Virus record (IMG/VR): IMGVR_UViG_2579778807_000004
DNA length: 44,314 nt
Source: a virus
Taxonomy: Duplodnaviria > Heunggongvirae > Uroviricota > Caudoviricetes
Reading direction: 5' to 3' (one strand)
The notes beneath the pieces were generated by a model. That model did not search any database and was not told the origin of the DNA. It saw nothing but the letters and a program-made list of their open reading frames with translations. This document shows positions 1 through 44,314 of this stretch, piece by piece. Within the stretch, counting starts at the first letter, position 1, and every line of letters starts with the position of its first letter. A program made the translations under genes and the position numbers.

Positions 1-519
1 ATGTTTACATACAAAAAATCAATAACTATCATCATGTTATGCCTATCTGCCGGCATCTCTGGATGTCAATCAAATGCTGATGAGTATGCTGCTGACGTTT
101 ACGAAGCCAATCAATTAAATTCAAAGCAAGAAACTAAAACGGTTAATATCATTTCTGTTCTTCCCGCTAAAGTTGCTGTTGACAACACTGCAAATAAACA
201 AGCAGCTCAAACTTTCGGAGCTATTTTAGGCGCCGTTGCTGGGGGGGTTGCTGGACATAACGTTGGAACCGGAAGTAATCTGGGAACTGCAGCAGGAGCT
301 GTGGGTGGAGGGGCAGTTGGAGCAGCCGCGGGGACACTTGTAAAAGATAAATCTATTGTAGAGGGTGTTTCTTTAACCTACAAAGATGGAACAAAAATGT
401 TTACATCAACCCAAGTGGGCAAATCTTGTCAATTTACCCCAGGTTTAGCTGTTGTCATTTCGACAAAAAATAATGAAACCAGAATTCAGCCTAATGCCTC
501 TTGCCCTGAAAAAGCATAA
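1..519 (+). CDS. SlyB/Pcp-like outer-membrane lipoprotein (glycine-zipper family)
   Basis: Lipoprotein signal with lipobox ISGC; Gly/Ala-rich glycine-zipper stretch (GAILGAVAGGVAGHNVG...AAGAVGGGAVGAAAG) and overall pattern recalled from SlyB. Confidence 0.55.
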   Translation: MFTYKKSITIIMLCLSAGISGCQSNADEYAADVYEANQLNSKQETKTVNIISVLPAKVAVDNTANKQAAQTFGAILGAVAGGVAGHNVGTGSNLGTAAGAVGGGAVGAAAGTLVKDKSIVEGVSLTYKDGTKMFTSTQVGKSCQFTPGLAVVISTKNNETRIQPNASCPEKA

Positions 520-534
520 CACACAGTATCCATC

Positions 535-1071
535 ATGAAAAAAATACTCATAGCTCTTGTTGCTATACCTTTCTCTCTCAGTTTTGCCAGTTCCTTACAA
601 AGTCAACTTGCGGCAGTAGCTGAAGCAGAACAACAAGGAATCGCTGAAGAAAAAAGAGCAAATGACGCATATAAGGAAAATCTAGAGCGAGAAGCCCGTC
701 TGGAGCAGCAACGACGTGCCAGTGCAATTGAAGCACAAAATAGAAAAGCTGCAGCTATTGCTGCAGACAGAAAAGCCGCACGCGAAAAGTTAGAATCTGA
801 AATTAAGGAAGATAAGAAACGAGACATCGCATATGAAAATGAATTACGAAGTTTAGAAATTCAAAAACTAAAATTAGCTTTAGCTCGAGAAGAAGCTCGA
901 GTCAAAAGAGAGAATGATTTTATAGATCAAGAACTGAAGAACAAAGCAGCACAGACAGACATCCTTCAATCCAACGCAGATGCAAATAGAAATATTTCTG
1001 AAGGTGGGAAGGAGCTAATGAAAAGCACTGGAAAAGCCAAAGAAAAAGAAGCTAGTGGAATTTTTAACTAA
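535..1071 (+). CDS. Secreted Ala/Glu/Lys-rich coiled-coil protein of unknown function
   Basis: N-terminal signal peptide (MKKILIALVAIPFSLSFASS) then charged low-complexity helical sequence; starts 16 nt after the preceding gene. Confidence 0.45.
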   Translation: MKKILIALVAIPFSLSFASSLQSQLAAVAEAEQQGIAEEKRANDAYKENLEREARLEQQRRASAIEAQNRKAAAIAADRKAAREKLESEIKEDKKRDIAYENELRSLEIQKLKLALAREEARVKRENDFIDQELKNKAAQTDILQSNADANRNISEGGKELMKSTGKAKEKEASGIFN

Positions 1072-1124
1072 TTTCATTCATGGTTATAATCAGTGCACAT
1101 AAAATATATTCGATTAACAGAAGA

Positions 1125-1158
1125 ATATATAAAAGGCTGTCAACCCATTGGCAGCCTT
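1125..1158 (-). terminator. Rho-independent terminator downstream of tfa
   Basis: Minus-strand hairpin AAGGCTGCCAATGGGTTGACAGCCTT followed by T-rich run. Confidence 0.4.
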
Positions 1159-1165
1159 ACAGCGA

Positions 1166-1759
1166 TCATAAAATTGCGCGAACTTCCGGTGTCATAGGCC
1201 ATTCAATATCCTGTGCAGTTGACGTATCAACACGCTTCAGCAACACCCGATATGTCTTCCATGCCGCCAGTAACGATGTCTCTTCCTCCGTTGCGATTTC
1301 CAGATCTGCAGCATCCTGAAGCGGCGCAATATGCTCACTGGCTACCTGCATCAGGTTGTTTTTTGTTTCTTCCGCCTCCCGGATCCGGAACAGTTTTTCT
1401 GCTTCCGTATCCTTCACCCAGGCTGTGCCGTTCCACTTCTGAAACTCCCCTTCCGGCGATAACCAGGTAACATTTTCCGGTAACGGACCGAGTTCAGAAA
1501 TAAATAACGCGTCGCCGGAAGCCACGTCATAGACGGTTTTACCCCGATGGTCTTCAACGAGATGCCACGATGCCTCATCACTGTTGAAAACGGCCACAAA
1601 GCCAGCAGGAATATCTGGCGGTGCAATATCGGTACTGTTTGCTGGCAGACCTGTATGAGGCGGAATATATGCGTCACCTTCACCAATAAATTCATTAGTT
1701 CCGGCCAGCAGATTATAAATTTTTATGGTCTGTGGTTGTTCACTCATTCTGAATGCCAT
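1166..1759 (-). CDS. tfa: Tail fiber assembly protein
   Basis: Near-identical to remembered lambda Tfa N-terminus ([38 protein letters not shown]...); start overlaps stf stop (TAATG). Confidence 0.92.
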
Positions 1760-4700
1760 TATGCAAGCCTCACAATATAGTTAAATGCGATGTTTTTGAC
1801 GGTGTTTTCCGCGTTACCAGCAGCGTTAACGGTGATGGTGTGTCCATGTGAGCCAATCGCAACCGAGTGCGTATGAGCACCAATACCGACAGTATGTGCG
1901 TGTGCACCTGCGCTTGCAGCAGTGCCGGACAGTGAGTGGGTATGTGCGCCAGCAGATGATGTTGCATAGTTTTGATTATGCACAACAGACAATCTTGTTG
2001 ATGCACTACCAGCACCGGAGTTAGCACTAGCCGTGTTCACGTTGGCTAGTGAGTGTGTGTGTGCTCCAGCCGAGTTTGTAGAGCCGCTCACACTGTGTGT
2101 GTGTGCCCCGGTGTTATTCGTAGATTTAGTGCCGTAATCAAACGACGATGTGGTTTTCGTACCCAAATCCGTACTTGATGCGCTGGCGCTGTGGGTGTGC
2201 GATTTAATGCCGTCCTGTTCCTGAGACAATACGGCACGACCACTGGCGGGCTTGCCCTTAATCGTCCAGCCACGCATATCAGGGATCACGCCTGACGGAT
2301 AAGCAACTGCAAGTTTCGGGTATGCAGATTTGTCAAAAGTCTGCCCCTGCATCAGGGCATAACCAGACGGAACGGTATCTGATGGCCACGGAATTGGTGC
2401 GCCAACTGGGTAGCTTTCTGGTGGAAGATTTTTCGAGGTATAAACTTCTGCCCAGTCTTCCTCAAAACCATAACCGTCTCTTGAAGAACGGTAGAACAGA
2501 CCACCATTTCTGTAATGCGCCTTCATCTGCAGGGTCCGGCAACTTCCGACTCCGGTATAGAAGTTAACCAGAATATAGCTGTCGCCAGAGCGGGTGACAT
2601 TGTAAGCGCCTGATTCGGCATTCCATGGAACGCCACCATCCGCATCGGCATATGTATCCGTTGCCCTTCTGGCAAAAGCAGCCACATGCGCGGCGGTTAA
2701 AGTAATATCTTTGGAACCATCAAACTCAACACCAGAAACCAGTCTTGGCGTTTGCAGCTTTGTTGCTGTTAATGCATTACCGTTCAGACTTGCGGACAGT
2801 TTGGTTCCAATAACCAGTTCGCCGGTTGCGTTATCAATAGCAAACGGTCTTAATGTATTCCAGCCACCATAAACATCACCTTGATTGGTAAGCAGCAGGT
2901 AAGTTTTAGCGCCATCATTACGCCATAATGCACCATACTCCCCACCTATCATTCGAATCTGATTACCACCACGCGCTACAATTTCGTCTGTGGCAAAAAG
3001 TTTTTTGCACGACAAGTTATCGTTAACGATTAACGAATGAGACTCATAAAAACCACGCCCACTCTTAAAATCAAGGATAACGTCCGCCGCGATACATTCA
3101 GTCGCCGGATTTGTTGCCCCAAACTTATAGGTCGTATCATTAACAACGAGATCAGCACCAGGTGCGGATATTGACAGGCCATCTTCAATAAACGCAAAAA
3201 CAGGGAAAGCAGCGCCATCAACATAGAACACAGAGCGCAAATCATCGCCCTTATTACTCATCATTATTGAGTGAATGGCTCGTTCATTGTTTTGATATTG
3301 CCAGAACATGCCATAAGCATAACGCCCCCTGTCAGTCCAGCCACCAGGCATAACAAATCCGTTAAACTCGCAGTTATTCATCGGATCGCCTGCGGTTCGC
3401 GTTGCCGTGGTGATAATGACTCTTGATGCCAGTTCGCTTACTGAGCCAGCAGAACGCATAACAACAACAGGGTAATATTTTCCAGATGTTGCACCTGCAG
3501 GAGCGTTAACCCGCACATAACGCATACCACGCTTATCAGCAAAGTCTGTTTTACTGACCGCGTTAATGTTGTTCAGGAAGCATCCCTTATCGGGTATATC
3601 AGCGCCGTTCTGGTCTTTCTGCAGACGTTTCTCTGCATTGTCATAGGCTGATTTTACTGCCTTTGGCGTTGCCGCCAGCGTTTCAGACGTACTGTTGGTC
3701 GCACTGCTGAGCTGTACTATCCCCTTTTTCGTCGTACTTGCATCCTCAAGCGCCACGGCGGATGCAATATCCTCTGCCCGTTTTGCCGCTGTCTCGGCGC
3801 GCGTTGCCGCGGATTCCGCCGTACTTTTGCTCTGTGCTGCCGCCGTCGCACTGCCAGCTGCCTCTGTCGCCTTCGTGGATGCTGTCGTGGCGCTGCCCTT
3901 CGCTGCGGACGCTTGTCTGGTCGCCTCATCTTTTGAAGCAGACGCCGATGATGCCGATGACGCCGCCGAACTGGCGGACGATGCGGCAGCCGTTTTTGAG
4001 GATTCTGCGCTGGTTTCCGACGCTTTCGCGTTCGTCTCGGATGTCTTCGCTGCGGAAGCAGACCTCGCTGCTGCGCTGGCCTGTTCAGTGGCTTCGCCAG
4101 CCTTCGTTGTGGCTGTTGAAGCAGACGATGCGGCACTTTCTGCCGATTTTCCGGCGGCGGTGGCACTGGCTGAGGCCTGCCCGGCACTTGTTGACGCGGC
4201 ACTGGCAGACGACGCAGCCGCTGTTTTTGAGCCTGCCGCAGCCGAGGCGCTCTGTCCCGCTGCCGTTTCAGAAGACCTGGCGTTTGTCTCAGACGTCTTT
4301 GCCGCCTTCGCGGAATTGCCTGCCGCCGTTGCCGAGGAAGCGGCACTACTGGCGCTTGATGATGCGTTCGTTTCTGATGATTTCGCTGCCTCTTTTGAGG
4401 CCGCCGCATCCCGGGCTGAGGTGGCTGCTTCTGACGCCTTCGTGGTCGCGGCGGATGCAGAAGTGGCTGCTGATTGTTGTGACGCTGCCGCATTCGTTTC
4501 TGACGTTTTCGCCGCAGCGGCACTGGTAGCTGCCGCGCTTTTTGAGGACTCTGCAGCAGCAGCACTTTTCGATGCTTCACTGGCCTTTGTTGATGCCGTT
4601 CCTGCGCTGGAAGATGCTGACTGAGCCGACGACGCGGCCTGTCCGGCTGACGTGCTGGCTGCGCGTGCTGAGCCTGCAGCATCAGTCGCATGGGTTGCCG

Positions 4701-5121
4701 CCTCACGTGCTGATGTGCCGGCATCGCTGGCTGACTTCTTCGCGGCTGCCGTGTTCTGTGCCACCGCGGACGCGTTACGCGCCACCTCTTCCACCATCAG
4801 TTCAAAACGGCGCAGTGCCTCAGGACGGGCATCATCCTCCGTCATGGCACCGAGAAAATCATTCAGCGTACCGGGTCGGGAATCTTCATACACGGTGATG
4901 GTCCCGGCATGTGACGGCGGGAATCCCTCCACCAACAGAATAACGCTGTACTGCCCGTACTCAACGTCCATGCTGTAACGCCCGGCTTCATCCGGATTTT
5001 CTGAGGCCAGCGTGTTTACCACCACCGTGGTGCTGTTACGTTTTGCTTTCAGCTGGATTGTGCAGTTCTGTACCGGTTTTCCTGTGCCGTCTTTCAGTAC
5101 ACCTGAAATCTTTACTGCCAT
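1759..5121 (-). CDS. stf: Side tail fiber protein (mosaic; lambda-like N- and C-termini, different central domain)
   Basis: [26 protein letters not shown]... matches lambda Stf; long Ala/Ser/Thr-rich repeat; [26 protein letters not shown] motif; C-terminal GAHTHS His-rich repeats. Start set at third codon (ORF track extends to 5127). Confidence 0.9.
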
Positions 5122-5131
5122 ATTCACCCCA

Positions 5132-5159
5132 CAAAAAAGCCCGCCTGAACCGGCGGGCT
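5132..5159 (-). terminator. Rho-independent terminator downstream of lom
   Basis: Minus-strand hairpin GCCCGCC-GGTTCA-GGCGGGC followed by TTTTTTGT. Confidence 0.55.
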
Positions 5160-5185
5160 GTCATAACACTGTGTTACCTGGCTAA

Positions 5186-5785
5186 TCAGAATTTATAACC
5201 GACACCCACGATGAAACCGTCAGTGCGCCAGTCACCACTGCCGGAGCCTTCATAAGCAATATCAATGGCCACGGATTCGGTCGGGTTAAACTGCACGCCA
5301 GCCCCCCACGCCAGAGACGTGTTGCTGTGGCGACCGTCATCACTTCCGGTCAGCACATCGTGCTTTTTCCCCTTGTTGTCAGTTACGCGAAGATAATCCC
5401 CGGAGAAAGTCGACACACGGCTGTAAGCCACACCCGCCATCGCATACGCGCTGAACCATTCATTCACGCGCACAGACGGCCCCGCCATTACGCTGAACCA
5501 GCGGTTACGAACGGAATCTTCATGCCAGCGGGTATCGCTGTAACGGGTCAGCTGGCGATTCTTGTCTCCTGCATAGCTGAATGACGTCACCAGCCCCAGT
5601 GTGTCCGTAAACTCATAACGGTATTTCACGTTAATCCCGTTCAGATCATCACTGCCGGGGACGTTCGTCGAGGCATGAAGATACCCCGCGCTCAGCGTGG
5701 ACTGATGTTCAGACGCCCATGCAGGCGCACCGGATACGGCCAGACAAATGGCTGCGGACAAAATTGCTGCACAAACTTTACGCAT
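5186..5785 (-). CDS. lom: Outer-membrane protein Lom (Ail/Lom family)
   Basis: Essentially identical to remembered lambda Lom (MRK.CAAILSAAICLAVSGAPAWASEHQSTLSAGYLHA...GFIVGVGYKF). Confidence 0.95.
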   Translation of the reverse strand: MRKVCAAILSAAICLAVSGAPAWASEHQSTLSAGYLHASTNVPGSDDLNGINVKYRYEFTDTLGLVTSFSYAGDKNRQLTRYSDTRWHEDSVRNRWFSVMAGPSVRVNEWFSAYAMAGVAYSRVSTFSGDYLRVTDNKGKKHDVLTGSDDGRHSNTSLAWGAGVQFNPTESVAIDIAYEGSGSGDWRTDGFIVGVGYKF

Positions 5786-5807
5786 AATTACCTCTCGCTT
5801 TTCTGCA

Positions 5808-5838
5808 ATAAAAAAGGCGTCATTCCTGACGCCCTTTA
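5808..5838 (-). terminator. Rho-independent terminator between J and lom
   Basis: Hairpin GGCGTCAGGAATGACGCC flanked by A/T runs on both sides. Confidence 0.5.
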
Positions 5839-5855
5839 TTGGGGTTATAAATATT

Positions 5856-8800
5856 TCAACGAATACTGATGCCGGAAGCGGCTTTTTTGGTCACAATCAC
5901 CGTACAGTCGGTGATATTGCCTGCCCCCTGATTGCCTTTCTGGAAAATCTTAAACTCCAGAGTGACGCTTCCCCTGCCACTCGGCATATCAATAACTGCA
6001 CTGTAACTACCGGGAATGGCCCCTTTAGTTTCTCTGGATGCGATTAATACGCCGTTTTTGCGAACTTCAAAACCATAACCCGTGTATCTTGTACCTCCCG
6101 GGTTATTACCACTTCCCGGATCGCTATACGCTATTCCGTTAAAGATAATGGGCGGAATAATGATTTGACGGTCAAAGTTATGATCATCGCTGATGGTGAC
6201 TGTAACCGTCCCGTTTGGTGTTTCCGTATTACCCCACGTACCAGCCTGTTTCGGGAATGATTTGGATACAGCTTTAACGAAGTCACCTCTGACCTGAGTC
6301 GCCTCCAGCATGCCCTTAATCGTACAGTTTTCATTTACCGTGACATTGTTGAGCGTCCCGGCGTTCGCATTCACACTGCCACTGATATCGGCATTTTTCG
6401 CCGTCAGCCGCCCGTCCGGTGTCAGGGAAAATACCGGAGGATTACCGCCGCTGGTAATGGTGGGAGCCGTCAGGCGTTTCAGGAACACTTCGTTCATGAA
6501 TATCTGATCGCCCTGCCCAACAAACATCGGCTTTGTGTTGCCATTCGCAGGATTAATCATCGCAATCCTGTCTGCCGCCAGCAGCACCTGACTCTGCATG
6601 CCGTCAGGGGTGTTCTCAATACCGGCACCAATACCCGCGATATAAAGGCGTCCGTCCTGCATCTGCTGCAGCTTCACAGCCCACATGCTGTTCAGGTTAT
6701 TATTTGTATCAACCTGAACCTTCTGTATCTGCTGAATTGCCGCACTCTGGTCTTCCAGTTTCTTATTGACGGTCTGCGTGATTTCATTGCTGACATCCGT
6801 AATGGACGTCCTGATTTCAGCCAGGTCAGGCGCAAGCTGACCGTTATCAATCTGCGTCCACAGCTCCTGAGCCAGATGGGTTTTCCCTATCTCGCCTTTG
6901 AAAAAATCCAGATAACCGGATGCATCATCACTCGGCTGACCAACAGCCTCCACGAATGCCGATTTGCCAACGGTGTTCACACTGCGGATATAAAAGTAAT
7001 AATCATGGCCCGGTTTGATATTGATACTGGCGGCTATCCAGTACAGCGCCGTGCCAAGATAGCGTGCTGTGGTTTCAACCTGCCTGATATCCGCAATCCG
7101 CTTTTCCGAGAACCAGAACTCAAACTGTACCGTCGGGTCATAAACGGCAAGATGCGGCGTGGCGGTTATCTGAAAATAGCCCGGCGTCAGCTCAATCCTC
7201 GACGGTGCTGCCGGTGCGGCAATCCGGAACGATACCGACGCCGGATCGCCCTGCTGTCCCCAGGCATTTGCCGCCCGGACTGTCAGCCTGTAGTTTCCCA
7301 GCGCCAGCTGCGTGAAGCGGTATGTGGTTTCCGTCGTCCGGGCCGTGCTGACCAGCCGCTCACTGCCGTCATCCGCTGCCACGGTCAGGCGAAGCATAAA
7401 GCTCACACCCTTCACCACCTTCGGCGTGTCCCAGCGCGCCAGCACCTGGTATTCACCGCTGTCTGCGGTGACTTCTGCGGTCAGGTGCTGCACCGCTGGC
7501 GGCGTGACACCATTCACCGTGCCGCTCTGGTCGCCGTCAAAGTGCGCCCCGTTATCTACGATGGCCTCTTTTTCCGGTACATGCTGCACGGCGGTGATGG
7601 CATACGTGCCGTCATCGTTCTCACGGATACTCACGCAGCGGAACAGGCGCTGGCGCAGCGTCGGCAGCTTCAGCCCCCATACGCTGTATCCGGCAACGCC
7701 GTCAGGAACACGGCTCACTTTTACCTTCACGCCGTCGGTGACGGACTGGACCTCCACGCTGACCGGATTGCCACTTCCGTCAACCAGGCTTATCAGCGTG
7801 GTACCGGAGGATGGCAGCGTGATTTCACGGTCGAGCGTCAGCGTCCGGGTCTGGCTGTTCACAGCCAGCACGCGCCCGCCGATGCTGATCCCCGCATAGT
7901 CATCATCGCAGATTTCAATAACATCACCCGGCACATGGCGAAGCCCTTCTGCGCCCACGCTGAAGTCCACGGTCTGCGTTTCCAGCAGTTCTGTTTTAAT
8001 CAGCCACAGCCCGGCGCGGTGCGCCTGCCCCCGGCTGGTACAGCCAAAGGCATCCATTTTCGTGACGTTACGACCGTAACGGGCAATGGCCTGCGTGTCC
8101 TCCACAAGCTCTGTCGCCGTCTCCCAGCCGTTATTCGGGTCAATCCAGTTCACCTCAACGGCATTATGGCGGTCCTTCAGGGCGCTGAAGCTGTAGCGGA
8201 ACGGCGCACCATCATCCGGCATCACCACATTACTGCGGTTATAGGTCCACACCTTATCCGACGGTCGGTCCTGCACGAACGTCAGCGTCTGCCCGTTCCA
8301 TACCGGCATACAGCGCATCGCAGAGCAGAAATCACTGAGCACATCCCACGCCTTGCGCTGTGTGGTCAGGTACGCATTACAGGTGATGCGCGGCTCCGTG
8401 CCGCCAAAACCGTCCGGCACCGACTGGTCGCAACACTGGCCGATGACATACAGCGCCCATTTATCCACATCTTCCGCACCAAGACGTTTACCCATGCCGT
8501 AGCGCGGGTGGGTCAGCATATCCCACAGACACCAGGCCATGTTGTTGCTGTATGCTGGCTTAAACGTTCCGTCCCAGATACCGCTGTATTGCCGCGTCTG
8601 CGGGTTATAATTCGACGGCACCTGCAGAATACGCCCGCGCAGATGATAATTACGGCTCACCTGCTGGCTGCCGAACTGCTCCGAGTCCACCTGCACGCCG
8701 ACCAGTGCCGTGTTCGGGTAGCCCTGTTTCACATCGATAATTTCGGTGTATGACGACCAGAGCGTTTTGTTCTGCAGCTGGTCTGTGGTGCTGTCCGGCG

Positions 8801-9353
8801 TCATCCTGCGCATCCGGATATTAAACGGGCGCGGCGGCAGGTTATCCACCACCACAGAGGCCAGGTACTGCGAGGTGGTTTTGCCTTTAATGGTGATGTC
8901 TTTTTCCGTCACCCAGCCACCGTTACGTTGTATCTGAACCAGCAGGCGGACTTCCGATGGATTCCTGTCCCCCTTTGAGGTGGTTTCCACCAGTGCCTGC
9001 ACGCCGAAGGTAAAACGCAGTCGGTCGATGTTTGCCGACGTGATGGTCCGGGTGATCGGCGTGTCGTATTTCACTTCCGTACCCAGCACCGTCTCGGAGC
9101 CGGAGGATTCAAATCCCTCCGGCGGTGTCTGCTCCTGCTCACCGGCCCGGAACACCACCGTGACGCCGGATATATTGGTATTCCCCTCACTGTCCAGCAC
9201 CGGCGTACTGTTCAGCAGCACGCTTTTTAATCCATCCACCGGACCTTCAATCGGCCCTTCGCTGATGGCATCAATCACACTCAGCAGCTGCGTGGATTTC
9301 AGGTTGTCCTTCGCTTCGCGCGGGGTATGCCCCTTACTGCTGCCTTTACCCAT
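5856..9353 (-). CDS. J: Central tail fiber / host specificity protein J with divergent C-terminal receptor-binding region
   Basis: N-terminal ~780 aa match remembered lambda J nearly residue for residue; C-terminal ~380 aa differ from lambda. Confidence 0.95.
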
Positions 9354-9413
9354 TCCTCACGCTCCATAAACGACAAAACCGCCCGCAGGCGGTTTCACAT
9401 AAAACATTTTGCA

Positions 9414-10061
9414 TCAGCGACCAATCACCACAACCTGACCACCGTCCCCTTCGTCTGCCGTGCTGATCTCCTGAGAAACCACGCGTGACCCCACGCGCAT
9501 TTCCCCGTACAGAACAGGCAGAACATTGCCCTGGGCAACCATGTTATCCAGTGAGGAGAAATAGGTGTTCTGTTTGCCGTTATCTGTACTTGCTGCCGTG
9601 GGCGTCCTGGCTTTCGGTGCCAGCATCTGCGCCACTCCGCCCAGGATCATACTGGCCCCTGCCGCATACATGCCCGATACAGCCGCGGCACCCAGCCAGC
9701 CCACAGGGTTCCACCATGCCACCGCAATCAGCGCCGCCCCCAGCACCACCTGAAACACACCGCCACTTTTAGCTCCCGCCAGACGCGGCACGATGTGGAT
9801 CACGGCACCATTTTCCAGCGGCTCATTCAGACGGGCTGATAATTCGTTTTCACCTGTATCACGCCCGGCAATCCGTATCTGATACCAGCCCTCATTCAGT
9901 TTCTGACGAAACGCCGGGAGCTGTGTGACCAGTGCCCGGATGGCTTCAGCCCCCGTTTTCACACGAAGGTCGATACGGCGACCAAATCGTTGCAAATCCC
10001 CGTAAAGGCAGATGCGTGCCATGCCCGGTGACGCCAGAGGGAGTGTGTGCGTCGCTGCCAT
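9414..10061 (-). CDS. I: Tail tip assembly protein I
   Basis: MAATHTLPLASPGMARICLYGDLQRFGRRIDLRVKTGAEAIRAL... matches lambda I; position between K and J. Confidence 0.9.
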   Translation of the reverse strand: MAATHTLPLASPGMARICLYGDLQRFGRRIDLRVKTGAEAIRALVTQLPAFRQKLNEGWYQIRIAGRDTGENELSARLNEPLENGAVIHIVPRLAGAKSGGVFQVVLGAALIAVAWWNPVGWLGAAAVSGMYAAGASMILGGVAQMLAPKARTPTAASTDNGKQNTYFSSLDNMVAQGNVLPVLYGEMRVGSRVVSQEISTADEGDGGQVVVIGR

Positions 10062-10711
10062 TTGTCGGTGTACCTCTCTCGTTTACTCAGTTGTTCAGGA
10101 ATATGGTGCAGCAGCTCGCCGTCGCCACAGTAAATGGCGGCATGATTCGGCACCGATGAACCAAAACAGCACAGCAGCACGTCGCCAGGCTGCGCCTCTG
10201 TCAGTGGGACACGGTAAAAACCCGTTGCCTCCATATTGTCAAGATAGAGATTCTGGCCGTGACGCCACCAGTCATCCCCGCGATGAAAATCCGGCATCTC
10301 AATTCCCGCCAGATGGTAAGCGTCCCGGAACAGCGTGTAACAGTCCGTCACCCCGTGCTCAAAGCGCCGCCCGGTGAGATGCGGCACACAGCGGAATTTA
10401 TGAATCGCCCCCCGGCAGACCAGCCACCACGGCAAATCACTCTGCACCTGCAGCCGCCGGTCAGCCTCACTCAGCCAGGGCAGACCACCGGGGTGGCTGT
10501 GGACCAGCGCCACAATCTCACCCTGCATTTCTGCCTGCAGCCAGTCTTCCGGCGACATACGGAAATACGCCTCCGGCTCACCGGAGATATTCACGCAGGG
10601 GAAATATCTTTCCCCCTCCGGCGTTCTTACCACGAAGCCGCACGACTCCGCTGGAGCACATCGCCGGGCGTGCGCCAGAATCGCTGATTCTGTCTCTGTC
10701 ATGGGATTCAC
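9959..10711 (-). CDS. K: Tail tip assembly protein K (JAB/MPN plus NlpC/P60-like domains)
   Basis: MTETESAILAHARRCAPAESCGFVV...HSHPGG... matches lambda K; ATGA overlap with L stop; overlaps I by ~100 nt as in lambda; a shorter product from an internal Met (start 10558) is possible. Confidence 0.88.
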   Translation of the reverse strand: MNPMTETESAILAHARRCAPAESCGFVVRTPEGERYFPCVNISGEPEAYFRMSPEDWLQAEMQGEIVALVHSHPGGLPWLSEADRRLQVQSDLPWWLVCRGAIHKFRCVPHLTGRRFEHGVTDCYTLFRDAYHLAGIEMPDFHRGDDWWRHGQNLYLDNMEATGFYRVPLTEAQPGDVLLCCFGSSVPNHAAIYCGDGELLHHIPEQLSKRERYTDKWQRRTHSLWRHRAWHASAFTGICNDLVAVSTFV

Positions 10712-11406
10712 TGCGAAAGTTTGTTAATGGAAAGGAAGCCGCCAAAGTTGCCGACGTTATTGCGAAACTTACAGCCGCTCAGGCATTTGCTGCATTTATC
10801 CTTCGTGATATCGGACGTCGGCTGATCATATTCATCCGCGACCGCCGGACCGTGATAACCGCACTCATCACCGCGATAGGTCCAGGTGCAGGTGTTGGCC
10901 AGCATGATACGTCCCGGAAAAACAGCACCATCCGTTTCCGTCGGTGTGGACAACACAAAGGAGGCACTGACCGCACTCAGTTCGCTGCACTGCTCGATGC
11001 GCCAGCGGCTGATCACCTCCTGCTCCGGATCGGCGTCGCTGTTTCCGTTGACGAAGTTCACCGCATCCAGAAAACGGGCGTAAACCTTACGCCTGACCAC
11101 CGTTCCGCCGACCAGACTCTGCAGGTCTTCCGCCATCCCCGTGACCATGCCGTGCAGGTTAGAAACCGTCAGTGTCGGACGGGCAGCACTGCCCTTGCCG
11201 TTCAGTTCAAATCCCGTCCCCTGAATGGGATACGCCTGATACTGTCGCCCCTGCCAGGTGACCGGCTCACCTTTTTCGTTCTGCTCATTACAGAAAAAAT
11301 AACGTTCTCCACCGACCACTGTCAGATCGATTTCCCAGAGCACCACCTGGGCTGACTGAGTGAGGCGTGTCGTCTCATGATGTGTTTCCTGTGGAATATC
11401 CTGCAT
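10708..11406 (-). CDS. L: Minor tail protein L
   Basis: MQDI.QET...VVLWEIDLT.VGGERYFFCNEQNEKGEPVTWQGRQYQ.YPIQG matches lambda L. Confidence 0.93.
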   Translation of the reverse strand: MQDIPQETHHETTRLTQSAQVVLWEIDLTVVGGERYFFCNEQNEKGEPVTWQGRQYQAYPIQGTGFELNGKGSAARPTLTVSNLHGMVTGMAEDLQSLVGGTVVRRKVYARFLDAVNFVNGNSDADPEQEVISRWRIEQCSELSAVSASFVLSTPTETDGAVFPGRIMLANTCTWTYRGDECGYHGPAVADEYDQPTSDITKDKCSKCLSGCKFRNNVGNFGGFLSINKLSQ

Positions 11407-11415
11407 CAGAGACTC

Positions 11416-11745
11416 CTATGCCACGACCTGTTCAAAATCTGCCGTTATGGTTACCCACAACGCCCCCACGCTTGCCGACCATTTACGACAAACCACCCTG
11501 ATCGGCTTCCAGTCATAAGGTGGCGTCCACTGAAATGCGCGGACGCCACCGTGCCGTTCCAGAAAGGCTTTTAAAGATGGGTGTTCACATTTACGAACAC
11601 GTATCGTCACGCTGTAAGTCGACAACTGGTTATTCAGTCCCGCCGCACGACGCTGTTCATAGCCATCGCCCAGCTTCACTGTCACCACTTTCGGCTCTGA
11701 TACCACATTCATATCCGGGCGCACTTTCCAGTGAAACGTCTCCAT
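11416..11745 (-). CDS. M: Minor tail protein M
   Basis: 109 aa, position between H and L, lambda M-like. Confidence 0.85.
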   Translation of the reverse strand: METFHWKVRPDMNVVSEPKVVTVKLGDGYEQRRAAGLNNQLSTYSVTIRVRKCEHPSLKAFLERHGGVRAFQWTPPYDWKPIRVVCRKWSASVGALWVTITADFEQVVA

Positions 11746-14700
11746 TACCGATATGCTCCACTTAACCGACCACCATCACGGGCCTGCTGTTGCATAAAGT
11801 CCGCTGCCGCTTTTTTCCCAAGGTCATAAACCACCTTCAGGGCAGCCGGACCTATCTGCCCGTTCGTGCCATCGTTATTGATCTCGATGTTGTACTGCGG
11901 GGCAAACATCGCCATACCTGAACCACCAATATCCGCCACAACCCCCAGCTTACCGTCAGCACCACGACGCAGTGGCAGAATGGCTTCAGGTCCAGCTTCC
12001 CCCATCACACCCGCGCCTTTTGCAAAAGCAAAAAACGTCGGACGGTTAACCACCGTGCCACTGTAACGACTCAAATCAGCAGACTGATAAATCCCCCCAT
12101 TGGCATTCAGGGAAAGGCTGCTGAGATCAAATCCCAGTACACTGCCAATCCCTTTTATCGATTTCATCATGGTTGCCTGCGCCAGGATTTTCGCCATATC
12201 TGACAGCACAGAAGAGGTGAAGGATTTGAAATTGAGTTTGCCGGTAGTGACAAAAGTTGCCAGGCCATTTCCCATGTTGCTGAAGGCTGACGAGAACACC
12301 TGTTCTGCTGTTTCTGCCGTATTATCTGCATCCACGGTAAAATCCTGAAATGCACGCAGGACTCCGTTTTTCCAGTTACCCTGCACAACTTCAAGCTGTT
12401 GCCAGTAACGGCGATTCTCATTCAGTTGTCGGTTCAGGCTCTCCGTCAGCGCCTGCTCGGCCTTTCTGTAGTCATCCGTGTTATATGTCCCTTTCTGCTC
12501 ACTATCCCGCCTCAACTGCTCCAGCTGTTGCTGGTATTTCTGGCGAAGACTCAGTTGTACCTGATATCGCTGTCGCTGCTGATCACCCATACCCACCGTG
12601 GCGATATCCAGGTCATGTTGCTGACGCTGAGCGCGCTCTTCTTCAGCCAGTTGACTGGTCAGCTGAATTGTTTTTTTCTTCAGCTCGTTGAGTGCCGTCT
12701 GTTTCTGAAGCTCCTGCTGTTTTACATCCAGCAGCGTCAGTGCCTGAATCAGTTCATCTTTACGGGCCAGCACACTCTTTTCATCTGCCGTCAGTTTTTT
12801 CCCGTCCAGGTCGCTGATGCGCTGCTGCAGAGCCAGAAGCTGTTTATGCGCTTCTGTCATCCTTTCCGTGGCAATGCCTGCTGACTGTCTGGCAGCAGCA
12901 ATCTGTCCTTCCACCTGTGCCTGTTGCTGACTGTACTGCAGCAATAACCGGGTGGCCTCATCATTACGGGTTTCGCGTGTTTTTTTCTTACCGGATGCCA
13001 CGGCTTTCTCGTAACGTTCATTTTCACGTTGTATCGCCGCATCCCTGACAGCCTGATCGGCGTACTGCATGGCATTAATACGCGCAATTTCACGCTGATG
13101 TCGTGCTGCTTCCGTTTCATTCATCCGGTTCAGTGCAGCATTTTCAGCATTACGGCGTTTCTGTTGCTCCTGATAATTCCGCTCTGCCTGCTCTTTTGCA
13201 TCCTGCAAATCCTTCTGGCGTTTTTTCTCCTGAAGATCGTTAAGACGCTGCTGATCGTATTCAACCTGAGAAGATGATGCCGTCCAGGGGAGTCTTTTCG
13301 CCCGCGACACTTTCTCCTGTAAAGCGGCAATCTGTTCATCCAGCGAGTCTTCACGACCAATATTCATGGCCGCATCCCAGAAACGACTCCACAAATCAGA
13401 CAGATACTTCAGCGTACTGCCAAGCGCATTGAGGTTATTATCAATATCCGCAGTACGCCGACCGGTTTCCTCTGCCAGTGCAGACATGGCTATCCGTGCA
13501 GCATCACTGGACCGCCCCTGCTCCCCAAGGACGCGTATCTGCTCAAGCTGAGTGGCAGTAAGAAAATGCAGCTCATTGTCCAGAGCCTTCGCGGCATTTA
13601 CAGGATCATCCTTCAGCCGCTTAAACTGATTTATGGTATCGCTGACCGACTGGCCAACCGATCGCTCCATCTGTGCGGCAGCTCTCGCCACCATACCGAT
13701 ATCGTTTCCACGAAATGCACCACTCCCCACCACCTGAGCCAGCGCACCGGCTGCAGCATGTTGCGTGATACCATTCCCGGAAATAGCACGACTGAGCGTC
13801 CACAGCTGCCCGGCAGTGACTCCGGCATAATGCCCCGTCAGCGACAACTGGCGGTTAAATTCTTCCCCCTCCTTCTGACCGTCATACCAGGCTTTACCCA
13901 GACCATAGACGGCCGCGGCAATACCGCCAATAACCCCGCCAAGCATCATGCCTTTCGGTGACATCAGTGTGTCTATCCATCCGGCACGGTTAGCCAGCGT
14001 TATCCCGGATCCCCTCAGCGCCCCTAAATTGCCGCGGGCCAGTTCACCTATCAGAACGCCTATCTCCTGGCGGGCTGCTGCACTTTTCAGACCCAGCGAA
14101 TGCGTGGCTTTTCCTGCCTGCTCCATTTTGCGGATATACACTTCTGCAGCACTGCTTACCCCCAGCTGGGCTGCCTTAGCACGAAGCAACTCAGAAGATG
14201 AAAGATTCAGGCGGGTTGCCTGCTCTTTAAGCTGACGGATAAACGCCACTTTCTGTCGGGTAGCCTCTTCCTCAGCCTGTGTAAGAACACGGGTTTTCGC
14301 AGTAACCTCAGAAATCAGCGCCAGATAATCCTGCTGACCAATCCCGCCACTGTTTCTGGCCTGTCGGATCTGCTGCTGAATACGCTGTAATTCCTGCAGC
14401 CCCGCACTGGCCTGTTTCACACTGTCAATCTGACGATAAAACGCAGCAGCCGCTTTATCCTGAGCCTCCGCCAGAGCCATGGCCTGCGCCTGTTCCTCGC
14501 GCATTTTCTGGCTCAGTGCCTCCATGCGCTGGCGGGTTTTCTCCACCTCGCGGGCCATGCGTTCATGAGCCTGTGCGTTCTTCTCCACCGTCTGCGCATG
14601 GACGGATGCGGCTGTTGCAGCCGAAGAAGCCGCCTGCGTTGTCTGCCGGGCGGCCTGAGTCTGACGCTCCATAAAACGCTGCATACGGGCAGAAGACCGT

Positions 14701-14810
14701 TCTGCATCGCTGGCTGCACCATTCAGAAGGTTTTTGATACGGGGAATTTCATTTTTAAACTCTGCCGCATCAATCCCCAAATCAATGACCAGGTTGGCTA
14801 TCTGGTCCAT
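11745..14810 (-). CDS. H: Tail tape measure protein (H-like, ~1020 aa, longer than the remembered 853-aa lambda H)
   Basis: Coiled-coil-rich; C-terminus NDGTNGQIGPAALKVVYD...RDGG matches lambda H C-terminus; start set at internal ATG (MDQIANLVIDLGID, cf. lambda MAEPVGDLVVDLSLD); ORF track extends to 14840. Confidence 0.88.
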   Translation of the reverse strand: MDQIANLVIDLGIDAAEFKNEIPRIKNLLNGAASDAERSSARMQRFMERQTQAARQTTQAASSAATAASVHAQTVEKNAQAHERMAREVEKTRQRMEALSQKMREEQAQAMALAEAQDKAAAAFYRQIDSVKQASAGLQELQRIQQQIRQARNSGGIGQQDYLALISEVTAKTRVLTQAEEEATRQKVAFIRQLKEQATRLNLSSSELLRAKAAQLGVSSAAEVYIRKMEQAGKATHSLGLKSAAARQEIGVLIGELARGNLGALRGSGITLANRAGWIDTLMSPKGMMLGGVIGGIAAAVYGLGKAWYDGQKEGEEFNRQLSLTGHYAGVTAGQLWTLSRAISGNGITQHAAAGALAQVVGSGAFRGNDIGMVARAAAQMERSVGQSVSDTINQFKRLKDDPVNAAKALDNELHFLTATQLEQIRVLGEQGRSSDAARIAMSALAEETGRRTADIDNNLNALGSTLKYLSDLWSRFWDAAMNIGREDSLDEQIAALQEKVSRAKRLPWTASSSQVEYDQQRLNDLQEKKRQKDLQDAKEQAERNYQEQQKRRNAENAALNRMNETEAARHQREIARINAMQYADQAVRDAAIQRENERYEKAVASGKKKTRETRNDEATRLLLQYSQQQAQVEGQIAAARQSAGIATERMTEAHKQLLALQQRISDLDGKKLTADEKSVLARKDELIQALTLLDVKQQELQKQTALNELKKKTIQLTSQLAEEERAQRQQHDLDIATVGMGDQQRQRYQVQLSLRQKYQQQLEQLRRDSEQKGTYNTDDYRKAEQALTESLNRQLNENRRYWQQLEVVQGNWKNGVLRAFQDFTVDADNTAETAEQVFSSAFSNMGNGLATFVTTGKLNFKSFTSSVLSDMAKILAQATMMKSIKGIGSVLGFDLSSLSLNANGGIYQSADLSRYSGTVVNRPTFFAFAKGAGVMGEAGPEAILPLRRGADGKLGVVADIGGSGMAMFAPQYNIEINNDGTNGQIGPAALKVVYDLGKKAAADFMQQQARDGGRLSGAYR

Positions 14811-15509
14811 AACGCACACCTCCGGAAATACCTTCCCCAAGATGCATCAGTTCTTCGTCCGTTCGCTCCGGTATCCCGTTCTCTTCCGGTAAAAGGCTGA
14901 AATCAGCCACCGCAGCATCACTGCTGCCGGACACCATTCTCACGATCAATGCCTTCAGCGAGGCAAACTGCGCATCCATCCACACATCACTGAAGCTCTG
15001 CATCCGGAAATAATCGCCCCACTCACCAAGCTCAGTGGCCGACATTTCCGACAGCATCCGCCGCCAGTCTGCCCGCCGGAACTCCCGGGCAAGCCGCATG
15101 ACAAACTGCATTTCCCGCGTCAGGACTTTTCCGGCGTCAGCACCTCATGCTCCAAATCCCCGGCATTCTCAATGGCCCCCATACCGCTCAGCGACAGAAC
15201 CATCTCCGCCCCCGCACCCAGGGCATCATACGACCATGTTGTAATAACGGATGCGCAAAGCGTCTCTACATCCTTAGACTGATCCGCATTCCACAGTGAG
15301 CGGGAAACCAGCCAGGCATTGATATCCATCCCCATCCGCAGAAAAGCAATCTGTCGTTCAGCCTCCGGCAGTTCTCCCTCTTCGGCATCAAACTTTGCCG
15401 TTCGCTGCTGAACAAACGCCAGATATTCAATTCTCTGCAGCCCGGACAGCTCACTGAGCACCACGGACTGCTTTTCATAATTAAACGAGCCCTGTTTCAG
15501 AAACATCAT
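14782..15509 (-). CDS. Tail assembly chaperone G-T fusion made by programmed -1 ribosomal frameshift near the 3' end of G
   Basis: T-frame ORF 14782-15111 overlaps the end of G in the -1 frame; the only window between the upstream -1-frame stop and the G stop contains GGAAAAG, a near-match to lambda's GGGAAAG slippery site. Confidence 0.6.
15120..15509 (-). CDS. G: Tail assembly chaperone G
   Basis: Position between V and H; MFLK...LSELS.LQRIE.LA resembles lambda G; start at ATGATG preceded by GGTGGAG; ORF-track start at 15548 is a TTG. Confidence 0.8.
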   Translation of the reverse strand: MMFLKQGSFNYEKQSVVLSELSGLQRIEYLAFVQQRTAKFDAEEGELPEAERQIAFLRMGMDINAWLVSRSLWNADQSKDVETLCASVITTWSYDALGAGAEMVLSLSGMGAIENAGDLEHEVLTPEKS

Positions 15510-15520
15510 GTTCTCCACCT

Positions 15521-15546
15521 GCAAAAAAGCCCCGGATAACCGGGGC
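15521..15546 (-). terminator. Intrinsic terminator/attenuator between major tail gene V and G
   Basis: Minus-strand hairpin GCCCCGG-TTAT-CCGGGGC followed by TTTTTTGC, just upstream of the G ribosome-binding site. Confidence 0.5.
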
Positions 15547-15566
15547 AAATGATGAGTATCGTCCTG

Positions 15567-16310
15567 TTAACCTGCGGCGCTGACAGCCACCGCAGCCACG
15601 GCCACAAAATCGCCGTCAGAAGTCATGCCCACAATGCTGACACTGCCCTGCTTCACGCCTTTCACCGTGGCCACAAGCCCGTTCAGGGTCACCGTGGCAG
15701 TCTGTGGATCTGTCGAATGCACACTGATCGCTTTGTCACTGGCTCCGTCAGGTTTTACTGTAAAGGTCAGCGTGGTGGTTGCTCCCACTTTTACACTGGC
15801 AGATGCCGGTGCCACCGTCAGCCCGGTAACGCTCACTGTTTCAGTGCCTTCCTCTGCCAGATACGGACGCCCCACACCGCTGATTTTCACTGTGCGGGTC
15901 ATCACGTCTTTTGAGGCAATGGTTTTACCCAGTGAGCTCAGCCAGCCACGGAAAACATCAACAGTGCCGTTGGGATATTTGATACGAAACGCGCAGACTT
16001 CACCGGAGTCGAACAACTGAACCAGTTTTTTCTGCCCGCTGTCACCCGGACGCCAGGCCAGCGTCGCCGAAGTATCACCGACGGATTTCTGCCCCTGGGT
16101 TGTCGTTTTCCAGTCTGCATCTTCATCATCGAGATAAGTGTCATCTTCTGCATCAGCGGTCATTTCGCCAGGTTGCAGATCCTTCACCATCGCAAGACGC
16201 AGCCAGTCAGTGTCCGATAAAGGGTTCGCAAACGCATCGCCCTTGCCGGTGTACATCCAGAACGTCGTTCCCGCACCTTTCGTTTTTGCCAGTGGATTTG
16301 GTGTGGTCAT
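15567..16310 (-). CDS. V: Major tail protein V with C-terminal Ig-like domain
   Basis: P.NP..K.KGAGTT.W.Y.G.GD..ANPLSD.DW.RLA.VKDL.PGE.TA...DD.YLDDEDADW matches lambda V; start at ATG with AAGGAGGT ribosome-binding site (track start 16316 is GTG). Confidence 0.92.
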   Translation of the reverse strand: MTTPNPLAKTKGAGTTFWMYTGKGDAFANPLSDTDWLRLAMVKDLQPGEMTADAEDDTYLDDEDADWKTTTQGQKSVGDTSATLAWRPGDSGQKKLVQLFDSGEVCAFRIKYPNGTVDVFRGWLSSLGKTIASKDVMTRTVKISGVGRPYLAEEGTETVSVTGLTVAPASASVKVGATTTLTFTVKPDGASDKAISVHSTDPQTATVTLNGLVATVKGVKQGSVSIVGMTSDGDFVAVAAVAVSAAG

Positions 16311-16321
16311 TGCCACCTCCT

Positions 16322-16723
16322 TTAATTCGTGTACGTGATCTGGTACGTGATTTCCGCCATCGCCCAGGTGGCCATCTCATTATCACGTTGATAGTTAAAA
16401 CCGAGAGGGATCAGGGTGTCGATGAGTCCGGAAAGTGCCGGTATATCATTCAGAGCCGGGAAAATGGTGCTCTCCATCCACATATCCAGCTCTGAATCCG
16501 GTGCCTGTGCCCGGATGAAGACAGCAATATGCAGAACAGCCTGCCAGTCATCTTCATCCGTCATTTTTCCGGTGTACTGAGCATCACTCAGCCACACCGC
16601 CACGGCAGGCAGTTCCTGCGCATCAATAAATGCCGGAAGCCCGTCAAAAAACGTGGCGCTGTCTCCACACTGTTCCCGAAGGCGTGCCAGTACGGCCTGG
16701 CGGATTTGTGTATGTCGGTTCAT
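16322..16723 (-). CDS. U: Tail terminator protein U
   Basis: ...ATFFDG.PA..D...PAVAV.L..A.YTG...D...Q...H... matches lambda U; start at Met5, ATGA overlap with Z stop. Confidence 0.88.
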   Translation of the reverse strand: MNRHTQIRQAVLARLREQCGDSATFFDGLPAFIDAQELPAVAVWLSDAQYTGKMTDEDDWQAVLHIAVFIRAQAPDSELDMWMESTIFPALNDIPALSGLIDTLIPLGFNYQRDNEMATWAMAEITYQITYTN

Positions 16724-17298
16724 CGGGTCAGCCATAACCTCAGTTGTTGTTTCAGTGCATACCCCAGCTGTTTCGGCATTTCCGCAGCAATAATACGGTC
16801 GCGGGCATCTTCAAATGCCTGTGTCAGCGGTCCGGACAGCGGGACTTTCACCACATCAATGGGGTAACGATTTTTGCCATCAATACGCCGCATCACATGC
16901 CAGCGACCATTCGCCAGTTGCTGAATAAACGCATCCCGGAAAAGATATTTACCCACCTTCAGCACACTGCCACGGTACTGCAGTTTTCCACCACGCCGGG
17001 CCAGTCTGACCCGGGCTGTCCCCAGCTTAATAGCGGGCAGATTGCCCCGGTTAACGCGGATCCTGGCCGTCATTTTTCCTGACGGACTGGCTTTAAACAT
17101 CCGGACACGCTGACGTACCAGTTTCAGGGGGATCCCTTTCACCTGGTTATCTCCCGCAACGGTATTCCCGGCAACCTGCCGGGTGGCGACCGAGACCGCT
17201 TTCTGTGCCACACGGTTTATCGCCCATGCGCTGGCCTGTGGCACCATACGGGTATCAAGGCTGTTCAGATTACGGATGGCATTCTCAAGCCCCTTCAT
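16720..17298 (-). CDS. Z: Tail completion protein Z
   Basis: 192 aa, position and length as lambda Z; AGAGGTG ribosome-binding site. Confidence 0.8.
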   Translation of the reverse strand: MKGLENAIRNLNSLDTRMVPQASAWAINRVAQKAVSVATRQVAGNTVAGDNQVKGIPLKLVRQRVRMFKASPSGKMTARIRVNRGNLPAIKLGTARVRLARRGGKLQYRGSVLKVGKYLFRDAFIQQLANGRWHVMRRIDGKNRYPIDVVKVPLSGPLTQAFEDARDRIIAAEMPKQLGYALKQQLRLWLTR

Positions 17299-17309
17299 CC
17301 CACACCTCT

Positions 17310-17585
17310 TTACTCAATAAAGATCATTGGCTTACCGTTAAAACGTTCATGCCGTGTGACCGTCCATTGTTGTCCGTCATAAACAACGCGATCCCCGCGC
17401 CGTGGGCGGTATCCCGAAGAAAACACCACCAGAGAGACCGCAGGTCCGGACAGAGCATTCAGCTCTGCCAGTGTTTCTCCCGGGATCACAGTCATATCGG
17501 CATCATTAATCGAGGCTGTCTTTCCCATCTTTCTGACCGTGATCGCATCCATACGCGCTGCCAGCCGGGAAAAGGGATCAGACAT
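17310..17585 (-). CDS. Putative head-tail joining / head closure protein (FII-position)
   Basis: Position between capsid-associated genes and Z; 91 aa; sequence not lambda FII. Confidence 0.5.
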   Translation of the reverse strand: MSDPFSRLAARMDAITVRKMGKTASINDADMTVIPGETLAELNALSGPAVSLVVFSSGYRPRRGDRVVYDGQQWTVTRHERFNGKPMIFIE

Positions 17586-17901
17586 TGAGTTTTACCGGCA
17601 CTTCTTCTGCACTGGTTCCGGCATCTGCCCAGACAACCCCGACCAGCGGATCAGAGCCGCTGTTAGTCAGCTGAACTTTTCCGGACTTCAGATAAACCTT
17701 CTTACCCGTTTTCATGTCATCCGTTTTCAGCTTAGACAGCATAAACACACCTTCGGTCATGCCGTCGCCTGTTTCACCCTGTGGAATATCGGTCAGCGCC
17801 ACCGCAAAAACATCACCCACCTGCACCAGATCTCCGCTGCTGATGGCTGCACTGGCAACAATCGCCACCGTTTTTCCTTCTTCTACAAAATTCTTTGCCA
17901 T
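17578..17901 (-). CDS. DUF2190-like capsid-associated protein (possible decoration/cement protein)
   Basis: MAKNFVEEGKTVAIVASAAISSGDLV... pattern; start at internal ATG with GGAGA ribosome-binding site; immediately downstream of the capsid gene. Confidence 0.55.
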   Translation of the reverse strand: MAKNFVEEGKTVAIVASAAISSGDLVQVGDVFAVALTDIPQGETGDGMTEGVFMLSKLKTDDMKTGKKVYLKSGKVQLTNSGSDPLVGVVWADAGTSAEEVPVKLNV

Positions 17902-17913
17902 AACTGTCTCCGC

Positions 17914-17970
17914 ACAGCCCCGTTCAGGGGCTGATTTCAGGTACAAAAAAAGCCCTTACGGGCCATCAGA
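17914..17970 (-). terminator. Intrinsic terminator (plus a second hairpin) immediately downstream of the major capsid gene
   Basis: Minus-strand GCCCGTAAGGGC followed by TTTTTTT, then hairpin CAGCCCCTGAACGGGGCTG. Confidence 0.5.
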
Positions 17971-17987
17971 GTTGTTGTCTGCGACGT

Positions 17988-19946
17988 TTACGCCGTACAT
18001 TTCACCAGACCGCGGTGATCAACTGGCGCGACACCGGCGTCAATACGCACTTTCGTTGTCACGCCATCCACACTGAAGCCCTCCATCTGATCAATATATG
18101 GCGTATCCACACCGTTGAGATAAGCCACTTCAATCGTATCGGAGCCTTTTGACGCAGCCAGGTAGAAGGTGGTCTGGCTGTTATCATCAAGACGAGGCTC
18201 TGCAATAACGGTCGCAAAATCTTTCACCGGGTTAATAATACCGGCGTTAATGTCAGCCCCCTTGACACTTGAGGAGCGAATGACCTGGTTAGCAACAGAC
18301 TCCATCGCCGTCGGTACCAGTACGAACGCAGGACGAATATTCAGATGACGCTCCCCCTCTTTCTGAACGCGCATCAACTGGCGGGCTTTATCCAGCGATG
18401 CCACGTCCATTGCAGCGCTCTCCAGTACGTTTGCATGTTTCGCTTTATCGAACAGACTTACATTATCTGTGGAGATTTTCGGGTTAGACGTCAGAATGGC
18501 ATAAACCAGATCGGCAATAGTGGATTTCGCCGCACGGCCCAGCTTCATCGGGACATCGGTCAGCATATTCAGATCATCATTGATAATGGCCTGACGGGTG
18601 ATACTGAACAGCTCGCCATAGGTCGCCAGTGCAATAGTGGCCTGTTTATCTCCGGTGGTGACGTATTTATATTCCGCCCCTTCACGCACCTGACGCAGAG
18701 CACTGAAGCCCCCCATACCCACACGATGGGCAATTTTAAAATCAGACAACTGACCTTTCCGCGTCCACTGTTCATAGGTTTCAGGGGCATCTTCCCAGCC
18801 CTGCAGAATGGCTTTGTTCGCAACATCCAGCAGAATATTACCGAAGTCAGACGTACTGTGTGTGAACGCCGCACCGACCATCTGCATCGGGTTATAACCG
18901 GAAACCCCAATACCCCGTTCAGTCAGTGACATACGGGCATATTCACGCAGGGTCATCCCGTTGTAGACATTATCACGTTCGGTTTTTTCAAATCCGGCAC
19001 GCGCCATCAGCGCCTGGCGGATCCCGTCCCCCACAAAATTACCGTTACCGGCATAAATATGAGCCGGGGTATTTTTATTGGATGGCGTGGACTCGCGCCC
19101 CATCTCGTTCAACAACTTTTCGCGGGCCTGCTCCAGCGAACATTCAGGATCGGCAAGACACTGGGCCTGCAGCGTCTGATAACGCCCGCCAAACATGGCA
19201 AACAGATCATTAATACCGTTTACACGCGCTTTTTGCTCTGCCAGTACCTGCGCACGGATACTGTTTTCATCCACCACGGGTGCTGCTGCCTGCACTGGCG
19301 TCCGGGAGGCTGCAGGTTCATCATCCTGTACGCGTGGAGCACTGTTGCGTGGCGGAGTAATCATGTTTCGAATGGATTCCGGCATCTTTTTAAATTCCTC
19401 TGTACGTTTTGACTGAATACATGCCATTGCCTTAACGGCTGGCGTTACCTGATCAGCAAATCCATGTGCCAGACATTCGGCACCGGACATCCAGGTCTCA
19501 TCCGCCAGCATGGCAGCAATTTCATCGGTGGTTTTCCCGGTTTTCTGTGCATAAGCGGGTAACAGAACCGCCTCAACTTTATCGAGCAGGTCGGCATAGG
19601 TGCGCATGTCCTCCGCATCACCGCCCGTAAAGCCAAATGGTTTATGAATCATCATGAAGGTGTTTTCCGGCATAATGACCGGGGTTCCCACCATCGCAAT
19701 GACCGACGCCATTGACGCCGCCACACCGTCGACATAAACGGTAATGGACGCACCATGTGTTTTCAGCGCATTAAAAATGGCGATGCCTTCAAAGACATCG
19801 CCACCCGGTGAATTAATATGGAGATTAATGTGGGTGATATCGCCCAGTGCATTCAGATCACTGATAAACTGCTTCGCTGTAACACCCCAGAAACCAATCT
19901 CGTCATAAATATAAATATCCGCGTCACTCTGGTGACCAGCCTGCAT
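17988..19946 (-). CDS. Prohead protease (ClpP-like) / scaffold / major capsid protein fusion
   Basis: N-terminal ClpP-like motifs (IYIYDEIGFWG...HINSPGGDVFEG...SMASVI) then Pro/Ala-rich linker, then ~330 aa capsid-like C-terminal region; no separate capsid gene in the head module; start set at Met88 of track ORF because upstream codons overlap the portal gene. Confidence 0.75.
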   Translation of the reverse strand: MQAGHQSDADIYIYDEIGFWGVTAKQFISDLNALGDITHINLHINSPGGDVFEGIAIFNALKTHGASITVYVDGVAASMASVIAMVGTPVIMPENTFMMIHKPFGFTGGDAEDMRTYADLLDKVEAVLLPAYAQKTGKTTDEIAAMLADETWMSGAECLAHGFADQVTPAVKAMACIQSKRTEEFKKMPESIRNMITPPRNSAPRVQDDEPAASRTPVQAAAPVVDENSIRAQVLAEQKARVNGINDLFAMFGGRYQTLQAQCLADPECSLEQAREKLLNEMGRESTPSNKNTPAHIYAGNGNFVGDGIRQALMARAGFEKTERDNVYNGMTLREYARMSLTERGIGVSGYNPMQMVGAAFTHSTSDFGNILLDVANKAILQGWEDAPETYEQWTRKGQLSDFKIAHRVGMGGFSALRQVREGAEYKYVTTGDKQATIALATYGELFSITRQAIINDDLNMLTDVPMKLGRAAKSTIADLVYAILTSNPKISTDNVSLFDKAKHANVLESAAMDVASLDKARQLMRVQKEGERHLNIRPAFVLVPTAMESVANQVIRSSSVKGADINAGIINPVKDFATVIAEPRLDDNSQTTFYLAASKGSDTIEVAYLNGVDTPYIDQMEGFSVDGVTTKVRIDAGVAPVDHRGLVKCTA

Positions 19947-19998
19947 CCTGAACCAGGAATTATTCTTCGGACTGGTCGTCGGTGTGCTGCGGCTCCTG

Positions 19999-21468
19999 TC
20001 ATTTCGTTGCGGCACTGCTGCCTCCTTTATCACTGGCCGGATCGGTATCAAATACCAGATCCAGATTGCGGTTTTCATCAATTTCGGCCTTGCGCCGACG
20101 TTTGACATCATCCGGATTACGACCACCAGCACGTACCCAGTCTGATTCTGTCGCCGCTCCACCACGAATCTGGATTTTCCAGGCCTCAGCCTCCTTAACA
20201 GGGTCAATCCACGGCATCACTGGTCCGGAATACACCGCGGTATACAGTGAAGAACGGTCAAGATCGCGGGGTAGCCTGATAACACCGGATGCCACAGCCT
20301 GTTTCAGCCATGCACGATACATCGGGCGGGTGACGGCACCAATAAACCAGTCCTGCAGGATCAGGTAGCCATCAGTGGATTCAACCAGCTCCTGACGCTG
20401 GGCGCTGTAAGTGCCGTTATAGTTGCGCGCTGTACTGGAAAAACTCAGACGACTGCCCGCCGCCACGGCACGCAACTGACCATTACGAAAAGTTTCAAGG
20501 TTAGGATTGGGGCGATCCGACTTCACCATTCCGATTTCTTCGCCGGGTTTCAGATCGTCGTAAATAATGCCCGGCTGAATGGTAAGCTCACGTTCATTCT
20601 CCTTTCTGCCATTACCATCCGGTTCATAGCTCTGCCCGTCGCCTTTCCGGATGTACATCCCCAGAGCAGCGGCGATCCTTGCTGCAGTCAGCTCAGAATC
20701 TTCATATTCTTTCAGGGCACTGAGGCGGATCAGCACACCGGACAACAAAGACGTCCCGCGCATCTGGTGCAGACGGCGAACAAATTTAAGATGCAGCATT
20801 CGCTCTGCATCCACTTCTTTGGTTTCCATCTGCCGTCCGGATACGGGACGGCTTTTATACACCAGATATTTTTCGGGACGCCCCCAGTCATCAACAAACA
20901 CGCCCTGATTCAGCCTGTTGCTCTCATCACTGGTCATGGGAATAAAGTCCGGCTCGAGCGCCTCCAGCCAGAAATGAACACCGGCAGAAGGCGCCAGGCT
21001 GTTTATGCGCCCGGAAACCATCTGGGCAAACACCTCACCATCGCGCAGCCAGGTACGAAGCATCAGACGTTCCAGCATCGGACGGGTAAACTGCCCGGTG
21101 ACTTCCGGGCTGACAGACCATTCACTCCATCGGGTGCGAATCTCCGCAGCCAGGTCACGGGCAATGGCCCCATTGCGTAATACCGGATGTGGCTCGACAA
21201 TAATCCCGTTTTTCCCCACCACCCGTTCTTCCAGCTTGTCAAATACACCAATAACCAGATCGTGGTTGTTATCAAGGTAACGGGCCTGCTCACGTAACGA
21301 CACGGCCCCGTACTGGCTTAACTGGTCGGCAGTTCGGTTCTCCCGTCGGGCTTTGTGTGTCCGCGTCGTTTTTACGGCCTCATAAGCCTGGATCACCGCA
21401 CGGGAACGCAGCCTTGCCGCTTTCCATCCTGGTGAAAAAACGCCAATCACATCATCAAGAATTGCCAT
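19999..21468 (-). CDS. Portal protein
   Basis: ~490 aa between gpW-like gene and protease/capsid gene; start ATG overlaps gpW-like stop (TGATG). Confidence 0.8.
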   Translation of the reverse strand: MAILDDVIGVFSPGWKAARLRSRAVIQAYEAVKTTRTHKARRENRTADQLSQYGAVSLREQARYLDNNHDLVIGVFDKLEERVVGKNGIIVEPHPVLRNGAIARDLAAEIRTRWSEWSVSPEVTGQFTRPMLERLMLRTWLRDGEVFAQMVSGRINSLAPSAGVHFWLEALEPDFIPMTSDESNRLNQGVFVDDWGRPEKYLVYKSRPVSGRQMETKEVDAERMLHLKFVRRLHQMRGTSLLSGVLIRLSALKEYEDSELTAARIAAALGMYIRKGDGQSYEPDGNGRKENERELTIQPGIIYDDLKPGEEIGMVKSDRPNPNLETFRNGQLRAVAAGSRLSFSSTARNYNGTYSAQRQELVESTDGYLILQDWFIGAVTRPMYRAWLKQAVASGVIRLPRDLDRSSLYTAVYSGPVMPWIDPVKEAEAWKIQIRGGAATESDWVRAGGRNPDDVKRRRKAEIDENRNLDLVFDTDPASDKGGSSAATK

Positions 21469-21680
21469 CAGAACCTCGCCAGCCGGTACCCGGGATGCCC
21501 CCGTCGTCGTGTAATCAGAGCCGCAAGGCGGCGCTCCCACTCCTGCCGTCCCTGCCGGATCTCAGATAAGTTTTCCATGGTCATCTGCTGACCATTAAAG
21601 GTGACGGATTTTCCGTCCAGCACCGCCATTTCAGCTTCCGTATAACGCTGAATCATGGCTTCGATATCATTCTGGTTCAT
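21468..21680 (-). CDS. gpW-like head-tail joining protein
   Basis: 70 aa; C-terminus ITRRRGHPGYRLARF resembles lambda W (TQRRRGPAGFYV); ATGA overlap with terminase stop. Confidence 0.7.
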   Translation of the reverse strand: MNQNDIEAMIQRYTEAEMAVLDGKSVTFNGQQMTMENLSEIRQGRQEWERRLAALITRRRGHPGYRLARF

Positions 21681-23776
21681 AACCATCCTCCGGAAGTCAG
21701 CCAGGGGTTAACATCGTCAGTTACTGTTTTCTTCCGTTTTTGTTTTTTAACAGGCGTGGATACCGGTTCCGGTGAGGATGACGGTTCGGTACTGTCCTGG
21801 ACACACTCCAGCCAGGTCTCCCGGCTCGCCCACTCCGGTGCATCCGGCCAGCGGATCTTTTCGTATCCATGCAGAATGACCAGAGCCTCGGCATACACCA
21901 TCAGGTCAAAAGCTTCGTTGGCACCGCGACCCGGCTTACTCCATTTCCCGTCACTGCTCCGCTCTTCATACGTCAGTTCGTCGTAAAACCAGCTCCCCAG
22001 CCAGTCAGGGAAATGCACATAGCCTGGACCTGGCGAGTCACGCCATAACGCGTTATTCACCCGGTCTTTCAGGGCATCCGTCTGAAGAAGCCAGAGCGGC
22101 ACATCACCTGCGGCCTGCGCCCGGCGGCCCGTTCGTCCGGTGTTATCAGGGAATGTACGGCTGATCAGTTTTGCGCGCCGGATGCTGTCACCCTTAAACA
22201 GGTAAATACGTTTACCAAGGCCATCACGACGGCAACGACGCCAGAATTTATAGGCATTATCAGTGACCCCGTCTTCACCGCCGGAGTCCACCGCCATTGC
22301 CATCAGTCGCATTTGTTGAGAAGGATCGGAGGCCAGCGGCCAGCTTTTATGAAAAACATCCGTCAGCAGGACATCCCAGTCTTCCGGATAGCTGGCCGGA
22401 TCAATTCGCTGGCTCTCCCCGTCGCAGTCACTGCGCAATGACTGCGTGATGTTGTAACGATCAATAATCCAGCGTTCGCCACGACTGCCATAGCCCGTTA
22501 CCTGAACCACAAAACGGCGATGACGTCCCGCCTGCACATCCACTGTCGCCACAAGGAAATTAACGCCATCCGGCACACTGCGGGAAGGAACTGGCTCTGC
22601 CCGCTGCTCAAGCAGTTCACTTTTTCGTTGCTCCATGCTGGCACGAGGAAGATAAGGCAATCCCCAGTCGGTGTTGATAACCGCCCTGAGTGTTTCTTCG
22701 CTTCCTGTCGCTTCATACTCCTGTTCTGCAGTCAGTAATTTGTAAACCAGTTGCGCCCAGGTCTGATACGCAGCAGCTGGCCCTTCCATCCAGAAACTGG
22801 CGATACGGGAGCGGCGCGGTTCACCGGAAACGTTGCCGTTACGATCAATGACCTGACCTTCACGCAACCAGACTCCTGCACTATTGAGCTCACGCTTTTT
22901 CTCCGCAGTGATAATGCCGCTGCAGTGCGGGCAAAGTAGATACGCCGCCTCACTGGCTTTAAAGGGATCCGGTTCATTACGGTAGCCGGTCATGGCATCC
23001 ATGGCTGGCTGAAAATATTCACCGCAGTGCGGACATGACCAGTACCAGCGGCGGCGGTCACCACGATTGTAAAGGGAAAGAATACCAGTCGTCGGTGGCG
23101 CTTCATGAGGCGACTTACGTCGCCATTTGCTGTCGCAGATGTCACGTCCCGGCGAGCTCTCCACCAGAGTCATCCCGGCGGACATAAATGTGGTGGTACG
23201 TTTTGAGGCCAGGGAGAAACCATCACCCTCGCTGTCGATATTCTCCGGAAAACGGTCGTAATCGGTTAAGGCGACAAACCGGTAATCCGACGACGACATA
23301 ATGTTGACCGAGGGCCAACCAATTTTAAGGAACGAGCCATCCCTGAACGTCTTATCATGGACATTATTGTCGTTACGACGTGGACTCATTCTTTTCTTTA
23401 CCGCCGCACTGCTTCTGAACGTTCTGTCGAGGCGCTTTTTAGAATGCTCGCGGGCCTTATCTTCGGTCATCTGCACAACGAGCATGTCCGAAGGATCGCA
23501 AACGATGGTATAGACAATCCATCCATCGATCAGACCAATGGTCTTCCCTGTTCGCGCAGGACCAACAAAAATCACCGCATCGTATTCACGCGATGCCAGG
23601 CAGTTCATGGGCTCAATGATGTAGGGTGTCAGTTCAGGATCCCATGGCACCGAGTTACCAGCCCCCTTGGGAACACGCATGAATTTTTTAACAGCCTCCG
23701 AAATCGGCATGCGACGTGGTGGGGAAAATCCTGCCGATATGTCCCTTCCCAAATTTCGGGCTGATGAAAAACCCAT
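21677..23776 (-). CDS. Terminase large subunit (lambda gpA family)
   Basis: 699 aa; CPHCGEYFQ zinc motif comparable to lambda A CPHCGEEQY; AGGAGG ribosome-binding site; follows small subunit. Confidence 0.88.
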   Translation of the reverse strand: MGFSSARNLGRDISAGFSPPRRMPISEAVKKFMRVPKGAGNSVPWDPELTPYIIEPMNCLASREYDAVIFVGPARTGKTIGLIDGWIVYTIVCDPSDMLVVQMTEDKAREHSKKRLDRTFRSSAAVKKRMSPRRNDNNVHDKTFRDGSFLKIGWPSVNIMSSSDYRFVALTDYDRFPENIDSEGDGFSLASKRTTTFMSAGMTLVESSPGRDICDSKWRRKSPHEAPPTTGILSLYNRGDRRRWYWSCPHCGEYFQPAMDAMTGYRNEPDPFKASEAAYLLCPHCSGIITAEKKRELNSAGVWLREGQVIDRNGNVSGEPRRSRIASFWMEGPAAAYQTWAQLVYKLLTAEQEYEATGSEETLRAVINTDWGLPYLPRASMEQRKSELLEQRAEPVPSRSVPDGVNFLVATVDVQAGRHRRFVVQVTGYGSRGERWIIDRYNITQSLRSDCDGESQRIDPASYPEDWDVLLTDVFHKSWPLASDPSQQMRLMAMAVDSGGEDGVTDNAYKFWRRCRRDGLGKRIYLFKGDSIRRAKLISRTFPDNTGRTGRRAQAAGDVPLWLLQTDALKDRVNNALWRDSPGPGYVHFPDWLGSWFYDELTYEERSSDGKWSKPGRGANEAFDLMVYAEALVILHGYEKIRWPDAPEWASRETWLECVQDSTEPSSSPEPVSTPVKKQKRKKTVTDDVNPWLTSGGWL

Positions 23777-23784
23777 TATTCCTC

Positions 23785-24312
23785 CTAGAGACTCTCTCCT
23801 TCCTCATCAGGAATTAATTCAGCAGCACAAGCCTCGTAGGATTTTTCCTGAAGAGTGTATCGCAGGTCATCAATGGCCTGCTGTACAACGCCGACGGCCT
23901 GAGGAGTCAGGGCGCAATCGCGTTCAAGAACATCCGGAATTGTCTCCAGAACCTGGACGACAGCCTTTCTCATGGACGAATAGACGATGACTACTTCATC
24001 AACGGGGATGAGTTTTCGCTGCTCCTTTTCCAGCTTGATCCTTTCATTTTCAGATTGGTACCAGTCCTTTCTCTCTTTCGGCTCCATACGGGATGGATCA
24101 TGAACAGAGTCTGCTGCCTCATGCTTCACACTAAACAGGGCTGGCCCGACATGCTGCAGGGCGTAAACGGGGTTCCCCCTGATAGTCGCAGCCACAGGAG
24201 TGTTGGCCGCGAGGAGCCGTTTTTTTACTGTGTCCCGGTGAAGCCCAAAGGCCTCAGCGATTTTAAAAACACTCCAGTAATAAGCATCACCGATCCCGCT
24301 CACATTTGACAT
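23785..24312 (-). CDS. Terminase small subunit (Nu1-like, N-terminal wHTH)
   Basis: Immediately upstream of TerL, ~190 nt downstream of cos-like sequence; start at internal ATG with GGAG ribosome-binding site (track start 24342). Confidence 0.7.
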   Translation of the reverse strand: MSNVSGIGDAYYWSVFKIAEAFGLHRDTVKKRLLAANTPVAATIRGNPVYALQHVGPALFSVKHEAADSVHDPSRMEPKERKDWYQSENERIKLEKEQRKLIPVDEVVIVYSSMRKAVVQVLETIPDVLERDCALTPQAVGVVQQAIDDLRYTLQEKSYEACAAELIPDEEGESL

Positions 24313-24484
24313 AAGCAACTCCATCTGGCAGGTGAAAATCATGTTTATTTATATATTTCAATTAATTGCAAACTGGTCTAATGACAGGGAGAAAAAAATA
24401 TTGTACAGGTGAAAAGAGAAATAACTTTTAATTATCAATAAATTACCAAACATGCTGCCGCCGCCATGGAAATGCAAAAACTAG

Positions 24485-24525
24485 CCTTTTTCCGCGACGC
24501 TCCCGCCCCGTGGCAGGGACCCCCA
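24485..24525 (-). other. Candidate cos site (cosN-like nicking sequence)
   Basis: Minus strand reads CCACGGGGCGGGAGCGTCGCGG, closely resembling lambda cos ACGGGGCGGCGACCTCGCGGG, at the lambda-like distance upstream of the small terminase gene. Confidence 0.5.
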
Positions 24526-24874
24526 CTGGGAGGACCCGACAGCCTGACAACCGTGACGAGCATCTGAAACAGAGCTTTACATAATGGCATGGGGATAATT
24601 CAGAAGGACATCACAGCATGCCCACACAAATTAGTGTGAGTGTCCTGTTTCTTACTACGCGCAGGACTGACGAGCATGAGGGGAAAATACGCGAACCGAA
24701 ATGCCTTATCTTCAGAAATGCAGCCGGCATCCGAACTGGACGATATTGTAAATTCACCTAAATACGAGGCATTGCTGTAGTTGAATTGCAGTACTGTATT
24801 AGCCTTACAGTGACAGAATACGATATTGACTCTGTCACTTGTGAAATGGTCAGAATGGTTGGCAGTTATGGTGA

Positions 24875-25081
24875 TCAGTCAACCACCAGGGAATAATCCT
24901 TCGTATTCTTATCGTGCTTTACTAACGCGGCCTCAATTGCCCTGAATGCTTCCAGAGATACTTGATGTTCTATACATGCAATTACAACATCCGGGTAACC
25001 CATCGAAATGGTGCTATTAAGCATAGTTTTTACACGAACCTGCTCCTGGGAGGGGGCATCAGTGTATTGATCTTTATGCAT
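24875..25081 (-). CDS. Hypothetical small protein (post-lysis cargo region)
   Basis: 68-aa ORF in same orientation as neighbours; no recognisable family. Confidence 0.35.
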
Positions 25082-25376
25082 TTTGTCGCTCCATTCGTTT
25101 GCTCTTCACTTGCGGCTAAAAATATAACGTCAAATCACTCAGCATGAAAGAGTGAAAGTTTCAGCGCGTTTCCCTTACATAATCTGTCGTTTGTATTCTC
25201 TTCAGGCATACCGGAAAGACTAGGTATTGTCACATAACCAATACCATCGACAATCGAGATTTATATCTATTCGGTAATGTTTAAATATAACAAAACCCCG
25301 TAAAAACGAGGTTTATGGGTAATTTGTATTGTTGAATAGCATCTGATGAGAAATTGATGCTAATACTATAAACATG

Positions 25377-25550
25377 CTAGATTAAATCAATCTTGATATC
25401 ATAGCTTTCAAGACCAGTCATTTTTTCCCGTGCAGTAAACTGGATACTGGTAACTTCTTTCCCGGTCTTTTTCTTAAGCTCAATGATTTTTTTTGTTATA
25501 TATTCAGAAATATCTGCTTCTGTTTTTGTTTTTAACTCTTCAATGTTCAT
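25377..25550 (-). CDS. gnsB: GnsA/GnsB-family protein
   Basis: MNIEELK...KEV..I.FTAREKMTGLESYD.KI matches remembered GnsB; AGAGGA ribosome-binding site before ATGATG. Confidence 0.65.
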   Translation of the reverse strand: MNIEELKTKTEADISEYITKKIIELKKKTGKEVTSIQFTAREKMTGLESYDIKIDLI

Positions 25551-25722
25551 CATTTCCTCTTTTAGTCTGTTATGACTGTCCTGGTACACAGTAGTGTCAA
25601 TTATATGGAGCAAACGTATAAAAGATAAGATGAAACATCGCAATAATCAACATACGACGGTCTAAATTTCACACAAACAGATAAAGATGATTATCATTTA
25701 TTATCAATGCATTAGAATCAAA

Positions 25723-25950
25723 TCAATTCAAGAGTCTCATTGCTGCTTCCAGAATTTCTTCTGAAGTTACATGTCGATCCGCTGCTACATAAATGACTTT
25801 ATGATCTCCGGTCAGAGATGGAAACCCTGCGGCCATTACAGTAAGGTGTGTTTTTTCGCCATTTGGATATTCACGCATGATGGTGTTAACTCCAGTCATC
25901 GCTGGCACTACCACTGCTGGTTCAGAGTTAAAAAAAACTATGATTTTTTT
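25723..25950 (-). CDS. Hypothetical protein (ynfN-position)
   Basis: ORF MKKIIVFFNSEP... between gnsB-like and csp genes. Confidence 0.4.
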   Translation of the reverse strand, partial: KKIIVFFNSEPAVVVPAMTGVNTIMREYPNGEKTHLTVMAAGFPSLTGDHKVIYVAADRHVTSEEILEAAMRLLN

Positions 25951-26224
25951 CATGATGTTACCGTAGTATGTGAGTATCCATCGAATAGATACCAAGCAAA
26001 AAAGCTCCCGAAGGAGCCTTCATTTTCACTTTTTTAAATCCAACGACAGACGGCTGGCATTTAAGTATTGTGAAATATTATCAAATGTAATCATCATTGA
26101 TTTACAAAAGATACATTTTGCCCCGAAAGGATTCATGTCAGAAACATCAAAAGATGATGTTCTATACTGGGAACCATGACAACACGGGCATCTAAAGTGA
26201 ATATGGTTTGTAATATTGTCTACC

Positions 26225-26437
26225 TCAAAGCGCCACTACATGAACAGCGGCAGGACCTTTAGGTCCGTTCTCAATACCAAATTCAACTTCCTGATTCTCA
26301 GTTAATGTTTTGAAATCGTTGCTCTGAATTGCTGAGAAATGGACAAACACATCTTTGCTGCCATCTTTCGGCGTGATGAAACCAAAACCTTTTTCAGGGT
26401 TAAACCATTTCACTAAACCAGTCATTTTGTTAGACAT
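26225..26437 (-). CDS. Cold-shock protein, CspA family
   Basis: [35 protein letters not shown]... canonical cold-shock domain; long AT-rich 5' leader upstream. Confidence 0.92.
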
Positions 26438-26800
26438 AATTATTACCTTTTGAAGAAATTAGCCCTTGGGCAGAATGGTCCGAAAAAAAATATCAGAGAG
26501 AAAAACCAACAAGGAAATCTCAAGAGGTACAAATAATAAAATTATAACAATGACTGCTTCAGATAAATTTGTAACAAACCAGAACACCATTAACGCATGA
26601 TTAACCACCCATAGCAAGGATTACTTTTGTAAAGAAAAACACAGCAATGAAAGAATAGCTTTATTTATTAATAATAACGTGTCATTCTGATTAAGACCTT
26701 TTATCTTACCCTTAAGATTTCAGGAATTTTGGCTCATGGAAGAGTCCTTTTTATTTAAATTTTACATTCCGCGATGTAAATGTTCCGATTTAATATTACC

Positions 26801-27824
<1,024 letters not shown>

Positions 27825-27828
<4 letters not shown>

Positions 27829-28136
27829 AGATATTTATGATGAGGACGCTCGTGCTTATTGGCAGGATTTTCAATCTTAAAGGAGTACTGATGCTGCAGA
27901 TAAGACTCAACTTTTTCTGACAATTTTTCTGCTACTTCCAGGAAGACTTGCCGGACGCTCATTCTGGCTGCTGCCTCATAAAACTCCAGCGCAGCTCCTT
28001 CAACACGGTCCATGGCGACATCCAGGCCAAAAATTTCACCGTCAAAGCGTTCTTTGTCCTGTAAGGCTACAGTTACCGTAACTTTATTCTCAAAATTACG
28101 GACTCCTTTCACAACCAGTTCATAGTCTTGAGTCAT
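27825..28136 (-). CDS. ydfR: DUF1327-like protein between holin and endolysin (YdfR-like)
   Basis: 103-aa acidic ORF translationally coupled between holin and endolysin, the position held by ydfR in Qin. Confidence 0.55.
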
Positions 28137-28140
28137 TGGA

Positions 28141-28356
28141 TTACTCTCCTCTCGCAGCCTTACGCCTGTCTTCTTTAATCTTGAAATAAAGATTTGTCAG
28201 ATACGTCAGCATGCCAAATACCAGACTACCCAATACACCTATTGCCGCCCACTGTGAGGGCGTGACTTTATCGAGCAACTGTAAAAACCAGTAGCCAGCA
28301 CTGCCTGCAGAGGTGCTGTAGGCGATGCCCGTTGTTAACTTATCCATGGATTTCAT
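28141..28356 (-). CDS. Holin, phage-21 S-type pinholin with dual-start motif
   Basis: [71 protein letters not shown] closely matches remembered S21; 71 aa; track ORF extends upstream. Confidence 0.9.
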
Positions 28357-28546
28357 AGCCTCACCTCCGCAGATAACGGATGGTGTACACGGTTTGGTTC
28401 GAAGAAGGAAAGAAGTTACATTAGCGTAAGGCCCGAACATCTATTCAAAAAGAAAAACGCCAGCAATTATTCTGGCGTAGCTAAAAATATCGTATAATCT
28501 TACACTTCAAAAAATAACTTTATAAAATGCCATCACATCATATCTT

Positions 28547-29269
28547 CTAAGAAAATCTTGATAAATATTGGTGCGGAGGCACACCAAAATATCCTCTAAA
28601 AACACTTACAAAATATGATGCATTGTCATACCCGCATATTCCCGCCACCTTGCCGACAGTATGGTTACTGTAGATCAATAATCTTTGCGCCATCATCATT
28701 CGTTCTTCAAGAATTAATTTACTAAACGATAATCCTTCGTCTTTTAATTTTCTTTTTAACAAACTCTCGCTCATATATAATCTTGAAGATATATCACAAA
28801 GTCTCCATGACGCTGAGATATCCGAGTGAATAATAGCCTTAACTTTACAACCTAAGCTATTAAGACTTCCGAACAAAAAACTTTGCACTATTTTCTCTGA
28901 AGATAAGACAGCAAGACATGCAAGTGATATTTGATTTCTAACTACATCCACGGTTTTGCTATCACAATTCAAGCATGCAACCAAGTTCTTTAACAATGAA
29001 AAATCTTCACATTCTACTATCAAGTATGACGGATAAAACCTTCTTACAGAAAAAGGTGAGAGTGTGTAGTTTTTAAAGAAATCATTAACTGTTTTCTCCT
29101 CAACATCTACGATCATTAGATGATCTGTATTTGACGAAAAAAGATCTTTTAAATTGTATTCAATGAGGACAGCATTTCCTTTTTTAAACAAAATATCTTC
29201 TTTACCAATTCGGACACCAAACGAGTTCAACACCAAAATGATAGAACATATGTATGGCATATTATCCAC
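28547..29269 (-). CDS. AraC-family transcriptional regulator (AT-rich cargo gene)
   Basis: C-terminal AraC-type HTH (...GKVAGICGYDNASYFVSVFRGYFGVPPHQY); AT-rich codon usage unlike phage core. Confidence 0.8.
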   Translation of the reverse strand: MDNMPYICSIILVLNSFGVRIGKEDILFKKGNAVLIEYNLKDLFSSNTDHLMIVDVEEKTVNDFFKNYTLSPFSVRRFYPSYLIVECEDFSLLKNLVACLNCDSKTVDVVRNQISLACLAVLSSEKIVQSFLFGSLNSLGCKVKAIIHSDISASWRLCDISSRLYMSESLLKRKLKDEGLSFSKLILEERMMMAQRLLIYSNHTVGKVAGICGYDNASYFVSVFRGYFGVPPHQYLSRFS

Positions 29270-29666
29270 CTGATATCATTGGGGTTACACCAGGTAAGTA
29301 TAGGTGGAAAATCAATATTCGCCAGTTCAACAATAAGGAAAATCTCATTGCATCACAACTATAAAACCATGTGTTTAACTCACAAAAAACAAATCATTAA
29401 ACTAATCTGTTATATTATAATAGCTGCGTGCAATAATAATATTATATGCTCTTAATATTCACTTGAAATATCTTCATATAAAAACAGATTGAATAAAATC
29501 TTTTGGGGCTGGTATGTTTACCAACATTAAATTGCATCTCAATGTTTTCTTTAGCGTGAACAGGATTTTTATACAAACTGACACTATGGGCATCATAGCG
29601 TAGTTTTTACGATTGTAAATATCCTGCATACAGGAACTCATCACTTTCAGATGATATCGCATACAG

Positions 29667-30626
29667 TTAATTCACCATCAGTCTTAGAGCCAGTTCTTCC
29701 GGATAGGGATCGAAGTAATTCTGTGTAAGCAAGTAATCATTAGGATACTCACCCAGATAATGCTTCAGCAGAGTCAACGGCGCAAGAAGAGGCAATGTGC
29801 CAAAGCGATAGTTAAGTATAACCTCGCTCAACTCTTTACGCTGGCGTGTACTTAAGTAATTACTAAAATACCCCTGTATATGCATCAGCACATTCGTGTG
29901 ATTTTTACGTGATGCTGGTTTTCTGAGAATCGCCATCAGATTATCACGATACACCTCAAAGTATGATTCAAGGTCCGCCCACTCGTGTATTGCAGCCACA
30001 AATGGTCCCATATCTTTATAGCCTGCCTGGCTATGCGCCAACAACTGAAGCTTATAACGACTATGAAAAGCTAATAACTCTCTTCTTGATAATTTCTCCT
30101 TGTAAAGATGATTGAGCTCATGCAAAGCAAAAACTCTTTCAATAAAATTCTCACGAAGCACTGGATCATGTAATCGCCCATCCTCTTCAACCGGTAGCCA
30201 GGAAAACTTTTCCATCAAAGTGCTCGTAAATAGTCCCACTCCATCTTTACGACCTCGATTACCATTTTCATCATAGACACGCACGCGCTCCATGCCACAG
30301 CTGGGAGATTTAGCACAAACCACAAACCCCGATACATCCTTTAATTTGTCCATATAAGAACGACTAAACTCTGTCATTCTCTCTGTCACATCCTCATTCT
30401 GGTCGTGGCTGAAACACATCCGTATATTTCCTTGCTTCGAGCGCACAAGTCGTAGAGCAGGACGCGGAACTGGCAGCCCTATAGCCATTTCCGGACATAC
30501 TGGTCTGAATGTTACCCATTCCACTAATTTGTCCATTAAAAAGTCATCTCTTTTGTGACCACCATCAAAACGAACAGCAGAACCGCCCAAACAACCGCTG
30601 ATCCCAATCACAGGTTTTTTTATCAT
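29667..30626 (-). CDS. DUF523/DUF1722 two-domain protein (YbgA-like; N-terminal domain resembles TudS-type Fe-S proteins)
   Basis: 319 aa; N-terminal Cys-containing motifs (ISGCLGG, CPE, CAKSPSCGME) then YbgA-like C-terminal domain; recalled from memory. Confidence 0.55.
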   Translation of the reverse strand: MIKKPVIGISGCLGGSAVRFDGGHKRDDFLMDKLVEWVTFRPVCPEMAIGLPVPRPALRLVRSKQGNIRMCFSHDQNEDVTERMTEFSRSYMDKLKDVSGFVVCAKSPSCGMERVRVYDENGNRGRKDGVGLFTSTLMEKFSWLPVEEDGRLHDPVLRENFIERVFALHELNHLYKEKLSRRELLAFHSRYKLQLLAHSQAGYKDMGPFVAAIHEWADLESYFEVYRDNLMAILRKPASRKNHTNVLMHIQGYFSNYLSTRQRKELSEVILNYRFGTLPLLAPLTLLKHYLGEYPNDYLLTQNYFDPYPEELALRLMVN

Positions 30627-30818
30627 TTCCTCCCCCTTGACTAATTCATTAACACATAAACTTTGTAATGCACGGACTAAATTGCCTTTCTGGCTTCATC
30701 ACTGACAATTTTTCTGTTATGGACTATTCCTAATATAGTAGGAAAGTTCTTTAAGTGATCGGTCGTACTCATCTATCTTTCATACTTACTCTCAACTATC
30801 AAAAGTACAGGATTTATT

Positions 30819-31343
30819 ATGAAGTTATGGCCTGTGTTGACTGGCATTGCACTCTCTTTCACTCTTATAGCATGTAAGGCCCCGACACCACCTAAAGGTG
30901 TGCAGCCGATTACAAATTTTGACGCCAACCGCTACCTCGGAAAATGGTATGAAATAGCTCGCCTCGAGAACTGGTTCGAACGTGGTCTGGAACAAGTCAG
31001 CGCTACTTATGAAAAACGGAACGACGGAGGGATTCGCGTACTTAACCGTGGATACGATCCAACGAAAAACAAATGGAGCGAGAGCGAAGGTAAAGCATAC
31101 TTTACTGGAGATACTAAAACTGCAGCGTTGAAAGTTTCGTTTTTTGGCCCCTTCTATGGTGGCTATAATGTAATCAAGCTGGATGATGAGTATAAGTATG
31201 CTCTTGTCAGTGGTCCGAACAGAGAATACCTATGGATTCTGGCAAGGACCCAAACTATTCCAGATAATGTAAAAGCAGACTATGTGCGTACCGCTCAAAA
31301 GTTGGGATTCAATGTCAATGAACTATTATGGGTTAAACAATAA
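30819..31343 (+). CDS. Outer-membrane lipocalin (Blc-like)
   Basis: Lipoprotein signal (LIACKAP) and strong similarity to remembered E. coli Blc (NFDA.RYLGKWYEIAR...FERGLE...KVSFFGPFYGGYNVI.LD.EY..ALV.GP.R.YLWIL.RT). Confidence 0.88.
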   Translation: MKLWPVLTGIALSFTLIACKAPTPPKGVQPITNFDANRYLGKWYEIARLENWFERGLEQVSATYEKRNDGGIRVLNRGYDPTKNKWSESEGKAYFTGDTKTAALKVSFFGPFYGGYNVIKLDDEYKYALVSGPNREYLWILARTQTIPDNVKADYVRTAQKLGFNVNELLWVKQ

Positions 31344-31360
31344 AATCCCCACCCGAAATG

Positions 31361-31388
31361 ATACTTATTAGAAAAAAACCAGCCTTTG
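31361..31388 (-). terminator. tR'-like late terminator downstream of Q
   Basis: Minus-strand hairpin CCAGCC-TCCCCAAA-GGCTGG followed by TTTTTTTT, ~110 nt downstream of Q stop. Confidence 0.6.
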
Positions 31389-31498
31389 GGGAGGCTGGCT
31401 AAATCAGGAAACAAGCTGTTATATGATAATAACTACGTTGCGATTCCAACATTTAAAATGTTAGACTAATGAAAATCAGACAGCAACTTTTCCTTTGA

Positions 31499-31876
31499 TT
31501 ATTTCGAACAATCAGCATCCATCTCCAATCGGAGATCCAACACCATCAGCATGCCCTCCACTACGCCCTCAGCTTTCTGGAGCATCCTGCCAACCCAACA
31601 ATCAGATCGCCCATGCTTACGTGCAAGCGCCATAAAAGTCATGCCGCCGACATAATAGTCCACCAATAAATCATGTAAATCGCTGTTGTTTTTTTTCAGG
31701 CGAGCCATACATTCACAAATGATCATCGCGTCATCGTCACAGCATTGCGGACGAGATCTTACTTTTGAAGGAATTAATCCCTTAAAACCGGCGGCAATGG
31801 ACGACCAGGTCACATCTTCATGATTATTAGCCGCCCATGCCCCCCAACGCTCAAGAACCATCTGAATATCACGCAT
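31499..31876 (-). CDS. Late-gene antiterminator Q (QuuD/QuuQ-type)
   Basis: [39 protein letters not shown]... matches remembered QuuD-type antiterminators; track ORF starts with TTG 5 codons upstream. Confidence 0.8.
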
Positions 31877-31893
31877 CAACTTACTCCACAAAA

Positions 31894-32943
31894 TTAGGCC
31901 AGCACACCAATTGCCAGCGCGCGATCGATAAATCGAAAAATCAGCTCCAGTTGGGAGCCATACTTCTCTTCAAATGCCACGGTACCCGTATGCAACTCGT
32001 CGTGATGCTTTCTGCACAAAGGCAACACAAAGAGATCATGTGCTTTGGTTCCCATTCCGCCCTGCCCGTGACCAATCAGATGATGCGGATCGTCGGCTGG
32101 CATACCGCAGCAAGCACACGGCTGTGTCTTAACCCAGCGTGTGTATTTCTCCTTAACCCAACGGTGACGTTTAGGCAGCTTCATGAAAGATTCCGGAGAC
32201 TCAGGATCAACGGTGATGCTTACCACCGTTTTTTCCTGTGATGGGTTTTGTCGCTGGTGGGCGTGAGGCAACGGTGCAAGATTTTTTGTGCGCTGTTTCA
32301 ATATGCTGGTGGCGGTCTGCTCTCCCGGTACGATGTCGCTTTCGCGGTACACCGAGCAGTTTTTTTCCGCTGGTAATCCCAGCGAGCGACGTAATACCGC
32401 TTCCGGTAGCGCGTCCGCCACCTGATTGCGGACCGCCCACCAGGATAATTCAGCCAGAGATAATTCACGCTCCTGCGTACCGCTTATTGCGTGACCGATG
32501 ACGTCAATCATCCATGCTGACAGGTTTTGATGAGCAAGTTGCTCGAGTGATTCGGATGTCTGGTCACGCAGCTGGTTGTCGCAGTGCCAGCACAACACCA
32601 TTGCGCCGGTACCATAACGGTGAATAACGGTTTCGCTGTGATGATAATCGCCGTGTGGCCACTGGCAGGATTTAATATGGCGCAACAGCCAGTCAGACAA
32701 TGCACCAGCACCACCAGCAGTACGAATTACCCGTGCATTACTGAAAAACGGCAGCAATGTTTTGTCTTCCACCAGCGGCTGGCGAACGGCAGGAACGACC
32801 CCGGACGGCAGATTACGCATGCTTTTCGGTTCCGGCTCCACCAGTACCCGGGTATTGTGGAATACCGGCATGGATTCACGGCCCGGCTTAACGACCACCA
32901 GCCCGAGTTCCGGTACCAGAACAGGTCGAAGTAATACCCGCAC
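31894..32943 (-). CDS. ydfU: DUF968 protein with HNH-like Cys/His motif (YdfU-like)
   Basis: 349 aa; C-terminal [43 protein letters not shown]; position next to Q as in Qin. Confidence 0.6.
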
Positions 32944-32944
32944 G

Positions 32945-33223
32945 TTACCTCCAGATGCGTTGCTGGAATGTACGGGACGGACGCGGTGGGCGTTCGGAGT
33001 AAGGCAATCTGACTGAGATTATCCAGTGACGGTAGTCGAGACTAAGGGCTTTCTTAACCTCGTATCCGCGCCTGCGGTAACACTGAATTATCCATTCAGC
33101 CTGCTCTTCAGTGCATGGAGGGTGCTGGAACCATTCAGACTTGAATGCGTGAGAATACCGCTCGTGCGTGCAGGCAAGAACGGGCGAATTATCAGAATTG
33201 TAATATTTTACGTTGCGTGCCAT
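32945..33223 (-). CDS. Hypothetical small protein (rem-position)
   Basis: 92-aa ORF directly downstream of DUF968 gene; identity to Rem not verifiable from memory. Confidence 0.4.
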   Translation of the reverse strand: MARNVKYYNSDNSPVLACTHERYSHAFKSEWFQHPPCTEEQAEWIIQCYRRRGYEVKKALSLDYRHWIISVRLPYSERPPRPSRTFQQRIWR

Positions 33224-33289
33224 CGGTTTTCTCCGGTGGCACGGTGTTACTCAGCGGGAGTTCAGCCCCGCGCAAGATTGTAGATGAGT

Positions 33290-33553
33290 TTATTCTTCTG
33301 CAAAAGCTGAAAAGCCTGCTTTTATTCCGATCTCTTTCAGTGCCTGTAATGAAGTGACAAACTCACCTTCGCGCAAGATAAATCCGTCTGTCACTCGACC
33401 ATCCACAAAATTAATTAACGCAGCCCCATTCTTTCGCAAACACATAATGCGGTAATGACTAACAAGATTTCCATTTTCAACGCACACAGCATAGAGGCCA
33501 TCTTCACAAAAATTTTTACGCAGTTCTTCGATGTTCATCATCATGTTCATCAT
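33290..33553 (-). CDS. Hypothetical small protein
   Basis: 87-aa ORF with Met-rich N-terminus between rem-like and hok. Confidence 0.35.
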   Translation of the reverse strand: MMNMMMNIEELRKNFCEDGLYAVCVENGNLVSHYRIMCLRKNGAALINFVDGRVTDGFILREGEFVTSLQALKEIGIKAGFSAFAEE

Positions 33554-33769
33554 CAGAATCCTTCCGGATAATTAGCTCTCCCCTTTAAGGGACCATCCCT
33601 CTTCTCCCTGCGCGCTACTTAAGTATTTTTGATTCTATTCCGGCACCGTCCAGAACTTCAAACGCGTTGAAAATAAAAACAAAAACCCGCCGAAGCGGGT
33701 TAAGTGCGGGTGCGTTGAGGATGCCTGCCACATCAGAGGTGGCGAGGGATTTCTCCCTCGCCGGGTCTC

Positions 33770-33925
33770 TTACTCCTCAGGTTCGTAAGCTGTGAAGACA
33801 GCGACCTCCGTCTGGCCGGTTCGAATTCGTACCTCGCAAAGGTCTTTCCTCGTTACCAGTGCCGTCACTATGACGGTTAAACAGATGACGATCAGGGCGA
33901 TTAACATCGCCTTTTGCTGCTTCAT
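33770..33925 (-). CDS. hokD: Hok/Gef-family membrane toxin
   Basis: MKQQKAMLIALIVICLTVIVTALVTRKDLCEVRIRTGQTEVAVFTAYEPEE matches remembered HokD/RelF; 51 aa. Confidence 0.85.
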   Translation of the reverse strand: MKQQKAMLIALIVICLTVIVTALVTRKDLCEVRIRTGQTEVAVFTAYEPEE

Positions 33926-34155
33926 AGCCTGCTTCTCCTTGCCTTTCGGCACGTAAGAGGCTAACCTACATGTGTCTAGCATGAAATTGGCCTCAGATTA
34001 ATGTTAAGCGTCTTGCAGGACGCGTAATGTTAACTGGGGCTTTTCTCTATCTGCCTTTGGTGTTCATGCCTGAGACAGATAGCCTCAAGCACCCACGGAA
34101 ACTTTACTAAAGGAGTTATAGCTTTTCCAGTAGTCTCAACATATTCACATTGCTA

Positions 34156-35712
34156 TTACCTATCAAACAACGGATGTATTACAAAATCTCTCTTCATATC
34201 AGTAATATCCAAATTAGGTTTATCAAAAGATGAATATATAATTAAAGATGCTGTTTTCCTTATGCCAACCACGCCTACGACGAACCAGACTTTAAGTAAC
34301 TCCTCAAAATTCATCAATATTTTTGTATGTTGATCATCCTCTTTAACTACAGTCAATCTATCAAGTAAATGCTGCGATATATCATCTTTTACTGCTTGTC
34401 CTATGTTTGAGACTGTAAAATCAGAAAATGAAATCAAGGAAAGCACATCCAAATATTCTTCGATAAACGGATATATGCTTTTCCATTCTGTAACCAAAGC
34501 TCTCTTTCTGGACGAATAAAATTTCTCTTCGGCAATTAACACAATATTTTCATTCATGTTAACCATACCATCGCACTCAGAAAGACATATATTTACGAAA
34601 TTAATTGCATCTCTAGGCCTAAGCATTGTTCTGTCAAGGATATAATCATCTGCTCCAATACCTTCAACTGTAAAATTAAAAATATCCTTCATTAATACAG
34701 ACTTATTTGATTGATATCTATTTTTAACCAAATGGTTAATTCTAGCATCAATAATCTCTCTTATTTCCGTTTTATTCCATGATATGGAATATATTAAAGA
34801 TTGATCTTTCTCATCCTGCCTTAAACTACTTTTATAAATTCCCATTAAAATATCTGTTCTTATTGATATCAGAACCTTAACCGACTTTATATCTAATAAT
34901 TCTCGAAAGGCCTCAAGAAGAGCATTAATAAAGTCATATCTGATGGCGCTCGTGCTTAACCAAGATTTATCTAAATCATCGATACTGATTACTATTCTAA
35001 CCTGGTTTGAGTCAGCGAACTCCTCTTTAAGTATTTTAATAAGTTCTTTTTGTTTAAAAAGAAGTTCACGACTCACATAACTTGAAGTTTCTGATTGTAT
35101 TTTGGCTGTATCAGAATTAGATATTTTACCACCCACACCAACAGCGGAATTTCCGAGTTTGAATGACAAATCACTTTCAAGCTTGTTACTTATTTCAATG
35201 AGCGCTTTATCATTGAAGAAATTTTCTTTAAATTGTTCAATATAATCATTCGCAACTTCTGGTTTATACGGTTTCTTCTTACCACCAATAAGATCTTTAA
35301 TTTCCTCAAAAAAGCTTTGATAGGAAGAACGATAAACGGCTGGTATAACTTTCATAAGTAATACATGCAGCCATAACGATTTATAAAACCCACGTAAATC
35401 TATCCCTTTCGAGATCAAATCAGATATAAACACATTGTTATTAATATGTTCAAATATCGTATTTTCTGCCTCTATTGTGTCATGCAGCTTAATATTTCCT
35501 TTGTCTAATATTTTTTTAAGCAACGCAGACTTACCGCTTCCTGTTCTTCCAACAATAATTCTTCTTGTAAAATCAGGATTCTTCTCAGTAGAGTCAAAAT
35601 TCACAATACCTTTAAAAACATTGGACTCATAAAAACAAGCATCAAGATAAGAATCAGTTTCCGCCTCTAATTTTCCAATCTCATCATTATTTCTGAATTT
35701 ATAGGCATTCAT
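34156..35712 (-). CDS. P-loop NTPase of unknown family in an AT-rich island; candidate standalone anti-phage defence / abortive-infection protein
   Basis: Walker A IVGRTGSGKSALLKKI near N-terminus; Walker B-like VRIVISIDDLDKSW ~185 aa later; Arg-containing motif RTMLRPRD; strikingly AT-rich versus flanking phage genes; occupies the relBE-equivalent hotspot. Confidence 0.7.
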   Translation of the reverse strand: MNAYKFRNNDEIGKLEAETDSYLDACFYESNVFKGIVNFDSTEKNPDFTRRIIVGRTGSGKSALLKKILDKGNIKLHDTIEAENTIFEHINNNVFISDLISKGIDLRGFYKSLWLHVLLMKVIPAVYRSSYQSFFEEIKDLIGGKKKPYKPEVANDYIEQFKENFFNDKALIEISNKLESDLSFKLGNSAVGVGGKISNSDTAKIQSETSSYVSRELLFKQKELIKILKEEFADSNQVRIVISIDDLDKSWLSTSAIRYDFINALLEAFRELLDIKSVKVLISIRTDILMGIYKSSLRQDEKDQSLIYSISWNKTEIREIIDARINHLVKNRYQSNKSVLMKDIFNFTVEGIGADDYILDRTMLRPRDAINFVNICLSECDGMVNMNENIVLIAEEKFYSSRKRALVTEWKSIYPFIEEYLDVLSLISFSDFTVSNIGQAVKDDISQHLLDRLTVVKEDDQHTKILMNFEELLKVWFVVGVVGIRKTASLIIYSSFDKPNLDITDMKRDFVIHPLFDR

Positions 35713-35961
35713 TGAACAAAAGCTCCATGCTATCTGTAGTTTGGTTTTTAATTATAAAAACATTTTATTAACAATTCCACTAAATTGAAACATAATGACA
35801 ACATGAAACAAAACGTTAGAGGTCAGTTGGCATCAATTGCTCTACCTAAGCTCTGTTACCGACTCCCCGACTACTCCCCAAAATTTTTTGTCTCTGGTAT
35901 CCGTTGCTGTTCCGGCGACATTCCTGCGCCGCAGCCTGTTTCGACGCTGTTGACCTTTCGG

Positions 35962-36174
35962 TTACCGCTTTTGCAATGCAGATTTTTCCTGCCAGTTCGG
36001 TACCAGCCGATATTTTTTCCCCTCCCGCACAAGCTGCCCGTACCGCTGTATGTTCTGGAGCAGGTTTTGAATTTTCTTGTTGGTCACACCAAGAGCATCA
36101 GCCAGCTCCCGGAACGTGGCTTCCCCGTTCTCCAGCAAATGCTGGATTGCGGCCTGTTGATTACTGCTGTGCAT
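35962..36174 (-). CDS. Small winged-helix DNA-binding protein (70 aa), possibly a truncated replication-gene remnant or regulator
   Basis: HTH-like segment ATFRELADALGVTNKKIQNLLQNI; translationally adjacent to the O-like gene; phage-like GC content. Confidence 0.45.
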   Translation of the reverse strand: MHSSNQQAAIQHLLENGEATFRELADALGVTNKKIQNLLQNIQRYGQLVREGKKYRLVPNWQEKSALQKR

Positions 36175-36176
36175 AC

Positions 36177-37142
36177 CTACCCCCTGAATCCCGGTGGAAT
36201 TTCGCTGTCCGGCTCAGAAATATGATTCACACAACGCTGTACAGGTGAACGCCCCAGGCGAATGACCAGTTCATCCCATTTTTCGCGGAGCTTTGAAGGG
36301 CTCATGATGTTTTTTACCCAGAATGGATCTCGCTGAACCCGACCAAACATTTCGCAAATTTGTTTATGGCTTCTGCCATCCAGCATCCGCATTGTGCGCA
36401 CGTCATTAGCCCAGGCAGTCCAGTTAGGCTCTTTTGGTCGCATGATCTCGCCATCATCACTGGCGGCCTGTTCGTAAAGGCTCACGATTCGTGCCCAGAT
36501 CCATTGCGCACACGCCAAATCCTCCTGATTCCCCCACTGACGTTTTTTAGCACTGAAAACCACCGCGTCAGGATATTGGGTTAAATAATTCTGTTCAGCT
36601 GTCTGCGGGTCCGATTGCGAAGCTTCCGGACGAAAAGTGTTTTTATTCTCTGTAGTAATCTCTGTTGTATTCTCTGTAAGATCATCAGGCCATTTTGACC
36701 CGATGACATTGGGTCGTTTTGAACCAATGGAGCGTTTCATTTTGACCTCTTCCATCGTGTCATTTTGACCTGATGGAGCGGCGCATTTTGAACCGATGGA
36801 TTCGCTCAATTTGCCATCATCTAAAAGCTCGCTCCCATAGTTAATCGTGTAGAAATTGGTCATATCGCGCTTTGATTTATTGAGCTTTTCACAACGCAAA
36901 AGCCCCAGCGTTTTCAGACTTGCAAACGCGCGCTTTAACGTTGACTCTGACCAGAATGGGAACTGTTCCAGCCATTGTTCCGTTGTGTTGTAAATCCAGC
37001 GAACACCATCACATTCCATGCCGGAATTGGTATCTCTCAACCAGTAATGCAACTGCTGCAACACAATGGCTTCATTTAAGCCAATCTTCATCGCAAGCTG
37101 TGTGTTTATAACCAGTGGGCGTTCAGCAAAAAGAAGGCTCAT
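36177..37142 (-). CDS. Replication initiation protein (lambda O-like N-terminal replisome-organizer domain, divergent C-terminus)
   Basis: N-terminal region resembles lambda O DNA-binding domain; position downstream of cro/cII-like genes; start set at internal Met (track 37196). Confidence 0.6.
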   Translation of the reverse strand: MSLLFAERPLVINTQLAMKIGLNEAIVLQQLHYWLRDTNSGMECDGVRWIYNTTEQWLEQFPFWSESTLKRAFASLKTLGLLRCEKLNKSKRDMTNFYTINYGSELLDDGKLSESIGSKCAAPSGQNDTMEEVKMKRSIGSKRPNVIGSKWPDDLTENTTEITTENKNTFRPEASQSDPQTAEQNYLTQYPDAVVFSAKKRQWGNQEDLACAQWIWARIVSLYEQAASDDGEIMRPKEPNWTAWANDVRTMRMLDGRSHKQICEMFGRVQRDPFWVKNIMSPSKLREKWDELVIRLGRSPVQRCVNHISEPDSEIPPGFRG

Positions 37143-37644
37143 AATTCCATCCAGCTTTTTGTTGGTATTGCTGTCGATACGCAAGTTTGAAAGCAATTGC
37201 TTTTTCTATAAGTTCGTCAGTTTCACGATCCACTACGGCAGGATCAGCAAAAAGCAGTCCGGACTCCACCACATCGCCATATTCTTTGTTTAACCCGGCG
37301 ATCATGTACGTGATGCTTTTTCCGTCACTAATTTCACGATACAACCTGAAATCATTAATCCGGATAGCCTCCATAATTGCAGGCACTAGCGCCGTGAACT
37401 TTTCACGCTTATCCCTGGTGTCGATAGCCTTCCAGCGTTCGAATATCTTCACTCGATTAACGCCAAGCGCTCGCTGATCAACCGCGCCACCTTCATCTGT
37501 GACACGCTGAACATCGATGTTCGGGCGCTCTTTCAAAGCCCAGAATGCTTCAGTGATTAATATCGTCGCCTGCTCCTGTGTCATTCCTGGTCGACATATC
37601 CAAGCATCCAGAGCCTCACGAGCCTGTTCAGGAGTGATTTTCAT
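37123..37644 (-). CDS. Hypothetical protein at the cII position (possibly YdaT/CII-like regulator)
   Basis: 173-aa ORF translationally coupled downstream of the cro-like gene; family not confidently recognised. Confidence 0.4.
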   Translation of the reverse strand: MKITPEQAREALDAWICRPGMTQEQATILITEAFWALKERPNIDVQRVTDEGGAVDQRALGVNRVKIFERWKAIDTRDKREKFTALVPAIMEAIRINDFRLYREISDGKSITYMIAGLNKEYGDVVESGLLFADPAVVDRETDELIEKAIAFKLAYRQQYQQKAGWNYEPSFC

Positions 37645-37855
37645 TGTTCAACCGCCCCGCCCGCTTCGTCTTACGATATTCGTCATAAACCTTGGGATCA
37701 TACAGAAGCTCGCCGCCAGATGCCTCCTGTAGACGCATCGCGCGACCTTCAGGAACCAGCTCTTGCCATTGAGAAACAGCAGATGGGTCAACGCCAGCAG
37801 CTTTCGCTACTTTGGCTTTCGTACCGTAAAAATTAATTACGTCTGATTTAAACAT
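37628..37855 (-). CDS. dicC: Cro-like repressor DicC
   Basis: C-terminus ...VPEGRAMRLQEASGGEL.YDPKVYDEYRKTKRAGRLNNENHS matches remembered DicC; divergent from dicA. Confidence 0.8.
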   Translation of the reverse strand: MFKSDVINFYGTKAKVAKAAGVDPSAVSQWQELVPEGRAMRLQEASGGELLYDPKVYDEYRKTKRAGRLNNENHS

Positions 37856-37868
37856 CGCACCTCCAATA

Positions 37869-37882
37869 TTGAGTTTTCTCAA
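37869..37882. promoter_or_regulatory. Operator-like inverted repeat TTGAGTTTTCTCAA in the dicC/dicA divergent promoter region
   Basis: Palindrome TTGAG-N4-CTCAA; a second copy at 38405-38417. Confidence 0.5.
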
Positions 37883-37929
37883 TGCTAATCACTCAAGGAA
37901 TCTCAAGTCAAGGGTTATTAAGATATCTA

Positions 37930-38340
37930 AATATGAACGAGAAAACTTTAGGTCAACGCATTAGAGAAAGACGTAAGCAGGTAGGCTTAAGTCAAAACGG
38001 TTTAAGCAAAGCTGCTGGCGTATCTGGCTCATCAATTTCATTATGGGAAAGTGACCATACAGCCCCGCGCGGGCAAAATTTGCATCGCCTCGCCGAGGTA
38101 TTGCAATGTTCACCAACCTGGATACTGTTTGGCGACGAGGACAAAACACCAGCTCCCCCTGTTTCACTCGATAGTGCCTTAGACTTATCGGAAGATGAGT
38201 TAGAGATGCTGCGTTTGTATCGCGCACTTCCTAAATCAGAGCAACAAGCACAACTCAGCGAACTCCGCGCCCGCGTTGAGAATTTTAATCGCCTGTTCAC
38301 CGAGCTATTAGAGGCTCGCAAACGCAACAAGCATCAATAA
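37930..38340 (+). CDS. dicA: CI-type repressor DicA (XRE-family HTH)
   Basis: ...LHRLAEVLQCSPTWILFGDEDK...LSELRARVENFNRLFTELLEARKRNK matches remembered DicA; start at internal ATG (track 37882). Confidence 0.85.
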   Translation, partial: NMNEKTLGQRIRERRKQVGLSQNGLSKAAGVSGSSISLWESDHTAPRGQNLHRLAEVLQCSPTWILFGDEDKTPAPPVSLDSALDLSEDELEMLRLYRALPKSEQQAQLSELRARVENFNRLFTELLEARKRNKHQ

Positions 38341-38404
38341 TCATCCCTTCACAAAATTTTAAAGCCTTACATTTCAATGTATTGGCTTTATCTTGCGCCA
38401 ATAC

Positions 38405-38417
38405 TTGAGTTTTCTCA
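38405..38417. promoter_or_regulatory. Second copy of the operator-like repeat upstream of the ydfA-dicF-dicB operon
   Basis: CTTGAGTTTTCTCA repeated from the dicA/dicC intergenic region. Confidence 0.45.
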
Positions 38418-38532
38418 TCAAAAAACCTTGACGAAAAATAATGAGAAAACTAAATTACCTCCATCAACACACCGCACGGTGTTCTCAGCAAACAGTTCCG
38501 CTACCCCGGCGTTAAGGGGAAATGAGGTCAGC

Positions 38533-38685
38533 ATGGATACTATCGATCTTGGCAACAGCGAATCTCTGGTATGTGGCGTGTTCCCCAACCAGGACGGTAC
38601 GTTCACCGCGATGACATATACCAAAAGCAAAACGTTTAAAACCGAATCTGGCGCGCGTTGCTGGTTAGCCAGAAACACTGACTGA
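38533..38685 (+). CDS. ydfA: YdfA-like small protein (DUF1391)
   Basis: MDTIDLGN.ESLV.GVFPNQDGTFTAMTYTKSKTFKTE.GAR.WL.RN matches remembered YdfA; track ORF extends upstream. Confidence 0.7.
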   Translation: MDTIDLGNSESLVCGVFPNQDGTFTAMTYTKSKTFKTESGARCWLARNTD

Positions 38686-39062
38686 TGAGGCTGACGATGG
38701 AATTTAAAGATTTACCGTCTGATGTACAGAAAACAGCAGCTCATACATTGCATTCTGTGCTGCGAGAAATCGGGAAAGATATTGCAAGCGAGCCAGCAAA
38801 AGATCTGGCCCGGAAAATCAAGACCGCTTTCGTTGAGCTTTATAATGTTGGCACTGACTCTGAAACTGTCGAGACCAAGACCGTAAGTTCACCAATATTC
38901 TCACTTGAGCCAGGCGTATTAGCAGGTGAAATATGCACCGAGATTTCCAGCGAACTGCTTCCGGTAATACGAGAAGCAATTTGCCGTCGCGGTTTGGATG
39001 GAAGTTACGATCATGACGTCCTGCAAGTTCTCAGGACAATGGTGACTTCACTGGGGATTTGA
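38685..39062 (+). CDS. Hypothetical protein (ydfB/ydfC position)
   Basis: 125-aa ORF with ATG overlapping ydfA stop (TGATG). Confidence 0.5.
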   Translation: MRLTMEFKDLPSDVQKTAAHTLHSVLREIGKDIASEPAKDLARKIKTAFVELYNVGTDSETVETKTVSSPIFSLEPGVLAGEICTEISSELLPVIREAICRRGLDGSYDHDVLQVLRTMVTSLGI

Positions 39063-39506
39063 TCCCTGCGTCCTCTAACCTTTTGATATAGCGGTCCTCC
39101 AAGAAGCGGTAAATTTTGTCGAAATCATCTTTCCCCTCTGGTTTATTCAGAGGATTACAGGACCCGTAAGTAGCGGCATACATTTCAACCGTTTTATCAA
39201 AAATATAAGAGACAAATTCTTCTTTAGTCATATAGATTTCCTTCTTGGTTATTCGGGATAAGAAGGATACCACCTCGCCTGACGTGGTTAAAAGCAGGCA
39301 CACAACACGAAAGCGCACGGCGAAGTTCGTCTCACTGTACGGTGTCGTTAAATTTAATTCGACCGTGCGCTTCCGGTTGTGGCAACCCGCGAAATGGCGC
39401 GGCGGTAAGTATGGCGGGGTTATTCCTTCCCCGTTGAGGACACCGAGTTGTCAGGTTGACCATACGCTTAAGTGACAACCCCGCTGCAACGCCCTCTGTT
39501 ATCAAT

Positions 39507-39562
39507 TTTCTGGTGACGTTTGGCGGTATCAGTTTTACTCCGTGACTGCTCTGCCGCCGTTT
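39507..39562 (+). ncRNA. dicF: DicF small regulatory RNA (FtsZ translation inhibitor)
   Basis: TTTCTGGTGACGTTTGGCGGTATCAGTTTTACTCCGTGACTGCTCTGCCGCC followed by TTTTT matches remembered DicF; between ydfA-region and dicB. Confidence 0.85.
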
Positions 39563-39733
39563 TTAAAGTGAATTTTGTGATGCGGTGAATGCGGCTAAGC
39601 GCACGCGGAACAGTTAAAACCAAAAACAGTGTTATGGGTGGATTCTCTGTATCCGGCGTTAATTGTTAACTGGTTAACGTCACCTGGAGGCACCAGGCAC
39701 TGCATCACAAAATTCATTGTTGAGGACGCGATA

Positions 39734-39922
39734 ATGAAAACGTTATTACCAAACGTTAATACGTCTGAAGGTTGTTTTGAAATTGGTGTCACTATCAGTA
39801 ACCCTGTATTTACTGAAGATGCCATTAACAAGAGAAAACAAGAACGGGAGCTATTAAATAAAATATGCATTGTTTCAATGCTGGCTCGTTTACGTCTGAT
39901 GCCAAAAGGATGTGCACAATGA
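39734..39922 (+). CDS. dicB: Cell-division inhibitor DicB
   Basis: MKTLLPNVNTSEGCFEIGVTISNPVFTEDAINKRKQERELLNKICIVSMLARLRLMPKGCAQ matches remembered DicB (62 aa). Confidence 0.88.
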   Translation: MKTLLPNVNTSEGCFEIGVTISNPVFTEDAINKRKQERELLNKICIVSMLARLRLMPKGCAQ

Positions 39923-40110
39923 ATTCAGCATTTGCGCTTGTTCTGACAGTTTTTCTTGTTTCCGGAGAGCCAGTTGATATTGCAGTCAGTGTTCACAGGA
40001 CAATGCAGGAGTGTATGACTGCAGCAACCGAACAGAAAATTCCCGGTAACTGTTACCCGGTCGATAAAGTTATTCACCAGGATAATATCGAAATCCCGGC
40101 AGGTCTTTAA
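39919..40110 (+). CDS. ydfD: YdfD-like small membrane protein
   Basis: MNSAF.LVLTVFLVSGEPVDIAVSVHRTMQECMTAATEQKIPGNCYPVDKVIHQDNIEIPAGL; ATGA overlap with dicB stop. Confidence 0.75.
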   Translation: MNSAFALVLTVFLVSGEPVDIAVSVHRTMQECMTAATEQKIPGNCYPVDKVIHQDNIEIPAGL

Positions 40111-40203
40111 AACAGTTCCGTAATAAATATCCGGTTTCATTCTTATATGCCAGCAATGGCAGGGATTTGTTCATCCTTAAATCTGTCATGAGGTTAAAAC
40201 AAA

Positions 40204-42675
40204 ATGAGTAAAGTCTTTATTTGCGCCGCTATTCCTGACGAACTGGCAACAAGGGAAGAAGGCGCTGTGGCTGTAGCCACAGCCATTGAAGCTGGCGACG
40301 AACGCCGTGCTCGAGCAAAATTTCACTGGCAGTTCCTGGAACATTATACGGCTGCTCAGGACTGCGCTTATAAATTTATTGTCTGCGAGGATAAACCTGG
40401 CATACCTCGCCCTGCCCTCGATTCATGGGATGCTGAATATATGCAGGAAAACCGCTGGGATGAGGAGTCTGCTTCTTTTGTCCCGGTTGAGACTAAATCC
40501 GATCCGATGAACGTCACTTTTGACAAGCTGGCCCCTGAAGTACAGAACGCTGTCATGGTTAAGTTCGACACATGTGAAAACATCACCGTTGATATGGTTA
40601 TTAGCGCACAGGAATTGTTGCAGGAAGACATGGCAACATTCGACGGACATATCGTTGAAGCGTTGATGAAAATGCCAGAAGTTAACGCCATGTATCCGGA
40701 GCTTAAGTTGCACGCCATTGGGTGGGTTAAGCATAAATGTATTCCTGGTGCTAAATGGCCCGAAATTCAGGCAGAGATGCGCATCTGGAAAAAACGTCGC
40801 GAAGGTGAACGCAAGGAAACCGGAAAATACACGTCTGTTGTTGATCTCGCCCGCACCAGAGCCAATCAACAGTACACTGAAAATTCAACAGGAAAAATCA
40901 GCCCGGTCATTGCTGCCATTCATCGCGAATACAAGCAGACATGGAAAACACTGGATGACGAACTGGCCTACGCTCTCTGGCCTGGTGATGTGGATGCCGG
41001 AAACATTGACGGCAGCATCCATCGCTGGGCAAAAAAAGAAGTTATCGACAACGACCGCGAAGACTGGAAGCGTATCTCGGCATCAATGCGCAAACAGCCT
41101 GATGCCCTTCGCTACGACCGCCAAACTATTTTTGGCCTTGTCCGTGAGCGTCCGATCGACATTCACAAAGAACCCGTAGCACTGAACAAATATATCTGCG
41201 AATACCTGACGACAAAGGGCGTGTTTGAGAATGAAGAAACAGACCTGGGCACTGTTGATGTTCTCCAGTCATCAGAAACACAAACTGATGCAGTGGAAAC
41301 TGAGGTATCTGATATCCCAAAAAATGAAACCGCGCCGGAAGCTGAACCATCTGTAGAGCGTGAGGGGCCGTTCTATTTCCTCTTCGCAGATAAGGACGGA
41401 GAAAAATACGGTCGCGCAAACAAACTTTCTGGTCTGGATAAGGCACTGGCTGCTGGCGCCACTGAAATCACTAAAGAAGAATATTTTGCCCGAAAAAATG
41501 GCACATACACGGGCTTACCGCAAAATGTAGATACCGCTGAAGATTCAGAACAACCAGAACCGATAAAAGTTACCGCTGACGAAGTAAACAAAATTATGCA
41601 GGCAGCCAATATCAGCCAGCCTGACGCCGATAAGTTGCTTGCTGCATCACGTGGTGAATTTGTTGAAGGGATTAGTGACCCGAATGATCCGAAATGGGTT
41701 AAGGGGATCCAGACCCGCGATTCTGTGAACCAGAACCAGCATGAATCGGAACGGAACTACCAAAAAGCGGAACAAAACAGCCCAAATGCGTTACAAAACG
41801 AGCCAGAAACGAAACAGCCTGAACCAGTGGCGCAACAGGAAGTGGAAAAAGTCTGCACCGCCTGCGGTCAGACCGGCGGCGGCAACTGCCCTGATTGTGG
41901 CGCGGTGATGGGCGACGCAACATACCAGGAAACATTCGATGAAGAGTATCAGGTTGAAGTTCAGGAAGATGATCCGAAGGAAATGGAAGGCGCTGAACAT
42001 CCACACAAGGGGAACACTGGCGGCAATCAGCATCACGATAGCGATAATGAAACTGGCGAGACGGCAGATCACTCAATTAAGGTGAACGGTCATCACGAAA
42101 TCACATCCACCAGCAGGACGTGTGACCATCTAATGATCGACCTTGAAACCATGGGAAAAAATCCTGATGCCCCGATCATCTCAATAGGTGCAATATTTTT
42201 CGATCCGCAAACCGGAGATATGGGACCGGAATTTAGTAAGACTATCGATCTGGAAACTGCTGGCGGAGTCATTGATCGGGACACCATTAAATGGTGGCTT
42301 AAGCAATCACGCGAAGCGCAATCTGCCATTATGACCGATGAAATCCCGTTAGATGATGCACTGTTACAATTGCGGGAATTTATCGACGAAAACTCCGGTG
42401 AATTTTTTGTTCAGGTCTGGGGAAATGGAGCCAACTTCGACAACACGATTTTGCGCCGTTCATACGAACGGCAGGGGATCCCCTGCCCGTGGCGTTACTA
42501 CAACGATCGCGATGTACGCACAATCGTTGAGCTGGGGAAAGCCATAGACTTCGATGCCAGAACGGCTATTCCATTCGAAGGTGAGCGCCATAATGCACTT
42601 GATGACGCCCGTTACCAGGCAAAATACGTTTCAGTTATCTGGCAAAAACTGATCCCGAGTCAGGCTGATTCTTAA
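40204..42675 (+). CDS. Large early-region protein with C-terminal DEDDh (DnaQ-like) 3'-5' exonuclease domain and a Cys4 zinc ribbon; intact YdfE-like
   Basis: C-terminal motifs MIDLETMG, WGNGANFD and HNALDDARY; zinc ribbon CTACGQTGGGNCPDCG; N-terminus resembles remembered K-12 YdfE. Confidence 0.7.
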   Translation: MSKVFICAAIPDELATREEGAVAVATAIEAGDERRARAKFHWQFLEHYTAAQDCAYKFIVCEDKPGIPRPALDSWDAEYMQENRWDEESASFVPVETKSDPMNVTFDKLAPEVQNAVMVKFDTCENITVDMVISAQELLQEDMATFDGHIVEALMKMPEVNAMYPELKLHAIGWVKHKCIPGAKWPEIQAEMRIWKKRREGERKETGKYTSVVDLARTRANQQYTENSTGKISPVIAAIHREYKQTWKTLDDELAYALWPGDVDAGNIDGSIHRWAKKEVIDNDREDWKRISASMRKQPDALRYDRQTIFGLVRERPIDIHKEPVALNKYICEYLTTKGVFENEETDLGTVDVLQSSETQTDAVETEVSDIPKNETAPEAEPSVEREGPFYFLFADKDGEKYGRANKLSGLDKALAAGATEITKEEYFARKNGTYTGLPQNVDTAEDSEQPEPIKVTADEVNKIMQAANISQPDADKLLAASRGEFVEGISDPNDPKWVKGIQTRDSVNQNQHESERNYQKAEQNSPNALQNEPETKQPEPVAQQEVEKVCTACGQTGGGNCPDCGAVMGDATYQETFDEEYQVEVQEDDPKEMEGAEHPHKGNTGGNQHHDSDNETGETADHSIKVNGHHEITSTSRTCDHLMIDLETMGKNPDAPIISIGAIFFDPQTGDMGPEFSKTIDLETAGGVIDRDTIKWWLKQSREAQSAIMTDEIPLDDALLQLREFIDENSGEFFVQVWGNGANFDNTILRRSYERQGIPCPWRYYNDRDVRTIVELGKAIDFDARTAIPFEGERHNALDDARYQAKYVSVIWQKLIPSQADS

Positions 42676-42747
42676 TGTTCAACTGTCGCCGGTTGTGACT
42701 GGTATTCTGCAACCGGCGCTCGTCTGATGTAAGAGATAAAGAAATCG

Positions 42748-42999
42748 ATGAGCGAAGTAATCATGATTGTCTCTCCCGGCAAATGGGTATCCGAAGAGCA
42801 GTTAATTGCGCTGAAAGGAATAAAAAAAGGTACGTTAAAAAAGGCCCGGGAAAAATCGTTTATGGAAGGAAGGGAATATAAGCATGTCGCTCATGACGGT
42901 ATGCCATGGGATAACAGTCCATGCTTTTACAACCTGGAAGAAATTGATCGCTGGATTGAGCGCCAGGCATCAGCAAGACCAAGACGTCATCTTACTTGA
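42748..42999 (+). CDS. Excisionase-like protein
   Basis: 83 aa directly upstream of integrase; GREY...H motif reminiscent of lambda Xis. Confidence 0.6.
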   Translation: MSEVIMIVSPGKWVSEEQLIALKGIKKGTLKKAREKSFMEGREYKHVAHDGMPWDNSPCFYNLEEIDRWIERQASARPRRHLT

Positions 43000-43018
43000 C
43001 TAAAAGCCACACTAACTA

Positions 43019-44314
43019 ATGAGAGAAGTTGAAATGAAATATCCGACAGGCGTGGAAAACCATGGAGGGAAATTACGTATCTGGTTTGTTTATAAAGGCG
43101 TAAGAGTCAGGGAAAATCTGGGGGTTCCTGACACAGCAAAAAACAGGCGCGTTGCAGGTGAACTACGCTCCTCTGTTTGTTACGCAATAAAAACTGGTGT
43201 TTTCGACTATGCAAAACAGTTTCCCTCCTCACGCAATCTGGAAAAATTTGGTGAGGCCCGACAAGATTTAACCATAAAAGAACTGGCTGAAAAATTTCTG
43301 GCACTGAAAGAAACTGAAGTCGCCAAAACATCACTCAACACATACCGTGCCGTCATCAAAAATATCCTGAGCATAATCGGTGAAAAAAATCTTGCCTCAT
43401 CGATTAATAAAGAAAAATTACTGGAGGTTCGTAAAGAGCTACTGACTGGATACCAGATCCCCAAAAGTAACTATATTGTTACACAACCAGGGAGATCGGC
43501 TGTAACTGTAAATAATTACATGACAAATCTTAACGCCGTGTTCCAGTTTGGTGTTGATAACGGTTACCTGGCAGATAATCCGTTTAAGGGGATCTCGCCA
43601 TTAAAGGAATCAAGAACCATTCCGGATCCTCTTTCGCGGGAGGAATTTATCCGTCTTATCGATGCGTGCAGAAATCAGCAAGCAAAAAATTTATGGTGTG
43701 TTTCTGTTTATACTGGCGTTCGCCCTGGTGAGCTGTGTGCACTTGGATGGGAGGACATAGATCTGAAAAATGGAACAATGATGATCAGGAGAAATTTAGC
43801 AAAAGACCGTTTCACGGTACCAAAAACACAGGCGGGAACCAATCGGGTCATTCATCTTATTAAGCCAGCAATCGACGCTCTCCGGAGTCAGATGACATTA
43901 ACGAGACTGAGTAAAGAGCATATCATTGATGTTCACCTCAGAGAGTATGGCAGAACAGAAAAACAAAAATGCACCTTTGTTTTTCAACCTGAAGTGTCAG
44001 CGAGAGTAAAAAATTATGGTGACCATTTTACCGTTGACTCAATAAGGCAGATGTGGGACGCAGCGATAAAACGTGCCGGACTCCGCCATCGAAAATCATA
44101 TCAGTCGAGACATACTTATGCCTGCTGGTCGCTGACAGCTGGTGCCAACCCGGCATTTATAGCAAACCAGATGGGCCATGCAGATGCGCAAATGGTATTT
44201 CAGGTATACGGAAAATGGATGTCTGAAAACAATAATGCACAGCTAGCTTTGTTAAATACACAGTTAAGCGAGTTTGCCCCAACCATGCCCCATAATGAAG
44301 CAATAAAAAATTAA
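43019..44314 (+). CDS. Tyrosine site-specific integrase
   Basis: C-terminal catalytic motifs (RHTYACWSLTAGANPAFIANQMGHADAQMVFQVYGKW with terminal Tyr); N-terminal arm-binding-like domain; start may be the ATG 5 codons downstream. Confidence 0.9.
   Translation: MREVEMKYPTGVENHGGKLRIWFVYKGVRVRENLGVPDTAKNRRVAGELRSSVCYAIKTGVFDYAKQFPSSRNLEKFGEARQDLTIKELAEKFLALKETEVAKTSLNTYRAVIKNILSIIGEKNLASSINKEKLLEVRKELLTGYQIPKSNYIVTQPGRSAVTVNNYMTNLNAVFQFGVDNGYLADNPFKGISPLKESRTIPDPLSREEFIRLIDACRNQQAKNLWCVSVYTGVRPGELCALGWEDIDLKNGTMMIRRNLAKDRFTVPKTQAGTNRVIHLIKPAIDALRSQMTLTRLSKEHIIDVHLREYGRTEKQKCTFVFQPEVSARVKNYGDHFTVDSIRQMWDAAIKRAGLRHRKSYQSRHTYACWSLTAGANPAFIANQMGHADAQMVFQVYGKWMSENNNAQLALLNTQLSEFAPTMPHNEAIKN

Follow-up and report, generated by a model that had tools for sequence, protein, structure and literature searches.

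A Qin-like lambdoid prophage of Escherichia coli with an O-only replication module, a frameshifted Ren-family gene and a DnaT-like tail on its initiator

The closest described counterpart of the locus analysed here is the one-gene replication module of the cultivated phage LLS, which consists of an O homologue (Genome Res 2025, PMC12315714). According to the same study 34 of 314 Enterobacterales lambdoid phages encode an O homologue only, with mEp460-type relatives named among them, and their replication "is not yet understood"; the mechanism by which such O-only phages load DnaB is likewise given as not known in the literature. Three further arrangements serve as points of reference: the O-P-ren genes of phage lambda, where an O gene with internal iterons is followed by a P-type loader, the ydaU-ydaV-ydaW genes of Rac, where an IstB/DnaC-family ATPase is encoded directly after the initiator, and the gene 18/gene 12 module of P22, which includes an early-region DnaB-like helicase.

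The stretch of DNA examined here (44,314 nucleotides, hereafter the window) is a Qin-like lambdoid prophage of E. coli. Over the 4.5 kb compared (33200-37700) it is 99.5-100% identical to a prophage in ten complete E. coli genomes, inserted in all ten at ydfJ/rspB (Qin). In one example, NZ_CM135961, the identical prophage is annotated from the integrase to the tail fibres with 59 RefSeq features and zero pseudogene marks inside, with intact genes recorded for int, xis, the repressor, cro, Q, lysis, terminase, head and tail. The early-right genes, which lie on the minus strand, follow in the order cro, cII/YdaT-like, O-like, a 70-aa ORF, an NTPase gene, hokD/sok, rem, a 92-aa ORF, ydfU and Q. 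The first of these, a cro-like gene (37628-37855, minus strand), matches P22_Cro at 4.5e-16 and is a RefSeq CDS in the identical prophage, and the cII-like/YdaT-family gene behind it (37123-37644, minus strand) matches PHROG 163 ('CII-like') at 2.3e-40 and Pfam YdaT_toxin at 1.2e-5. At the other end, an unnamed 92-aa ORF (32945-33223) lies between rem and ydfU (DUF968).

Set against the described systems, the window has most in common with the O-only modules, in which, as here, a single O homologue comes after cro and cII and no P-, DnaC- or DnaB-like gene is present. Nothing essential differs; a frameshifted 109-aa Ren-family gene takes the place of the usual DUF977 gene, and an NTPase gene is added as cargo. 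The likeness to lambda O-P-ren extends to the homology of the O C-terminal domains, the iterons and AT-rich region inside O, a Ren-family gene after the replication genes and variable 'nin-like' genes before Q, whereas the window is without P and its O protein ends like DnaT, where lambda O ends in …TDWIYGVDL. With Rac the window shares the operon order of ydaS/cro, ydaT and initiator, as well as an initiator that ends in IPPGFRG, and its 109-aa gene has 76% DNA identity to its counterpart behind ydaV in Rac-like prophages. The Rac initiator YdaU, however, is a DUF1376 protein that is unrelated to the window O save for the tail, and a DnaC homologue (49% identical to DnaC) begins 7 nt after it, where the window has none.

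The O gene and the absence of a helicase loader

The O-like initiator is encoded at 36177-37142 on the minus strand and comprises 321 aa from the ATG start used by RefSeq, an in-frame TTG upstream at 37196 giving an alternative O of 339 aa. It matches PHROG 391 ('replication initiation O-like') at 1.2e-91, and its C-terminal domain shares 33% identity with residues 135-270 of lambda O (E 8e-22), whereas the N-terminal origin-binding domain is of another type than that of lambda O. As a Pfam search of the protein returned zero matches at E<=0.01, PHROGs and the direct comparison with lambda O were used instead. The O proteins of phages HannyBb, PhiR42_1 and mEp460_ev081 are 95-96% identical to that of the window, and across mEp460 derivatives the identity is 69-95%.

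A putative origin with a layout like that of lambda ori lies within the O gene at 36644-36821, made up of the repeat families D1-D3. A repeat search found 5-6 copies of an iteron of the form …CATTTTGA(A/C)C…GATG at a spacing of 23-24 bp (36683-36821), and beside them three 12-bp TATTCTCTGTAG repeats in an AT-rich stretch (36644-36679). Iterons together with an AT-rich part inside the O gene are also what the annotated lambda ori contains, and by this resemblance the iterons and 12-bp repeats of the window probably act as its origin.

The sequence-only reading had reported that just one small winged-helix ORF, of 70 aa, follows O ahead of an AT-rich stretch, and that no P-, DnaC- or DnaB-like gene is visible; both observations hold. 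The ORF (35962-36174, minus strand) begins 2 nt beyond the O stop codon (…GGGGGTAGGTATG…). No match to E. coli DnaC, two YdaV proteins or lambda P was found by tblastn of the window (the best hit, at E 0.02, was short and spurious), and the 59 RefSeq features of the identical NZ_CM135961 prophage include no helicase, loader or primase. A DnaB-like gene is likewise missing from those 59 features, and the early region has no ORF of suitable size for one. Nor is there a loader remnant between O and the small gene, where 2 nt leave room for none, or within 34095-35845, as searched by tblastn. The window therefore has the O gene with internal iterons of a lambda-type module and lacks the P-type loader downstream; it has no IstB/DnaC-family ATPase directly after the initiator, as a module of the Rac ydaU-ydaV type would, and, by annotation and ORF sizes, no early-region DnaB-like helicase of the P22 gene 18/gene 12 type. 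What it matches is the O-only module, with an O homologue present, no loader by tblastn and neither helicase nor loader in the RefSeq annotation.

The same layout recurs among relatives. In S30 and STEC316, whose O proteins are 95% identical to that of the window, O is followed by a 140-aa DUF977 gene, a variable gene and hokD, without a loader, and O directly followed by DUF977 (counted at a query coverage of at least 80%) was found in 1591 of 5426 complete E. coli genomes. Three relatives deposited as phage genomes, HannyBb, PhiR42_1 (host ECOR13) and mEp460_ev081, are loader-less in the same way, and for HannyBb tblastn of the whole genome finds no DnaC-, YdaV- or P-like sequence. SfIV and mEp460_4F5 are more distant O-only relatives with non-loader genes after O, among them a PerC-like gene in place of the Ren-family gene. 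Particularly close in structure are the metagenomic sequences L020 and L021, in which the C-terminal half of O is about 90% identical to that of the window and the junction between the O stop and the following ATG is identical (GGGGGTAGGTATGCACAGCAG); there an intact 111-aa gene, DUF1627, DUF551 and hok follow, with neither loader nor NTPase. From these loader-less relatives and the L020/L021 junction it follows that the window arrangement was inherited as such, the sole local damage being the loss of one base pair described below. We thus read the window module as an ordinary member of the known O-only lambdoid class, in which the absence of a loader is the family norm and not damage, and put the probability of this explanation as a whole at about 0.8. 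By analogy with the deposited phage relatives and the literature on the class, the window prophage and other O-only members would be competent for replication.

An early suggestion had been that insertion of the AT-rich segment, or recombination accompanying it, had deleted or truncated a P- or DnaC-like loader gene and left the prophage replication-defective. Two sequences, L109 and L137, do combine an O protein 92% identical to that of the window with a YdaV-like gene, and in Rac-like prophages the 109-aa gene normally stands after a DnaC-like gene, such that a loader-bearing ancestor is conceivable for part of the mosaic. The edge of the AT-rich segment, however, is about 330 nt from the O stop and cannot explain a loss between O and the small gene, while L020 and L021, in which the small gene is intact and both loader and AT-rich segment are absent, have the same junction. 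Loader-less relatives are moreover deposited as phage genomes, and of 12 IMG/VR contigs whose O is at least 92% identical to that of the window, 10 have no DnaC-like gene and 2 have one; the 1591 E. coli genomes in which DUF977 comes straight after O point the same way. We consider this suggestion largely refuted by the junction alignments and, as an account of the window, very improbable.

The small gene after O and the cargo slot beyond it

The 70-aa ORF gives winged-helix matches (TrmB at 8.5e-6, HTH_24), and the sequence-only reading had asked whether it is the N-terminus of a longer protein. It is, although of a Ren-family protein rather than a loader, and the cause of its shortening is a 1-bp contraction of an A run and not the island. 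A homologue search with the 70-aa protein yielded 18 clusters in which intact relatives are 106-111 aa long and 74-80% identical to the window allele of 70 aa. The window protein departs from the alignment of homologues after …PNWQEK and meets a stop seven codons on, whereas the -1 frame of the window reads …ICIAKAVTERSTASKQAAAQECRRNSNGYQRQKILGSSRGVGNRA up to a stop codon and corresponds to the C-termini of the relatives. Alignment of the DNA with L020, L007 and L009 places the lesion at 35983-35987 (minus strand), where the window has five A residues and the intact relatives six (CAGGAAAAA[A]TCTGC): the relatives read CAGGAAAAAATCTGC and the window CAGGAAAAATCTGC. With one A added, the frame gives a protein of 109 aa whose identity to intact homologues is 72-77% from end to end, and the out-of-frame tail on its own scores E 8e-21. 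The 70-aa product lacks a conserved C-terminus of 45 residues. On these alignments, the 70-aa ORF is the in-frame remainder of a 109-aa Ren-family gene after a slip from A6 to A5, the inactivated gene occupying 35846-36174 (minus strand) when the out-of-frame remnant is followed to its ancestral stop, TAG at 35846-35848. Programmed -1 frameshifting at GAA-AAA-T was considered as a means of restoring the 109 aa and set aside by reasoning alone, there being no canonical slippery heptamer and A5 being too short for transcriptional slippage.

The assignment to the Ren family comes from PHROG 142 ('Ren-like exclusion protein'), which the 70-aa ORF matches at 2e-8 and the intact homologue P0013 at 2.3e-12 over profile positions 10-110 of 116; the same profile is matched by lambda Ren (1.6e-41) and by DUF977 proteins (4e-46). 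Pfam DUF977 (PF06163) itself gave no match for either the 70-aa ORF or P0013, and the small protein of the window is 23% identical to a DUF977 protein at E 0.007. The gene thus has the profile match of the family and its position directly downstream of the replication genes, and lacks a full-length CDS. K-12 YdaW was tried as a DUF977 protein and rejected, since it belongs to DUF1627 and does not align with DUF977. Length, frame and the PHROG 142 evidence together indicate that the small gene is homologous to ren and stands where ren would, and that it is no piece of a loader gene. Lambda ren, whose function is escape from Rex exclusion, is non-essential and dispensable for replication.

Decay is frequent in the 109-aa family. 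The Rac-like copies in C41 and NRZ103545 are frameshifted and unannotated, P0010 is frameshifted in a second A6 run, and P0016-18 are aberrant too.

Could the 70-aa protein nonetheless be a genuine small partner or regulator of O that substitutes for P, as had also been proposed? Its gene is closely coupled to O for translation (the 2-nt gap), its winged-helix domain is intact, and a Ren-family gene of the DUF977 or 109-aa type comes after the replication genes in most relatives. It is, however, the remnant of a frameshift without its conserved 45-residue C-terminus, in a family that decays often (C41 and NRZ103545 frameshifted, P0010 and P0016-18 aberrant), and it groups with lambda Ren, a protein that replication does not require. 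Members of the family are furthermore found downstream of complete O plus DnaC-like modules, which argues against their standing in for a loader, and the O-only phages SfIV and mEp460_4F5 do without the small gene. A role as replication partner thus seems to us quite unlikely. It had further been considered that the 70-aa gene might be full-length in all relatives, which it is not, and that the host might supply the loader, which fits the explanation favoured here.

There is a counterpoint to the O-only explanation, in that the DUF977 gene of most close relatives is absent from the window and the gene in its place is frameshifted. Were a Ren-family protein required for replication, this prophage would be defective; the PerC-like gene that SfIV and mEp460_4F5 carry instead and the non-essential nature of lambda ren speak against such a requirement. 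A more general version of this doubt is that the layout is intact and the prophage nevertheless cryptic or replication-defective, through point mutations in O or ori or through a need for the full-length Ren-family protein. Prophages of the Qin type are often cryptic and one gene of the operon is already frameshifted; on the other side, the window O has its full length, its tail and iterons are undamaged, and the genes for integration, excision, repression, Cro, Q, lysis, terminase, head and tail are annotated as intact in the identical prophage. We hold a defect of this kind to be unlikely.

Beyond the small gene the base composition changes sharply, from a GC content of 0.53 (35850-36149) to one of 0.30 (35550-35849), and values of 0.29-0.35 persist across the NTPase gene. 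The switch had been placed at about 35800-35830 from composition; the drop is real, and the break in homology lies slightly rightward, near 35845. There, a few nt past the ancestral stop of the ren-like gene, homology to L004, L005, L007, L009 and L020 ends, so that alignment with intact relatives did locate the insertion junction, just beyond the small gene. At the other edge, near 34095, homology to all Qin-like relatives restarts, precisely where the Rfam sok match has its 5' end (34094). The segment so delimited by the loss of homology and a GC content of 0.29-0.35 (34095-35845, about 1.75 kb; hereafter the island) holds the NTPase gene as its sole gene. Since the ancestral stop lies exactly where homology ends, the island is seen in these alignments to abut the ren-like gene without cutting it, and no replication gene appears to have been removed; the ORF was shortened independently of the arrival of the island.

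The slot between the ren-like gene and hokD/sok is filled differently from one relative to the next. On its right side hokD/sok (33770-34094, minus strand; Rfam sok at 33920-34094, 118 bits, and a hokD CDS in RefSeq) is a conserved flank that is identical across all aligned relatives. Among relatives it holds genes for SIR2 and HEPN proteins, for QueH, for a Sll1717-type ATPase other than that of the window (28% identical), for methyltransferases, and for an ORC/Cdc6-like AAA protein or a peptidase, and in C41 the Rac-like prophage has the whole IetAS defence system there (PADLOC 2e-131 and 2e-267). The comparison points to the interval as a recombination-prone hot spot for cargo with conserved flanks. 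This resembles the accessory and defence hot spots of other prophages, where a fixed slot, here flanked by the Ren-family gene and hok/sok, holds AT-rich genes that vary from strain to strain, with the difference that the window NTPase, unlike the IetAS of C41, has no PADLOC match.

The NTPase gene (34156-35712, minus strand; 518 aa) had been noted to follow the AT-rich switch, and its product is indeed a P-loop NTPase of the Sll1717/KAP family, scoring above cutoff with both NCBIfam NF047389 (Sll1717; 6e-53, 180.5 bits against a cutoff of 75) and Pfam KAP_NTPase (PF07693; 1.6e-6, 28 bits against a cutoff of 20). A match to the 'anti-phage protein' model NF053860 is weak (39 bits, far under the cutoff of 370), no PADLOC family matches the protein at E<=0.001, and a simple promoter scan of 35713-35845 gave no convincing minus-strand promoter for the gene. 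As a P-loop NTPase encoded downstream of O on the same strand it had been suggested to have been recruited into replication, as a helicase loader or some other factor. We found no similarity of the protein to DnaC/IstB, DnaB or lambda P, its family and the faint link to an anti-phage model lie elsewhere, and its composition is foreign (GC 0.30). The exact cassette, moreover, occurs in 10 of 5426 genomes (the same ten named above), whereas the same O is widespread, and relatives have unrelated genes at this place, among them SIR2, HEPN, QueH, IetAS and methylases. There is zero support for recruitment, which we regard as extremely improbable; from the unrelated genes in the same slot of relatives, we take the NTPase to be cargo and not a replication protein. 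It is a candidate accessory or defence gene, and a role in defence is a guess from family and position.

A DnaT-like tail at the end of O

The last 20 codons of the O gene (36180-36239, minus strand) encode QRCVNHISEPDSEIPPGFRG, ending in …SEPDSEIPPGFRG, and 15 of these 20 residues (75%) are identical to residues 160-179 of E. coli DnaT, the extreme C-terminus of that protein. Outside these 20 residues O and DnaT do not align, there is no match to PF17948 and no similarity in the N-terminal domain or linker, and O is therefore not a DnaT protein as defined by the PF17948 DNA-binding domain and the N-terminal domain. The same tail is found on Rac YdaU, a DUF1376 protein unrelated to O, and on initiators with other N-terminal domains (L007, L009), and SfIV-type O proteins end in the variant IPAGFRG; lambda O, which uses P, has no such tail. 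In total, the tail VNxxSxPDxxIPPGFRG is common to host DnaT, at least four unrelated phage initiator scaffolds and the window O. In the E. coli chromosome the tail-bearing dnaT gene is followed 2-3 nt on by dnaC, much as phage initiators are followed by DnaC-like genes, although the likeness of DnaT to the window O is limited to the tail.

IMG/VR was scanned for IPPGFRG followed by a stop codon, and all 120 of the 120 matches listed are the ends of initiator ORFs, the complete ones mostly of 260-400 aa with a few shorter. Among the 111 listed matches with at least 800 nt of downstream sequence, the next gene is DnaC-like, 7 nt on, in 56 and not DnaC-like in 55 (45 DUF977, 10 other). No lambda-P-like gene is present in the sequenced loci of those 111, and where the next gene is not DnaC-like, the rest of the locus contains no DnaC-like gene either. 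Among the sampled species genomes of a GTDB scan the extended motif occurred in Enterobacterales only, where each match was either dnaT with dnaC 2-3 nt on or the initiator of a prophage with a DnaC-like gene behind it. Matches to IPPGFRG in genomes outside the Enterobacterales arose by chance (TGG in place of the stop, or short ORFs) and were removed by means of the extended motif.

A 'DnaT_C motif' on the O-like protein DopC has already been noted (Brezellec et al. 2017, PMC5509034), while a literature search for the peptide PPGFRG returned nothing relevant. In DnaT, removal of residues 154-179 weakens cooperative ssDNA binding only modestly (PMC4132743). A 2026 preprimosome paper leaves the recruitment of DnaB-DnaC open, favours the DnaT N-terminal domain and not the tail as a possible recruiter, and does not discuss the extreme C-terminus of DnaT (PMC13377028).

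Because the tail precedes either a DnaC-like gene or no loader gene at all, and not lambda P, we infer that it goes together with loaders of the DnaC type, which are either encoded by the neighbouring gene or, as would be the case in the window, supplied by the host, and that a phage-borne loader gene would be optional. The pattern suggests that O recruits host DnaB-DnaC, probably through its DnaT-like tail. More speculatively, the motif of about 17 residues, VNxxSxPDxxIPPGFRG, might be a portable docking motif for a DnaC-type loader or for DnaB-DnaC, with which O-only phages would mimic DnaT, draw host DnaB-DnaC to their origin and make a DnaC-like gene of their own optional; we put this forward tentatively, at somewhat less than even odds.

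Implications for lambdoid prophages

The explanation that we favour for the locus is accordingly that of an O-only module intact in its layout. The early-right operon, reading cro, cII-like, O, ren-like, cargo, hok/sok, rem, ydfU and Q, would be of the O-only type, its O initiator binding an iteron origin inside its own gene without any helicase or loader of the phage. A slip from A6 to A5 would have cut the 109-aa Ren-family gene, which sits where lambda has ren after O-P and presumably outside the replication machinery, down to the 70-aa ORF, and the NTPase gene would have entered the cargo slot just past the ancestral stop of that gene, sparing the replication genes. In the last step, which is inferred, O itself would bring in host DnaB-DnaC, probably via its C-terminal copy of the DnaT end.

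With the module belonging to an already known class, the remaining interest is the class-level question of how DnaB is loaded. For annotation, prophage decay should not be concluded from a loader missing beside an O gene, since about half of the sampled tail-bearing initiators have none. Prophage defence genes may usefully be sought in the slot between the ren-like gene and hok/sok, where IetAS, SIR2, HEPN and two kinds of Sll1717-type ATPase occur across strains. Finally, the DnaT-like tail is a testable lead on two questions, the loading of DnaB by O-only phages and the handover of DnaB-DnaC by DnaT at the restart fork. If the docking motif proves true, phage comparative genomics would indicate, beyond the 2026 preprimosome structures, where in DnaT the recruitment of DnaB-DnaC resides.

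Initiator gene O and its DnaT-like tail

Called mechanically, the ORF of the O-like replication initiator begins at a TTG codon at 37196 (minus strand), which would give a 339-aa product and a 74-nt overlap with the cII-like gene; in RefSeq and in all phage records the start is instead the ATG at 37142 (minus strand), giving 321 aa. The last 20 residues of O (36180-36239, minus strand) match the extreme C-terminus of the host protein DnaT at 15 of 20 positions, and the same tail is also found on several phage initiator families that are unrelated to one another. Across the IMG/VR cases, the gene that follows such a tail is either DnaC-like or there is no loader, and none has a lambda-P-like gene at this point.

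In two IMG/VR contigs (L109 and L137) O is 92% identical to that of the window, and downstream of it lie a YdaV-like DnaC homologue, DUF1627 and DUF977. The loader gene is therefore a cassette gained or lost between O and the Ren-family gene.

Accessory genes and RNA elements elsewhere in the prophage

Between Q and the lysis cassette (within 29667-31343) are two likely morons, encoding a YbgA-family protein (29667-30626, minus strand) and, on the opposite strand, a lipocalin-family lipoprotein (30819-31343, plus). The early-left operon encodes an 823-aa protein annotated as a 3'-5' exonuclease (40204-42675, plus strand), at the position occupied in Rac by RecE; Exonuc_VIII and Rv2179c-like domains are present in related contigs (the metagenomic relative L020).

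Rfam matches include the DicF antisense sRNA (39508-39559, plus strand; 72.5 bits), which precedes dicB/ydfD just as it does in the K-12 Qin prophage, the cspA thermoregulator preceding the prophage cold-shock gene cspI (26198-26583, minus), and IS009 at the left end of the prophage (1218-1416, minus).

The cargo slot and the Ren-like gene

The cargo site between the Ren-family gene and hok/sok (34095-35845 in the window, with equivalents in related loci L002, L003, L004, L010-L012 and L019) is variable, and depending on the strain holds SIR2, HEPN, QueH, either of two kinds of Sll1717-type ATPase, IetAS, methylases or an ORC/Cdc6-like AAA protein.

The Ren-like gene itself contains two A-runs about 30 nt apart (approximately 36012-36017, and 35983-35987; minus strand). 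Intact alleles have A6, and the downstream run (35983-35987) is A5 in the window. A second E. coli allele (database homologue P0010, 100 aa) has its frameshift in the other A-run, and in Rac-like copies the reading frame changes at a poly-C run. The gene looks either prone to homopolymer slippage or under relaxed selection.

Follow-up and report, generated by a model that had tools for sequence, protein, structure and literature searches.

A repeated palindrome as the probable operator of a DicA-like immunity repressor in an mEp460-like lambdoid prophage

Results

Gene content of the immunity locus

The window analysed in the present study is a stretch of 44,314 nucleotides of a caudoviricete genome (IMG/VR record IMGVR_UViG_2579778807_000004), and all positions given below refer to it. 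The genes and RNAs that bear on the immunity locus were as follows.

37933..38340, plus strand: repressor gene, DicA-like, 135 aa; Pfam HTH_3, E = 2e-15; 57% identical to K-12 DicA
37628..37855 (including the stop codon), minus strand: Cro-like gene, DicC-like, 75 aa; Pfam P22_Cro, E = 3e-16; 70% identical to DicC
37123-37644: YdaT-family gene, next to the Cro-like gene
38533..38685, plus strand: ydfA-like gene (DUF1391, Pfam), first gene of the predicted repressed operon
39508..39559, plus strand: DicF small RNA (Rfam RF00039, 72.5 bits), in the predicted repressed operon
39734..39922, plus strand: dicB, cell-division inhibitor gene, product 100% identical to K-12 DicB, in the predicted repressed operon
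33290..33553, minus strand: rem homologue, likely antirepressor gene, product 95% identical to K-12 Rem

The repressor and Cro-like genes were divergent, with their start codons 77 bp apart (37856-37932). The N-terminal helix-turn-helix (HTH) domain of the repressor was of the P22 c2 type: it matched the solved N-terminal domain of P22 c2 with E = 8e-16 and was about 47% identical to c2 residues 1-72. Only HTH families matched the repressor in Pfam, with no S24 peptidase domain. A longer, 152-aa frame starting at ATG 37882 was rejected because both P22 c2 and DicA align from ATG 37933, and because its extra codons would cross the operators described below. Since no Shine-Dalgarno sequence was evident ahead of the repressor ATG, the repressor mRNA is likely to be leaderless or nearly so.

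The gene order was that of the Qin prophage of K-12, which carries ydfA, DicF, an identical DicB and close homologues of Rem and DicC. The repressor had the same length as K-12 DicA and was nearly identical to it in the C-terminal half, with a divergent HTH region. A repressor of about 135 aa without an S24 peptidase, a ydfA gene followed by dicF and dicB, and a Rem homologue in the same prophage are the features of a DicA/DicC module. At the level of the whole region, 1.1 kb around the locus was 99.7% identical to phage mEp460_ev081 and 98.4% to HannyBb, and 797 of 5,426 complete E. coli genomes (~15%) contained at least 80% of it. The prophage is lambdoid and mEp460-like.

Several other elements were observed in the window. 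A 518-aa open reading frame (34156-35712, minus strand), located between hok/sok and the replication genes, matched the KAP-family P-loop NTPases (E = 1.6e-6). The nearly identical phage mEp460_ev081 has a different gene in its place, and this frame may be a cargo or defence gene. The Rfam search returned the sok antitoxin RNA (33920-34094), a cspA-type thermoregulator leader (26198-26583) and an IS009 RNA (1218-1416), which are cargo typical of Qin-like prophages. We also looked for a LexA box (CTGT-N8-ACAG) as a possible link of the switch or rem to the SOS response; the single match, at 25576, is at chance level and near neither gene. A perfect 14-nt inverted repeat was also present within the coding regions (37791-37804 and 38008-38021), where KAAGV, a peptide found in the HTH of the Cro-like protein as well as in that of the repressor, is encoded by the same codons on opposite strands. 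Because both arms vary in some haplotypes, this repeat is probably a coincidence or a trace of shared ancestry and not a functional element.

A palindrome repeated at both promoter regions

The preliminary description had reported the inverted repeat TTGAG-N4-CTCAA in the divergent promoter region and upstream of ydfA. We found exact copies of the 13-mer TTGAGTTTTCTCA at 37869-37881 and 38405-38417. The first copy extends into a perfect 5-4-5 inverted repeat at 37869-37882 (TTGAGTTTTCTCAA, TTGAG-TTTT-CTCAA), and the second (38405-38418, TTGAGTTTTCTCAt) matched it at 13 of 14 positions, its last base (38418) being T. An exact 13-mer common to both intergenic regions arose in only 99 of 200,000 mononucleotide shuffles (~5e-4). 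The 44-kb window contained four copies of the 9-nt core AGTTTTCTC, with 0.32 expected, and none of 100 shuffles reached this number. These results confirmed that the repeated palindrome is real and beyond chance. No papers were retrieved when the literature was searched with either strand of the 13-mer.

Further copies were located nearby. A third strong copy at 38441-38454 is inverted, has one mismatch to the 13-mer, and together with the second copy (38405-38417) makes up a 17-nt inverted repeat. Weaker copies, each with two half-site mismatches, lie at 37893-37906 and 37918-37931, between the first site and the repressor start codon. The loose pattern TTGAG-N4-CTCAA was not enriched over the whole window with up to two mismatches (16 found, ~21 expected), nor significantly with up to one (2 found, 1.5 expected), so the two weaker sites rest on clustering, position and conservation. 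As to clustering, 5 of the 16 loose matches fell within 586 bp, which simulated sequences achieved in 0.2% of cases (P ~0.002). A two-mismatch match at 34801-34813 was taken as a chance occurrence, as it lies within the long open reading frame at 34156-35712 (minus strand), distant from any promoter region.

The repetition itself might be fortuitous, and the exact 14-mer was indeed found in many unrelated viral contigs. These occurrences, mostly solitary, served as a negative control. Among 80 viral contigs with the exact 14-mer, the core was single (within 700 bp on either side) in all 72 that lacked a DicA-like gene, whereas the 8 contigs with a DicA-like gene all carried 3-4 copies. Together with the shuffle tests and the conservation footprint given below, this control leaves the chance reading a practically negligible probability, and we regard it as already effectively refuted.

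Position of the sites relative to the predicted promoters

The five sites, designated A, E, F, B and C in their order along the window, and a further match, D, are listed below. The OR and OL names are our own assignment, after the usual convention.

37869..37882: site A, TTGAGTTTTCTCAA; strongest predicted operator; counterpart of P22 OR1 and Qin Oc
37893..37906: site E, TCAAGGAATCTCAA; candidate weak operator; counterpart of P22 OR2 and Qin Om
37918..37931: site F, TTAAGATATCTAAA; candidate weak operator; counterpart of P22 OR3 and Qin Oa
37935..37948, minus strand: site D, with an exact AGTTTTCTC core at 37939-37947 (repressor codons 3-5) and 4 half-site mismatches; status uncertain
38405..38418: site B, TTGAGTTTTCTCAT; predicted operator; counterpart of P22 OL2
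38441..38454: site C, ATGAGAAAACTAAA, read on the minus strand as TTTAGTTTTCTCAT; predicted operator; counterpart of P22 OL1

Two promoter-like sites were found by a consensus scan.

37882..37911, minus strand: dicC/cro-like promoter-like site; TTGACT, 18-nt spacer, TAGCAT; equivalent of PR
38428..38456, plus strand: ydfA-dicF-dicB promoter-like site; TTGACG, 17-nt spacer, TAAATT; equivalent of dicBp and PL

The scan as such was not above chance (2 found, 1.4 expected), and both hits share the K-12 promoter layout. The dicC-like promoter-like site is laid out like the mapped dicC promoter of K-12 (PMC3441716), and the one ahead of ydfA is homologous to K-12 TTGACC-17-TAATCT and to P22 PL. With respect to these predicted elements, site A adjoins the -10 element (TAGCAT, 37887..37882) and spans the expected +1 of the minus-strand promoter, and site E spans its spacer and the edge of its -35 element. 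Site F, which we infer to be an operator, overlaps TAAGAT (37919-37924), the sole -10-like hexamer before the repressor ATG. At the other predicted promoter, 10 bp separate site B from the -35 element (TTGACG) downstream of it, and site C overlaps the spacer and the -10 element (TAAATT, 38451-38456). The centre-to-centre distances are 24 bp from A to E, 25 bp from E to F and 36 bp from B to C.

These positions modified the earlier picture in two respects. Both of the sites originally named were present, but the set comprises five, three in the divergent region plus two at the ydfA promoter. The copy upstream of ydfA (38405-38417) was found where it had been reported, but it lies upstream of the -35 element, and the -10 element is covered by site C, which had not been listed. 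A role of the repeat at the RNA level was rejected, because site B precedes its promoter, both orientations are represented among the copies, and 38330-38700 gave no Rfam match.

Site D was set aside as an operator on account of its poor arms, its absence in Buttiauxella relatives and its location off the P22 and Qin operator positions. It was lost in the same Buttiauxella relatives that retain A, B and C, and position 37939 was changed in one haplotype. Its core is unlikely to have arisen by chance, and it may be an auxiliary site specific to this lineage or else coincidental; a conserved operator role is probably not the explanation.

Conservation of the sites among close relatives

We collected 81 close loci (repressor 96-100% identical), which gave 56 distinct haplotypes of a 935-nt segment. 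Sites A, E and F had no variable column among the 56 haplotypes (for site A, 0 of 14), and 5 of 10 bases were variable on each side of site A. Site B showed a mean of 0.29 differing haplotypes per column, compared with 6.1 in its left flank and 3.7 in its right flank, and site C a mean of 0.14, compared with 4.6 and 3.1 in its flanks. Inspection of the raw variants revealed that the substitutions end exactly at the edges of the 14-mers. Site F was also conserved in C. braakii, where the operator differs, so its invariance may reflect promoter function.

As a related explanation, the repeat as a whole might owe its existence not to protein binding but to constraint on the promoter or the 5'-UTR, or to a shared origin of the two promoter regions. 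This would account for the overlap of A, C and F with -10 or +1 elements and for a short CCAATA flank common to A and B. However, the CCAATA flank varies among the haplotypes and the core does not. The core also occurs in three different contexts, namely at the +1 of one promoter, upstream of the -35 element of the other, and inverted over the -10 element of the latter. Moreover, relatives with the same -35 and -10 elements have other palindromes in place of the core. Taken together, these observations make an origin in promoter constraint or descent highly unlikely.

Correspondence with the operators of P22

The intergenic regions of P22 immC aligned with those of the window site for site, as follows.

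Site A, TTGAG-TTTT-CTCAA: P22 OR1, TAAAG-AACA-CTTAA
Site E, TCAAG-GAAT-CTCAA: P22 OR2, TAAAGGAATCTTTA, TAAAG-GAAT-CTTTA
Site F, TTAAG-ATAT-CTAAA: P22 OR3, TTAAGATGACTTAA, TTAAG-ATGA-CTTAA
Site B, TTGAG-TTTT-CTCAT: P22 OL2, TTAAGTTTTCTTCA, TTAAG-TTTT-CTTCA
Site C, ATGAG-AAAA-CTAAA: P22 OL1, TTAAGAAGTCTTAA, TTAAG-AAGT-CTTAA

It has been reported that the P22 repressor recognises six rotationally symmetric sites and contacts positions 2-7 and 12-17, and that the operator centre (8-11) is uncontacted, favours A/T and is read through an A/T-dependent groove shape (PMC4267663). The sites of the window have the same geometry, a 5-4-5 core around an A/T-rich 4-bp centre, and the TTTT centre found here fits the A/T preference of the P22 type. 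The spacings were also similar. The P22 OR sites are 23 and 25 bp apart, compared with 24 and 25 bp here, and the sites around the PL -35 element are 35 bp apart, compared with 36 bp here. The TTGACT -35 element and the TAAGAT hexamer occupy the same places in P22, and the Cro-like protein falls in the same P22_Cro family as P22 Cro.

The two systems differed in several respects. The arms are TTAAG/CTTAA in P22 and TTGAG/CTCAA here, so that the strong sites differ mainly by one base pair per half-site. In the right half-site of site E, the specificity position has C where P22 OR2 has T. The recognition helix is SNVAISQWER in P22 c2 and SGSSISLWES here. Unlike P22 c2, the present repressor is 135 aa long and lacks a peptidase domain. 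There is no equivalent of P22 OL3, and the leftward operon that is predicted to be repressed is ydfA-dicF-dicB, unlike in P22. We also observed that site F (37918-37931; compared with 402-415 of locus L097) keeps the P22-type TTAAG arm although the strong sites have TTGAG. This arm could simply weaken the site, or it could mark a site preferred by the Cro-like protein.

Phage 434 was much more distant. It shares the HTH_3 fold with weak similarity (434 Cro, E = 2e-6; 434 repressor, E = 5e-4), but its operator arms differ and the regions do not align. The 434 operator is likewise 14 bp long, with an uncontacted centre that prefers A/T.

Correspondence with the operators of Qin

Qin likewise has a set of three sites at intervals of about 25 bp and a pair of sites, 35-36 bp from one another, around the dicBp -35 element. 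Oc starts 15 nt from the dicC ATG, and site A starts 14 nt from the cro-like ATG. A previous study reported that Oc, a 20-bp operator which overlaps the dicC -10 element and occupies the position of site A, binds DicA in vivo and loses this binding through a single base change; from Oc, DicA represses dicC and promotes the expression of dicA (PMC3441716). Om and Oa, which correspond to E and F, showed no binding of DicA in vivo when cloned alone (PMC3441716). Deletion of dicA in K-12 raised dicBp activity 22-fold, and Rem relieves the repression of dicBp (PMC10448788). In addition, ChIP-seq of K-12 DicC gave peaks on both sides of dicA (PMC11430063).

The operator sequence itself was not that of Qin. 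The Qin operator is the 20-bp TTGTTAGTCATAACTAACAA with a 7-6-7 structure, whereas the core here is 14 bp (5-4-5) and of different sequence. The Qin operator TTGTTAG-N6-CTAACAA would indicate the same immunity, but the motif of this locus is TTGAG-N4-CTCAA, so the immunity is not that of Qin. The HTH is SHVSVSQWER in Qin, as against SGSSISLWES here. Because the operators and HTH regions differ, this prophage and Qin are expected to be heteroimmune. The Rem homologue accompanies a repressor in which the N-terminal domain and the operators differ from those of Qin but the C-terminal half is of the conserved DicA type. Judging from this pattern of sequence conservation, the C-terminal half of the repressor may be the target of Rem.

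Co-variation of the motif with the recognition helix

We compared 11 divergent loci, representing about 7 motif types. In two Buttiauxella loci, the repressor was 74-76% identical to the present one, the helix was SDSSISLWES compared with SGSSISLWES here, and the flanks had diverged. These loci retained the AGTTTTCTCA core in the same three places (A, B and C) and in the same orientations. In the other loci, the corresponding places carried different motifs: TTGTTAG-N6-CTAACAA in Qin and Citrobacter NCU1 (helix SHVSVSQWER), TTGTTGAG... in C. braakii (helix SHATISLWES), TTGTTAG-type motifs in Yersinia and Rosenbergiella (helix SHVTISQWE), and TAAC-N4-GTTA in E. whittamii and LSJC7 (L094 and L095). 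The helix of the Cro-like protein changed in parallel, being DPSAVSQW here and in Buttiauxella and RLASLYSW in Qin. The motif is invariant or almost so amid variable flanks and changes with the recognition helix in relatives, as expected from the suggestion that the repeat defines the likely immunity specificity.

The parallel change of the Cro-like helix raises the question of which protein reads the sites. If they were recognised solely by the Cro-like (DicC-like) protein, the repressor would use another sequence. Such a reading agrees with the Cro-like recognition helix co-varying with the motif as that of the repressor does, and with the K-12 DicC ChIP-seq peaks at both regions (PMC11430063). 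It conflicts with the binding of DicA to the K-12 site at the position of A, which is lost by a point mutation (PMC3441716), and with the identity of the homologous P22 sites as c2 repressor sites (PMC4267663). Moreover, no other repeated motif was common to the two intergenic regions; the only 8-mers that they shared belong to the core. We therefore consider exclusive recognition by the Cro-like protein very unlikely.

Another regulator might bind the sites, either the YdaT/CII-like protein encoded by the neighbouring gene at 37123-37644 or a host factor, since H-NS/Cnu and YjdC act at the K-12 locus (PMC3441716, PMC11430063). However, across species the motif changes along with the HTH helices of both the repressor and the Cro-like protein, and a host factor would leave unexplained why the motif has been replaced between prophages of the same host, Qin and the present one. 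Recognition by a third regulator is therefore extremely unlikely.

The leader of the ydfA-dicF-dicB operon

The leader of the operon (38457-38532) was conserved with K-12 Qin, as well as with loci L089 (1986-2046), L085 (2031-2096), L087, L090 and L095. Within it, an invariant GTTCCGCT is flanked by two hairpins, ACACCG-CA-CGGTGT and CCCC-GGCGTTAA-GGGG. Their stem sequences vary among relatives, and GCCT...AGGC in L095 amounts to two compensatory pairs by eye. RNAalifold on the leader returned 7 pairs only, with no changes on both sides, and Rfam gave no match in 38330-38700. The element lies at the position of P22 nutL, and the more distant loci L091-L094 carry GTTCTGAC and a lambda boxB-like hairpin whose loop is GAAAGA. 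The leader element is thus a possible nut-like site of antitermination.

Discussion

In the present study, we found that the repeat at this locus is very probably the operator of the immunity repressor, of the DicA/P22-c2 type, in a five-site switch of the P22/lambda type. The features of such a switch were found together: divergent genes for an HTH repressor and a Cro protein, several sites of the same consensus at both promoter regions, positional homology to tested operators (P22 OR/OL and Qin Oc), and co-variation of the operator with the recognition helix. The preliminary description had proposed that DicA represses both dicC and the dicB operon from related operators. This proposal was supported for a DicA-like repressor, but the protein is not DicA itself: the evidence supports operators of a heteroimmune DicA-like repressor that controls the dicC-like gene and the dicB operon.

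We propose that the switch would operate in the following way. A repressor dimer would read the 14-bp core through major-groove contacts to the TTGAG and CTCAA arms, leaving the A/T-rich 4-bp centre uncontacted, and would occupy A, B and C with high affinity. Bound at A, alone or together with E, the repressor would turn the dicC-like gene off and, by analogy with K-12 DicA at Oc, would also favour its own transcription; bound at B and C, it would turn ydfA-dicF-dicB off. Sites E and F would have lower affinity and be filled cooperatively or at high concentration, and occupation of F would limit repressor synthesis. The Cro-like protein, which probably uses the same sites as the repressor, would turn the repressor gene off from them, and a bistable switch would result. 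Because the repressor has no cleavage domain, induction is expected to proceed through the Rem antirepressor and not through RecA.

A more specific reading, which we consider unlikely, is that the locus represents a natural minimal specificity switch, in which a five-site switch of the P22 type has operators essentially one base pair per half-site away from those of P22 (TTAAG to TTGAG), matched by the helix changes N32G, V33S, A34S and Q37L. If this were true, site F and the intragenic site D might give unusual autoregulation and might allow cross-talk with co-resident repressors of the P22 or DicA type. Expression of the DicF/DicB cell-division inhibitors might then be coupled between prophages in many multi-element E. 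coli strains.

Within the P22-c2/DicA type of immunity, which is well known, what is new here is a previously unlisted specificity; no new mechanism is involved. For one immunity type that is widespread among DicA-family prophages, and also present in mEp460 and HannyBb, the motif is probably the operator code. With the sites known, co-immune and heteroimmune prophages could be predicted, and reporter and derepression experiments could be designed. P22, Qin and the present element could also serve as a graded series in which to compare repressor-operator specificities.

Follow-up and report, generated by a model that had tools for sequence, protein, structure and literature searches.

A RecE-type body joined to a predicted DEDDh exonuclease: the intact form of ydfE in Escherichia coli prophages

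RecE of the Rac prophage, a PD-(D/E)XK nuclease of 5'-3' polarity, produces 3' tails for annealing, and its gene, with recT after it, lies in the early-left operon behind a kil/dicB-type gene and ahead of xis-int. Linear-linear recombineering is improved by full-length RecE. The function of the N-terminal ~590 residues of the protein was still listed as unknown in a 2023 review (PMC11611040). A nuclease of another kind is represented by T4 DexA (PDB 8kel/8ken), described as a DNA exonuclease, and by its E. coli homologue EcD, which is reported to cut DNA containing 5hmC, to leave unmodified DNA uncut and to give protection from T4 (PMC12153337). Both are standalone proteins (189-227 aa) that carry Pfam domain PF16473, whose namesake, Rv2179c of Mycobacterium tuberculosis, is a cellular single-domain exoribonuclease with the DEDDh catalytic set. 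In lambdoid phages a class of standalone DnaQ-type nucleases has been described, some of them genuine members of recombination modules and others encoded near int (PMC12315714).

The 44,314-nucleotide stretch of DNA analysed here (the window; virus record IMGVR_UViG_2579778807_000004) carries, in the same place in the early-left operon as recE, a gene whose product joins a RecE-type body to a predicted nuclease domain of the DexA type. The gene and its surroundings, in window coordinates, are:

39508-39559, + strand: DicF sRNA, upstream in the same operon (Rfam RF00039, 72.5 bits)
39734-39922, + strand: dicB, upstream in the same operon (Pfam DicB; RefSeq annotation)
39919-40110, + strand: ydfD, upstream in the same operon (Pfam DUF1482; RefSeq annotation)
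40190-40193, + strand: Shine-Dalgarno-like GAGG, 10 nt upstream of the ATG (read from the sequence)
40204-42675, + strand: complete coding sequence of 823 aa with ATG start, RecE-family body plus predicted DEDDh exonuclease
42687-42718, + strand: perfect inverted repeat with 9-bp arms, CGCCGGTTG / CAACCGGCG, and a 14-nt loop, located after the stop codon and before xis (read from the sequence)
42748-42999, + strand: excisionase gene (xis), downstream (Pfam DUF1233 excisionase; RefSeq annotation)
43019/43034-44314, + strand: tyrosine integrase gene, downstream (Pfam Arm-DNA-bind_2 and Phage_integrase; RefSeq annotation)

The preliminary description of this DNA had reported an 823-aa acidic protein encoded upstream of xis-int, and both points hold: the reading frame is intact, the protein contains 152 D+E versus 91 K+R (net charge -61), and the next genes are those for the excisionase and the integrase. 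A consensus scan of the + strand from 38456 to 43200 detected no sigma-70-like promoter, a weak negative, and the gene is therefore probably co-transcribed with dicB-ydfD. No T-run follows the inverted repeat at 42687-42718, and the terminator scan made no call there.

As a sequence feature the gene is ordinary, its family being already catalogued and annotated. The product is identical (100%) to RefSeq WP_114200709.1 ('3'-5' exonuclease') and matches PHROG 2082 end to end (positions 1-822 of 823). Pfam PF27430 (YdfE_N) and PF27432 (YdfE_C) are precomputed on proteins 85-97% identical to it over the first 640 aa, and the assignment is carried over from the annotation of these near-identical proteins rather than from a score of the 823-aa protein against either model. 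Of 5426 complete E. coli genomes, 3537 (65%) have the full-length gene, with up to 10 matching places in a single genome, and genomes with the DEDDh-form gene are about twice as numerous as those with classical recE-recT. Escherichia phage HannyBb, a sequenced phage whose record is annotated as complete, carries it intact too. Of the gene, a K-12-type genome retains the first 767 nt (255 codons) at 99.3% identity; an IS2 transposase follows, in the order dicA-ydfA-ydfB-ydfC-dicB-ydfD-[exonuclease fragment]-IS2-intQ-rspB, as in the window. Thus the earlier suggestion of an intact counterpart of truncated K-12 ydfE was correct: the gene is the intact form of that pseudogene and a common, catalogued E. 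coli prophage gene. Among the matches listed in full-text literature searches we found no functional study of ydfE.

The protein was divided into the following parts, all encoded on the + strand:

40204-40938, + strand: N-terminal domain, aa 1-245, YdfE_N type (AF2 pLDDT 93-98 over most of it; dN/dS 0.12)
40939-41238, + strand: helical middle domain, aa 246-345 (AF2 pLDDT 92-98; dN/dS 0.11; BLASTP, NF007259)
41239-41364, + strand: disordered acidic linker, aa 346-387 (pLDDT <50 for 346-381; dN/dS 0.67)
41365-41508, + strand: small beta-beta-alpha-beta-alpha domain, aa 388-435, GPFYFLFADKDGEKYGRANKL... (pLDDT 92-96; dN/dS 0.04)
41620-41697, + strand: conserved peptide, aa 473-498, DADKLLAASRGEFVEGISDPNDPKW (alignment A2)
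41848-41901, + strand: Cys4 zinc-ribbon-like motif, aa 549-566 (C551-x2-C554-x7-C562-x2-C565)
41914-42126, + strand: acidic linker, aa 571-641, containing the exchange point (net charge -15; dN/dS 0.72; pLDDT <50)
42127-42642, + strand: predicted DEDDh 3'-5' exonuclease domain, aa 642-813 (Pfam PF16473)
42139-42141, 42145-42147 and 42439-42441, + strand: predicted catalytic codons D646, E648 and D746 (DexA alignment)
42589-42591 and 42604-42606, + strand: predicted catalytic codons H796 and D801 (H-x4-D motif)

The C-terminal domain is a predicted DEDDh (DnaQ-like) 3'-5' exonuclease. Residues 642-813 score 226.6 bits (E=2.3e-67; cut-off 27) against PF16473, the Rv2179c-like 3'-5' exoribonuclease domain, and cover profile positions 2-177 of 177. 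T4 DexA (PDB 8kel) matches the same domain (E=5e-08) with its catalytic residues aligned, D646-L-E648 to D7/E9 and F745-D746 to D119. The preliminary description had proposed a DnaQ-like exonuclease here from the motifs DLE, FD and H-x4-D, and had named a lack of DEDDh residues on alignment as what would speak against it; every one of these motifs is present, D646, E648 and D746 fall on their DexA counterparts, and H796-x4-D801 is in place. None of these five residues varies among five alleles with 8-12% DNA divergence, and distant homologues (alignment A2) and the standalone proteins keep them as well. A search of PDB sequences gave no direct match to Rv2179c, so that the relation to this protein is at family level only, and in the literature on Rv2179c we found nothing on phage homologues. 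The fusion of the domain to a 640-aa body sets it apart from DexA and EcD.

The preliminary description had set the protein apart from nucleases of the lambda Exo/RecE PD-(D/E)XK type. This separation stands for the nuclease, as PF12684, which is present in Rac RecE and in 900-aa alleles of the family, has no match in the 823-aa protein. It does not stand for the body. The N-terminal domain, which consists of an alpha/beta unit (aa 1-100) and a helical unit (aa 105-220), aligns with the RecE domain PF06630 at an hhalign probability of 93% (E=3.5e-7), with reversed and shuffled controls at <=0.2%; there is no direct PF06630 profile match to the 823-aa protein, and by profile comparison aa 1-245 and the N-terminal domain of RecE are remotely homologous. 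The helical middle domain is common to RecE residues ~278-345, and BLASTP aligns aa 262-625 with Rac RecE 278-591 (E=3e-62). NCBIfam model NF007259 (RecE) is matched by aa 246-625 over positions 271-602 of 877, although the score of 284.5 bits falls below the equivalog cut-off of 1269. From aa ~473 to 625, a stretch that holds the GISDPNDPKW motif, the CxxC-x7-CxxC motif and an acidic linker, identity to RecE is roughly 85-90%, judged by eye. On these alignments, homology to the non-catalytic part of Rac RecE (590 residues) extends over aa ~15-625.

The small domain at aa 388-435, the most constrained part of the protein, is an insertion relative to RecE-type sequences and is not found in Rac RecE. 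The peptide at aa 473-498 is near-invariant across the aligned DEDDh, PD-(D/E)XK and other family members, with A480, R483, G484, G489, I490, S491, D492, P493, D495, P496, K497 and W498 each at least 90% conserved (A2), and is the same or almost the same in the five alleles. The Cys4 motif noted earlier is present as C551/C554/C562/C565, is invariant in the five alleles (dN/dS 0.09), and has its equivalent in the CxACGQTGGxNCPDCG of RecE. The AF2 confidence there is low (~50-58), and the NCBIfam zinc-ribbon match reaches 14 bits versus a cut-off of 130. As the motif is absent from family members P0122, P0141, P0242, P0143 and P0237, we rejected a Cys4 zinc ribbon as a family-defining feature.

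Searches by sequence for a solved homologue of the N-terminal 640 aa returned nothing above noise (best SycT, E=1.2). The structure prediction that had been proposed for the N-terminal region was run for aa 1-460 (AF2, mean pLDDT 84.9). Foldseek found no match to this model at E<=0.001 in the PDB or BFVD, and returned only weak matches, in which a ~70-residue sub-domain resembled ferredoxin-like folds and small uncharacterised phage proteins.

The distribution of the two nucleases over this body was compared among loci. Alleles of 900 aa, 96-97% identical over aa 1-~630, bear the RecE PD-(D/E)XK nuclease (PF12684), and blastn similarity to L005, L006 and L004 ends at one base, position 42070 of the window (codon 623); similarity to Rac recE ends there likewise. 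The reciprocal pairing, RecE_N (PF06630) with a DEDDh domain, occurs in phage 813R8, P0128, P0141 and P0242, and family members without either nuclease exist. The PD-(D/E)XK form is followed by recT in all three loci examined, whereas the DEDDh form is the last gene before xis-int in 11 of 11 (before int in P0141 and P0122), with no annealase. In the window, unlike in Rac, the interval from the exonuclease gene to xis contains neither recT nor another annealase gene, and the RefSeq annotation of the whole prophage contains no RecT, Bet or Erf. Because the body is homologous to RecE while only the catalytic domain differs, we conclude from these comparisons that the 823-aa protein belongs to the RecE family, its nuclease cassette having been exchanged, and is not some unrelated occupant of the exo position.

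The standalone nucleases of lambdoid phages (epsilon34 gp34, 1720a-02 AGR48394 and the 'exoribonuclease' of Salmonella phage F1055) share 56-60% identity with aa 641-823; their genes too lie in early-left operons, last before xis-int in F1055 and, at 56% identity, inside the recombination module of epsilon34. They differ in having no RecE-type body. The epsilon34 nuclease is further accompanied by a Rad52-type annealase, an SSB and Abc2, none of which has a counterpart in the prophage studied here.

Selection on the gene follows the predicted structure. Over five alleles (dS ~0.27), all with an intact reading frame, dN/dS is 0.21 for the whole gene, 0.04-0.12 in the predicted folded domains (0.11 in the exonuclease domain) and 0.47-0.72 in the linkers, matching AF2 order and disorder. 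The folded domains are under purifying selection and the linkers are not; with these values, the 823-aa frame is not a chance one.

We favour, with a probability of about one half, a role as an early-lytic exonuclease that would process DNA 3' ends, built on a RecE-type body with an exchanged cassette and working without a phage annealase. The PD-(D/E)XK 5'-3' nuclease and the adjoining recT would have been replaced by a DEDDh domain of the DexA/Rv2179c type, while the N-terminal, helical middle and small beta-alpha domains, the RGEFVxGISDPNDPKW peptide, the Cys4 motif and the acidic linkers would have been kept. As the gene would be transcribed last in the repressor-controlled dicF-dicB-ydfD early-left operon, its product is expected once the prophage is induced or a cell is infected, but not in the lysogen. 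Two-metal catalysis by D646, E648, D746 and D801, with H796 as general base, would take nucleotides off 3'-OH ends. Homology to T4 DexA makes DNA the most probable substrate; RNA is a possible one, because PF16473 is named for an exoribonuclease. The body would take the nuclease to the substrate or partner of RecE, probably DNA ends or replication or recombination intermediates. Such targeting is a conjecture, since neither the PDB nor BFVD offered a structural neighbour for the first 460 residues, and the body may act independently of end processing, given the family members that lack both nucleases.

RecE produces 3' tails for annealing, whereas the DEDDh form would remove 3' ends, and because no phage annealase is present the trimmed ends would go to host RecBCD/RecA and not to single-strand annealing. 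A pro-recombination role is not obvious, as the usual effect of 3'-5' exonucleases on homologous recombination is inhibition, not promotion (PMC12315714). The window holds eight Chi octamers versus ~1.4 expected by chance, six of them on the late-gene coding strand and four of these six in the lysis/Q/nin region, a pattern of the kind described for lambdoid phages relying on RecBCD (PMC12315714). Six in the proposed active orientation are fewer than the eight or more typical of the Chi-rich class, which speaks against reliance on RecBCD.

A broader reading, which we regard as possible but doubtful, makes the ~600-aa RecE/YdfE body the primary unit: an autonomous platform that would tether DNA ends, or bind a host factor, through GISDPNDPKW and onto which exchangeable effector cassettes would be plugged, be it PD-(D/E)XK with RecT, the DEDDh nuclease or a C-terminal domain of some third, unrecognised kind.

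Four other explanations were considered. As an 'HREX'-like defence nuclease, or a weapon between phages, the protein would selectively degrade the DNA of competitors, for example 5hmC-modified T-even DNA, and protect the induced or lysogenic cell. Such a role is suggested by an EcD-like protein, likewise from a prophage early region, that is 39% identical to the C-terminal domain (E=2e-38). This 189-aa protein, which starts MIDTET and has A78, was recovered with the forward primer of PMC12153337 and is probably but not certainly EcD, its 3' end being one base off the primer; exact reverse-primer searches of viral and genome contigs gave nothing usable, the 20-mer yielding one unrelated chance match. 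DexA W152 has been proposed to stack on 5hmC, and the selectivity of EcD has been tied to loss of the DexA D90 equivalent and a dimer-only state (PMC12153337). The W152 position is W in the EcD-like protein and the standalone homologues, but Y766 in the 823-aa protein and T in allele L015 (pairwise phmmer alignment), and D718, which aligns to D90, is kept and is invariant in the five alleles. Being part of an early operon under repressor control and having no separate promoter-like site, the gene should moreover be silent in lysogens, the PADLOC defence models do not match the protein, and defence accounts neither for the 640-aa RecE-type body nor for the reciprocal exchange with the RecE nuclease and RecT; we consider this reading unlikely. 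Improbable, too, is a counter-defence enzyme that would destroy immune nucleic acids with free 3' ends (retron msDNA, defence-RT cDNA, linear oligonucleotide signals), its acidic body serving as a decoy or platform for host factors such as RecBCD. The early expression expected of the gene, its place among accessory genes, the net charge of -61 with long disordered acidic linkers, the near-invariant short peptide, of a type used in protein-protein contacts, and an early-left operon with no recognisable anti-RecBCD gene in its RefSeq annotation would all suit such an enzyme. Linkers that evolve almost neutrally are not expected of a specific mimic, however; profile, PADLOC and Foldseek searches found no similarity to known anti-defence proteins, and the RecE homology and the module context of the standalone homologues favour DNA metabolism.

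A further candidate is a 3'-5' exoribonuclease like Rv2179c, which would turn over or trim early transcripts or control the int/xis message from 3' ends. The Pfam annotation of PF16473, the name '3'-5' exoribonuclease' given to some alleles in RefSeq, the adjoining xis-int and the hairpin after the stop codon would fit, as would the top fold matches, which are weak: oligoribonuclease and 3'hExo, both RNA enzymes, come up at only E~0.08 from a model of aa 440-823 with a thin alignment and a mean pLDDT of 54. The sole solved-structure relative detected, T4 DexA, is deposited as an exodeoxyribonuclease, the domain takes the place of a DNA nuclease on the RecE body, and the standalone homologues lie in recombination or replication gene clusters, which together leave a dedicated RNA enzyme rather improbable. 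Finally, K-12 and related strains hold only the IS2-truncated fragment, and many database entries are partial, as would be seen if the gene were a decaying remnant without present function. An intact frame in five alleles at dS ~0.27, dN/dS of 0.04-0.12 in every folded domain, invariant catalytic and Cys residues, and full-length copies in 3537 genomes and in a phage record deposited as complete make this barely credible, and the dN/dS pattern led us to reject the pseudogene reading of the 823-aa gene.

The gene is one of the commonest of E. coli prophages, and it offers a natural experiment on RecE, in which one body (96-97% identity) bears nucleases of opposite predicted polarity and an annealase gene accompanies the 5'-3' nuclease alone (three PD-(D/E)XK and 11 DEDDh loci). 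It thereby gives a direct handle on the role of the N-terminal ~590 residues of RecE, and a handle on DNA-end processing in the many lambdoid phages without a recognisable recombination module (PMC12315714). The 'HREX' defence claim is touched as well, since the EcD-like and 823-aa proteins are encoded by prophage early-operon genes, not by dedicated chromosomal defence genes. Were the body indeed a platform for exchangeable cassettes, the DEDDh form would be the annealase-independent 3'-end-processing route of the commonest E. coli lambdoid prophages, and its study would show what the N-terminal two thirds of RecE do.

The gene for the ydfE-type exonuclease is confirmed to be intact in the window, with a GAGG ribosome-binding sequence 10 nt 5' of its start codon:

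40204..42675, + strand: ydfE-type exonuclease ORF, ATG start, 823 codons

As the preliminary description had proposed, the 823-aa product is strongly acidic (D+E = 152 against K+R = 91; net charge -61) and carries a Cys4 motif, which takes the form CxxC-x7-CxxC (C551-x2-C554-x7-C562-x2-C565). The proposed N-terminal likeness to the truncated ydfE of K-12 was borne out: genomes of the K-12 type match the gene at 99.3% over its first 767 nt, after which an IS2 transposase follows, and the neighbouring genes are those of the window (dicA, ydfA, ydfB, ydfC, dicB, and ydfD upstream; intQ and rspB downstream). The prophage of the window occupies the Qin site, beside rspB. The gene of E. coli YZ3E2001, whose protein is annotated as a '3'-5' exonuclease' (WP_114200709.1), is identical to that of the window.

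Residues 642-813 match PF16473, the 'Rv2179c-like 3'-5' exoribonuclease domain' (E=2.3e-67; 226.6 bits against a Pfam cut-off of 27). The sole solved relative detected by sequence is a 227-aa 'Exodeoxyribonuclease' (PDB 8kel/8ken, E=5e-08), which is exonuclease A of phage T4, DexA (PMC12153337). In the alignment with DexA, D646 and E648 lie opposite D7 and E9, and D746 lies opposite D119, while the third exonuclease motif is supplied by H796-x4-D801. All three motifs named beforehand (DLE, FD, and H-x4-D) were found in the C-terminal domain and, because the catalytic residues are present on this alignment, the assignment to the DEDDh class stands.

The remainder of the protein was compared with RecE of the Rac prophage. 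The NCBIfam RecE model NF007259 aligned with aa 246-625 (model positions 271-602; 284 bits, cut-off 1269), and BLASTP placed aa 262-625 opposite RecE 278-591 (E=3e-62). From approximately aa 473 onward the identity, judged by eye, is roughly 85-90%, in a stretch that holds DADKLLAASRGEFV(E/D)GISDPNDPKWVKGIQTRD, the CxACGQTGGxNCPDCG motif, and an acidic tail. The N-terminal domain gave no direct match to PF06630; a profile-profile comparison of 14 YdfE_N-type with 14 RecE_N-type N-termini yielded a probability of 93% (E=3.5e-7, 166 columns), with all controls (one reversed and ten column-shuffled) at or below 0.2%. Taken together, these three matches indicate homology to RecE across residues ~15-625. 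The earlier interpretation, which had set the protein apart from RecE, is therefore partly supported: it holds for the catalytic domain, which is not RecE-type, but not for residues ~15-625.

A search with aa 1-640 returned proteins of 900 aa with 96-97% identity to aa 1-~630, which end instead in the RecE PD-(D/E)XK nuclease, PF12684. DNA similarity of the window to two such genes (92.8% and 98.2%), and to Rac recE, stops at the same position, 42070, which is codon 623 and lies in the acidic linker directly before the nuclease domain. The reciprocal combination, a RecE-type N-terminus (PF06630) joined to a DEDDh domain, is found in an 813-aa protein of phage vB_EcoS-813R8. The phage DNA is 97.8% identical to window positions 41564-42719, a match that leaves out the 5' part of the gene. 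Exchange of the nuclease took place at the acidic linker. Domain mapping of a representative set recovered all four architectures, YdfE_N or RecE_N, each with PD-(D/E)XK or DEDDh, as well as a third group that has neither nuclease and whose C-terminal ~250-400 aa have no Pfam match:

P0126, P0129, P0134, P0137, P0155, P0170, P0187, P0188 (loci L018-L020): nuclease-less family members with a YdfE_N/YdfE_C body

At these loci the gene is the last large one ahead of int, and recT is absent. These proteins may carry a third type of effector, and may correspond to the 'RecE-2' proteins said elsewhere to lack a nuclease fold (PMC12315714). In the family alignment, the element most conserved across all architectures is the peptide LAAxRGEFVxGISDPNDPKW (aa 480-498 of the window protein); the Cys4 motif is not universal. 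A further family member, P0200 (703 aa), appears to be an in-frame recE-recT fusion, in which the RecE N-terminus and middle extend to the first half of the Cys4 motif. Beyond this point the sequence is different (GHAYLLPFGNKNEKSGKK...) and is, we presume, RecT-like.

The exonuclease gene is the last of an operon, and, as had been described, an excisionase and then an integrase gene directly follow it:

operon order: DicA-like repressor, DUF1391, small ORFs, DicF sRNA, dicB, ydfD, exonuclease gene (last)
39508-39559, + strand: DicF sRNA (Rfam, 72.5 bits, above gathering score)
42687-42718, 3' of the exonuclease stop codon and 5' of xis: inverted repeat with perfect 9-bp arms, CGCCGGTTG...CAACCGGCG, and a 14-nt loop

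A scan of the + strand near the gene detected no sigma-70-like promoter. The inverted repeat has no T-run downstream and might serve in RNA processing or stability, or be bound by a protein. One small antisense ORF, 39031-39318 (-), interrupts the otherwise + operon between the ydfC-like region and dicF; RefSeq lists it as a 66-aa hypothetical protein (WP_000159335.1), and it has no Pfam match.

Among the loci examined, nuclease type predicts the neighbouring gene. In 3/3 loci with the PD-(D/E)XK form (Rac and those of the homologues P0108 and P0006), recT follows directly, while in 11/11 loci the DEDDh form runs directly into xis/int (the window, HannyBb, 813R8, P0242, two P0141 contigs, P0122, three further E. 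coli prophages, and the K-12 remnant). For the prophage as a whole, RefSeq lists no protein of the RecT, Bet, or Erf type; the annealase gene was lost along with the 5'-3' nuclease.

Selection was estimated from five alleles whose DNA differs by 8-12%: the window gene, those of three more E. coli prophages, and that of phage HannyBb. The reading frame is intact in all five, the five catalytic residues and four cysteines are unchanged, and dN/dS (Nei-Gojobori) is 0.21 overall, varying sharply between regions:

aa 1-245: dN/dS 0.12
aa 246-345: dN/dS 0.11
aa 388-435: dN/dS 0.04
Cys4 motif: dN/dS 0.09
DEDDh domain: dN/dS 0.11
three linkers: dN/dS 0.47-0.72

An AlphaFold2 model of aa 1-460, built from a 49-sequence alignment, had a mean pLDDT of 84.9. 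Values exceeded 90 in an alpha/beta block (aa 1-100), two helical blocks (aa 105-220 and 245-340), and a small beta-beta-alpha-beta-alpha unit (aa 388-432), and were low at aa 221-235, 346-381, and 439-460. The constrained and relaxed regions thus correspond to predicted order and disorder. The N-terminal 460 residues had no structural neighbours in the PDB or BFVD, and the function of the equivalent region of RecE was still listed as unknown in a 2023 review (PMC11611040). The protein is composed of a RecE-type multidomain body, disordered acidic linkers, and an intact DEDDh domain under selection.

These selection data contradict the view that the gene is a relic without function. The name of the Pfam family suggests an exoribonuclease, and the acidity of the protein together with its conserved peptide, and these features only, suggest a counter-defence enzyme or decoy. 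A further rival reading is that the protein is a weapon against the DNA of competing phages, as in the HREX system, in which EcD, a homologue of DexA in E. coli, is reported to cleave 5hmC DNA alone and to give protection from T4 (PMC12153337). With the primers of that study we recovered a candidate of 189 aa that begins MIDTET, has A78, and fits EcD; it is probably the same protein, and is 39% identical to the DEDDh domain of the window:

locus L046, 5679-6248, - strand: EcD candidate, standalone PF16473 protein, in a prophage early region

Its neighbours are a DNA methyltransferase, transcriptional regulators, and an integrase. This location marks the EcD candidate as belonging to a phage, and not as a chromosomal gene dedicated to defence. 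Arguing against an HREX-type role for the window protein, Y766 (T in one allele) stands opposite W152, the residue of DexA proposed to stack on 5hmC; the equivalent of DexA D90 is retained; and the gene is part of a repressed operon.

Other temperate phages encode standalone proteins homologous to the C-terminal domain (56-60% identity). That of epsilon34 lies inside a recombination module (Rad52-family annealase, SSB, exonuclease, and Abc2), that of Salmonella phage F1055 comes last, followed by a small ORF and the integrase, and that of phage 1720a-02 closes the early-left region; in virulent phages, family members are found among replication genes. DnaQ-type 3'-5' nucleases have been described independently in lambdoid recombination modules, with sporadic ones 'very near int', and such enzymes usually inhibit recombination (PMC12315714, Genome Res 2025).

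We give a probability of about one half to the general reading that the protein is an early 3'-end exonuclease on a RecE-type body, whose products pass to host recombination. Expression would be early after induction or infection, within the repressed dicBF-type operon. The body would bring the nuclease to the site at which RecE acts, probably DNA ends or replication/recombination intermediates, where the DEDDh domain, like DexA, would trim DNA from its 3' ends; without an annealase, the trimmed products would enter host recombination. A plausible concrete role would be the trimming of 3' overhangs or flaps, leaving ends usable by RecBCD or for polymerase extension. The window contains 8 Chi octamers (GCTGGTGG), against ~1.4 expected by chance; 6/8 are on the late-gene coding strand, four of these in the lysis/Q/nin region. 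This pattern resembles that of the RecBCD-dependent, module-less lambdoid class (PMC12315714), with a count at its low end. Five octamers fall within ~650 bp (32253-32895), inside the ydfU/DUF968 gene (31894-32943, -):

32253, 32305, + strand: clustered Chi octamers
32711, 32769, 32895, - strand: clustered Chi octamers

Elsewhere in the window, a 518-aa P-loop protein (34156-35712, -) is encoded between hokD/sok and the replication genes. It is a 'P-loop ATPase, Sll1717 family' in RefSeq, with weak KAP_NTPase and nSTAND1 matches, and resembles an accessory or defence-type gene; PADLOC returned no match for it. Between the Q antiterminator and lysis genes (29667-31343) are a YbgA-family gene (2-thiouracil desulfurase domain and DUF1722) and a divergent lipocalin gene, apparently cargo unconnected with phage functions. 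Three further RNA elements scored above the Rfam gathering score:

1218-1416, - strand: IS009 RNA
26198-26583, - strand: cspA-type thermoregulator leader, upstream of cspI
33920-34094, - strand: sok antitoxin RNA of hokD

In the literature searched, we found no functional experiment on the ydfE-type exonuclease, no explicit description of it as a paralogue of RecE whose nuclease cassette has reversed polarity, and no account of the strict link between cassette type and recT. The gene itself is already known: it is identical to a RefSeq entry, matches PHROG 2082 ('exonuclease') end to end, and falls under YdfE_N/YdfE_C plus PF16473, near-identical proteins having precomputed PF27430 (YdfE_N) and PF27432 (YdfE_C) matches in current Pfam. 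The family is narrow, with only 244 clusters (50% identity) at E<=0.001 among 1.84 billion representatives. The gene is nonetheless among the commonest E. coli prophage genes, being full-length in 3537 of 5426 complete genomes and present at least in part in 4799 (<=10 matching places per genome; 10,641 places in all), and phage records carry it too, Escherichia phage HannyBb (99%) among them; DNA for the RecE nuclease with recT was found in 1728/5426 genomes, about half the number with the DEDDh form. In sum, the gene is ordinary and catalogued, and its modular history is of interest.
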